The translations under genes and the position numbers were made by a program. Shown piece by piece: positions 1-64,000 of a stretch of 64,000 bases of DNA (positions within the stretch are counted from its first letter, which is position 1; each line of letters opens with the position of its first letter). Source of the DNA: Eledone cirrhosa (lineage: Eukaryota); the NCBI GenBank assembly GCA_964016885.1, contig OZ024755.1, positions 37,758,001-37,822,000 of the forward strand, given 5' to 3'. The notes below the pieces were generated by a model. The model made no database searches. It worked only from the letters and a program-made list of their open reading frames with translations, and had not been told where the DNA came from.

Positions 1-318
1 AGAATATTTGTGGACACAAACTTGAATGGAATGCAGTCCCTTTTCTTCTATCTCTGCATTGATGAATGGACTTCAAGGCTGCAGGGGCTTGAAATGTGTT
101 ATGCCCGGCTGCACATCCGGCTTCCATAATGATCTTCAATACCATCAGAGTTTACCTAACGACATTATGACTAAAAGCCTCCCATCCTCCATTTGCTAAA
201 CAAAAGGGGGCTTGGTAGGACTTAGCAGTTGTTACTGCCAGAAATGTAGCATAAGTGATAACACCAACTCAATAAATGTTTCAAGGCCATTTCCCCTGCC
301 AAAGCAGGATTTAGCCTT

Positions 319-1350
319 GTGAGGAGGTTTACCTCTAAAATTGTCAAGAAGGCCAAGGGTGCCTTAGTAACACCCAGTAACACCTTTGTCAGCTGCTCTC
401 CAACTATCTATTTAAAGCTGTATATAGCTATGGTGTGGCTACACTTAGAATTTGCCTCACCAGTCTGGAACCCCTGTTTTGCTCAGAATTTTGATCTCCT
501 GGAAACTGTTCAGACTCATGCAACCAAATGAAAACCCTCCATCAGGCATCTACCACCATACTCTGAATGCCTTAATCCCTGGGCAAGGATACATTAAAGC
601 TCTGACGCCTGGCAACTGACATAATAGACACCCACAAGATTATTACCCATCTTTCCAGCAACAACCCTGGGTACCTTTTTGAATTCCATGTCTAACACCT
701 GTGGATATGCTTACACAATCAGAAAACAGTACAGCTCCCATGATGTTTGGAAACACTTTTTCACACTCAGTGTTGCTGAAGCATGGAACAAACTACCTGC
801 ATCAGTTGTTAGTTGTCGGGACACTGTATCTTTTAAAACCTCCATGGAACAAACTACCTGCATCAGTTGTTAGCTGTCAAGACACTGCATTCTTTAAAAC
901 CTCCATGGAACTAACTACCTGCATCAGTTGTTAGCTGTCAAGACACTGCATCCTTTAAAACCTCCATGGAACAAACTACCTGCATCAGTTGTTAGCTGTC
1001 AAGACACTGCATCCTTTAAAACCTCCATGGAATAAACTACCTGCATCAGTTGTTAGTTGTCGAGACACTGCATCCTTTAAAACCTCCATGGAACAAACTA
1101 CATGCATCAGTTGTTAGCTGTTGGGACACAGCATCCTTCAAAACCTCCCATGCATCCCGAAATTCGCCAACACTCCACCTGATATTCCCCCTCCATACAC
1201 AAATGTGTGTGTGTGTATGTGTGGATATCATGACGCATACACTGTTCACTTTCCTGAAATTTGTACATTATTCTATGAACTATACATGCACCTTTGATGA
1301 GTTTTAGTGCACTTTTGATGAGTTTTAGTGCACTTTTCATTATTATTATA
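319..1350 (+). mobile_element. CR1-like LINE 3' fragment (degenerate)
   Basis: Translates to LYIAMVWLHLEFASPVWNP...LETVQ and AWNKLPASVV, collinear with the intact copy at 26931-27632; ends in (ATT)n. Confidence 0.85.
782..1152 (+). repeat. 61-bp tandem repeat (6 units) inside CR1 fragment
   Basis: CATGGAACAAACTACCTGCATCAG...AAAACCTC recurs at 61-bp spacing. Confidence 0.95.
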
Positions 1351-1366
1351 TATATATATATATAAT

Positions 1367-1668
1367 GAAGGTACGTGGCTGAGTGGTTAGAGAATTTGAT
1401 TTGCAATCGTGAGGTTGTGAGTTTGAATCCCGGGCTGTGTGATGTATTACGTCATTGAGCAAAACACTTTATTTCATGTTGCTCTTTCTGCTTGGATTTG
1501 CGGCCAGTAGTTAGTATTAGCAATTGGAAAGACCAATAGAAACATTGCTTCCTCAGTCTGATTTGATGAGCTCCACTCCACTCGTTAGTCGATCGACAAG
1601 ATCCCAGACCTTATTCGCTTAACGAGTGGAGTGGAGCTCATCAAATCAGACTGAGGAAGCAATGTTTC
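1367..1668 (+). mobile_element. tRNA/CORE-like SINE (family B) with fold-back tail, in (TA)n
   Basis: A box TGGCTGAGTGG, B-box-like GTTTGAATCC, central TTGAGCAAAACACTT; perfect 49-bp inverted repeat 1539-1587/1620-1668. Confidence 0.75.
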
Positions 1669-1751
1669 CATATATATATATATATCTTACAGTCGATGGA
1701 CAAGATCCCAGACCTTATTCGCTTAACGAGTGGAGTAGAGCTCATCAATTC

Positions 1752-1801
1752 AAGAAATTTTAGCCTGAGTATTGATGTCAATACTCAGGCTAAAATTTCT
1801 T
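1752..1801. repeat. Perfect 24-bp-arm palindrome
   Basis: AAGAAATTTTAGCCTGAGTATTGA-tg-TCAATACTCAGGCTAAAATTTCTT. Confidence 0.95.
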
Positions 1802-1852
1802 TAGTAAAAAATATGGCAAAACCTATTTCTATTAAGTTTCAAATTTCACTCA

Positions 1853-1910
<58 letters not shown>

Positions 1911-2350
1911 AAGAGGTATAAGTTAACATTTCATAATTTACTTCTTTCATTACCATTATATATATTTTGTAGGCTCTGTCTGAGTGGTGAGACCCTTGAA
2001 ATACTCAGAGGTGGGAGGCAGATAATTAATCGTAGGGTTGACTTCTTTGGTGTTTGTCAGCACCAAAGCAAGGGTACTTTCTGCAAGCTATATGGTCAGC
2101 AACCATGCCAAGTAAGGCCCTTAACGGACTCCATCCGCATAATTTTTCATAGTGTGCCTTAGAGACATACTTAACAGATTTCCACATACTGAAATAATTG
2201 TATTAGGTAGTTATACACATGTACAACTCTCAATATGTGGGTGGGCCCCATCGCGTACCGTTGAAGTTGTTGTATACAGATATTAACTCATCAATTCCAA
2301 TTCTAGAAACAATAAGAATTGCATCTAAGCCATAACCATCAATATTATAA

Positions 2351-2470
2351 TGAGTTCAAATCCCGCCGAGGTTGACTTTGCCTTTCATCCTTACGGGGTC
2401 GATAAAATAAAGTACCAGTAATGCACTGGGTAATTGCTGGCCTTGTGCCTAAAGTAGAAACAATTATAAT
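2351..2470 (+). mobile_element. 5'-truncated SINE (family A) with target-site duplication
   Basis: GAGTTCAAATCCC...GCCTTTCATCCTTACGGGGTCGATAAAATAAAGTACC; ATTATAATGA at 2344-2353 and 2463-2472. Confidence 0.85.
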
Positions 2471-2805
2471 GAATAAAGCGATGGCTGGGCTTGATCCTGG
2501 GACTGCACACCCCACATTGGTAATCCCTCCTTGAGAATGTAAAGATATGATACTCGCTAAACTCTGTCACAAAATTCTTCGTCCAATGGTTGTTATTGTA
2601 TCAAAATTGTTACTATATGAAACTGACCAATCGGAATGCACCATATGAAAGAAGTGTGATGATATGTTGCCATGACGTTGGCATAACAATATCAACAACT
2701 GACAATATCAGAAGTAAGAATAATCTTTAAAAACTTTACTTTTTTCTGATATTATTTTTTCTCCAAGAAAATCTTTGTTTTTTATGTTTTCTATATGTTG
2801 CTTTT

Positions 2806-3334
2806 GTCTGAAGAGGTCATAGCTGTTGAATTGTGGCTATCACCTCTTCTAACTGTCTGAAGAGGTCATAGCTGTTGAATTGTGGCTATCACCTCTTCTA
2901 ACTGTCTGAAGAGGTCATAGCTGTTGAATTGTGGCTATCACCTCTTCTAACTGTCTGAAGAGGTCATAACTGTTGAATTGTGGCTATCACCTCTTCTAAA
3001 TGTCTGAAGAGGTCATAGCTGTTGAATTGTGGCTACCACCTCTTCTAACTGTCTGAAGAGGTCATAGCTGTTGAATTGTAGCTATCACCTCTTCTAAATG
3101 TCTGAAGAGGTCATAGCTGTTGAATTGTAGCTATCACCTCTTCTAACTGTCTGAAGAGGTCATAGCTGTTGAATTGTGGCTATCACCTCTTCTAACTGTC
3201 TGAAGAGGTCATAACTGTTGAATTGTGGCTATCACCTCTTCTAACTGTCTGAAGAGGTCATAGCTGTTGAATTGTAGCCATCACCTCTTCTAACTGTCTG
3301 AAGAGGTCATAGCTGTTGAATTGTGACTATCACC
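2806..3334 (+). repeat. 49-bp tandem repeat (about 11 units) of a hammerhead 5' half
   Basis: Unit GTCTGAAGAGGTCATAGCTGTTGAATTGTGGCTATCACCTCTTCTAACT; each unit is a hairpin. Confidence 0.95.
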
Positions 3335-3346
3335 GAAATATAACGG
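3294..3346 (+). ncRNA. Minimal hammerhead ribozyme motif
   Basis: CTGT-CTGAAGA-GGTCATAG..CTATCACC-GAAA-TAT-A-ACGG; short stems I and III. Confidence 0.6.
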
Positions 3347-3734
3347 CAATGAAAAAAGTAAATTATGAAATGTTGACTTATACCTCTTGTTTATAAATTT
3401 ACTCAGGAATTAATAGACCCTCCTGTGGACTTCGTTGAGTGTTCTACCCTGCATACTGAAGTGTTGGTGTTAACACATAATCTAATTTATATATATATAT
3501 ATATAAAGGAAGGCAAAACTCCTGGGTTTTTACCTTCCTTTATGCCCACTCTGCTTCTCCCTATACATAGAATACTACCCATATTTATGTATATATCATC
3601 ATCATCATCATACCTGCTTGCAAGGGTGGGATGGGTCCTATTCAGCACAGCATCTCTCCAGTATTACCTGGTTAACAATTCATGTGGTTATGGTGTGATC
3701 TACCGACACAGATGCCTTCAGCATCTCAGCAGCT

Positions 3735-4345
3735 ATACCCGATGGACCGGATGTCCATGGGAACTTCTGTATGTGGATGATCTTACACTTATAGCTGAAT
3801 CTATAGCGGAACTAAAGAAGAAATTCCAAACATGGAAGCAGGGACTAGAAAGAAGGTGTCTCAAAGTCAACCTGACAAAGACTAAGGTCCTCGTAAGTAG
3901 ACGAGAAAACAGAACCCAAATCCCCTCAGGGAAATGGCTTTGCTCAATATGTAGGAAAGGTGTTGTAGGTAGGAACTCCATCCTCTGTCCCAAGTGCCAA
4001 CTATGGGTACACAAGAGATGTAGTGGGATCTCAGGAAGCTTTGCTAAGAATGTAGGCTTTACATGTAGCAGCTGCACCGGGACAGTAAATAGCAAACAGC
4101 CACAGGAAACAAGCACTACCAAACTCTGGGAGAGCTCTGTAGAAACAGTAGACAGCTTCTGCTACCTAGGTGACCGAATTAGCAGCAGAGAGGGGTGTTC
4201 TGAAAGTACAGTAACCAGGGTAAGAACGGGATGGAATAAGTTCAGGGAGCTACTACCACTGCTAGCTGCAAAATGCTTTTCTCTAAAAATGAAAGGCAAA
4301 CTGTATGATGTGTGCATACGAACAACAATGTTACATAGTAGTGAG
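3735..4345 (+). pseudogene. RTE-clade RT fragment
   Basis: [12 protein letters not shown]...CSICRKG...WVHKRC...DSFCYLG, homologous to ORF 57178-58809. Confidence 0.9.
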
Positions 4346-4567
4346 AAAACATTTAATGAATCACAGAGAAAGTCACATTTTCTTTTGCTCTCAGCATTTT
4401 TAAATACATCAACATAGTGAAGTAGGCATGGCTGTGTGGTTAAGGAGTTCGCTTCACAAGCACATGATTCTGGGTTTAGTCCCTCTGCACAGCACCTTAG
4501 GCAAGTACCCTGGATTGAGCAATGCCTTGTAAGTGGAATTTAATAGATGAAAACTGTAGACACCCAT

Positions 4568-4810
4568 TCATCATCATCATCATTGTTTTACGTCCATTTT
4601 CCACACTAGCATGGGTTAGATGAGTTGTCCTGTTGTAGGGAAGTCTTGCTCATACAGAACTTATTTCGGCTTGGTTTCTACAGCCGGATGCCCTTCCTAA
4701 TGCCAACCTCATTTACTGTTTGTACTGGGTGCTTTTTGTCGTGATGCCTACACATCCACTTTACAGTGAGGACTGGGTGCTTTTAGTCGTGACGCCTACA
4801 CGACCACTAG
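4568..4810 (-). mobile_element. RTE 3' UTR fragment
   Basis: (CAT)n tail followed by TTTTACGTCC...GGATGCCCTTCCTAA, shared with the other RTE ends. Confidence 0.75.
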
Positions 4811-5213
4811 GAATACTCCTTGCCAGAACCTCTGAGGTCCAACACAAACTATGTTAGGAATGTTGTCTGAAGAATGATAAATTGCTACATGTTGAGTTGA
4901 CATTGAAACTAGATGTAATTTATTTTTAGGAAATAGAGAAGAGGGAGGGACATTTTTAGCTGTTTTTTCTTGTAGATCAAATGACTTGATATAGTTTTCC
5001 TCTGCTTCTTAACACTGACATTGATTTCTCAGCCTAGTGTATTAGTGTATATCATCCTTAGGTTGACATTTTCTTCTACCAAGTCAGGACAAGGGTGTCA
5101 TGCCTGTTTTCCTCAGCAATACTTTCACCATCATGTCTGCAGGACCACAGCTAAGATATATTGTCTAGCCAATACTATAGAATTTCCCTCTTTCCCATTT
5201 CACTCCTCACTTT

Positions 5214-5353
5214 TCTTTCTTCTTTTTCTTTCTTTTCTTTTCTTTTTTTCTTTTTTCTTTCTTTTTCTCGTTTTTCTTCCATCTTTTCTTTCCTCCATTT
5301 TCTTTTTTTTTTCTTTTCCTTCTTTTTCTTTCCTCCTTTTCTCTTTTTCTTTT
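5214..5353. repeat. Polypyrimidine low-complexity tract
   Basis: Almost entirely T/C. Confidence 0.9.
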
Positions 5354-5487
5354 TGTCATAATATTGTGAGCATATTTTAGAAATGTGAAATGATATGATG
5401 TTAAGAGAAACATTTTATAATTTAAATATGTAAATGATTACTAGACCAGCCACAGTGTGATTTTTTTTGGCTGGCTGTGCTGCGCGT

Positions 5488-8400
5488 TTGGGACGAAAAC
5501 CACACTGTTCATCGGCTAGCTTGGACTCAACAATCTCCCTACATCTCTTTGACAGACACTTAGCATAGACTTTACCAGGGTGGTTTAACAAGGAGATCCT
5601 TCTGTAATTGAAACAATCTCTCTTGTCTCTTTTTTGAAAATTGGGATTATCACTCCCAATTGTCATTGCTTAGGTGCCTTTCCAGATCAGGCTTTTAACA
5701 TTTCGGGCTGGATTTTATTTGAGCAACAGGTCTTCGAGAAATCGTGGGAGTATTGCCAAGAGGTATATTCTTGTTTTGTTGACCTTGAAAAAAACCTGCT
5801 GTGGAAGGTTCTGCAGGAGTATAGGATTGATGGTCAGTTCCTAGCTGCTCTGAAGTCTATACGAATGTCCAAATATTTGTGTTCAGATAAATGGTGCTAC
5901 ATCGAAACCATTCAATGTGGGAGTTGGACTCCACCAAGGATGCGTACTGTCCCCTCTTCTGTTCATTATTTACATGAACAGGATTGACATGGGCAGCCAG
6001 GTTAGAAGTGGTATCATGACTGGCGGCTGTAAAATCAATCGGCTGGAATTTGCAGATGACATGGTGTTACTCAACTCGACAGAAGATGAGCTTCGACTTG
6101 CACTCGATAGGTCTGATGCCAAGTGCTGCATGACTGGAATGGAAATCAGTGCTGCAAAAACTGAGACACTCGTCCGGCCAAGGAAGCCTGTGCAGTGCAC
6201 TCTACATGTGAATGGAGCTCCACTGAAGCAGGTAGAGAAGTTCAAGTATCTCGGGGCCGTGTTCACGAATGATGGAAGGCAGGAAGCTGAATTAAGTACA
6301 AGAATTACAAAAGCTGGTGCAGTAATACACCAGCTTCAGCTCTCAGGAGAATGGGGGTAGGCATAAAAGCCAAACTTGCTGTCTTCAATTTGGTTTTTGT
6401 GCCAACCCTTACCTATGTTCATGAATCTTGAGTAATACCTGAAAGTATATGATCGCGAATACAAGTGGCCAAAATAGGGTTCTTCCAAAGGGTCTTTGGA
6501 GTAACGTTACTTGATAACGTGAGTAGCTCAGAGATCAGAGAGTCACTCCAGGTAGAGCTGCTACTTCACCGAATTGAGAGATCACAGCTCCGATACTATG
6601 GACAGGTGGTTAGAATGTCTCAGGAAAGAATCACTGGAGAGTTACTCCAGGTAGAGCTGCTACTTCTCCCAATTGAGAGATCACAGCTCTGATACTATGG
6701 ACATGTGGTTAGAATGTCTCAGGAAAGAATCACTGGAAAGTCACTCCAGGTAGAGCTGCTACTTCTCCCAACTGAGAGATCACAGCTCTGATACTATGGG
6801 CATGTGGTTAGAATGTCTCAGGAAAGAATCACTGGAGAGTGACTCCAGGTAGAGCTGCTACTTCTCCCAACTGAGAGATCACAGCTCTGATACTATGGAC
6901 ATGTGGTTAGAATGTCTCAGGAAAGAATCACTGGAGAGTTACTCCAGGTAGAGCTGCTACTTCTCCCAACTGAGAGATCACAGCTCTGATACTATGGACA
7001 TGTGGTTAGAATGTCTCAGGAAAGAATCACTGGAGAGTCACTCCAGGTAGAGCTGCTACTTCTCCCAACTGAGAGATCACAGCTCTGATACTATGAACAT
7101 GTGGTTAGAATGTCTCAGGAAAGAATTACTGGAGAGTCACTCCAGGTAGAGCTGCTACTTCTCCCAACTGAGAGATCACAGCTCTGATACTATGGACATG
7201 TGGTTAGAATGTCTCAGGAAAGAATTACTGGAGAGTCACTCTAGGTAGAGCTGCTACTTCTCCCAACTGAGAGATCACAGCTCTGATACTATGAACATGT
7301 GGTTAGAATGTCTCAGGAAAGAATTACTGGAGAGTCACTCCAGGTAGAGCTGCTACTTCTCCCAACTGAGAGATCACAGCTCTGATACTATGGACATGTG
7401 GTTAGAATGTCTCAGGAAAGAATTACTGGAGAGTCACTCTAGGTAGAGCTGCTACTTCTCTCAACTGAGAGATCACAGCTCTGATACTATGAACATGTGG
7501 TTAGAATGTCTCAGGAAAGAATTACTGGAGAGTCACTCCAGGTAGAGCTGCTACTTCTCCCAACTGAGAGATCACAGCTCTGATACTATGGACATGTGGT
7601 TAGAATGTCTCAGGAAAGAATTACTGGAGAGTCACTCTAGGTAGAGCTGCTACTTCTCCCAACTGAGAGATCACAGCTCTGATACTATGGACATGTGGTT
7701 AGAATGTCTCAGGAAAGAATTACTGGAGAGTCACTCCAGGTAGAGCTGCTACTTCTCCCAACTGAGAGATCACAGCTCTGATACTATGGACATGTGGTTA
7801 GAATGTCTCAGGAAAGAATTACTGGAGAGTCACTCTAGGTAGAGCTGCTACTTCTCTCAACTGAGAGATCACAGCTCTGATACTATGAACATGTGGTTAG
7901 AATGTCTCAGGAAAGAATTACTGGAGAGTCACTCCAGGTAGAGCTGCTACTTCTCCCAACTGAGAGATCACAGCTCTGATACTATGGACATGTGGTTAGA
8001 ATGTCTCAGGAAAGAATTACTGGAGAGTCACTCTAGGTAGAGCTGCTACTTCTCCCAACTGAGAGATCACAGCTCTGATACTATGGACATGTGGTTAGAA
8101 TGTCTCAGGAAAGAATTACTGGAGAGTCACTCCAGGTAGAGCTGCTACTTCTCCCAACTGAGAGATCACAGCTCTGATACTATGGACATGTGGTTAGAAT
8201 GTCTCAGGAAAGAATTACTGGAGAGTCACTCTAGGTAGAGCTGCTATTTCTCCCAACTGAGAGATCACAGCTCTGATACTATGGTCATGTGGTTAGAATG
8301 TCTCAGGAAAGAATTACTGGAGAGTCACTCCAGGTAGAGCTGCTACTTCTCCCAACTGAGAGATCACAGCTCTGATACTATGGACAGGTGGTTAGAATGT

Positions 8401-8728
8401 CTCAGGAAAGAATCACTGGAGAGTCACTCCAGGTAGAGCTGCTACTTCTCCGAACTGAGAGATCACAGCTATGATACTATGAACATGTCGTTAGAATGTC
8501 TCAGGAAAGAATTACTGGACAGATTTTAGGGTCAAAACCAACCGGTAGGAGGACCAGGGATAGAACCCGAGGTAGATGGTTGGATAACATCCATGAGCTT
8601 GGCTGGTCTCACTTGGGGATCCAGCCAGATCAATTGGTGATGATTGCTTCTGACAGGACTTACTGGAAGGAGTGTTTGAGGATCCTGCCCCCACAACCCT
8701 GTCAGAAATAAGTGGTCGAAGAAGAAAA
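5488..8728 (+). mobile_element. RTE-clade LINE (second family), degenerate, with inverted 5' segment
   Basis: Minus strand 5488-5665 encodes NYRRISLLNHPGKVY..EQCGFRP; plus strand continues FVDLEK, GLHQGCVLSPLLF, FADD, FKYLG, QLRYYG, GRRTRDR; (GAA)n tail. Confidence 0.9.
6537..8519 (+). repeat. 99-bp tandem repeat (20 units) from RTE coding sequence
   Basis: CCAGGTAGAGCTGCTACTTC anchor at 6548, 6647, 6746 ... 8429. Confidence 0.95.
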
Positions 8729-9054
8729 AATGATTACGAAGTGTTTAGTTAGTTTGTTGTGTGGAAATATATAAATGCAGCTTGATACTGGATACTAGAA
8801 GTGATATATTTTGAGGAGAGATAGAATGATAAATAGATAGAAAGAGAGAGAGAGGGTGAGATAGGAGAAGGGGGGGGGGGGGTAGAAGGGAGATTTGCCT
8901 GTTTTTTTTTTGTTTTTTTTTTGTAGTTCAAATGATTTAAGATAGTTTGCTCTGCCTCTTTCACAGTGACTCCTAAGACAATATACTCCATTAGAGTATA
9001 ATATAAACAGGAACATAATAATTACACCCTCTCTTTCCTTGACATTTATATATA

Positions 9055-9356
9055 TCATCATCATCATCATCACCGTTTTATGTCCGTTGTTCCATGCTAG
9101 CATGGGTTAGATGGGTGGGTTGTCCCATTGTGGGCAGTGTCCAGTCGGCTGACCTTGTCTTGCTCATACAGGAACTGATTGTGGCTTGATTTCTACAGCT
9201 GGATGCCCTTCCTAACACCAACCTCATTTACAGTGAGTGCTGGGTGCTTTCTTTTATGTGACACCTCCACGTCCACTTTACAGTGTGGGCTGGGGGCTTT
9301 TTTGCTGTGGCACCTCCACGACCACTTTGCAGGGAGGGGGGGGGGGCATATTGTCT
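9055..9356 (-). mobile_element. RTE 3' UTR fragment
   Basis: (CAT)n tail plus conserved UTR; 5' end lies in (TA)n. Confidence 0.8.
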
Positions 9357-9661
9357 ATATATATATATATACATACATACATACATACATATATATTCCT
9401 GTTTTTATTGGTTAAAATATTTTCGTTCCCACGAGTAATAACAGATTTGTAATATTTCTTGTGATCTGGGCTAGCCTTTATCTTATTCATATTACATTGT
9501 ATGGTGCTTGTGAAAGGCGGGAAAAGTAGGTATATATAAGTAGGCAAAGGATAAGAACATTGAATAAGTAATATGATAATGTATTTGTCACATTGTTTAC
9601 TTCCTAGAATTATTTAATGTTTAATGGAATGTACTGGGTTCCCTTTTTGTATATGTGTACA

Positions 9662-9694
<33 letters not shown>

Positions 9695-10162
9695 TCTTTT
9701 TCTGGCCAAACTGGGGCACTGCCTCAATAGGATTTAATCGAGATCTTTTTTTGTCAAACTGCTAAGTTACGAGATATAAACAAACAGTAATTGTAAACAC
9801 ACACACACACACAGTCTCTCTCTCTCCCTCTCTATCTCTCTCTTTCTCTCTCCCTCAGGATTTCCATAGTTTTTGTTTAGCAAATTTCATTCACAAGAAA
9901 TTGGTCCAACTGGGACTATTGTAGATAGTGCTGCATGGTGGGACTGAACCTAAAACCGTGCTGTTGCTAAATAAACTGCTTAACCCTTTAGCATTTAAAC
10001 TGGTCATATCCATCCAGGATTCTTTCACCGCTTTCTGTTCGAACTGGCTGTAACTTGCTACTCATACTGATGTTAAGGTATTGTTCTCAAAATAAATAAT
10101 ATCAAAATCTCATAGATTCCATATTATGTGAGGTAAAGCATTTATCATGAAAATATAATAGT

Positions 10163-11245
10163 ATCATCATCACCATCATCATCACCGTTTTACGTCCGTT
10201 CTTCCATGCTAGCATGGGTTAGATGGGTTGTCCTGTTGTGGGCAGTGTCTGGTCGGCTGACCATGCCTTACTCATACAGGAACTGATTTTGGGTTGATTT
10301 CTACAGCTGGATGCCCTTCCTAACACCAACCTCGTTTACAGTGAGTGCTGGGTGCTTTTTTCCGCGGCGCCTACACGTGCACTTTACAGTGTGGGCTGGG
10401 TGCTTCTTTGCCGTGGCACCTCCACGACCACTTTGCAGTGGGAGGGTGTGGGGGCATATTGTCTATATGCTTCAGCTTGTACCCATGGGAGGTCGGGTAC
10501 TCTGTATTACTGCATGATGCCAGAGGTCACGGTTGTGTGTCATCGCCTTTGAGAGGTGTAATTGGGTAAGGTCGGCTTTTATCACCTCATCCTAGGTCTT
10601 CTTGGGTCTCCCCACTCCGTGGTTTCCATTGACTTCTAGTGCTCTGCACTTTTTTATGCAGCTGTCATCCTTCATACGCATCACATCTCCATACCAACGC
10701 AACTGCCTCTCCTGCACACATCATTTGATTCCTCTTATTCTCAGTCTCTCTCTCAATTCATTTATGCTTTGCCGTTCGCGTATATTAATATTACACATCC
10801 ATCGGAACATGCAGGCTTCGTTTCTTTCTAATCTACGTAAGTCTTCCACAGACAGCACCCAGGTCTCACAACCATGTAACATTGCTGTTCGTATACACGC
10901 ATCATACAGTCTGCCTTTCATTTTGAGGGAAAAGCCTTTTGCAGCTAGCAGTGGCAGTAGTTCCCTGAACTTCTTCCATGCCGTTCTTACCCTAGTTATT
11001 GTAGTTTCTGAACACCCACCTCTGCTGCTAATTTGGTCACTTAGGTAGCAGAAGCTGTCTACTGTTTCTACAGAGCCCTCCCAGAGATTGGTGGTACTTG
11101 TTTCCTGTGGCTGTTTGCTGCTTGCTGTCCCAGCACAGCTGCTACATGTGAAGCCTACATTCTTAATTAAGCTTCCTGAGATCCCGCTACATCTCTTGTG
11201 TATCCATTGTTTGCATTTGGGGCAAAAAATGGAGTTCCTACGTAC
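10163..11245 (-). mobile_element. RTE LINE 3' fragment
   Basis: [21 protein letters not shown]...RLERNEACM; 3' UTR and (GAT)n tail. Confidence 0.9.
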
Positions 11246-11329
11246 ATATATAGTATATATAGAGTAATCTAAATGATAAGTGAGATAAAACCTTTACAAT
11301 GAAAATATAATAGTATATATAAAATAACG

Positions 11330-12072
11330 TAAATGTTATGTGAGATAATTATGTGAGGTAAAGCTTTTACCATGAAAATACAATAGAGTATGTAGAGTAA
11401 CGTAAATGTTATGTGAGATAATTATGTGAGGTAAAGCCTTTACCATGAAAATACAATAGAGTATGTAGAGTAACGTAAATGTTATGTGAGATAATTATGT
11501 GAGGTAAAGCTTTTACCATGAAAATACAATAGAGTATGTAGAGTAATGTAAATGTTATGTGAGATAATTATGTGAGGTAAAGCCTTTACCATGAAAATAC
11601 AATAGAGTATGTAGAGTAACGTAAATGTTATGTGAGATAATTATGTGAGGTAAAGCTTTTACCATGAAAATACAATAGAGTATGTAGAGTAATGTAAATG
11701 TTATGTGAGATATTATGTGAGGTAAAGCCTTTACCATGAAAATACAATAGAGTATGTAGAGTAACGTAAATGTTATGTGAGATAATTATGTGAGGTAAAG
11801 CCTTTACCATGAAAATACAATAGAGTATGTAGAGTAATGTAAATGTTATGTGAGATATTATGTGAGGTAAAGCCTTTACCATGAAAATACAATAGTGTAT
11901 GTAGAGTAATGTAAATGTTATGTGAGATATTATGTGAGGTAAAGCCTTTACCATGAAAATACAATAGAGTATGTAGAGTAATGTAAATGTTATGTGAGAT
12001 ATTATGTGAGGTAAAGCCTTTACCATGAAAATACAATAGTGTATGTAGAGTAATGTAAATGTTATGTGAGAT
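11330..12072 (+). repeat. 72/73-bp MITE-derived tandem repeat (about 10 units)
   Basis: TGAGATAATTATGTGAGGTAAAGCCTTTACCATGAAAATAC at 11341, 11414, 11487 ... Confidence 0.95.
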
Positions 12073-12172
12073 AAGGCCAGTGTAATCAACCCCTCCCCAT
12101 AAAGAATGCTGGTTTTGTACCTTATTTAAACCAATATAATGTTCCTTAAGATCTAGAGTGGTTTCTGCCACC

Positions 12173-12375
12173 TTAACCCTTTAGGATTTATATTACTCTA
12201 AATATAGTATTGTATTTTCATGGTAAGTGCTTTATCTCGCATAATATTGAATCTGATGTAATTTAGATGTTACTTATTTTGAGAAGAATACCTTAACATC
12301 AGTATGAGTTGCCGGTTACAGACGGTTTGAAGAGAAAGAGGTGAGAGAATTCTGGCCAGATATGGCCAGTTTAAT
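12173..12375 (-). mobile_element. TTAA MITE
   Basis: Reverse-orientation match to 53991-54219. Confidence 0.75.
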
Positions 12376-12756
12376 TTCATAAACTAAAAGTTAACTGATA
12401 TCCAGAAAGTTTAAATTTTTACTTTTTATCAACAGTTCAACTGTTAAATGTAGAATACTGGCTTGGCTGGTTAAGAAATTGACTTGACAATCATGAAGTT
12501 CAGGGCTCAACCCCACTGCCTGACACCTTGAGCAAGTGTCTTTACCATTGCCACAATCCGACACAAGTCCTGTGAATGAAATTGGGTAGACAGAAACTGT
12601 ATAAGAGCCTGTCAAATGAGCTGTAGCTTCATTTTAATTCAAAAGTTCAGCCCTGTCACATATTATGACCTGCTTATTCTGACCAAGAATTATATTAAGG
12701 GTACACGTGTCTGTGGCAAACTCAGCTACTTACACGTTAATTTATCAGTTTTAATA

Positions 12757-13945
12757 TAAGGAAATGATTGTGTACAGTGCTCAGGTGCACTACAACTCAT
12801 CAAAGGTGCATGTATAGTACTTAAAATAATATACAAATGTCAGGAAAGTGAACAGTGTATGAGTCATGATATACATGTGTGCGTATGTATGTAGGTGTAG
12901 TGTTGGTGAATCTCAGGAAGCATGGAGGTTTTAAAGGAAGCAGTGTCTCGACAGCTAACAACTGATGCAGGGAGTTTGTTCCATGGAGGTTTTAAAGGAT
13001 GCAGTGTCTCGACAGCTAACAACTGATGCAGGGAGTTAGTTCCATGGAGGTTTTAAAGGAAGCAGTGTCTCGACAGCTAACAACTGATGCAGGGAGTTTG
13101 TTCCATGGAGGTTTTAAAGGATGCAGTGTCTCGACAGCTAACAACTGATGCAGGTAGTTAGTTCCATGGAGGTTTTAAAGGATGCAGTGTCTCAACAGCT
13201 AACAACTGATGCAGGTAGTTTGTTCCATGGAGGTTTTAAAGGGTGCAGTGTCTCGACAGCTAACAACTGATGCAGGTAGTTTGTTCCATGGAAGTTTTAA
13301 AGGATGCAGTGTCTCGACAGCTAACAACTGATGCCGGTAGTTAGTTCCATGGAGGTTTTAAAGGATGCAGTGTCTCGACAGCTCACAACTGATGCAGGGA
13401 GTTTGTTCCATGGAAGTTTTGAAGGATGCAGTGTCTCGGCAGCTCACAACTGATGCAGGGAGTTTGTTCCATGGAGGTTTTAAAGGGTGCAGTGTCTCGA
13501 CAGCTAACAACTGATGCAGGGAGTTTGTTCCATGGAGGTTTTAAAGGGTGCAGTGTCTCGACAGCTAACAACTGATGCAGGTAGTTTGTTCCATGGTGGT
13601 TTTAAAGGATGCAATGTCTCGACAGCTCACAACTGATGCAGGGAGTTTGTTCCATGGAGGTTTTAAAGGGTGCAGTGTCTCGACAGCTAACAACTGATGC
13701 AGGGAGTTTGTTCCATGGAGGTTTTAAAGGATGCAGTGTCTCGACAGCTAACAACTGATGCAGGTAGTTTGTTCCATGGTGGTTTTAAAGGATGCAGTGT
13801 CTCGACAGCTAACAACTGATGCAGGGAGTTTGTTCCATGCTTCAGCAACTCTGAGCGTAAAAATTTTTTCCGAAAGTCATGGGAGCTGTACTGTTTTCTG
13901 ACTTTGTAGGCATGTCCACGTGTGTTAGACATATGGGATGCAAAA
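12757..13945 (-). mobile_element. CR1-like LINE 3' fragment
   Basis: SNTRGHAYKVRKQYSSHDF...WNKLPASVV and 3' UTR GTAGTGCACCTGAGCACTGT. Confidence 0.85.
12921..13839 (-). repeat. 61-bp tandem repeat (15 units)
   Basis: CATG anchor at 12921, 12982 ... 13836; same unit as 782-1152. Confidence 0.95.
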
Positions 13946-14004
13946 AAGTGATCGACCAACTGAATGCTTCTCGTCGAAATTGACGGATTTATACACTTAA
14001 CTTG

Positions 14005-14182
14005 CAATAATAATTGTTTCTACTTTTGGCACAAGGCCAGCAATTAACCAGTACATTACTGGTACTTTATTTTATCGACCCCGTAAGGATGAAAGGCAAC
14101 GTTAACATCGGTGGGATTTGAACTCGGAACATAAAGGAAGGTAACTATACTGGAAAGCATGGTGTCCGACCCTCTACCGATA
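14005..14182 (-). mobile_element. SINE family A
   Basis: Reverse complement of the family A head and core. Confidence 0.8.
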
Positions 14183-14347
14183 CAATTGTATACAAGTTAG
14201 TGAGATTGTAAGGTATGCTTAAAGGGGAATAACTCAATATATGTTGTAATTTCTTGGGGGAGTGATATTCTCTTGGCCGCGCTTTCTCAATATATACAGC
14301 GTTAGTTTAAGGTCTTATTTCTTTTTTTTTCTTTTATGTTAATATAT

Positions 14348-15152
14348 ATGTGTCTGTTTGTGTGTGCCTTGTGTCTGCTTGTGTCTGTTTGTGTGTGCCT
14401 TGTGTCTGTTTGTGTGTGCCTTGTGTCTGTTTGTGTGTGCCTTGTGTCTGTTTGTGTATGTTTGTGTGCGCCTTGTATCTGTTTGTGTGTGCCTTGTGTC
14501 TGTTTGTGTGTGCCTTGTGTCTGTTTGTGTCTGTTTGTGTGTGCCTTGTGTATGTTTGTGTGTGCCTTGTGTCTGTTTGTGTCTGTTTGTGTGTGCCTTG
14601 TGTATGTTTGTGTGTGCCTTGTGTCTGTTTGTGTGTGCCTTGTATCTGTTTGTGTCTGTTTGTGTGTGCCTTGTGTCTGTTTGTGTGTGCCTTGTGTCTG
14701 TTTGTGTGTGCCTTGTGTCTGTTTGTATGTGCCTTGTGTCTGTTTGTATCTGCCTTGTGTCTGTTTGTGTGCCATGTGTCTGTTTGTGTATGTCTCTCTG
14801 TGTCTATGTGTGTGTGTGTGTGTGTATGTCTCTGTGTCTATGTGTGTGTGTGTGTGTGTGGATGTTTGTTTGTGTGTGTCTGTGTCTCTGTTTGTGTGTT
14901 TGTGTCTGTCTGTATGTGTGTATGTCTGTCTGTGTGTGTGTGTGTCTGTCTGTCTGTGTGTGTGTCTGTGTCTGTATGTCTCTCTCTCTCTGTCTGCCTG
15001 TGTGTCTGTCTGTCTCTCTGTCTCTCTGTCTCTGTTTGTCTGTGTGTGTCTGTCTGTGTGTCTGTCTGTCTCTGTCTGTCTGCCTGTCTGTCCTGTCTAT
15101 GTGTCTGTGTCAGTCTGTCTGTCTATCTGTCTATGTGTCTGTCTGTCTGTGT
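14348..15152. repeat. GT-rich 21-bp minisatellite grading into (GT/GTCT)n
   Basis: GTGTCTGTTTGTGTGTGCCTT repeats. Confidence 0.9.
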
Positions 15153-15449
15153 AGAATATTGTGGAAATTGTTTCTGACGTCTGTTGAAACAAAACAACAA
15201 AAAAAAAACGTTGAAAAAAAAGATGGAGACTGGGATTCTTGTAAATGTAATAAAATACTAACAATAATAATAATTGTTTTCTACTTTAGGCACAAGGCCA
15301 GCAATTCTGGGGGAGGGGAACCCGATTAAATCAACCCCAGTGTATTACTGGTACTTTATTTTATTGACCCTGTAAGGATGAAAGACAAAACTAAACTCAG
15401 TTAATAAAAGCCTGATGTATTGGATTAAGTGTGAATTATTATTATTATT

Positions 15450-16635
15450 GGTGGATTGGCAGTATCGGTAGAGGGTCGGACACCATGGGTGGTGTACTGG
15501 CAGTATCGGTAGAGGGTCGGACACCATGGGTGGTGGACTGGCAGTATCGGTAGAGGGTCGGACACCATGGGTGGTGTACTGGCAGTATCGGTAGAGGGTC
15601 AGACACCATGGGTGGTGGATTGGCAGTATCGGTAGAGGGTCGGACACCATGGGTGGTGTACTGGCAGTATCGGTAGAGGGTCGGACACCATGGGTGGTGG
15701 ACTGGCAGTATCGGTAGAGGGTCGGACACCATGGGTGGTGGATTGGCAGTATCGGTAGAGGGTCGGAGACCATGGCTGGTGGATTGGCAGTATCGGTAGA
15801 GGGTCGGACACCATGGCTGGTGGATTGGCAGTATTGGTAGAGGGTCGGACACCATGGGTGGTGGATTGGCAGTATCGGTAGAGGGTTGGAGACCATGGCT
15901 GGTGGATTGGCAGTATCGGTAGAGGGTCGGAGACCATGGCTGGTGGATTGGCAGTATCGGTAGAGGGTCGGACACCATGGCTGGTGGATTGGCAGTATCG
16001 GTAGAGGGTCGGACACCATGGCTGGTGGATTGGCAGTATCGGTAGAGGGTCGGACACCATGGGTGGTGGATTGGCAGTATCGGTAGAGGGTCGGACACCA
16101 TGGGTGGTGGATTGGCAGTATCGGTAGAGGGTCGGAGACCATGGGTGGTGGATTGGCAGTATCGGTAGAGGGTCGGACGCCATGGGTGGTGGATTGGCAG
16201 TATCGGTAGAGGGTCGGACACCATGGGTGGTGGATTGGCAGTATCGGTAGAGGGTCGGACACCATGGGTGGTGGATTGGCAGTATCGGTAGAGGGTCGGA
16301 CACCATGGGTGGTGGATTGGCAGTATCGGTAGAGGGTCGGAGACCATGGGTGGTGGATTGGCAGTATCGGTAGAGGGTCGGAGACCATGGGTGGTGGATT
16401 GGCAGTATCGGTAGAGGGTCGGACGCCATGGGTGGTGGATTGGCAGTATCGGTAGAGGGTCGGAGACCATGGGTGGTGGATTGGCAGTATCGGTAGAGGG
16501 TCGGAGACCATGGGTGGTGGATTGGCAGTATCGGTAGAGGGTCGGAGACCATGGGTGGTGGATTGGCAGTATCGGTAGAGGGTTGGATGCCATAGCTGGT
16601 GGATTGGCAGTATCGGTAGAGGGTCGGATGCCATG
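15450..16635 (+). repeat. 41-bp tandem repeat (about 29 units) of the SINE A 5' head
   Basis: GGTGGATTGGCAGTATCGGTAGAGGGTCGGACACCATGGGT; the last unit continues into a full SINE. Confidence 0.95.
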
Positions 16636-17563
16636 CTTTGACACAGAGTTACAGCCCTTGCCATCTGAGTTCAAATCCCACCGAGGTTAGCTTTGCCTTT
16701 CATCCTTACGGGGTCGATAAAATAAAGTACCAGTAATGCACTGGGTAATTGCTGGCCTTGTGCCAAAAGTACAAACAATTATTATTATTGTTATGTCAGT
16801 GGATTGCAGCATATAGTTACGTCCCTTTGTGCTCTGAGTTCAAATCTCGCCATGATTAACTTTACCTCTCATCCTTACGGGGCCGATAGGACAGTGGATA
16901 GAGCAATGGCTAAAATGCTAAAATTATTTGTGGCATATAGTTACAGCCCTTTATATTCTGAATTCAAATCCAGCCGAGATCAACTTTGCCTTTCATTCTC
17001 ACGGGGTCGATAAAATAAAGTACCAGTAACACACTTGGGTTGATTTAATTGCCTTTTCCTTCCCCCAAAATTGTTGGCCTTGTGCTTAAATTGGAAGCCA
17101 TTATTCATCATTGGTGGATTGGCAATATCGGTAGAGGGTCGGACGCCATGCTTTCATGCATAGAGTTACGGCCCTTGCCATTCTGAGTTCAAATCCCACC
17201 GAGGTTAACTTTGCCTTTCATCCTTACGGGGGTCGATAAAATAAAGTACCAGTAACACACTGAGATATTTGCTGGCCTTGTGCCAAAGGTAGAAACAATT
17301 ATTATCATCATAAGTTATACCTTCATTGTATGTTGTTAGAGTATTACCCAACAGATCCCTGTCTTGACTGCATGCAATGTTATATTTGTGGTGGGGTTGC
17401 TTCTATTATAAGTGTTTCTACTTTTGGCACAAGGCCAGCAAATACCCAGTACATTACTGGTACTTTATTTTATCGACCCCGTAAGGATGAAAGGCAAAGT
17501 TAACCTCGGCGGGATTTGAACTCAGAATGGCAAGGTGTCTGACCCTCTACCGATACTGCCAAT
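16597..17563. mobile_element. Cluster of tRNA-derived SINE A copies
   Basis: Plus copies at about 16597-16788, 16800-17105 and 17112-17305; minus copy at 17412-17563; A-box-like TGGCAGTATCGG, B box GAGTTCAAATCC, core GCCTTTCATCCTTACGGGGTCGATAAA (Meta/MESC-like domain, unverified). Confidence 0.85.
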
Positions 17564-17718
17564 GAAAGTATCATTCTAATATTTGTGCAGTACCTAGTAG
17601 TTCTTTTCTCTGAATGTTGTCTATATTTGTAAGTCCTGAGGGTTTCGTTATATACCTCTCACGGGACTATTTTTTATCATTCCCAGAGCATCTACTATTA
17701 TAGGCATTGTTTCTCTTG

Positions 17719-18013
17719 TCATCATCATCATCATCATCACCGTTTTACGTCCGTTCTTCCACGCTAGCATGGGTTAGACGGGTTGTCCTGTTGTGGGCAG
17801 TGTCTGGTCGGCTGACCATGCCTTGCTCATACAGGAACTGATTTGGCTTGATTTCTACAGCTCGATGCCCTTCCTAACACCAACCTCATTTACAGTGAGT
17901 GCTGGGTGCTTTTTCGTGGCGCCTACACGTCCACTTTACAGTGTGGGCTGGGTGCTTTTTTGCCGTGGCACCTCCACGACCACCTTGCGGTGGGGGTGTG
18001 GGGGCATATTGTC
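17719..18013 (-). mobile_element. RTE 3' UTR fragment
   Basis: Same UTR as 10163-10465. Confidence 0.85.
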
Positions 18014-18039
18014 TATATATATATATGTATATATATATA

Positions 18040-18253
18040 AGGCGTGTGACTGAGTGGTTAGAGAATTGCATTCGCAATTGTGAGGTTGTGAGTTCGATTT
18101 CTGGACCAGGCGATGCGTTATGTCCTTGATCAAGACACTTTATTTCACGTTGCACCGTCTACCTGGAGTTGCGACCGATAGATAGTATTCGCAATTGGAA
18201 AGACCAACAGAAACATTGTTTCCTCGGTCCGATTTGACGAAAGTCGATTGCCA
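18040..18253 (+). mobile_element. tRNA/CORE-like SINE family B in (TA)n
   Basis: TGACTGAGTGG..GTTCGATT..TGTCCTTGATCAAGACACTTTA; structured tail shared with copies at 44482 and 1367. Confidence 0.8.
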
Positions 18254-18280
18254 AAAAAAAAATATATATATATATATATA

Positions 18281-18712
18281 TACGATATTAACAAATGGAA
18301 ACTATATTTATAAAACCATATCTATTTTATTATACATATTTAAAGGATACCATGTTAAATTATGGTATGCTTTCATCAGACAAAATACAATATAAACCAG
18401 TTTTATAAATAAACATTGACGTACCCTTTGAAAAAGCAACCGTTACTTTTGGAAGACATCAAGCAAAAGTAACGGTTGCTTTTTGAAAGGGTACGTCAAT
18501 GTTTATTTATAAAACTGGTTGATATTGTATTTTGTCTGATGAAAGCATACCATAATTTAACATGGTATCCTTGAAATATGTATAATAAAATAGATATGGT
18601 TTTATAAATATTTGTTAATATCGTATATTTACTCCAAATACTTGTCGAGTGCTTTATATCAGTTATAAAATATTTGCTTGTTGTATCCCAACAATTTAAA
18701 TAGAACTTTTGC
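18281..18712 (+). mobile_element. Short fold-back Penelope-like insertion (family H2)
   Basis: Inverted arms about 18281-18451/18464-18625 plus a 90-bp unique tail, flanked by (TA)n. Confidence 0.75.
18528..18592 (+). ncRNA. Minimal hammerhead ribozyme (H2)
   Basis: TATTTTGT-CTGATGA-AAGCATACCAT..ATGGTATCCTT-GAAA-TATGTAT-A-ATAAAATA. Confidence 0.8.
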
Positions 18713-18731
18713 ATATATATATATATATATG

Positions 18732-19480
18732 AGGGTGGCAGGTTTGACAGCATTGGTAGGGCATTGGACACCATGATTTACAGCATAGTTATGGCCCTTT
18801 ATATTTTGGGTTCAAATCCTGCCGAGGTTAGTTTGCTGTTCATCCTTACAGGGTTGATAAAATAAAGTACCAGTAATGCACTGGGGTAATTGCTGGCCTT
18901 GTGCCAAAAGTAGAAACAATTATTTAAATTGACAGTCGTTTGAAAGTCAAGTAGAATATTGCATGGTATTTATTTCGGCGCTCTCTGCTTTGTATTCAAA
19001 TCTTGTTGGGGTTAACTTCAGGGGGAGTCAGCTGCTGAGGGTGGCTGGATGGGGCAATAAAATCAAGTACCAATCAAGTACCGGGGTCAATGTAATTGAC
19101 TTTCCCTTCCCTTCAAACGGCTGGCTTTCCGGCTAAATTAGATACCACTATCATTATTATTATTACTTATAGTATAGATTAGGGCAGTGGTTCAGCGTCG
19201 GGCAACATGCTTTGTGGCATAGAGTTGTGGCCCTTTACGATCTGAGTTAAAATCCCACCAAGATTAGTTTTGCTTTTCATCCTTACAGGGTTGATAAATG
19301 AAGCACCAGCACTGGGGAAATTGCTGGCCTTGTGCCAAAAGTAGGAAGAAAATCGTTAGAGCATCAGACACCATGCTTTGCAACATAGAGTTATGGCTAT
19401 TTACGTTCTGAGTTCAAATCCTGTAGAGGTTTAACTCTGCTTTTCATCCTTACAGGGTTGATAAATAAGACAGCAGTAAT
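18732..19480 (+). mobile_element. Cluster of degenerate SINE A copies
   Basis: Repeated TTCATCCTTACAGGGTTGATAAA core. Confidence 0.75.
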
Positions 19481-20124
19481 GCACATGGAACATTGACCTT
19501 AAACAAGGATGACAATGATGATCACCTCATAGTAGTTTTGTTTTTATGGTGGAATAAGGTAATTGTTGATATTCTTTCAAAACCAGTAAAGGTCAAAACA
19601 CTGCAATAATGGGGTAGATACCCTCGTTTTCTCTAACCTTTTCAAACTACTTTCTATTTTTACCTGCTACATCTTATACATAATCACCAGCTTCCATATG
19701 TTGTTCATCATCGCCTTTATTTGTATTGCTTTTTATTTTTATGCTTTTTAAAACATTTTTTTAATCCATCCTGTCTATTTATTCTTTTATTCTTCCATTC
19801 CTTTAGAATTAGAATGGTTTCTTACACCTTAAAAATAATTCTAAGATGAGTTATAAATTAACTGGCAAACTATTTTTACTTTTTTCAGCTGTTATATATT
19901 TTTACCTGAGACATACATGCATACTATGCACACACATACATAATATGCATATACACGCACACACATATACGCACATATACACACACATACTCCCATATGG
20001 ACATGTATGTATAGGCACTCAGATATTTTTACTTGAGAAATAGCTGTTCATAGTTTGTTATCAATTAACATTAAATTTGTTTATTAACTGCAAATAAGTT
20101 TTTTCAAGTAGAAAGGTGTATGCA

Positions 20125-20339
20125 TGTGTGTGTGTGTATATATATATATGTGTGTGTGTGTATACATACATATATAGTGTGTGTGTGTATATATATATAG
20201 GTATATATATGTGTGTATACATACATATATAGTATATATGTGTGTGTGTATATATACATATATATATATATATGTGTGTGTGTGTATAGGTATATATATA
20301 TATATATATATAGGTATATATATATGTGTGTGTGTGTAT

Positions 20340-20380
<41 letters not shown>

Positions 20381-20958
20381 GGTATATATATATATGTGTG
20401 TGTGTGTATATATATAGGTATATATATATATGTGTGTGTGTGTATATATATATAGGTATATATATATATGTGTGTGTGTGTATATATATAGGTATATATA
20501 TATGTGTGTGTGTATATATATAGGTATATATATATGTGTGTGTGTATATATATAGGTATATATATATGTGTGTGTGTGTATATATATAGGTATATATATA
20601 TGTGTGTGTGTATATATATAGGTATATATATATGTGTGTGTGTATATATATAGGTATATATATATGTGTGTGTGTATATATATAGGTATATATATATGTG
20701 TGTGTGTATGTATATATATAGGTATATATATGTGTGTGTGTGTATATATATATAGGTATATATATGTGTGTGTATATATATGTGTGTATATATATATATA
20801 TGTGTGTGTGTATATATATAGGTATATATATGTGTGTTTATATATATATATATAAATGTGTTTTTATAAATATATATATATATAGGTATAAATATGTGTG
20901 TGTGTATATATATATATATATATGTCTGTGTGTGTGTATAAGGTATATATATGTGTGT

Positions 20959-21003
<45 letters not shown>

Positions 21004-21742
21004 TATATAAATGTATTTTTATATATATAGGTATAAATATGTGTGTGTATATATATATATATAGGTATATATATATATATATGTGTGTTTGTATGTGTGT
21101 GTGTATAAGGTATATGTGTGTATATAGGTATATATATGTGTGTTTATATATATATATATATATATATATAGGTATATATATATATATATGTGTATGTATA
21201 GGTATATATGTGTGTGTATATGTGTGTGTGTATGGATGTATGTGTATACATGTATAATATAAGTGAGTTAAATAAGACCATAAAGACCATTTAAGGATGA
21301 GGGAGGGGTGGCTGGAAGGGGTGGCAATGGAAAGAACTGTTGGTGAAGAGATTATAATTGAATTTCTACATTATATAGACAACGAATGTAATATCTTGTG
21401 AATTTAACACACCCCGTGTTTATATAGGCATGATTGTGTAAATATCTATATATACATGTGTACATACATACATACATGAACACATAGGCATGCACAAACA
21501 TGCATACATATGTACATACATGCATGCATGAACACATACACATATGCACATGCATGCATGAACACATGCACATGTACATACATGCGTACATGTGTACATA
21601 CATGCATACATATGTACATACATGTGGACATATGTACATACATGCGTACATATGTACATACATGCGTACATATACATGTACATACATTTATACATACACA
21701 TGTATATACATGCATACATACACATGTACATACATTTATACA
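20125..21742. repeat. Compound (TA)/(GT)/(CATA/CATG) microsatellites
   Basis: Direct inspection; short unique spacer at about 21256-21445. Confidence 0.9.
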
Positions 21743-21744
21743 TG

Positions 21745-22352
21745 GTGGCTGCCAACTCGTTTTCGAGTATGGCCACTACTTTATATCCATGTAGGAGAAC
21801 CCCTACCGATGCGCTGAACGAGTGTGACTTTTTAGTCCAGCCAGCGACTTGAAAACTCTGGTACAAACACTACACTTGCGACAATTACTGACACATAGTG
21901 CTGGGCCCATGGTACCATGTGATGACAAGTGCAGAGAGATCTCCAGATATAAAGCAATGCCTGTGCCGTGAAGCTTTTATAGTGAGCAAAGGCACTGCAC
22001 AAAGCCAGTCCCACTCTCTTAACCAAGATGATATTTACCAAAAAGAAGAACAAGTCAACATCATTGGATACCATCAGAGTTGCAGGTGTTATATCAGAGT
22101 TTTCCTTCTCCTAGAATTCTGCCTTGACAAAGGCTAAGGGGTCATCTCTTCCGGTGATTTTGGATGGCCATTGACTCTTAAGAGCTCCTTTGCCCTTTGA
22201 CAGGTTTTGTTTTTAGTCCTGCAGGATGTCCAAAGTCACCCTCCTCACCAAGAAACCTTGGTGGGGGGGTTGCCAGTTTAGTCGCCAACGACCCGACCAT
22301 GAGACAGGTTGTACTGGGATACATGTTACCAGTAGCACCAACTGGTGACCTG
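21745..22352 (-). mobile_element. Probable RTE 5' UTR-like fragment
   Basis: Minus-strand TTAGCCTTTGTCAAGGCAG..CTAGGAGAAGGAAAACTCTG resembles RTE 5' regions; GC-richer block between microsatellites. Confidence 0.4.
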
Positions 22353-22764
22353 ACATATACATTTATACATACACATGTACATATATGCATGCATGTACAT
22401 ACATGCATGCACATGTACATACATGTGTACATTTGTACATACATACATGCATGCTTGAACACATACACATGCATGTGTACACACATGTGCATAAACACCT
22501 ACATGCATGTGTATATACATGTGTGTGTTCAGATATACGTGTCCATTAGCACATACATACGCATGTACACATACACCCATGCATATATGCACACACACAC
22601 ACACAAACAGACATATATATATACACACCCATGGACATACATGTACACACACACACACATGGGCAGACACATACATTTACACACATTCATGTGTACACAC
22701 ATATTTGCTATAACTATTTTACACAGACACATATATATATATACATACACACATATATGTATGG

Positions 22765-22799
<35 letters not shown>

Positions 22800-22949
22800 C
22801 ATACACACATATATGTACGGACACACACACACACACATATATATACATACACACATATATGTATGGACACACACATATATACATACACACATATATGTAC
22901 GGACACACACACATATATATATGCTTACACACATGGAAATGCACATACA

Positions 22950-23550
22950 CACGAATTGAGAGAGAGACTGGGCATAAGAGGAATCAAAAGGTGTGTGCAG
23001 GAGAGGAGGTTGCGTTGGTATGGACATGTGATGCATATGAAGGATGACAGCTGCATAAAAAGGTGCAGAGCACTAGAAGTCGATGGAAGCTGCGGAGTGG
23101 GGAGACCCACGAAGACCTGGGATGAGGTGATAAAGGCCGACCTTACCCAATTGCACCTCTCAAAGGCGATGACACACGACCGTGACCTCTGACATTATGC
23201 AGTAATACAGAAGACCCGACTTCCCACAGGAACAAGGCGAAGCTGAAGCGTATAGACAATATTCCCCCATTCCCCTCCCACTGCAAAGTGGTCGTGGAGG
23301 TGTCACGACAAAAAAGCACCCATTCCACACTGTAAAGTGGACGTGTAGACCCCATGGTAAAAAAGCACCCAGCACTCACTGTAAATGAGGTTGGTGTTAG
23401 GAAGGGCATCCAGCTGTAGAAATCAAGCCAAGATCAGTTCTGTATGAGCAAGACATGGTCACTCAACCTGACATTGCCCACGACAGGACAACCAGTCTAA
23501 CCCATGCTAGCGTGGAAGAATGGATGTAAAATGGTGATGATGATGATGAT
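22950..23550 (+). mobile_element. RTE 3' fragment
   Basis: [26 protein letters not shown]...GRPTKTW, UTR and (GAT)n. Confidence 0.9.
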
Positions 23551-23557
23551 ATAGATA

Positions 23558-23890
23558 CAGTTGTCCCCTGGGATTCCTGGGTGTTATGTTCATAGAGCAC
23601 CCACAAAGAGTGAAAAACAGTGAATATTGGACGTTGAACATAAAAATGCCTATAAACTTCAAAACATGACGTAAAATAAGGCTGGCAAATACGGTATATT
23701 GTTATTAATAATTTAGCGTTAAAAAGGGTGAAATAATATATATTGCCATGAAAAAAGCCATAACAAATCAGAGAAGATATTTACAAATCCGCGAATATGC
23801 ATTGGTTTTCCCGAACAGTTATTAATTAGGTTCTAAGGAAAATTCCTCGAATAACCGGGACTGTGAGAATGTTGGGACCGCAAATGCCGG
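23558..23890 (+). mobile_element. Possible Tigger/pogo-like MITE remnant
   Basis: Starts TA|CAGTTGTCCCCTG; right end lost in a microsatellite. Confidence 0.35.
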
Positions 23891-23967
<77 letters not shown>

Positions 23968-23976
<9 letters not shown>

Positions 23977-24460
23977 AGATCAAAAGATGGTTAAATGAGT
24001 TCCATGTATTTTATTATGCGCATTTCAAAAACAAATATCATCATGCAATAACATTTGTGTTTTCATCAGATAAAATAGGAAGACATGATATGAAGGTTAA
24101 AAACACTTGTGGATAGTGCAGTTTTAAATCAACATATGAAAAGTAGTTTTAGATTGATGTGTGATATTGGGGAAAAAAAAGATTTTGAGGGGGGGGGGGT
24201 AGGAGATGAGAGTAAAAAGTGGAGGGGGAGGAGTATAATGAGGAAGGATGAGATAGGAGGAGAGATGGGTGATAGAGAGAGAGAGATAGCTTTTATAACT
24301 GAGAAAAATATATTGTTTTACATAGAGAAAAATACATGGAACTCATTTAACCATCTTTTGATCTTATATATTATGTATACTCCAGTCCTACAAACTGTAG
24401 AGTGCTTCTTATCCGATATCTGCATTGCTTTATTGTACTACAATAAAACTCACCTCCTAC
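23968..24460. mobile_element. Penelope-like fold-back remnant (family H3)
   Basis: About 23968-24012 is inverted relative to about 24329-24374; (TA)n flanks; hammerhead inside. Confidence 0.65.
24007..24077 (-). ncRNA. Minimal hammerhead ribozyme (H3)
   Basis: TATTTTAT-CTGATGA-AAACACAAATGTTA..TGATATTTGTTTTT-GAAA-TGCGCAT-A-ATAAAATA; perfect 8-bp stem I, palindromic ATGCGCAT. Confidence 0.85.
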
Positions 24461-25000
24461 ATATATATATATATATAAATATATATATATATGCCTCACT
24501 GTTGACAGACTCTTACATATATCTCATTTCTTACCACTGTTATGGGTTACTGCAGGTTGACATAAATAAACATTAATCAAGAATCTATCTCAGTTGTTTG
24601 AAAATGTTAGATAAAAAAACCTTCTTATCTTAATCCTGTATCTTATTTTTCATTTTGATATCTATTACTTCACATACAACCTTCTCCTCATCCTTCAATT
24701 CTTGTTGTCAGGTTATCTAATACTTTTCATGATCTTGATTTCAGTTTTTCGAAAATAAGATCTGGATTTATCTATCATCTTTATAAGAAAAAGAAGAAAG
24801 CTGTAAATAATTGATAAGTAGTGTATTTTGAAGGCAATCTACAGTTCACATCATTTCTACTTGACACTCTCAAAATGGTCATTTACACTCTTTTTTATAG
24901 AGCAATGCTGGGAGAAATGATTTAGTTAGTTTACATCCATTTTTCTTCCATGCTTGTTTGAATTGGCCAAAGTTTGGGGCTTATCTTGGTTTCATAGCCA

Positions 25001-25205
25001 TTAACCCTTTAGCATTTAAACTGGCCATATCTAGCCAGAGTTGTCTCACCTTTTTCTGTTAAAACTGGCCATCACTGGCTGCTCATACTGATGTTAAGAT
25101 ATTGTTCTAAAAATAAATATCAAATCTCATAAATTCGATATTATGTGAGATAAAGTGTTTACCGTGAAAATACAATAGTATATATAGAGTAATATAAATG
25201 GTTAA
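25001..25205 (+). mobile_element. TTAA MITE
   Basis: TTAACCCTTTAGCATTTAAA...TAAATGGTTAA. Confidence 0.8.
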
Positions 25206-25780
25206 AGGTTGAGTGACAGAGTACAAGGAGCATTTTTCATGCTAAAGCAAGGGTTAGTTTTGCAAACCCTATAATAGGTTTCACACTCATTATGGGGATA
25301 TTTTTCGAAGCAGTGTTTTACAGCTCTATCCACTTACCTTTGCCAATCCTTTTACTCACATCTTCTGTCCCATTCACTGGGCTATGAATAGTGTACTTAA
25401 TCTAAACTGGATGCAATTTCCATTAAAGGGAGAATATTTTTGTCTTTCAACTAGACATTACTCCAAGTTTAAGGTATTTCAACACAGTTGTTACATACCA
25501 AAAATATTTCAAATACTTATATCACTCCCCTGAGTTTATCAATCATAGATGTTTTATTTTTTTCTAGTTATAAGATAACATCAGCAGAAATTAGAATTAA
25601 GCTAATTATTGTTGAGGTGATGTTTATATTTTACTCAATGATTTTGTGTTTGCTATATTGTATAGATTTATTTATTTTTAACTTGGTAAACAGACAGGAA
25701 AAAACCCCAGTTTCAATGCCCAAGAATCACTGTTTGTAATAATGGCACATCTACATTTCTACCAGAAGTTAAGGGCTCAA

Positions 25781-25829
<49 letters not shown>

Positions 25830-25887
25830 TATAATAATAATAATAATACAAGGATGAATGGTTACCCCTTCATTACGTTTATTGGTT

Positions 25888-25972
25888 AGTGACACGCGTT
25901 TCGCTATTGATCAGTTCAAGGTTTGATCTGTATCGATCTGGCCTGACTCTGATATCTGAAGCTCGTCAGACC
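25888..25972 (-). ncRNA. Hammerhead ribozyme motif (H4)
   Basis: GGT-CTGACGA-GCT..AGC-GAAA-CGCGTGT-C-ACT; weak stem I. Confidence 0.6.
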
Positions 25973-26027
25973 TCTGTGGTAGTAATGACAGGTGAACCTA
26001 CATCCACGGCCTGGATATATATATATC

Positions 26028-26313
26028 AGAATGGAGGTGGTAAAAACCAGTTAGACCATTACTCACCAGAGTACTTGATATTTCAGGTAATAGAGAGGGT
26101 AATATGAATTCAGGACCTCAATGGCTGAGCTCCAGCCGTTTCACCAGCTAGATCCAAACTGAATCACTGTACAGACTGTCTGCCCATATATGGACTCTGC
26201 TGCCCTCCTTCCCCCCTGGGGATTACAGCTATGTTCCCGCTGCCCAAATACCGGTGATTCAGTTCAGATCTAGCTGTTGAAATGGCCAGAGCTCAGCCGT
26301 CAGGGTCCTGAAT
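26028..26313 (-). mobile_element. Fold-back Penelope-like insertion (family H13)
   Basis: Inverted arms about 26109-26167/26254-26313; relatives at 26703, 28233 and 60467. Confidence 0.6.
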
Positions 26314-26352
<39 letters not shown>

Positions 26353-26360
26353 ATATATAT

Positions 26361-26698
26361 ATCATCATCATCATAATTTTACGTCCGCTTTTCCCTGCTT
26401 GCAAGGGTGGGACGGGAACTGATGCTGGCTTGATTTCTACAGCTGGATGCCCTTCCTAACACCAACCTCATTTACAGTGAGTGCTGGGTGCTTTCTTGCT
26501 GTGGCACCTCCACGACCACTTTGCAGTGGAATGATAGGGACCCCAGTCGCTATCATCTCATTTCTACAGCTGAGTAAACTGGAGCAATGTGAAATAAAGT
26601 GTCTTGCTCAAGGAAACAACACATCACCCGGTCTGAGAATTGAACTCACAACCTTTCGATTGCAAGGCCAATGCTCTAACCACTAAGCCATGTGCCTC
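26361..26698 (-). mobile_element. tRNA/CORE-like SINE family C with RTE tail
   Basis: Reverse complement of 48379-48725. Confidence 0.85.
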
Positions 26699-26702
26699 TA
26701 TA

Positions 26703-26883
26703 TAACAAAGAGGGTGTGGTAAGATACCAGGTGGACTCTAATGCACTAAAGTACTCAATAGTTACGGTAGTAGAGAGGGTAATTGGAGAAGAGTCAGGAC
26801 CACGATGGCTGAGCTCCGGCCCTTTCGACAGCTGTATCTGAACTAGCTGTTGAAATGGCCGGAGCTCAACCATTGGGGTCCTG
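26703..26883 (-). mobile_element. Fold-back insertion (H13)
   Basis: Palindrome centred near 26838 with GAAA-stem-III motif. Confidence 0.6.
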
Positions 26884-26899
26884 TCTCTTTTCCTCTCTT

Positions 26900-26930
<31 letters not shown>

Positions 26931-27627
26931 GCATTACGGTCAGCAGTGATTTGCGTTGGACGAGGCACGTCTCTAAAATTGTCAAGAGGGCCGAGGGTGT
27001 CTTAGCATCACTCAGCAAGACCTTTGTCAGCCGCTCTCCAGATATCTATTTAAGGCTGTATACAGCTATGGTGCGACCACACTTAGAATTTGCATCACCA
27101 GTCTGGAACCCCTATCTTGCTCAGGACATTGACCGCCTGGAAACTGTTCAGAGACGTGCAACCAAGCGAATACCCTCCATCAGGCATCTACCATACTCTG
27201 AGCGCCTTGCTTCTCTGGGCATGGATTCATTGAAGCTCCGACGCCTGGCAACTGACTTGGTAAACACCCACAAAATTGTTAACCATGTTGCCAACAACAA
27301 CCCTGAGTACCTTTTCGATTTCCATGTGTCTAACACACGTGGACATGCCCACAAAGTAAGAAAACAGCACAGTTCCCATGACTTTTGGAAACATTTTTTC
27401 ACGTTCAGAGTTGCTGAAGCATGGAACAAACTACCTGCATCAGTTGTTAGCTGTCGAGACACTGCATCCTTTAAGGCCTCCATGCTTCCCGAGATCCGCC
27501 AACAGAACAGCTAACACATACACACATGTACTTCCCTGACATTTGTGTATTATTCTATGTACTATATTGACGAGTTGTAGTGCACCTGAGCACTTTACAC
27601 AATAATTTCATTATTATTATTTATTAT

Positions 27628-27632
<5 letters not shown>
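26931..27632 (+). mobile_element. CR1-like LINE 3' end with open ORF2 C-terminus
   Basis: ITVSSDLRW..LYTAMVRPHLEFASPVWNPY..LETVQRRATK..TRGH..FFTFRV..WNKLP; stop at 27514; (ATT)n tail. Confidence 0.92.
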
Positions 27633-27680
<48 letters not shown>

Positions 27681-28023
27681 CTCATATGTGTATCTAATAC
27701 CTGTTTTCTGGATATGTGTCAACTAGATTATCATTTTCTTTTTCTTTTTCAACTCATATTATATCCGTATTTGTGGTTACATATACACAAATATACTTGC
27801 CCTCATATATGTACTTACGCACACATTTTCACCATACACACGCATTTGTACATACATATATATGTACATTTGTGAGTGTATATACATACATATACACACA
27901 CCTAACTATATTTCCTTATATTTTTTTAATATATTTTATATGTCTATTGCATTACTTTTATTTATATATATATATTTTTTGCATTTCTTGAAGAGACTTT
28001 CCAAATATTTCACTATGTTTTAT

Positions 28024-28101
28024 ATTGCCTTGTCCGACGAACGAATGAGGACGTTTCTTTTGTATTCGTCTTATTCGGGAAACCTCTGGTAATGAGGTAA
28101 T
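28024..28101 (+). ncRNA. Hammerhead ribozyme, U4C variant (H5), in TA-flanked element about 27680-28203
   Basis: ATTGCCTTGT-CCGACGA-ACGAATGAGGACG..CGTCTTATTCGG-GAAA-CCTCTGGT-A-ATGAGGTAAT; 10-bp stem I, 11-bp stem II. Confidence 0.75.
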
Positions 28102-28232
28102 TATATTGTATTGTTTATTATACATTACATTTTGCTCTGGTGCTTACACAGAGCACTCTTCACTCCTATGACTTTTTCAATTTTCAACGGAAACTTCAAT
28201 ACCTATATATATATATATATATATAACATATA

Positions 28233-28478
28233 TAACAAAGGAATTGCGGTAAGGAACCCAGTGGACCATAACGCACCAGAGTACTCAATACTTAGGGTAG
28301 TAGAGTGGGTAATAGGAGAAAGTATAACCCCGACGGCAGAGCTCAAGCCGTTTCGACGGCTATTTCTGGACCTTAGTCCAGAAATAGCCGTCGAAATAGC
28401 CGTCAAAATTTCTGGACCTTAGTCCAGAAATAGCATTCGAAATGGCTTGAGCTCTGCCGTCGGGGTCATACTTTCTCA
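28233..28478 (-). mobile_element. Fold-back insertion (H13)
   Basis: Duplicated hairpin TTTCTGGAC-CTTA-GTCCAGAAA at the centre; (TA)n flanks. Confidence 0.65.
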
Positions 28479-28493
28479 TATATATATATATAG

Positions 28494-29202
28494 GAATGAG
28501 GAACGAAGCTTGCATGCTCCGCTGGATGTGTAACAGTAATATACGTGAACGGCAAAGCATAAACGAACTAAGGAAAAAATTAGAGATAAGAGGGATCAGA
28601 TGTTGTTTACTCGAGAGAAGGCTGCGTTGGTATGGACACGTGATGCGCATGAAAGTCGATAGCTGTATAACAAAGTGCAGGGCAATAAAGATAGACGGTA
28701 GCCACGGAATAGGCAGACCTAGAAAAACATGGGATGAGCTGATAAACTCCGACCTCACACACTTACACCTCTCCAAGACAATGTCACTGGACCGTGACCT
28801 TTGGCGGTACTCAGTAACAGAGAAGACCCGCCTTGCCAGTAGGCATCTCTAACAAACTACACCCCGTCCCGCCACCACCCCCACCCCATCCACACCACCC
28901 CGTTCCATGTAAAGTTATGTTGGTGCCGCGCCATCCAGGCCGAAACAAACGAGATCGTGTAGGTGTCACGACAAAAAAACACACAGTCCATGCTGTAATG
29001 TGGCCGTGTAGGCAACACGGTAAAAACCTCCCAGACCCACACTGTAAATGTGGTTAGTGTTAGGAAGGGCATCCAACTGTAGAAAACCTGCCAGACAGTC
29101 CTATGCGAGCAAGACAATCACTCTTGCCTCAAGTGGGACTACCCCCGTCCAAACCCATGCAAGCGTGGAACACGGACGTTAAACGTTGATGATGATGATG
29201 AT
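28494..29202 (+). mobile_element. Young RTE 3' fragment
   Basis: Translation identical to the last 117 aa of ORF 57178-58809; same UTR and tail. Confidence 0.95.
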
Positions 29203-29249
29203 ATATGGAGAGAATATTTGGTAGCGTTTATCTAGTTAATTTCTATGGA

Positions 29250-29490
29250 CTATGCTAGAAAGCATGGCATCCAACGCTCTACCGATACTTCCAATCCACC
29301 AACCTTAATAATTGTTTCTACTTTTGACACAAGGCCACCAATTACCCCAGTGCATTACTGGTATGATATGTTATCGACCCCCGTAAGGGTGAAAGGCAAA
29401 GTTAACCTCGACGAGATTTGAACTCGGGCCGTAACTATGCTAGAAAGCATGGTGTCCGACCCTCTACCTATACTGTCAATTCACCATCCT
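29250..29490 (-). mobile_element. SINE A copies
   Basis: Reverse complement head and core. Confidence 0.7.
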
Positions 29491-29736
29491 TAATAATGAT
29501 AATAATAATCTGTGATGTAAGACAACTAAAAAAGAATTAAAGAAAAAAAGATAAAAGTAAAATGTTGCCATAGTTACTTTAGTAATTTAATTGACAAGAG
29601 ATTTATTTATTCAAAGGTTTGTGGGTGTTGTTTTAAGAATTTTAAGACCCCTCTTAAAAAGGTGCTGTTTCAATTAAATGTTCCTTCTTTTAAGGTTTAT
29701 TGCTAATGGTTTTTATTTTAAAAAAAACAACTAAAT

Positions 29737-30160
29737 TTAACCCTTTAGCATTTAAAATGGCCACACCCGGCCAGAATGATCTCACTACTTTCTGTTCAAA
29801 CCAGTTGCTCATACTGATGTTCAGGTACTATTCTCAACATAAGTAATATCCAGATCTCATAGCTTTGATATTATGTGAAGTAAAGCCTTTACCATGAATA
29901 TATAATAGTATATACTAGCAGAATGGCCCGGTGTTGCTCGGGATTTGCTCTAGGGTTCTTATGTAAATGTTATGTGAAATATTATGTGAGGTAAAGCCTT
30001 TCCCATGAAAATATAATAGTATATATAGAGAAATGTAAATGTTATGTGAGGTAAAGCCTTTCCCATGAAAATATAATAGTATATATAGAGAAATGTAAAT
30101 GTTATGTGAGGTAAAGCCTTTACTGTGAAAATACAATAGTATATATAGAGTAATGTGAAG
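29737..30160 (+). mobile_element. TTAA MITE with Helitron end and 60-bp tandem
   Basis: Left TIR; CTAGCAGAATGGCCCGG insert at 29915-29961; 60-bp repeats at about 29980-30157. Confidence 0.75.
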
Positions 30161-30370
30161 TTTGAAGATAAATAATTCATGTACAGAATAAATATAAAGA
30201 AAAGAAAATATTTATTTGAGTGAATCTTTAATTGACTGTAATGTCATCACTCATTTTTGTCATCAGAATTGTCATAATTATTATCATTGTCACCTCCATC
30301 ATAATTGTTGTTGTTATCATTATCATTGTCATTTTCATCATCATCATCATTGCTGTTATCATTATCATCA

Positions 30371-30555
30371 TTGGCAGTATTGGTAGGGGGTCGGAGGATG
30401 CTATGCTTTGCGGCACAGAGTTACGTCCCTTTACGGACTGAGTTCAAATCCTGCCGAGCTTAACTTTGCCTTTCATCCTTACGGGGTTGATAAAATAAAG
30501 TACCAGTAATACACTGGGGTAATTGCTGGCCTTGTGCCAAAAGTAGAAACAATTA
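30371..30555 (+). mobile_element. SINE A
   Basis: Full head and core within (ATC)n. Confidence 0.85.
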
Positions 30556-31506
30556 TCATCATCGTCATCATCATCATTATTATCATCATCATTATTATCA
30601 TCATCATCATCATCACCATCATTAGCCACACTGTCATCCATACCTGCAACTAGTTTTTTGTATCTAAATTAAAAAATTTGAAGATAAAATTGATAGGAGT
30701 GATTAAAATATTTACTTGAACATATTAACTCTTTCAAAATTTCAATTAAAAAAATCTATACCTTTCCTGTGTAAATATTGCAAAACCTGATTTTTTATTT
30801 ATAAATCTATGTGTGTGTGAGGGTGTGGGTGTGAGGCATGTGTAGTTAAGGAGTTTGCCACCAGGTGGTTTCCAGTTCAGTTGCTGTCTTTAGCCTCATC
30901 TTAGGCAAGTATCTTCTACTATAGCTTCTGATTGACAAAATCCTTGTGGGGAGAATTTGGAAGAGTGTGTGTGTGTGTTCTCTTTATTTAAATGATTAAT
31001 TAATTTGGAATTTAGCACTTGTATCACAATAATCAGTCTTATTAAATTTTTTGCTAATCTATTTCTGGTGAAATTTTATTTTAAGTAATAGCATTCCTGC
31101 GACAATTTTCTTTGGGCATTAAAAAAACATTATACATGACAGAAAAAGTACAATACTAGGAATCTCATCTTCTCTATATAAAATTATTTGTCTGTCTGTC
31201 TGTCTGTTCCTATATAACTGAGAAAAATATATTGTTTTACATAGAGAAAAATACATGGAACTCATTTAACCATCTTTTGATCTTATATATTATGTATACT
31301 CCAGTCCTACAAACTGAACAGTGCTTCTTATCCAATATCTGCATTGCTTTATTGTACTACAATAAAACTCACCTCCTACATATATATATATATATATATA
31401 TATAGGAACAGAGGAACGGATGAAGAACCCAAAAGCACACACTTCGTCCGTTCCCATGTCGATTCAATTTGGATTGCCTCGGAAACATAACCTTATTATG
31501 TAAGAA

Positions 31507-31580
31507 GCTGTCTGACGATGTCGCGACACTCGCACACAGAACAGTGTGGCCAGTGTCATCATTGAAATATATATCACAGC
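31507..31580 (+). ncRNA. Minimal hammerhead ribozyme (H6) in TA-flanked element 31404-31632
   Basis: GCTGT-CTGACGA-..GACACT..AGTGTC..-GAAA-TATATAT-C-ACAGC. Confidence 0.8.
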
Positions 31581-31631
31581 ATTATTATTAAAAGACTTGA
31601 ACATCTGAAACTACTTCGCTTTTCCTTATTC

Positions 31632-31668
<37 letters not shown>

Positions 31669-31685
31669 TTATATATATATATTTA

Positions 31686-32057
31686 TATTATTCAAAATGT
31701 TAACAAATGAAAAATATTCTCATAATCAAAATATATACTTTATTATTTGGATTTCAAAGGTACTGTGTTGTTTTTTCAGTACGTCCTCGTCAGACAAAAT
31801 ATATGATTTGATATATGACATACCGCTACGGTCTTGATTATACAATTCCAGTATTGGCAGATGAGGACATACTGAAAAAACAACACTACCTTTGAAATAT
31901 ATATATAATAAAGTATATATTTTGATTATGAGAATATTTTTCATTTGTTAATATTTTGAATAATATTAAAAACTTCAGGAAAACTTTCTGTTGTGTGCTT
32001 CTAATCTATTGTAAAATTGTATTCATTGAGTAATCAACGAACCACACTAATCTTTAG

Positions 32058-32058
<1 letters not shown>
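31686..32058 (+). mobile_element. Fold-back Penelope-like insertion (H7)
   Basis: Inverted arms about 31686-31791/31860-31966 plus tail, (TA)n flanks. Confidence 0.7.
31737..31800 (-). ncRNA. Hammerhead ribozyme (H7)
   Basis: ATTTTGT-CTGACGA-GGACGTACTG..CAGTACCTTT-GAAA-TCCAAAT-A-ATAAAGT. Confidence 0.7.
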
Positions 32059-32099
<41 letters not shown>

Positions 32100-32101
<2 letters not shown>

Positions 32102-32520
32102 TAAAATAACAGATTAAAGTTTAAGCAAAGAATCGCTGCTTTCACCCTTAACGGGATCTTCTGAAACTAACAAAGTCAATCTGTAAACGCAGAACTGGAT
32201 ATTTAAAAAAATGTTGCAACCGGAGGAAGACAGGAAGACGATACTTTGGTTCGTGGAAATGCCAGCGAACGTTTCCACGAACCAAAGTATCATCTTCCTA
32301 TCTTCCTCTGGTTGCAACGTTTTTTGAAATATCCAGTTCTGCGTTTACAGATTGACTTTGTTAGTTTCAGAAGATCCCGTTAAGGGTGAAAGCAGCGATT
32401 CTTTGCTTAAACTTTAATCTATTATTTTAAATATTTGCTCTACGGTTCTTATATATTTGATATATATTTATCCTTATCGAGCCCTCTTTGGATTTTAGTC
32501 TTCAATTTTATTATTATTAC
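32100..32520 (+). mobile_element. Fold-back Penelope-like insertion (H8)
   Basis: About 160-bp inverted arms 32100-32259/32272-32431 plus tail, (TA)n flanks. Confidence 0.75.
32363..32413 (+). ncRNA. Hammerhead-fold RNA with CAGAAGA core (H8)
   Basis: AGTTT-CAGAAGA-TCCCGTTAAGGGT-GAAA-GCA..TGCT-T-AAACT; mirror copy 32118-32168 and a copy at 41276-41326. Confidence 0.6.
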
Positions 32521-32616
32521 TATATATATATATATATATATATGAGTGGAACAAGTAAACATTAAACAATCTTTTAAATAAATTAAAATACGATTTAAAT
32601 ATTTACCTCTTCTCGT

Positions 32617-32696
32617 GCCATGACCGACGGTTTAGCTAATCAAAAGATTGGAAATTCAGAGAATTTCCAATGGAAAGATACAGCTCTTCAGATAGC
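32617..32696 (-). ncRNA. Hammerhead motif with mutated GAAA (H9)
   Basis: GCTAT-CTGAAGA-GCT..ATTGGAAATTC/GAATTTCCAAT..AGC-TAAA-CCGTCGGT-C-ATGGC. Confidence 0.6.
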
Positions 32697-32855
32697 TTTT
32701 CCGAACCTACTAGATATAAATCCACGTAGATGTGGATGTATCGCTTTCTGCCCGGTGAATGAATCAAGCCGTTAAAATGACCACCTCACAAATGGGCCGT
32801 TAGAAAAAGCGGGAATAATAGACTCGTTGATATTTCATGTTACTAGAAATAGCAA

Positions 32856-33181
32856 TCATCATCATCATCATCATCGTTTAACGTCCATGTTCCACACTTG
32901 CATGGGTTTGGACGGGAGTTTTCCCACTTGAGGCAAGAATGGTTGTCTTGCTCGCATAGGACTGTCTGGCGGGTTTTCTACAGTTGGATGCCCTTCCTAA
33001 CACCAACCACATTTACAGTGTGGGTCTGGGAGGTTTTTACCGTGTTACCTACATGACCACATTACAGCGTGGACTGTGTTTTTTTTTTTATGACACCTAC
33101 ACGATCTCATATCTTTCGGCCTGGATGTTGTGGCACCAACATAACTTTACATCGAAAGGGGCGGTGTGGCTGGGGTGGGGG
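32856..33181 (-). mobile_element. RTE 3' UTR fragment
   Basis: Matches 56823-57150. Confidence 0.85.
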
Positions 33182-33384
33182 TGATATATATCACTGTTTT
33201 AATGTTCACTTTCCCTGCTAGCAAGGGTTGGATGGGTCTACATAGATCAAGTCAGTACTGATCTGCCAGAGAGACCAGGGATGTGCATCTTACATAGGGT
33301 CTCACATTCTACCAAGTTCACAGGATAGGTTGTCATGACTTTGGAACAACTGCAGGGTCCTCCCAACATGCGCACACACACGCA

Positions 33385-33442
<58 letters not shown>

Positions 33443-33443
<1 letters not shown>

Positions 33444-33715
33444 CTTCTTTTCTTCGCCCACTTATTCCTGAGAGGGTCGGGGGCAGTCTTCAAACATTCC
33501 TCCTAGTGGGTTCGGTCAGAAGCAACCATCTCCAACTGATCTGGCTGGATCACAAAGCACGACTAGCCAAGCTCATGGATGTTATCCAACCATCTTGCTC
33601 GGGGTCTACCCCTGGGTCTCCAACCTGTTGGTTTCACCCATAAAATCTGTCCAGCGATTCTTTCCTGAGGCATTCAAACCACATGCCCATAATATCAGAA
33701 CTGTGATCTCTCAAG
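33443..33715 (-). mobile_element. RTE (second family) 3' fragment
   Basis: Reverse-complement similarity to about 8460-8728. Confidence 0.75.
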
Positions 33716-33826
33716 TGGGACAAAACCGTCCAACCCATGCCAGCGTGGAAGATGGACGTTAAATGATGATGACATATTATATATATATATATTAATAAAT
33801 GGAAACTATATTTATAAAACCATAAT

Positions 33827-33892
33827 TATTTTATTATATATATTTCGAGGGCAACCAAGGCAAATTATGGTGCGCTTTCATCAGATAAAATA
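33827..33892 (-). ncRNA. Minimal hammerhead ribozyme (H2 family)
   Basis: TATTTTAT-CTGATGA-AAGCGCACCA..TGGTTGCCCTC-GAAA-TATATAT-A-ATAAAATA. Confidence 0.8.
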
Positions 33893-33972
33893 CTTATCAA
33901 ATTTTCATCAGATAAAATACGTTATAAAATGTTTAAGCTTGTTGAATCCCAACAAATTAAATATAACCTCTG

Positions 33973-34243
33973 CATCATCATCATCATCATCATCATTTTA
34001 CGTCTGCTTTTCCCTGCTTGCAAGGGTGGGACGAGAACTGATGCTGGCTTGATTTCTACAGCTGGATGCCCTTCCTAACACCAACCTCATTTACAGTGAG
34101 TGCTGGGTGCTTTTTTGCCATGGCACCTCCACGACCACTTTGCAGTGGAATGATAGGGACCCCAGTCCTTATCATCTTATTTCTACAGCTGAGTAAACTG
34201 GAGCAATGTGAAATAAAGTGTCTTGCTCAAGGAAACAACACAT
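33973..34243 (-). mobile_element. SINE C, 5'-truncated
   Basis: Matches 48379-48725 without the tRNA head. Confidence 0.8.
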
Positions 34244-34400
34244 AACAACGCATATATATATATATATATATTTTATCCCGGGTTCAATCGGGGGTAACCA
34301 CAGTAAGTAAGGTACTCAATACATAGCAGAGTATAAATATTTAATATAGAAATGGCTTCTACAGGACTAGGTCTGTTTCATTCGGGAGAAATCATCAAGT

Positions 34401-34449
34401 GCTTCCTGATGATTTCTCTCAAATTAAACAGTTCTAGTCCTGTAGAAGC
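34401..34449 (+). ncRNA. Hammerhead motif (H10) in fold-back element 34270-34467
   Basis: GCTTC-CTGATGA..(G/T)AAA-CAG..CTGT-A-GAAGC; the mirror arm has GAAA but TTGATGA. Confidence 0.65.
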
Positions 34450-34675
34450 CATTTCTATATCAAATATATATATGTATATATATATGTAGATAAATCTACC
34501 AAGAGTTTACGGTAGTGTCCAATCCGTATGAAGAACTCAATGTATTCCGGATATCATGGAAAGAAGAAATGTAATGAAAAATCACTTTCGGTGAAAGATA
34601 AACGGTATACAGAGTCAAGATAAAATATTAAACAAATAATGAATAAACAATTCCTTATATTAAACAAAAAAAGTT

Positions 34676-34812
34676 CATTATTTAACGATCGTTTCTAGGA
34701 TATATATGTGTTAGAGTTGGCATGCATATTCAACAGATCTATGTACAAAATTATACAAACTATCAAGATTAAATATACATACCAACACATATATACGCCG
34801 TCTTCAGAAATA

Positions 34813-34815
<3 letters not shown>
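34676..34815 (-). ncRNA. Hammerhead ribozyme with long stem II (H11) in TA-flanked element 34488-34815
   Basis: CATTATTT-CTGAAGA-..GTATATATGTGTTGG..CTAACACATATATAT..-GAAA-CGATCGT-T-AAATAATG. Confidence 0.8.
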
Positions 34816-34846
<31 letters not shown>

Positions 34847-35044
34847 ACTAGAAATTGATTGACATATATATATATTTAAAATAAACACATGAAACAATCA
34901 CAGGGGATAATTTGTAAAGTGTGTAATCACGCATAGCTAGGTAGGTAACTAATTAAAGTTTAACTTGAGCTTCAAATATTACCTATGGTGCATGTCTCGG
35001 ACATGACTCCCTTAATTTAATTTAATTAAATTAATTTTGGATAT

Positions 35045-35346
35045 ATGTAAAGTTATGTTGGTACCACAACATCCAGTCCGAAATAAATGAGGTCGTGTAG
35101 GTGTCATGACAAAAAAAACAACACAGTCCATGCTGTAATGTGGCCGTGTAGGTAACACAGTAAAAACCTCCCAGCCCCACACTGTAAATGTGGTTGGTGT
35201 TAGGAAGGGCATCAAGCCGTAGAAAACCCGCCAGACAGTCCTATACGAGCAGGACAACCGATCTTGCCTCAAGTGGGAAAACTCCCGTCCAAACCCATGC
35301 AAGCGTGGAAGATGGACGTTAAACGATCATGATGATGATGATGATG
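35045..35346 (+). mobile_element. RTE 3' UTR fragment
   Basis: Matches 28908-29202. Confidence 0.85.
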
Positions 35347-35694
35347 TATATATATGTATATATATATGTGTGTGTGTGTATCTTTGTGTTTGTACCACTG
35401 TTTGTATGTATATCTCATAACTTACAGGTTGGATAAAGATCAACAAGAAAAGTACCATACTTGAAAAAAAAAGAAAGTGCTGGGGTTGATATACTAAATT
35501 ATACCAGTGCCCCAGCATAACTAGGGTCTCCAATGACTGAATACAGTAAAAGGAGTAAAAAGGTAATATAGTGAATTCTTAACTTGCTGTTTGTTACAGG
35601 AAAAAAAGGAGGGAAATTTGGTTTAATTACTTGACAGACAGCTGGTAAGGTATAATTTAATATAGACATTATAGATATATCAATCTTATAATTG

Positions 35695-36640
<946 letters not shown>

Positions 36641-37920
36641 AACTCCAGGAAAAGTAGCTGCTTGCTATAAAGATAAGTTTGTGTGGTGTACCATATATGG
36701 AACTCCTTGGTCCATATGGTCCATCTCTTACTGTTGCCACTCACTGCTACTGACCTACCAGGGGCAAGGCACTAACTCCCCCTCTTTCTCCCCCCCCCTC
36801 TCTCTCTCTCTGAAGGAAGGATAAAGATGAGTAAGTCATGTGACTAGTGTAAGGAATGCCAGTTGTAAGAATTCTCTTATTCTTCTTCTTATATATATGA
36901 TTCATCTACTTGTGTGTTTGGGAAGCTGTTTAGTGTTGCCAAAATCAGATAGGCTGAATTTGAAAGTTGTTTCTGCATCAGCAGCTAGGCCTGTGCATCT
37001 GGTTTTCTTTTTTGTGTTGTTGTTTTCATACTTTTTCTTCTCTCACCTCCTTCATAACTAACTAAACTTACACTTGGTGGTGCCAGCCGACTTGGTAAGT
37101 AAATACTCTCAAGTAATATTTTTGGTAGATTTTTTTTTTTTTTCTGATATAATAATGATAATAATGATTTCTAATTAAGGCACAAGACCAGAAATGTGTA
37201 GGCAAGTGGATGGGTGGGTGGAGAAGAAAGTCAATTATATTAACCCCCAGTATTTCGTTGGTACTTTATTTTAATAACCTAGGAAGGATGAAAGGCAAAG
37301 CTGACCTCAGCAGGATTTGAACTGAGAACAAATACTGCAAAGTATTTTGTCTGAAGTTTTAACAACTCTCACAATCTACCACCCATAATAATAATAATAA
37401 TAATAATTTCTAATTAAAGCACATGGCCTGTTATGGGGATGGTGGGAATACCCCCTTCCCTTTACCTACCGGTATATAGTTTGGTCTATATGACTTCCCC
37501 CTCCTCCCTAAATTGCAGGTCTTGTGCCTTAATTAGAAACTGTTAATAATGATGATAATTTGAACTGTTAAATAATGTCATATAAACAACAATGTCATAA
37601 TGTCATATAAACAACAGCAAAAAACCAACACAAACTTTAAAAGTTTACAACACACACACACACATATACACACACACATAACACACCTGGAAGGAAAACA
37701 TAACCTGAAACAAGGTGTAATTATTGTGTAACTTTCTTCAAACTCTAGCTAAATGAACATGAAATATTGATTGATTAACCCTTTTGATACCAGCCCTGGA
37801 TCTAGGAAACAAAACCACCCATCATTTTAAAGGGTCCCTATTTAATTAAAACCTTCCAACATTATTTTATATAAAAGCTTTTTATTAAATTATGAATTAT
37901 TTTAATAATGAAATACCATT

Positions 37921-38477
37921 TTAACCCTTTACCATTTACATTACTCTATATATACTATTATATTTTCATGGTAAAGGCTTTACCTCACATAATTATCTGA
38001 CGTATCTCACGTAACATTTACATTACTCTATATATACTATTATATTTTCATGGTAAAGGCTTTACCTCACATAATTATCTGACGTATCTCACGTAACATT
38101 TACATTACTCTATATATACTATTATATTTTCATGGTAAAGGCTTTACCTCACATAATTATCTGACGTATCTCACGTAACATTTACATTACTCTATATATA
38201 CTATTCTATTTTCATGGTAAAGGCTTTACCTCACATAATTATCTGACGTATCTCACGTAACATTTACATTACTCTATATATACTATTCTATTTTCATGGT
38301 AAAAGCTTTATCTTACATAATTAACTCACATAATATTGAATCTATGAGATTTTGATATTATTTATTTTGAGAACAGTACCTTAACTTCGGCATGAGCGAC
38401 TAGTTGCAGCCGGTTTGAACAGAAACAGGTGAGAGAATTATGGCCAGATACTGCTGGTTTAAATGTTCAAGGGTTAA
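37921..38477 (-). mobile_element. TTAA MITE with internal 82-bp tandem (about 5 units)
   Basis: TTAACCCTT...AAGGGTTAA; CATTTACATT at 37933, 38015, 38097, 38179, 38261. Confidence 0.9.
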
Positions 38478-39349
38478 TAATGGAATAATTGATAATTTTA
38501 GTAGGTCCTTCCAAATTCATCACTAATTGAAGTATTATGTATGTCATTAAAAATATGGTAATAATAGTTAAATTAACTAAATTTTAACCCTTTAGCTGCA
38601 AATCTTTTTAATAAATGACACTGGCTGTATTTTCTAAATAATTTTGAAAATAATCAAGAATTTAGAGGTGTTTAGTAATTAATATAACTAGCTTATTACT
38701 AAGCTGGTGTTTGCAACGTAACAAAGATTCTGACATAAAGTTATGATAGAAGGTTATTATGTAAATATGACCTCTTGGAAATAGAGTTATGTATCATAGA
38801 ATCTGGGGGTGGGGTTGATTCAGGTGTGTTGGTATTAAAACGGTTGAATGAAAATTTGTTGCATTTTTATGAACAGCAATGTTAGATGTAAGTTTTTTAC
38901 TCTGTATATCTCTTTACATTAAGAAAAAAAAAATTTCACCTGAAAGAAATATTTAACATTTGTTTTTATTTTTTTTTTAAATTGGCAATTTAGTTCAGGT
39001 GTATATCATTATGTAATAGTATTTACACCTGTGCTCCCCAAAGTTGATATCGATCCATGGGGGGTTGATGGGACTGCCACGAAGGCCAATGGAATTTGGG
39101 GGCCAAAACCTGACATTTGTATAAAAAATGAAAATACATAAAATACATCTTCCTGATTTATATATAATTAGTTTTTAATGTTTATTTATTTTATATTCTG
39201 TTATTTATTTATTTATTTTTGTTGTACACACCTGGAGTGAATGAGGGTAAGTCAAGGAATCCATGGAGAAGACAAGGGTCTGAAACATTTTAGGGTCTTT
39301 GGTGTATACAGTATTTAGTTGAGGGTATATAATTATAGATTAGTGTTCA

Positions 39350-40360
39350 TGCAGTATTTAGTTGAGGGTATATATAATTATTATACAGTATTTAGTTCAA
39401 GGTATATAATTATTATACAGTATTTAGTTCAGGGTATATAATTATTATAGAGTATTTAGTTCAGGGTATATAATTATTATAGAGTATTTAGTTCAGGGTA
39501 TATAATTATTATACAGTATTTAATTCAGTGTATATATAATTATTATACAGTATTTAGTTCAGGGTATATAATTATTATACAGTATTTAGTTCAGTGTATA
39601 TATAATTATTATACAGTATTTAGTTCAGGGTATATAATTATTATACAGTATTTAGTTCAGGGTATATAATTATTATACAATATTTAATTCAGTGTATATA
39701 TAATTATTATACAGTATTTAGTTCAGGGTATATAATTATTATACAGTATTTAGTTCAGGGTATATAATTATTATACAGTATTTAGTTCAGGGTATATAAT
39801 TATTATACAATATTTAATTCAGTGTATATATAATTATTATACAGTATTTAGTTCAGGGTATATAATTATTATACAGTATTTAGTTCAGGGTATATAATTA
39901 TTATACAGTATTTAGTTCAGGGTATATAATTATTATACAGTATTTAGTTCAGGGTATATACTTATTATACAGTATTTAGTTCAGGGTATATAATTATTAT
40001 ACAGTATTTAGTTCAGGGTATATAATTATTATACAGTATTTAGTTCAGGGTATATAATTATTATACAATATTTAATTCAGTGTATATATAATTATTATAC
40101 AGTATTTAGTTCAGGGTATATAATTATTATACAGTATTTAGTTCAGGGTATATAATTATTATACAGTATTTAGTTCAGGGTATATAATTATTATACAGTA
40201 TTTAGTTCAGGGTATATACTTATTATACAGTATTTAGTTCAGGGTATATAATTATTATAGAGTATTTAATTCAATGTATATATATAATTATTATACAGTA
40301 TTTAATTCAGTGTATATATAATTATTATACAGTATTTAATTCAGGGTATATATAATTATG
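39350..40360. repeat. 32-bp minisatellite (about 31 units)
   Basis: TATTTAGTTCAGGGTATATAATTATTATACAG with periodic 34-bp variants. Confidence 0.95.
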
Positions 40361-40751
40361 TAATAGGGTATATACAGTATTTGTAGGTTGAGTGAGTGTT
40401 TCTTAGAAGTGAAATGTCATTTCTTTGATAAATGTATTTTTTTTTTTTATTCCTAGAAAAATCCAAATTTTGTTTTCAAACAAAACAGTTTTTTTTTTTT
40501 TTTTCATAATTTTCATTTTTATTAACACTTCCTCTCTCTTTCTATGTGTGTGTGTTTATATATACAAGAGAGAGAGAGATGTTTCCAGCGTGGGTAGGTG
40601 GGGTTCTCCTAATTGATTCATGTATCCCTTGTAGAAGCTATTACAAGTTTCCTCACTCTTTTTTCTGTCTGTTCCTCGAATGTATTTAGTTTCATTTGTC
40701 TCTGTTCTTAAACATGTTTCCTGATTCTTTAGGTTCTTACATATAATTATG

Positions 40752-40979
40752 TTAACCCTTTAATGTTCAAACCGGTCAAAACCGGCCAGAATTCTCTACC
40801 TCTTTCTGTTGAAACTGGCTGTAACTGGTTGCTCAAACTGATGTTAAGGTATTGTGCTCAAAATAAATACTTTCAAAATCTCATAGATTCGATATTATGT
40901 GAGATAATTATGTGAGGTAAAGCATTTACAATGAAAATATGATAGTATATATAGAGTAATGTGAATGCTAAAGGGTTAA
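40752..40979 (+). mobile_element. TTAA MITE, complete
   Basis: TTAA-CCCTTTA...TAAAGGG-TTAA. Confidence 0.9.
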
Positions 40980-41076
40980 TTATCAACAATTTGACCCTTT
41001 CGTTAACCATATATATTTTTAATGAAAGAGCCTACCTATGATCTTAAAAATAATTTGGAGTGATTTAGTAATAATA

Positions 41077-41979
41077 CTAGCAGAATGGCCCTGTGTTGCT
41101 CGGGATTTGCTCTAGGGTTCTTATATATTTGATATATATTTATCATTATCGGACCTCGTGAAATAAATACATTTGTTTATATTTTGTTATTGTGTATGCA
41201 AAAATATCTGTTCACGAATATATAATTATATATTTATATATATATATATATATATATATTAAAATAACAGATTAAAGTTTGAGCAAAGAATCGTTGCTTT
41301 CACCCTTAACGGGATCTTCTGAAACTAAAATAAAAAAAATCAATTTGTGAATGCAGAAGTAAATATCTCGAAAAACGTTACACACTATATCATCATCATC
41401 ATCATCATCAACGTTTAACGTCCGTGTTCCACGCTTGCATGGGTTTGGACGGGGGTATTCCCACTTGAGGCAAGAGTGATTGTCTTGCTCGCATAGGACT
41501 GTCTGGCAGGTTTTCTACAGTTGGATGCCCTTCCTAACACCAACCACATTTACAGTGTGGGACTGGGAGGTTTTTACCGTGTTGCCTACACGGCCACATT
41601 ACAGCATGGACTGTGTGTTTTTTTGTCGTGACACCTACACGATCTCATTTGTATATATATACACACACACACACTATATATATACACACACGCAGCATCA
41701 TAATGTCGTAATGCAGACATCACATATACAGATAAGATATTATAAGAGCGCAACATTATATCTATGTATCTATCTAAAAAGAGAAAGACTAAGAGAGAGA
41801 GAGATCGCTAAATCGACTCATGCAGTCCCTAGGAATTGAACATTTGAAATTGTTTTTGCTCACAACACTCACAGGACCATAAGTATTACATGTGTAAAGT
41901 TTGAAAAAATCGGTTGGGTGGTTCTCGAGTTTTAGTGATCGGACAGACAGGCAGACATTCTCTGTTTTAGATATATCGA
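41077..41979 (-). mobile_element. Non-autonomous Helitron-like element with nested insertions
   Basis: Minus strand: A|TC start with (GTCT)n, end hairpin CCCGAGCAACACAGGG then CTAG|T; contains an H8 fragment and an RTE UTR (41390-41650). Confidence 0.6.
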
Positions 41980-42124
41980 TAAGTAGTAACTTTCTCATTT
42001 ACTAAATGACATTTGTATATTAATCTATGTACTATACATGCACCTTTGATAAGTTGTAGTGCACCTGAGCACTGTACACAATAATTTCATTATTATATTA
42101 TTAAACTAGTCTTTGGGCCCTGAT

Positions 42125-42744
42125 TTAACCCTTTAGCATTTAGACTGGTCATAACTGGCTGCTCCTACTTATGTTAAGGTATTGTTCCCTAAATAAATAA
42201 TTTCAAAATCTCATAGATTTAATATTGTGAAATAATTATGCGAGAAAGTGTTTACCATGAAAATACAATAGTAAATATAGAGTAATGTAAATGCTGAAGG
42301 GTTAACAAAGTTTCTTATATGATGGAAGAATTTTAGATAAATATAACTATTTTAAAAAAAAAGCATTTTTGAATCATAGAACTATGAATGGTTTAACCCT
42401 TTAGTATTTACATTACTCTATAGTTACTATTATATTTTCATGGCAAAGGCTTTACCTCTATACTATTATATTTTCACAATAAAGGCTTTACTTCACATAA
42501 TATCGAATCTATGAGATTTTGATATTATTTTTTTTTTAGAACAATACCTTAACATCAGTATGAATGGCCAGTTACAGTGCGTTTGAACAGATAGAGGTGA
42601 GAGAATTATTTCCAGATACGGCCTGTTTAACCCTTTAGCATTTGCATTACTCTATACTTACTATAATATTTTCACAGTAAAGTCTTTATCTTACATAATT
42701 ATAAATTCTGGCTGGATATGGCCGGTTTAAATGCTAAAGGATTT
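42125..42744. mobile_element. Three TTAA MITE copies or derivatives
   Basis: 42125-42305 (+), 42393-42630 (-), 42627-42744 (-, internally deleted). Confidence 0.8.
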
Positions 42745-42979
42745 AGGCTGTTTGGTGTCAAATGGTTAGAAGTGACAATTTTTGTATCATGAAAACTGAG
42801 GTAGTTTCTGGCACATTGGTATTGAAAGGGTAAAACAAGATGTTTCCCAAGCATTTCCTTTTAATTTAATTATATTTTTTCTTAAAAAAGGAATATTTTC
42901 ATATTTTTACACATCTGTCAGTGCCATTATTAAAATTGTTGGTTTAAAATTTACTTTGGATTCAACAGTTTATATACAT

Positions 42980-43550
42980 TGTGTATTTGTATGTGTGGTT
43001 GTGTGTGTGTTTTTGTCTGTTTGTGTAGATGTGTGTGTATGCATGTGGGCTTGAGTGTGCATTAGCGTGGAAGCATGCATGTCCTTGTGTGTTTGTGGGT
43101 ACATGTGTGCATGTATATTTGTGGATGTGTGTATGTGTGTGTTTATGGATGTGTATATTTGTGTGTACCTGCAGAGGTGTGTGTGTGTGTGTGTGCATGT
43201 TTGTGTGTATGTTTGTGTGTGTGTGTGCACTCATTTGTGTCCGTGACCGTGTGTGTGTGTGTGCATGTGCGCATATGTTTGTGTGTGTGTGCACACATTT
43301 GTGTCCATGACCGTGTGCATGTGCGCATATGTTTGTGTGTGTGTGCACACATTTGTGTCCGTGACCGTGTGTGTGTGCATGCTTACATATGTTTGTGTGT
43401 GAGTGTATGTGTTTGTGCGTGCGTGTGTGTGTGTGTGTGCACGTGTTTGTGTGTTGATGTATGTGAGGGTGTGTTTAAGTGTTTGCCTGCATGTGTGGGC
43501 TTGCACATGTGTTTGTATGCCGGCACGTGTGTATGTGGATATGTGTGTCA
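42980..43550. repeat. Degenerate (GT)n tract
   Basis: Direct inspection. Confidence 0.9.
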
Positions 43551-44249
43551 TACTTTCACTATACTTTCCCATTCTTCAAAACATCTACTAGTAAATTCTA
43601 CAGAAGCCCTGTCAGCTCTGTCAAAACTTCATATGGCTGGCAGGTTACATTATCAGGGATTTTTTTGCTATTTCAAAACACTTTTACTGAATTCTGCCCT
43701 TCTTTCTTCTTTCGCTAGCTACATAGGTACAGTAGATGAATGACTATAGTACTTTATTACTGATTTTTAACCCTGATTTTTAACCCATATTTGTAATGAA
43801 AGGAACTGCCTAGGATTTTCCAATGATTTTGAAAATAATCAAAAATTTGGAAGAATTTAGGTAATATAGCTGAAATTTTGATTATTTATTTGGTGTTTGG
43901 AACATAATTTAAAGAAGGTTCTCACGATAAATTATGATGGGATTTTTTCAATTTAAAAAAAAAAGATTGTTTAGCTAAATATAACCACTTTAATACTTTC
44001 AATACCCTATTTCTAATGAAAGACACTATGATTTCCAAGGGAGAGGGAGAGAGGAGTCCTATTTGGTGAGGGGAGGGTGATCTATTTGATAAATGGGTGC
44101 AGGGCATTCACCCCCCCCCCCCAACCACCACCATCCTCCGATAAATCCATCCCTGGTCTGTGTAATACTCTGTCATTCAGTTAGTAGTAGTTCTATTGAT
44201 TAAACAACTGGAATACTCATCATCAAAACTGATGAAGGAGCCATTTGCC

Positions 44250-44327
<78 letters not shown>

Positions 44328-44481
44328 TTAAGGGTACTATTTATGGTTATGTATATACTAAAACCTTTTATAGTTATATATATTTTAAACCCTAAACAGT
44401 GAAAGACAGTAATTTATTACTACCTTATTACCAGTAAGATAAATAGCTCATTTATCAGATAAATTTCTATATATATATATG

Positions 44482-44700
44482 TGAAGGCGTGTGGCTGAGT
44501 GGTTAGAGAATCGGATTCGCAATCGTAAGGTTGTGAGTTCGATTCCTGGATCAGGCAATGCGTTATGTCCTTGAGCAAGACACTTTATTTCACGTTGTTC
44601 CTTCTACCTGGAGTTGCGACCGATAGATAGTATTAGCAATTGGAAAGACCAACGGAAACATTGTTCCCTCGGTCCGATTTGACGAAAGTCGATCGTTCCT
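44482..44700 (+). mobile_element. tRNA/CORE-like SINE family B in (TA)n
   Basis: TGGCTGAGTGG, GTTCGATTCC, TGTCCTTGAGCAAGACACTTTA, hairpin-rich tail. Confidence 0.85.
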
Positions 44701-44749
<49 letters not shown>

Positions 44750-45196
44750 GTTGGCTGAGTGGTTATGGTGGGAGAGGAACAATTTGAATTTCATTTCCTG
44801 CCATCGCGTAAATTTGTATATCAGTTGCCAATCAGGAGACGGCATTGAGTTGTGTAGAGATTCCAGTTACCAATGTTTTACTGTGTTGGCCATCACATAC
44901 TGTACAGTCATAGCCAGCATGGACTGGAGTCAAATTCTGTCGATCGATTGGTTATTGATTAGGCGAAACCTGGTGACAATGCCACGTGCCGATTGTGCAT
45001 TGTTGCATAATATATACAGACAGAGGATACCCGTTTACGTGTGTTGTATCGAAGCGAATAACTATGTGGATACTCTGGGAGTTTGTTTAACCTTACCTAT
45101 TGAGTACGCTGAGATGCAACCGGTCCTAGCAGTGATACCCATGCTAGTTCCGTCAACCTATTATATATAGAGATAGATAGGTGGATATATATGTAT

Positions 45197-45545
45197 ATCA
45201 TCATCATCATCATCATCATTTCATTTTACGTCCGCTTTTTCCCTGCTTGCAAGGGTGGAACGGGAACTGACTCTGGCTTGATTTCTACAGCTGGATGCCC
45301 TTCCTAACACCAACCTCATTTACAGTGAGTGCTGGGTGATTTTTTGTCGTGGCACCTCCATGACCACTTTGCAGTGGGATGATATGGACCCCAGTCCCTA
45401 TCATCTCATTTCTACAGCTGAGTAAACTGGATCAATGTGAAATAAAGTGTCTTGCTCAAGGAAACAACACATCACCTGGTCTGAGAATTGAACTCACAAC
45501 CTTTCGATTGCAAGGCCAATGCTCTAACCACTAAGCCATGTGCTT
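45197..45545 (-). mobile_element. SINE C
   Basis: Near-identical to 26361-26698. Confidence 0.85.
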
Positions 45546-45899
45546 TCCTGTCAGAAATATATCTATAAACTCCTGTTGCACATTTTCCCCAATGAAAGTA
45601 CAAGAAAAAACCAGGGTGTGACTTAAATACTAGACATACAAAACCTCCATTCAGAATATATATTACATTGTTAATGTTGTATGGAGGTGTGACATATCTA
45701 CTGGTGCAACATATCTGCTAGTGTGACTTATATACAATATATATGGTACTTTTTGTAAACTCAGAGATATACAGTGTCATTAGCTTTCTTATACAAGAGT
45801 GGGGTTGGCTGGTTCTTCAAATTTATGTCTTTTATGAATTTTGGAGAAAATATTTTTACTTCTGATTGATTTAGATGTATCATCAACCATATAATGAAA

Positions 45900-46590
45900 A
45901 TCATCATCATCACCATTTTAGGTTCATTTTTCTACACTAACATGGGTTAGACGGGTTGTCCTGTTGTGGCCAATGCTAGGTCAGGTGACCATGTCTTGCT
46001 CCTAGAGGACCGATTTTAACTTGATTTCTACAGCTGGATGCCCTTCCTTACACCAACCTCATTTACAATGAGTACTGGGTGCTTTTTGTCGTGACACCTA
46101 CATGACCACTTTACAGAGTGGACTAGGTGCTTTTTGTCGTGACACCTACACAACCACTTTACAGAATGGACTGGGTGCCTTTTGTTGTGACACCTACATG
46201 ACCACTTTACAGTGTGGACTAGGTGCTTTTTGTTGTGACACCTACACAACCACTTTACAGAATGGACTGGGTGCCTTTTGTTGTGACACCTACATGACTA
46301 CTTTACAGTGTGGACTGAGTGCTTTTTGTTTTGACACCTACATGACCACTTTACAGTGTGGACTGGGTGCTTTTTGTATTGACACCTACATAACCACTTT
46401 ATAAAGTGGGCTGGGTGTTTTTTGTCGTGACACCTACATGACCACTTTACAGTTGGAGGGTGGGGTGGGGCATACTGTATATATGTGTCAGCTTTGGCCT
46501 GTGCCCATAGGAAGTTGGGTCTTCTGTATTTCTGTGTAGCACCAGAGATCTTGGTCCTGTTTCATCACCTTTAAGAGGTGCATTTGGGCA
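45900..46590 (-). mobile_element. RTE 3' fragment with 48-bp UTR tandem (8 units)
   Basis: GACACCTACA at 46093, 46141 ... 46429. Confidence 0.85.
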
Positions 46591-47571
46591 CAATAATTAA
46601 TTTTAGACATCATCCTCAAGCAATAGTCAAGCAATTTGACATGAAGGCATGCTGTTTAATGATTAGCGTTGGGCTCATAATAAAGTTGTGAATTTGATTC
46701 CCAGACCAAGTGGCACATTGTATTCTTGAGCTGGACTTTGTTGTGCATGGCACTTTATATTACTTCAGTCCAGTCAGCTAAAAAATGGATACCATCAGTA
46801 ACAGCAGCTTAACTGTGTTATTGGCTTGTATTCTCAGTGGCTTAACAACAATGAAAGTGAGATTAGCTTCGGCCTGATGAGATAAGAAGCTTGGGAGCTT
46901 GGGACAGGCTTTAACTAACAACATTGTAATTGTTTGACCACAGTAATGCTATCCCCCCCAAGGATGGAGGGGTGGTGGTCTTGTACACTCTGTTGTTTGA
47001 ACTCAGGATAAGATCCAGCCTGATGAGCCTCTGGTCTTAAGACTGACTTTAACAAACTCATAGGATGTTAACCATTCAACTACAGTGATGCTATCACAAT
47101 TCTCACTCCCCTCTTTCGCTTTCTCTCTTCCTATATAAGTATGTATATATAATATATTTCACTACCACACATAACAGTTAAATATATGCAGCATACAGTC
47201 TGCCAGTTTTATGCTGAAAGAATTCCTTTGTAAGTCCTCTAAACATATGAAAAAAAAAAAAAGAGAGAGAGAGAAAATCTGTAAAGTTATTTTAGCTCTA
47301 TTAAACACTAACCCCTCTACATTATTGGTGTTTCTACTTTTAGTATTTCCTTGATTTACTGAGATAACAAAACGTATCTGCTGCAAGCTATGATTCTGAC
47401 AGATGGTTCAACTAACCACTCTTATTCACTGTTGATTTTCAACATTTCAAATCTGACTGCAATGTCAGCCAGCCAAGAAACAACTCTGCAACTCTGTTGC
47501 ATTATCTTCACTAGATACATGCTATTTAGCTATATCCATCATACGGCTATGATCTCTTAACTCTGGATAGA

Positions 47572-47757
47572 GTTGTAGGGGAATTGTCATGAAATATGGC
47601 ATAGAGGAACTGTTGCGATATATGGTGTAGGGGAACTGTTGTGATATATGTTGTAGGGGAACTGTTGTGATATATGGTGTAGGGGAACTCTTGCAATATA
47701 TGGTGTAGGGGAACTGTTGTGATATATGGTGTAGGGGAACTCTTGCAATATATGGTG
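47572..47757. repeat. 26-bp minisatellite
   Basis: ATATGGTGTAGGGGAACTGTTGTGAT repeated about 7 times. Confidence 0.85.
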
Positions 47758-48134
47758 GCATACCTTCGGCATTTAACCCATTAGCATTTAAACTGGCTGT
47801 ATCACTCCCCATTAAATTACATGTATTGAGAGAGGGCAACAACTCCAACAAGTGCTGTAAGCAGTGTTGCAGCGTGGCTGAAGTGTAATAACCTAAAACA
47901 AAAGATGGGAAAAATGAAAGAGTTTGAATGAAAATGTTTGACATTCCACACCATCCGCTGTTCACTATATGTTAGGTCTTGTCAAAGATAAACATTTCTT
48001 CTCTGAATGATGAAAACAATACACAGTGGTCTTTGTTGGTGAGTCACATAACATTCCATAGTTTTGACAGACAATTGCTGGTGTGAACAGTTTATTACTA
48101 ACATCTCATCAAAGGCTAGGGAGCAGCAAAATTC

Positions 48135-48340
48135 TAATAATTGTTTCTACTTAAGGCACAAGGTCAGCAATTTAAAGGGGAGAGGGAGGGAAGTCGATTA
48201 AATTGACCCCAGTGCATTACTGGTACTTTATTTATCGACCCCGTAAGGATGAAAGGCAAAGCTAACCTCGGCGGGATTTTAACTCAGAATGTAAAGGGTC
48301 ATAACTTTATGCTGCGATGCTCTACTGATACCGACAGTTC
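48135..48340 (-). mobile_element. SINE A
   Basis: Reverse complement core and B box. Confidence 0.8.
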
Positions 48341-48378
48341 TAATAATATTCACATGAATAACCAATTTGAAAAAACAT

Positions 48379-48725
48379 GGAGGCACATGGCTTAGTGGTT
48401 AGAGCATTGGCCTTGCAATCGAAAGGTTGTGAGTTCAATTCTCAGACCGGGTGATGTGTTGTTTCCTTGAGCAAGACACTTTATTTCCCATTGCTCCAGT
48501 TTACTCAGCTGTAGAAATGAGATGAAAGGACTGGGGTCCCTATCATTCCACTGCAAAGTGGTTGTGGAGGTGCCACGACAAAAAATCACCCAGCACTCAC
48601 TGTAAATGAGGTTGGTGTTAGGAAGGGCATCCAGCTGTAGAAATCAAGTCAGCATCAATTCCCGTCCCACCCTTGCAAGCAGGGAAAAGTGGACGTAAAA
48701 TGAAATGATGATGATGATGATGATG
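48379..48725 (+). mobile_element. SINE C: tRNA head, CORE-like centre, RTE-derived tail
   Basis: TGGCTTAGTGG, GTTCAATTCT, CCTTGAGCAAGACACTTTA; tail matches the RTE UTR near 23277-23430; (GAT)n. Confidence 0.85.
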
Positions 48726-49450
48726 ACCTAACTTTGGCATCACATTATAAAATGAGATACCAGTTAACATTAATCATTGGGGGGTGTTTGGAGACAAATG
48801 GCTCAGTAGATGAGTGGAGTATTGCAGTGGATAAGAATATAGTGAGTGATGAATATTTTAACCCTTTAGCATTTAAACCGGCCATATCCAGCCAGAATTC
48901 TCTCCCTTCTTTCTGTTTAAACCTGCTGTAACTGGCCACTCATACTTATGTTAAGGTATTGTATATAAGGCAAATGTATATAAGTTAAGCATGTTTTAAT
49001 TGTCTCATCTTGATTAAAATGTATTAGTGTTAATTATGTCAGCTAACATCAGATTAAATTCCAATATACTCACCTTCTTGTCTGGCCATAGTTTATCTTA
49101 AAAGTCTAATTTGGTGATGGTTAGCTAGGTTTATAAATAACTGTAATCAACACTTTATCTATTTATTCTACTGCAGTAAACTATGTAGTTAATTCAGGAA
49201 GTAATTTCAATGATTGTTGTCCCTTCCCCTACTGAATATCCATCTTGTTCCTGCCCCCTATCACACATGATCTCATCCCCACCCAAGCTCTTTTTATAAT
49301 TTCTCCTCTTTCTCCTTCCTGTTCCCTTATTCAACTGTTGTTATTGTTGTTGCTGTCTCCCCAACAGAATTGAAGTTTAGAGGAACAAGATTAATTCTAC
49401 AAATGTTTAGATACTGGAAGGAAGTAAACCTCTATTTAGACAGGGAAGTG

Positions 49451-49482
<32 letters not shown>

Positions 49483-50528
49483 GTGTGTGTGTGTGATCAT
49501 TACATCTGCTTTTCCATATGTGCATGGAAAATAATTCCTTCCAGTACAGTGGGGTCTCTCTACTTGGGTTTTTCCTTTGTCACCTGTGTGTGTGGAGTTA
49601 CAAACATGTGGGAATGCACTAAACATGTGTATTTTTATTCGTGAGATTATTCTTTGTTGCTATTCTAACTTTTCTGACTATATGTCGGTGTGACTGTCTG
49701 GGAAGGCTGTTTGTTCTCTCTCCATTTTTGAGGATATTCTAAGAAACCATGCAATTAACAAAGATAGAGGGCTGGATTTATTGAGTGCAGAGGGGTGAAA
49801 ATGCCCTGGGCATCCCTTATCATACAGGGTCCTCTCTAGGAACAGCCCTGGGTGCTCCAAACCTGGACTGCCTTGATCCCTTCAAGATCTAAATACAGCT
49901 CTGAAAAGATACTTGCTGCTAATTTGTTTTATAAACAAACAAACAACTAATTATCATCATTGTCATTTAATATCCATTTTCCCCACTAGCAAGTCAGTAC
50001 TTAAGTGGTACCTCTGACGCCTTGGACCTCTAGGGGTGGCCCGAGGGGGCTGGTCTGACATTGGGTCCTACTCTCTACTGAGTGCATTTTATTGTGGCAC
50101 CAACAATAGGAAAATGTCATAGCTGATGAGTTTTCTCAATCCTTTGTTTGGCAGGTTATCTATGGTTGGATGCCCTTCCTATCACCAACCACTTTACAGA
50201 GTGTACTGGGTGCATTTATTGTGTAAATCACTGACACTAGAGAGGCTGTCATGCCTATGACATAGCTGATGAGTCCTCCCATCTGTAGGATAGCAAGGGT
50301 TCTTCAGTTGAGCCAATGATAACTATTGACGGTTTCATGATAAATGCACCCAGTACACTCTAGCGATAAGAAGGGCACCATGCTGTGAAACTATGCCAAA
50401 AGGGTTGAGAGAACTGTTAGTTGTGTTGGGCATGACAATCTCTCTATTGTTGGTGAACTACAAGATAAACACACCCTGTACAAACAAATAGAACATAATT
50501 ATCATAGCTTTACATTACTGTTCTTTGA

Positions 50529-51202
50529 TATTTAAACCAGCCATATCCAGCCAGAATTCTCTTACCTCTTTCTGTTCAAACTGGCTGTAACCAGCCACTC
50601 ATACTGATGTTAAGGTATTGTTCTCAAAACAAATAATATTAAACTTTCATAGATTCGATATTATGTGAGATAGTTATGTGAGGTAAAGCCTTTACCATGA
50701 ACATATAATAGTACATCTAAACTATAACAAAGTAAGGAGTGCGGGACTACGTACAGTTTATAATTTTTTATCCCATTAGTAAAATAAGTTGGATTACTTT
50801 GAATAAATAATGAATGAATATTACATAATTCATCTACTCAATTTCGTAGCTGTTGATTAAATATATTTTATTGTTTATTTAAAGATTCACTTCTTTAACA
50901 TTTTCAAATGTCAACACTTCCGGTTAGCGATCGCTTAAATAAACATTCATATATTTCCGTCACTAATTTTCTCCTAATGCAGTTTATATATAATATCGTC
51001 TTTTTTTAATATATCATGGATTATGTTACTGATAACAGAAGAGAGTGTAACACAGTCTTCGTTCAATTTCTGTGTATATTGTCAATTATGTTTTTATCAT
51101 ATCTACATGCATATAATATCAATATGCACACTTCACATGCTAGCAGAAAACCACCCTTCGGGTGGTTTTTCTGCTAGTATATTGTAAATGCTAAAGGGTT
51201 AA
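50529..51202 (+). mobile_element. TTAA MITE interrupted by a Helitron
   Basis: MITE body to 50715; right end TGTAAATGCTAAAGGGTTAA after 51178. Confidence 0.8.
50716..51177 (+). mobile_element. Non-autonomous Helitron-like element
   Basis: A|TC...CTAG|T with no TSD; terminal hairpin CTAGCAGAAAACCACC-CTTCGG-GTGGTTTTTCTGCTAG. Confidence 0.75.
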
Positions 51203-51269
51203 AAGTCTTCGCTGCAGGCTTCCCTTCCCAGCTCGAGTCGGTGGGGCTGGACCAAGGGGACAACAACTT

Positions 51270-51730
51270 TCTCCAGCTGCAACCTGGTGCAGTCTGCGAC
51301 TAACCCAGGTTCTGCTGCACATCGGGCTGAGGAGGCCAAACTCTCTAAGTACCAGTCGCTCTCCGACAGGTTCGCGGTCGTACCCTTGGCACTGGAGACT
51401 TCTGGTGTCCTTGGCCCTAGGGCTACCTCCCTACTCACCACCATAGGCGCTGAGCTGGCTACCCTTAACAGTGGAGACTTCTGGTGTCCTCGGCCCTAGG
51501 GCTACCTCCCTACTCATCACCATAGGCGCTGAGCTGGCCAGCCACAGGTGTGAGCCTCGCGAGTTGGAATGGCTCTTCCAGCGCATCTCCCTTGCCGTCC
51601 TCCGGGGAAACGCCTTCTCCATTCTGTGCGCCGGGGCTGTGGGGAGGCCACCAATATGATTGACTGACTTGTCATTTTGTCAGTCAACCTGCTATTTGTT
51701 TCAATATATCTATTTATGACAACAACAACC
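51270..51730 (+). pseudogene. CRE-like (restriction-like endonuclease) non-LTR retrotransposon 3' fragment
   Basis: AEEAKLSKY..FAVVPLALETSGVLG..LFQRISLAVLRGNA motifs; internal duplication of about 70 bp. Confidence 0.75.
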
Positions 51731-51742
51731 TCAGCAAGTGTA

Positions 51743-51886
51743 AATATTGAATCTATGGGATTTTGATATTATTTATTTTGAGAAAAATACCTTAACATCA
51801 ATATGAGTGGCCAGTTACGGCCAGTTTGAACAGAAAGAGGGGAGAGTATTTTGGGCCGGATATGGTTGGTTTAAATGCCGGGTTAA
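51743..51886 (-). mobile_element. TTAA MITE fragment
   Basis: Reverse match to the MITE left half. Confidence 0.75.
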
Positions 51887-53216
51887 TTTCCTGAATGTTT
51901 TACTTGGTTAATTTTATCAGATCACCAACACTCATGAGGTTGACAAGTCTTTGACAGAGCCAAAGGGACCTCTCTACAATAGTAGTGATGAAAAGACAAC
52001 AAATTTGTAATACCACTCCAGGTATTCTTTTATCTCTCAACATATTTACTTACTTTAAGCTTGGCAATGCTTGTATTGGTGAGCAGGTCTTTTCTAGTAT
52101 GGCTATGGGCCAGTCAGCGTGGTCTTTTGTCATCTACTTCATAGGGTTCAGTTTCTTAAAACAAGGTATTGCTATTTCACCAATAAAATGATACCTGTGT
52201 GGCTTAATCAGAGCAAATAGTCATTTTGTTTTACATCGTTAGTCACTTAAGGTACTTTAGTGTAAAAAGATATCCTACTGTGTCGGCACTGAGGTGTTAT
52301 ATATATATATGTATATATACACACACACACAAATGCACAAAAGTCTTTCACAAGCTTTATATATATATATTTTTTTTTTTGTTAGTTTTTTTTGCCTTCA
52401 GAATGTGTGTTTGTGACCTCACAAAAACTCCCACTTACATTGCTTTTTTTTTTTTTTAATGAAGAATCAAATAACTACTTTAATTTTATTTTTGCAAGAT
52501 TTAGTTAGGTGATATCTGTGTATATAAAGGATTATTTTTCATGAATAACTAGCTCTTTTGTAAGTCTACCATGTAAACACAAACGTTTATATGAATTTTT
52601 TTTATTTTCTGTCTTATTACAATCCTAGAGAACACATTTCTCACTTGATGTTTTCTGTATATAAATTTCTTTATGATTCCACCACCTCCCATTTTTGTAA
52701 TTTTACAAACTCAGACAGAATTCTTCCTTTTGAATTTTTGAATTTAGACAGTGAAAGTATGTGACCTAGTGGTTAGGGTTTTGCACTTCTGGTCATAAAG
52801 TTGAATGTTCAATTCCTGAACTGGGCAGTCTTTTGTGTTCTTGAGCAAAATATTTCATTTCATGTTGCTTTCATAATAGAACTCGGGTCCCCTATAATTA
52901 AAATACCTAGCAAACCTCCTATGAGATACAACGTGAGTGAAAATGGATGAATTATAGAGGAAAAGAATAGTATATCGATGAAGACGAAGTAAAAGAAGAG
53001 ATACATCTGTTACGTGTAAGGCAGGGGGAAGGAATTTGTTAAATGAAACAGATGAAAAATTGTTTGAGATTGGTAACGAGAATAAAATGACATTTAATCA
53101 ATGTCACAAGTATGGAAATACACTCTTGACAGGTGAAATGTGTCCAAACATGGAAGAGCCGAACTCCCACCATCATCACCCCATCTCTCTGTATATAAGG
53201 GGCCAGTTAAACTTAC

Positions 53217-53366
53217 ATAGTTGTGATGTGTACATTTCAATTATTTTGTTTCTCGCTTCTTTCTTATCAGGGTCATCATCGTTTTCCCATTCTTTCTGAG
53301 GATGGATGAGAGTCTTTTCTAGCAGGTTTTCTGTGGTCATGTACCCTTCCTCACACCAACCAACAC
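53217..53366 (-). CDS. Candidate internal host exon, product unknown
   Basis: TAG| acceptor, |GTAAGT donor, 150 nt, symmetric phase 1, open frame VGWCEEGYMTTENLLEKTLIHPQKEWENDDDPDKKEARNKIIEMYTSQL. Confidence 0.45.
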
Positions 53367-53371
53367 CTATA

Positions 53372-53738
53372 GCCAGAGGCTGGGTATTTAGCACCATAGG
53401 CTGGGTATTTAGCACCATAGGCTGGGTATTTAGCACTAGAGGTTGGGTATTTAGCACCAGAGGCTGGGTATTTAGCACCATAGGCTGGGTATTTAGCACC
53501 ATAGGCTGGGTATTTAGCACCAGAGGCTGGGTATTTAGCACCAGAGGCTGGGTATTTAGCACCAGAGGCTGGGTATTTAGCACCATAGGCTGGGTATTTA
53601 GCACCATAGGCTGGGTATTTAGCACCAGAGGCTGGGTATTTAGCACCAGAGGCTGGGTATTTAGCACCATAGGCTGGGTATTTAGCACCAGAGGCTGGGT
53701 ATTTAGCACCATAGGCTGGGTATTTAGCACCATAGGCT
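53372..53738. repeat. 21-bp minisatellite (about 17 units)
   Basis: GGCTGGGTATTTAGCACCA(T/G)A. Confidence 0.95.
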
Positions 53739-53990
53739 ATCCCTAGAATATGCATCCTCTTTTAGTTATGCACCTCAATCTCTCAAATAATTTCAACTGA
53801 AAGTTTAGTAAGCTGACAAACCTAGTTTTGGACGCTTCTTGCTCTGACTGCACTAAGAAAATTACTAAGCCTTTATTTCTTTTGCTACAGTCCCCACTCA
53901 CCCATGCCAAATCATGTTGCAGGTAATAAATCCCTACAACCCTCTCCACCACTTTTGATATTTTCATAACGCAGAAATGATTGTAATCCT

Positions 53991-54219
53991 TTAACCCTTT
54001 AGCATTTAAACCGGCCATATCTGGCCAGAATTCTATCACCACTTTCTGTCCAAACCAGCTGTAACTGGCAACTCATACTGATATTAAATTATTGTTCTCA
54101 AAATAAAAAATATCAAAATGTCATAGATTCAATATTATGTGAGATAATTATGTCAGATAAAGTGTTTACAGTGAGAATATAATAGTAAATATAGAGTAGT
54201 GTAAATGTTAAAGGGTTAA
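53991..54219 (+). mobile_element. TTAA (piggyBac-type) MITE, complete
   Basis: TTAA-CCCTTTAGCATTTA...TAAATGTTAAAGGG-TTAA. Confidence 0.9.
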
Positions 54220-55014
54220 GGTTCAATACTGCGCCTCTCTGAGGCTTGTGCGGTAGGCAGCTTCTGAGTTAACCTTAATGGTAGCATCAGTCCTGTCCTT
54301 AACTTAGTCTAAGTATGGTGATGTATGCTACTGGTATTTGTTGTACCACTAACACCTGTTTATTGAAGACATACATAAACAGCTGTTATGGTTGCATCAG
54401 CTGGCATATTCACCACACTCTATAGCTGGCATACTCACCCATGCACACCCACATATATATGCTCACCCCACCCTACTCAAACACACACCCTCCCATACAT
54501 TCTAACTCTCACACATACCCCCCCCCCACATATGCATATCCACATTCACCCCATACATACTCCCCCACATATCCACATTCACCCCATACATACCCCCCAC
54601 ATATCCACATTCACCCCCATAATACCCCCCCCCCCCCCCACATATACATATCCACATTCACCCCCATACATACTCCTGTACATACCCCCCCCCCCACATA
54701 CACTCTCCCTCTCCCCCATCCCTACACACCATTTCAATAAAACAATATCTAAACTCTATCATACCATTGAGCTGTAAATATGAATTTAATAATTCCATAT
54801 TAAATAATCACAGGATAAATCTTAACTTCCTTTCATACTAAACTGCCTGAAACTAAGATATAAAGCTGTAATTTTAGAATGTTGAAGACCCTGGGTTAAG
54901 TGATGTTCCAAACAATCAGCTTGATAATGGTTTCTACTTTTGGCACAAGGCCAACAAATAGTCTAATTTCAAACATTTTCTATCTCCACCTTATTCACAC
55001 ATGCTTATATAATG

Positions 55015-56237
55015 GTTTCTTATATAGGCACCAGGCCAGCAATTACCCAGTGCATTACTGGTACTTTATTTTATCGACCCCGTAAGGATGAAAGGCAAAG
55101 TCAACCTCGGTGGGATTTGAACTCAGATCGTAAAGGGACATAACTATGCTGGAAAGTATGGCGCCCGTCCCTCTACCGATACTGCCAATCCACCGAATGG
55201 TTTCTTATATAGGCACCAGGCCAGCAATTTTGGGGGAGGGGAAAGTCGATTAAATTGACCCCGGTGTATTACTGGTACTTTATTTTATCAACCCAGTAAG
55301 GATGAAAGGTAAAGATAACCTCGACGAGATTTGAACTCGGAACGTAAAGGACCATAACTCCATGCTGCAAAGCATGTTGTCTGACACTCTACAGGTACCA
55401 TGCCATCAATTCTGGAGGAGAGGGGAAAGTTGATTAAATTGACCCCCAGTACATTACTGGTACATTGTTTTATCATTGACCTGGTAAGGATAAAAGACAA
55501 AACTAACCTTGATGGGATTTGAACTCAGAATGTAAAGGGATGTAGCTATATGCCACAGAGCATCTTGTCCAACACTCTATTGAAATTACCAATCCACCAC
55601 CCTGAACATCAGGTTAATAATTGTTTTTACACCAGAATTTTGGGGGAGGGGAAAGTCAGTTAAATGACCCCAGTACATTACTGGTACTTTATTTTATCAA
55701 GCCCATACTGATGAAAGGGAAAGCTGACCTTGGCGGGATTTAAACCCAGAATGTAAAGGGCCGTAACTCTATGCTGCAAAGCGTGGTGTCCGACACTCTA
55801 CTGATACTGCCAACACACCACCCTAAACATCAGCTTAACCCTTTAGCATTTAAACCGGCCATATCTGGCCAGAATTCTCTCACCTCTTTCTGTTCAAACC
55901 TGCTGTAACTGGCCACTCATACTGATGTTAAGGTATTGTTCTCAAAATAAGTAATATCAAAATGTCATAGATTCAATATCATGTGAGATATTATGAGAAA
56001 TATAGCCTTTATGGTGAAAATACAATAGTATATATAGAGTGATGTAAATGTTAAAGGGTTAATAATTGTTTTTACTTTTGGCACAAGGCCAACAATTACC
56101 TAGTGCATTACTGGTACTTTATTTTATCGACCCCGTAAGAATGAAAGGCAAAGTTAACCTCGGCTGGATTTGAACTCAGAATGTAAAGGGTCGTAACTCT
56201 ATGCGTCAAAACATGGCATTCGACCCTCCACCAATCC
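55015..56237 (-). mobile_element. Tandem cluster of about 5 SINE A copies
   Basis: Repeated ACTGGTACTTTATTTTATCGACCCCGTAAGGATGAAAGGCAAAG. Confidence 0.85.
55835..56062 (+). mobile_element. TTAA MITE, complete
   Basis: TIRs with TTAA on both sides; similar empty site at about 55597-55630. Confidence 0.92.
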
Positions 56238-56633
56238 AATGAGAAAGAAACAGTTATATTACTAAATCCTTCAAATTCTTGATTATTTTCCAAGTTATTT
56301 GAAAACCATAGCCAGTGGTTTTAATAAGAAATACAGTAAAGGAAGGATTAAACTCAACCCATACAACTGAAAATATGGATTTAATATTTTCACACTAAAT
56401 TATATAATCACAGGTTAAATTTGTGATGCTTTGTTTAATATGTGTGGTGTGGGGTGGTGTGGGGTGGAATGCATTTCTGACTGTCATGTCTGCCTCCTTT
56501 TTAAAAGCTGGCTTGTTGTGCAAACACCTACTACAGCTCACTTCCCAGTGAGTAATAGGCATAACCTTGTACATTTGCCAATATCATTCGGACACCTTTA
56601 AACATCATTGTACTTTATACAATGTCTTTACTG

Positions 56634-56677
<44 letters not shown>

Positions 56678-56682
56678 CATCA

Positions 56683-56818
<136 letters not shown>

Positions 56819-56822
56819 CATA

Positions 56823-59211
56823 TCATCATCATCATCATCATCAACGTTTAACGTCCGTGTTCCACGCTTGCATGGGTTTGGACGGGGGTAGTCCCACTTG
56901 AGGCAAGAGTGATTGTCTTGCTCGCATAGGACTGTCTGGCAGGTTTTCTACAGTTGGATGCCCTTCCTAACACCAACCACATTTACAGTGTGGGTCTGGG
57001 AGGTTTTTACCGTGTTGCCTACACGGCCACATTACAGCGTGGACTGTGTGTTTTTTTGTCGTGACACCTACACGATCTCATTTGTTTCGGCCTGGATGGC
57101 GCGGCACCAACATAACTTTACATAGAACGGGGTGGTGTGGATGGGGTGGGGGTGGTGGCGGGACGGGGTGTAGTTTGTTAGAGATGCCTACTGGCAAGGC
57201 GGGTCTTCTCTGTTACTGAGTACCGCCAAAGGTCACGGTCCAGTGACATTGTCTTGGAGAGGTGTAAGTGTGTGAGGTCGGAGTTTATCAGCTCATCCCA
57301 TGTTTTTCTAGGTCTGCCTATTCCGTGGCTACCGTCTATCTTTATTGCCCTGCACTTTGTAATACAGCTATCGACTTTCATGCGCATCACGTGTCCATAC
57401 CAACGCAGCCTTCTCTCGAGTAAACAACATCTGATCCCTCTTATCTCTAATTTTTTCCTTAGTTCGTTTATGCTTTGCCGTTCACGTATATTACTGTTAC
57501 ACATCCAGCGGAGCATGCAAGCTTCGTTCCTCTCTAGTCTGCGTATATCCTCTGCACACAATGCCCAGGTCTCACTACCATGCAACATTGCTGTTCGTAT
57601 GCAGGCATCGTACAACCTGCCTTTCATTTTTAGGGAGAACCCTTTAGCAGCTAATAGTGGTATAAGCTCTCTGAACTTTTTCCAACCAGTTCTGACTCTA
57701 GATACAGTACTTTCAGAGCACCCTCCCCCACTGCTGATTTTATCGCCCAGGTAACGGAAGCTGTCCACTATTTCTATAGAACCCTCTGCGCAATTGAAAG
57801 AGCTAGTATTTTGTGGGCACTTGCTGCTACTTATTGCACCAGAACACCGGCCACATGTAAAGTCTATGTTCTTAGTTAGCTTACCTGTGATCCCACTACA
57901 TCTTTTATGCACCCATACTTTGCATTTAGGACATAAGATGGAGTTTCTACCTACGCCTTTCCTACATACCGAGCACGACCATTTCCCAGAAGGGACCGCC
58001 GCCTTGTTTTCTTTCCTACAAACTAGAACTTTGGTCTTAGCCAGGTTAATTTTAAGTCCTTTTGACTCTAGGCCGTGCTTCCATGTTTGGAATTTCTTCT
58101 CTAGCTCGGCCATTGATTCCGCTATGAGTGTCAGGTCGTCTGCGTATAGGAGTTCCCATGGGCAGCCTGTCTTGAACTCCTCTGTTATAGCCTGAAGGGC
58201 AATAATAAATAGTAGGGGGCTGAGAACAGAGCCCTGATGGATGCCAACTTTTACGCTAAACTCTTCACTATATTCGTTGTTAATTCTAACCTTGCTGACT
58301 GTTTCTTTATACATGGCTTGTATAGCCCTCACAAGCCATTCGTCAACGCCTAGTTTTCTAAGAGCCCACCAGATAATGGAGCGGGGGACTCTGTCGAAGG
58401 CTTTCTCCAGGTCGACAAAAGCTAAGTAGAGGGGTTTACCTTTAGCTAGGTACTTCTCCTGTAGTTGTCGTACTATGAAAAGAGCGTCTGTGGTGCTTTT
58501 GCCTGACACAAACCCGAACTGCATTTCATCTAGATCAATTCTCTCTCTGATTAGTTGCGCTATTACTTTTTCCGTGACCTTCATGACCTGGTCGATTAAT
58601 TTAATGCCTCTATAGTTACTCCTATCTAGGGCGTCTCCTTTACCCTTATAACAGTTAACGATGATGCTGCTATGCCAGTCCTTCGGAACAACCCCATTCT
58701 GTACGACTTGGTTAACTATGCGGGTGACCATGGTGTGTCCCACCGTGCCAGATGCCTTCAGCATCTCAGCAACTATTTCCGAAGGCCCAGCCGCCTTACC
58801 AGTCTTCATTGATTGCCTTACTTATTATACTCCCTTCGACTAACACTGCTGGTCCCTCTATCGGGTCGATATGGGGGAGACTGTCTTTCTCCCATTTATT
58901 CTCCTCATTTAGTAGCCTTTCATAGTGACACTTCCAAGCTACCTTCTTATCAGTGTCGGTGATGGCAAGTATGCCATCATCGTTAAGTACACACTTCTCC
59001 CCGACAATATCACGGTTTTCCTTGACGCATTGCCTGGCAATCCTGAACACCTCACGTTTTTGGTCATCGCGTTGTAGAACATGCTTGAACTTTCTTTCCT
59101 CAGCTTCCCTTCTTGCTAAGTACACTTCTCTCCTAGCTTCCCTCCTGGCCACTTGATAGTCTACTCTACTTCCCCCATCCCGCCATACTTTCCAAGCCTG
59201 CCTTTTGGCCT
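56823..59211 (-). mobile_element. Young 5'-truncated RTE-clade LINE in (TA)n
   Basis: RT ORF, 3' UTR and (GAT)n tail; one frameshift near 58805; no endonuclease domain. Confidence 0.95.
57178..58809 (-). CDS. RTE reverse transcriptase (partial) with embedded Cys/His finger
   Basis: [46 protein letters not shown]; CxxC..CxxC..HxxC..CxxC. Confidence 0.93.
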
Positions 59212-59216
59212 TATAC

Positions 59217-59267
<51 letters not shown>

Positions 59268-59304
59268 CATATATATATATACATATACATATATATATAT
59301 ATAC

Positions 59305-59411
<107 letters not shown>

Positions 59412-59428
59412 CACACATATATATATAT

Positions 59429-59601
<173 letters not shown>

Positions 59602-59777
59602 CATATATATATAGATAGATAAATATACACGGGTGTGTATGATTGTGTATAGAAGATTATATTAATAAGAGGAATTCCAACTTTGTCTGATTTACTCATT
59701 TTATTTACAATCCTTTAAAATATATAATGGTATTATAATGAAATAGTATGATAGAATATTAAATTCTAAGTGTTAAT

Positions 59778-59816
59778 TGAACAAGTACTTTCATGCTTTC
59801 GCAATCTTCAGGTTCA
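59778..59816 (-). ncRNA. 39-nt minimal hammerhead ribozyme (H12) in TA-flanked element about 59620-59861
   Basis: TGAAC-CTGAAGA-TTGC-GAAA-GCAT-GAAA-GTACT-T-GTTCA. Confidence 0.8.
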
Positions 59817-59920
59817 TAATATGTGGTGACAGTCAAGTTTGCAATTTTCAACTGACAGTTGTATATATATATATGTATATATATACATATATATATATAT
59901 ACATGTATATATATATATAT

Positions 59921-59958
<38 letters not shown>

Positions 59959-59996
59959 ATATATATATATATATACATGTATATATATATATATAT

Positions 59997-60052
<56 letters not shown>

Positions 60053-60059
60053 ATATATA

Positions 60060-60402
60060 TCATCATCATCATCATCAACGTTTACGTCCGTGTTCCACGC
60101 TTGCATGGGTTTGGACGGGGGTTTTCCCACTTGAGGCAAGAGTGATTGTCTTGCTCGCATAGGACTATCTGGCAGGTTTTCTACAGCTGGATGCCCTTCC
60201 TAACACCAACCACATTTACAGTGTGAGTCTGGGAGGTTTTTACCGTGTTGCCTACACGGCCACATTACAGCGTGGACTGTGTGTTTTTTTGTCGTGACAC
60301 CTACACGATCTCATTTGTTTCGGCCTGGATGGTGTGGCACCAACATAACTTTACATAGAAGGGGGTGGTGGGGGGGGTGTATTTTGTTAGAGATGCCTAC
60401 TG
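60060..60402 (-). mobile_element. RTE 3' UTR fragment
   Basis: Matches 56823-57192. Confidence 0.88.
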
Positions 60403-60420
60403 ACTGATATATATATATAT

Positions 60421-60466
<46 letters not shown>

Positions 60467-60468
<2 letters not shown>

Positions 60469-60663
60469 CGAAGGAAATGTGGTAAGGAACCAGGTGGACC
60501 ATAACGCACCAAAGTACTCAATACTTGAGGTAGTAGAGTGGGTAATAGGAACCAGTAAGACCCCGACAGCTGAGCTCAAGCCGTTTCGACGGCTAATTCT
60601 GGAGTCCAGAATTAGCCATCGAAACGGCTTGAGCTCAGCTGTCGGGGTCTTACTGGTTCCTAT
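60467..60663 (-). mobile_element. Fold-back insertion (H13)
   Basis: Near-perfect 59-bp arms 60545-60603/60605-60663, (TA)n flanks. Confidence 0.7.
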
Positions 60664-60746
60664 ATATATATATATATATATACATGTATATATATATATA
60701 TATACAATATTAAATAAATGGAAAACTATATTTATAAAACCATATT

Positions 60747-60812
60747 TATTTCATTATATATATTTCGGGGATATCATATTAACAATATGCTATGCCTTCA
60801 TCAGACAAAATA
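60747..60812 (-). ncRNA. Minimal hammerhead ribozyme (H2 family)
   Basis: TATTTTGT-CTGATGA-AGGCATAGCATATT..AATATGATATCCCC-GAAA-TATATAT-A-ATGAAATA. Confidence 0.75.
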
Positions 60813-60975
60813 CAATATAAACAGTTTTATAGATAAATATATTCGACATACCGTAATAAACATCAACTTCATTATTTAATATTGTAAATATACTCCAAAT
60901 ATTTGTCGAGTGCTTTTATATCAGTTATAAATATTTACTAGTTGTAACCCAACAATTTTAAATATAACTTTACAT

Positions 60976-61397
<422 letters not shown>

Positions 61398-61477
61398 ATA
61401 TATATATATATATATACATGTATATATATATATATATACATGTATATACATGTATATATATATACATGTATATATAT

Positions 61478-61511
<34 letters not shown>

Positions 61512-62607
61512 AAATAAATATACACAGGTGTGTATGATTGTGCATAGAAGATTATATTAATAAAAGGAATTCCAACTTTGTCTGATTATACATACATACA
61601 TACACACATACATACATACACACACACATATATATATACACACACTCACATGCGTCCATTACACAGTACACAGTACACGTTTGCTTCTTCCAGTTTCCTG
61701 CTTGTAGCTCTTAAAATAGCTCTATTCCTGTTTGAGCAAAGGAACATTTTTAGAAAAATTTCCCTCTTGCTCTCATCCAGCATAACTTTCACAGTTATTC
61801 ATACAGACACACAGATGTATATATATATATATGTATACATATATGTGTGTGTGTATGAGAATGTGTGTGAGCATATATATATATATATATGTAGATATAT
61901 GTATATAGATATGTGTATATGTATGTATATATATATATGTGTGTGTATATGTATATATATATATATGTGTGTGTGTATGTATGTGTGTGTATATATGTGT
62001 GTATATGTATATATGTGTATATGTATATATGTGTGTATATGTATATGTGTGTATATGTATCATCATCATCATCATCATATATATATGTGTATATATGTGT
62101 GTATATGTGTGTATATGTATATATATATGTATATGTGTGTGTATATGTATATGTGTGTATATGTATATATGTGTGTATATGTATATGTATATATATGTGC
62201 GTATATGTATATATATGTGTGTGCGTATATGTATATATATATATGTGTGTGTATATGTATATAGATGTCTGTGTGTATATGTATATATGTGTGTATATAT
62301 ATATATATATAACATTTTGATGAATACATAAAATTATTAATCATGCCTGTCAGATGTGCAGGTCAAGCAGAGTGTCTGTGCAGGTCAACCAGAGTGCTAG
62401 AAATAGCCATTAGAGCCTAAAGTCAGCTCTACTAATTTAAAATTTCCCAATTTTGTTTAGGGGTATCCAAATACTATGTTGTGTATATGGACACTTATAT
62501 AGGTGCAATGACATAAGAAGTTCTGAGAGTACATAACGGTGGTAAAAGGTCGATTTCTACTATCCATACACACACACACACACACGTGTACACACACACA
62601 CACACAC

Positions 62608-62656
<49 letters not shown>

Positions 62657-62659
62657 TAC

Positions 62660-63332
62660 ATGTGTAATGCTGTATGGTAGTGAAACGTGCTTAGTCTGCA
62701 GAGGACGTGTGTAGACTGCTGGAGAGAAATGAAGCAACCAACGCCCCATCGGATGTGCAATGTAAGTGTGAGAGAGAAGCGGAGGTTGGATGAGTTGAAT
62801 GAGATGCTAGGTTTGAGAGGAATTGAAGGTGGTGTGCAGGAGAGAAGACTGCACTGGTATGGACATGTGATACGCATGGACATTGATTATTGGGTGAAGT
62901 GGATTGGCAGTATCGGTGGGCGGTGGATTGGCAGTATCGGTAGAGGGTCGTAACTATGCTTTCCAGCATAGTTACGTCCCTTTACGATCTGAGTTCAAAT
63001 CCCGCCGAGGTTGACTTTGCCTTTCATCCTTACGGGGTCGATAAAAATAAAGTACCAGTAATGCACTGGGTAATTGCTGGCCTTGTGCCTAAAGTAGAAA
63101 AAAAAAAAAATTATTGGGTGAAGTAGTGCCAGGAAATCCTGGTGGAAGGTAGCTGCAGTAGAGGTTGACCAAGAAAGACATGTGGAGAGGTTGTGAGAGC
63201 TGACCTCAAATCACTGAGACACACAGAGGAGATGACAAAGGGTCGTGATGTGTAGAGAGATGCTGTGCTGAGAAGGATCCATACAACCTATGCAAGCATG
63301 GGAAACTGGACGTAAAAACGATGATGATGATG

Positions 63333-63335
<3 letters not shown>
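62660..63335 (+). mobile_element. Old RTE 3' fragment interrupted by SINE A (62899-63110)
   Basis: VQERRLHWYGHVIRM; TTATTGGGTGAAGT duplicated on both sides of the SINE. Confidence 0.8.
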
Positions 63336-63380
<45 letters not shown>

Positions 63381-63382
<2 letters not shown>

Positions 63383-63805
63383 ATATATTAACAAATGGAA
63401 ACTATATTTATAAAACCATATTTATTTCATTATACATATTACAAGGACACCAAAGCAAACTATGGTGCGCTTTCATCAGATAAAATATAATATAGGTTAG
63501 TTTTATAAATAAATATTGACATACCCTTAAAAAATATCTATCTAAAAATATCCAGGAGATTCCAACCAGAATGGTTGCATTTTTTAAGGGTATGTCAATA
63601 TTTATTTATAAAACTAATCTATATTATATTTTATCTGATGAAAGCGCACCATAGTTTGCTCTGGTGGCCCTTGAAATATGTATAATGAAATAAATATAGT
63701 TTCCATTTGTTAATATATTGTATATTTACTCCAATAATTTGTTGAGTGTTTTATATCAGTTATAAAAATATTTAGCTTGTTGTATCCCAACAAATTAAAT
63801 ATAAC

Positions 63806-63808
<3 letters not shown>
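63381..63808 (+). mobile_element. Fold-back Penelope-like insertion (H2)
   Basis: Arms about 63381-63533/63580-63722 plus tail, same layout as 18281-18712. Confidence 0.75.
63627..63692 (+). ncRNA. Minimal hammerhead ribozyme (H2 family)
   Basis: TATTTTAT-CTGATGA-AAGCGCACCA..TGGTGGCCCTT-GAAA-TATGTAT-A-ATGAAATA. Confidence 0.8.
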
Positions 63809-63873
<65 letters not shown>

Positions 63874-64000
63874 TTACACAGATAAGCGATACAGTCCTTG
63901 ATGCAGGTTACTTTAACTCTGAACCAGGGAAACCGAAAATAATATCACATATACCTATATATATCATCATCATCATCGTTTAACGTCCATCTTCCACACT

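Follow-up and report, generated by a model that had tools for sequence, protein, structure and literature searches.

The 64-kb stretch of DNA analysed here (the window) contains three copies of a short interspersed element with a tRNA-like head and a CORE domain, referred to below as family B. The copies start at 1366, 18039 and 44482, span ~215–255 nt each, and could be aligned over ~200 nt of head and body. The first of them (the 1367 copy) was 81% identical to either of the others, which shared 93% identity with one another. Family B shares its tRNA-like head and ~40 nt of CORE-like sequence with a sister family, C; in the alignment, the two diverged after position 1484, and family C continues into a different tail that ends in (ATG)n. 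The sequence-only reading of this stretch had described three tRNA/CORE SINE copies lying in (TA)n and devoid of the family C tail, and both points were confirmed by alignment and by inspection of the flanks. The positions of the individual features are given in the table.

Features of the family B locus at 1348–1801 and the two further family B copies (window coordinates)
Feature	Position	Strand	Basis
Run of (TA)n upstream of the SINE, the target	1348..1363	.	sequence
tRNA-like head with A box (1376–1386) and mutated B box (~1420–1430)	1366..1444	+	alignment
5′ part of the CORE domain, common to family C	1445..1484	+	alignment
Body specific to family B, with the 5′ side of the terminal hairpin	1485..1569	+	alignment; matches nothing else in the window
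Start of the long-tail insert; the forward copy ends here	1570..1587	+	10 of 24 listed contig pieces reach 1576–1587 from the CORE or head
Inverted spacer, the 3′ 32 nt of the long tail reversed	1588..1619	-	sequence; loose ends at 1589
Mirror arm, 49/49 identical to 1539–1587; together with the spacer it makes up the complete long tail and a hammerhead-like motif (box 1644–1638)	1620..1668	-	
(TA)8, probably a reversed copy of the original 3′ flank	1670..1685	.	sequence; inference
Second inverted long-tail copy with the element's own 3′ end	1686..1752	-	59/62 identical to the first (3 differences)
25-bp fold-back of another repeat reaching (TA)n at 1857	1752..1801	.	1787–1820 multi-copy in X1 and X4
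Full-length short-tail B copy flanked by TA runs	18039..18252	+	alignment
Full-length short-tail B copy flanked by TA runs, ending in a GAAA-capped hairpin	44482..44700	+	alignment; predicted fold

A and B boxes were visible in the head of every B and C copy, and we take this head to be tRNA-derived. Neither ARAGORN nor Rfam called a tRNA on the B head. The boxes support the assignment of family B as a Pol III-type tRNA/CORE SINE, which would be transcribed from them. The resemblance to CORE is confined to the 5′ part of the domain, where the 44482 copy matched BivaCORE-SINE1_RuDe at 24 of 27 nt by eye (PMC4824008 supplement). The element is short, non-coding and dispersed: besides the three window copies, between 5878 and 15537 read or contig records per run were aligned when four public runs (X1, X12, X4 and X5) were compared with 1345–1845 at 80% likeness. 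X1 and X12 carry one species label, X1 may be the window's own sample, and X4 and X5 represent two further organisms. The read evidence given below draws on 40 letter rows (of 122), 15 joints (of 101), 24 loose ends (of 1201) and 24 pieces (of 25231).

For the SINE heads (44500–44550 in B, 48400–48445 in C), structure prediction favoured refolding to a long rod closed by a GNRA loop over a cloverleaf, with z of −5.1 for B and −1.8 for C and at least one compensatory pair differing between the two families. Family C copies ending in (ATG)n were located at 26370–26700 (−), 48379–48725 (+), 45200–45547 (−) and 34080–34250 (−); the 34247 copy of this family is 5′-truncated and starts at a TA run.

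All three B copies start no more than 3 nt from a (TA)n run, compared with ~1.6% of window positions lying within 5 nt after such a run, and the (TA)n preference claimed for the family therefore stands. In reads of X1, X12 and X4, the short tail continues into TATATA. The three copies and the loose ends of the reads point to targeting of (TA)n microsatellites, a trait that is not specific to Penelope-like elements (PLEs). The (TA)n flanks mask any target-site duplication, and none was discernible at the three copies.

The 1367 copy ends in the perfect 49-bp fold-back that had been noticed in it: residues 1539–1587 pair with 1620–1668 at 49 of 49 positions across a spacer of 32 nt, and the extension of the arms shows one difference, at 1538/1669. 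The two arms are oriented tail-to-tail, with their 3′ ends meeting, whereas the other two B copies are simple. The 1367 copy is old: over 195 alignment columns, it has 29 private differences, ten of them of the CpG type. Four of the 29 fall within the arm, and each of the two arms has them. The second inverted copy also has the letters found at 1612, 1630 and 1640. Since private letters recur in both arms and in the second copy, this locus is the likely source of the pieces, copied well after the insertion, and the fold-back looks younger than the SINE insertion. Arm-to-arm gene conversion could account for the first arm; the second copy is harder to explain in this way. A short template switch of type 3-1-2-4, as described in PMC5453318, yields an inverted repeat with an inverted spacer, and the succession of forward arm, inverted spacer and mirror arm resembles this layout. 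However, the model as set out there covers no serial events, and the fold-back needs at least three successive switches. In the first of these, the forward copy would have stopped at 1587 and 82 nt would have been copied backwards; the next switches would have added the TA run and the tail again, and then 25 nt of the adjoining repeat, giving the hairpin at 1752–1801. Such serial switches would have replaced the original 3′ end of the SINE.

The reverse transcriptase that moves family B must favour TA repeats, and its candidates are target-specific LINEs and PLEs. Two of the three B copies are simple and full length, which makes a LINE the more likely partner. R4/Dong elements prefer (TA)n targets. 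R4 is placed among the mostly target-specific LINE clades (PMC4640811), Dong-R4 leads the recent LINE insertions in Octopus vulgaris with 1129 (PMC13282606), and both CORE-SINEs and a Dong element are known from octopus (PMC4758252, PMC9115989, PMC10886601). SINE tails are described as usually being stem-loops recognised by the reverse transcriptase of the partner (PMC4824008, PMC5786205, PMC7245038). No element sharing the B tail was found in the 64-kb window. Searches with the tail motifs gave no match in the supplements of PMC9115989 (four of its eight files) and PMC5786205, three matches in metagenomes, all of them by chance and without likeness beyond the motif, and none in viral contigs and prokaryote genomes. 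No RNA run was present among the public runs listed as carrying the sequence. Pfam revealed no GIY-YIG domain in 20 of the 84 listed frames of the window, and RT/PHD pieces of LINEs were found. The LINE frames with a PHD finger lie at 57178–58821 (−), 3377–4417 (+) and 10721–11293 (−), the finger being C-terminal to the RT in the first two; relatives of the LINE frames are numerous in marine data at ~50–57% identity, the named animals being Hydractinia (57%) and Mercenaria (50%).

An alternative origin of the tail, which we regard as doubtful, is that the 3′ end of the SINE was taken from a (TA)n-targeting PLE of the Naiad, Hydra or Neptune type, that the hammerhead decayed in the master element, and that PLE proteins move the SINE. 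Such an origin would be compatible with the (TA)n preference listed for Octopus Naiad and Hydra-1 families and with the statement in PMC8557442 that Naiads do not carry canonical hammerheads. The tail can also be drawn in a full hammerhead topology, which recurs in only 0.4% of shuffles, many PLE-type hammerheads lie beside (TA)n in the window, and the second inverted copy and the next repeat stand head-to-head between TA runs. The geometry of the main fold-back, however, does not agree with this origin. As reported in PMC8557442, PLE insertions carry an inverted 5′-truncated copy at the 5′ end, so that the 3′ ends face outwards; in the hammerhead elements of the window at 18283–18623 and 63380–63721, the hammerheads face outwards and the tail is one-sided. 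In family B, the fold-back joins 3′ ends, and two of the three copies are simple and full length. Exact 8–9-nt motifs of the B tail were absent from the 3′ ends of the Naiad, Chlamys and Hydra elements in the available portion of the Craig et al. supplement, and the 3′ ends of Naiad_Obim and Naiad_Ovul look unrelated to it by eye. Moreover, the long tail is almost missing from X5, where the short form occurs, and the private letters common to all three pieces point to local copying. The mobilisation by Penelope machinery that had been proposed for the element is thus unlikely, the orientation of the fold-back being opposite to that of PLEs; a connection would run only through the common (TA)n target. 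A further scenario, likewise unlikely, has the tRNA/CORE SINE exchanging its LINE tail for the 3′ end of a (TA)n-targeting PLE, with the hammerhead silenced through refolding to a rod and with additional spread in the form of a minimal hairpin capped by GAAA; family B would then be a Pol III SINE carried by the telomerase-like machinery of PLEs.

A perfect inverted repeat may also arise from misassembly or from a chimeric read. The identity of the arms is what such an artefact would produce, and the fold-back junctions were not confirmed by reads, as no listed piece (15 of the 101 joints shown) spans the whole stretch. We nonetheless consider an artefact quite improbable: the second inverted copy differs from the first at 3 of 62 nt, the extension of the arms differs at 1538/1669, and the window holds many diverged fold-backs.

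In the public reads, the tail of family B was found in two lengths. The short tail departs from the 1367 copy at 1566, as seen in 1684 reads of X12, 70 contigs of X1 and 126 contigs of X4. The long block is multi-copy in X12, with a depth of ~630 at 1600–1616 and with the change at 1612 carried by reads with 112 different starts. Its summed contig depth was 35430 in X1, 13728 in X4 and 12 in X5, against 450000–670000 for the body at 1515–1531, these sums not being copy numbers. Ten of the 24 listed pieces are contigs, 13–20% divergent from the window, that run from the CORE or the head to 1576–1587; the bridging pieces reach only 7–18 nt into the tail, which is under the 31-letter rule of the alignment tool. 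Four contigs of X4 pass from body to tail in uninverted order, and on the mirror arm the depth continues from the long block into the common body. Loose ends at 1589, with an agreement of 0.39 (97 contigs of X1), mark the end of the element, and the long and short tails finish in the same motif. Since reads show the long tail in many copies and in continuity with the SINE body, it defines a SINE subfamily and not a nested insertion, and the claim that it belongs to the SINE is upheld. That the block at 1560–1748 is instead an independent small element inserted into the SINE appears very improbable. Its multiple copies, its near absence from X5 and the lack of a further block copy in the window would suit such an insertion, but the divergent contigs that carry it in line with the SINE body, the depth running into that body and the common terminal motif have already largely refuted it.

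Each of the three organisms has the short form; the long form was seen in two of them, the long tail being nearly missing from X5, and the short form may therefore be the older tail. The sequence-only reading derived the short copies from the hammerhead-like motif by deletion of stems II and III; they are indeed the same element without the inner segment, and the change may have run either way.

The motifs quoted for the mirror arm and for the short copies are present in the sequence, and the hammerhead likeness of the tail is real but weak. A strict hammerhead descriptor matched five sites in the window and none in 40 shuffles, and the B tail, which passes a relaxed descriptor only, was not among the five. 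With one mismatch per box and one slip allowed, chance gave 8 matches per 59.5 kb of shuffled window, and the same descriptor was satisfied by 0.4% of 3000 shuffles of the tail. The likeness is notable, but it was chosen after the fact among many repeat ends. Rfam reported no hammerhead on the tail at E ≤ 10, a weak blank, as the hammerhead of the window used as a control reached only E 0.71.

The core was measured against CUGANGA and GAAA and against the natural variant described at the core pair, U3-A8 (PMC4209133). Where C3-G8 or U3-A8 would be expected, U3 stands opposite G8 in all five window pieces, and none of the 40 listed rows (of 122) repairs either letter. In both window copies, GAAT stands in place of the GAAA box with its A15.1-U16.1 pair, and the would-be cleavage site is followed by an additional G. 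Among the rows listed, position 1612 is variable and the neighbouring core position 1613 is not; the change at 1612, present at 74–96% in X1, X12 and X4, weakens stem III. Three stems around an unpaired core can be drawn only with a slip and a bulge, at 10.8–16.8 kcal/mol above the minimum.

Instead, the tail is predicted to fold as a single rod hairpin. The rod fold has −15.2 kcal/mol for the window sequence. It reaches −18.8 kcal/mol when 1612 and 1630 take the letters most frequent in each of X1, X12 and X4, and −23.3 kcal/mol when five positions take the majority letter of X12, one of these letters being inferred from the mirror position; the hammerhead fold of the same three sequences has −4.4, −4.5 and −6.5 kcal/mol. 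At 1640, 1652 and 1559, the majority letter of X12 does not hold the majority in every contig set (1640: 34% in X1, 33% in X4). In the predicted rod, core A6 pairs with U16.1 at P ≥ 0.97, and the cost of leaving the core unpaired is 6.6–11.2 kcal/mol, compared with 0.4–4.9 kcal/mol for five canonical hammerheads of the window. All five family letters stabilise the rod, compared with 49% of 59 single transitions, although restoring G or C tends to stabilise any fold. We must also note that the stability of the rod is ordinary in comparison with shuffles (z −0.05 for the window sequence and −1.86 for the family letters, with 26 of 500 shuffles as stable). The short tail is predicted to form the base of the same stem, capped by GAAA (z −1.46). 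The proposal of a ribozyme 3′ module thus fails on a core that is non-canonical and unrepaired in the listed read letters, and on a predicted rod in which core letters are paired; as far as 40 of the 122 letter rows show, the consensus has no hammerhead core, an outcome that the sequence-only reading itself had named as a refutation. It is highly improbable that the long tail acts as a non-canonical hammerhead, perhaps in dimeric form, and trims the Pol III transcript ~10 nt short of its end: stems I–III are drawable, and PLE hammerheads of variant and dimeric type with low activity exist (PMC4209133), but U3 lies opposite G8, unlike the natural U3-A8, one A of GAAA is missing or replaced, a G is added after the cleavage site, no majority letter repairs either core position among the 40 listed rows, the fold lies 11–17 kcal/mol above the rod, and the short form is abundant though it lacks stems II and III.

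We rejected a hammerhead of type II, or one on the opposite strand, built on the CTGAGGA box at 1651, as this box has no GAAA partner and is missing from the other two copies. At 44130–44250, a CTGATGA box is placed ~14 nt before a TA run, like CTGAGGA at 1651, and the window contains nothing related to it; the mirror arm matched 44220–44250 at 65% over 52 nt (E 0.5), and this match was also discarded.

The window is rich in other repeats. At 18283–18623, 63380–63721, 31685–31966, 23970–24371, 60707–60840 and 33789–33900, repeats of the Penelope type lie beside (TA)n and carry canonical minimal hammerheads (CTGANGA...GAAA, short stem III); several of them are head-to-head fold-backs with a one-sided tail. 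At 25885–25972 (−), a solitary type I hammerhead whose loop II is long adjoins a TA run, and Rfam Hammerhead_1 matched it weakly (E 0.71). The 49-bp tandem array at 2808–3330 has CTGAAGA in every unit and GAAA after the last unit only, and is apparently a satellite grown from half a hammerhead. Repeats at 26785–26893, 28316–28477 and 60548–60660 end in a hairpin without a hammerhead, share a left flank motif and end at TA or TC runs; this family is possibly a non-autonomous DNA or rolling-circle element.

Taking these results together, family B is a tRNA-head CORE-SINE inserted in (TA)n. Its long or short tail, a predicted stem-loop, probably serves as the handle for a (TA)n-targeting reverse transcriptase, most likely that of a LINE, and the fold-back of the 1367 copy (1539–1752) probably arose by template switching during replication after insertion. 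Under such a scheme, Pol III transcription from the A and B boxes would run into (TA)n, the partner would nick TA repeats and bind the 3′ hairpin for target-primed reverse transcription, and the terminal stem-loop, in either length, would be the structure that its reverse transcriptase recognises.

Family B behaves as an ordinary CORE-SINE that exchanged its tail. Members of the CORE-SINE superfamily such as BivaCORE-SINE1 and octopus OR1/OR2 likewise have a tRNA head followed directly by the CORE, and PMC4824008 describes sister families that exchange tails, as B and C do. Family B differs from them in its CORE of only ~40 nt, its (TA)n sites and its tail of two lengths. It may already be described. 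The nearest precedent for a SINE with a ribozyme is the SINE-like hammerhead repeat of Schistosoma: in Sm-alpha and Sj-alpha, too, a promoter of the Pol III type precedes a 3′ part shaped like a hammerhead (PMC6765202). According to the same source, these repeats cleave in vitro and are often tandem, whereas family B is dispersed, has a broken core and occurs abundantly in a short form unlike a hammerhead. The Penelope, Neptune, Hydra and Naiad PLEs share with family B a (TA)n preference and inverted structures; however, their cores are CUGANGA/GAAA and their inversions are 5′-truncated with 3′ ends outwards (PMC8557442), while the core of B differs and its inversion is tail-to-tail. Animal retrozymes derived from PLEs are described as tandem, with complete hammerheads kept (bioRxiv 10.64898/2026.07.22.740005; PMC7761336). 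A full-text literature search, covering papers in part, found no published case of a SINE with a PLE partner.

The natural occurrence of long and short tails in family B points to the minimal 3′ structure that the partner needs, and this abundant family lends itself to tests of how SINE tails are recognised. Were the partner a PLE, SINE parasitism would extend beyond LINEs, and the element would offer a small substrate with which to study PLE integration, a cycle that is poorly understood.
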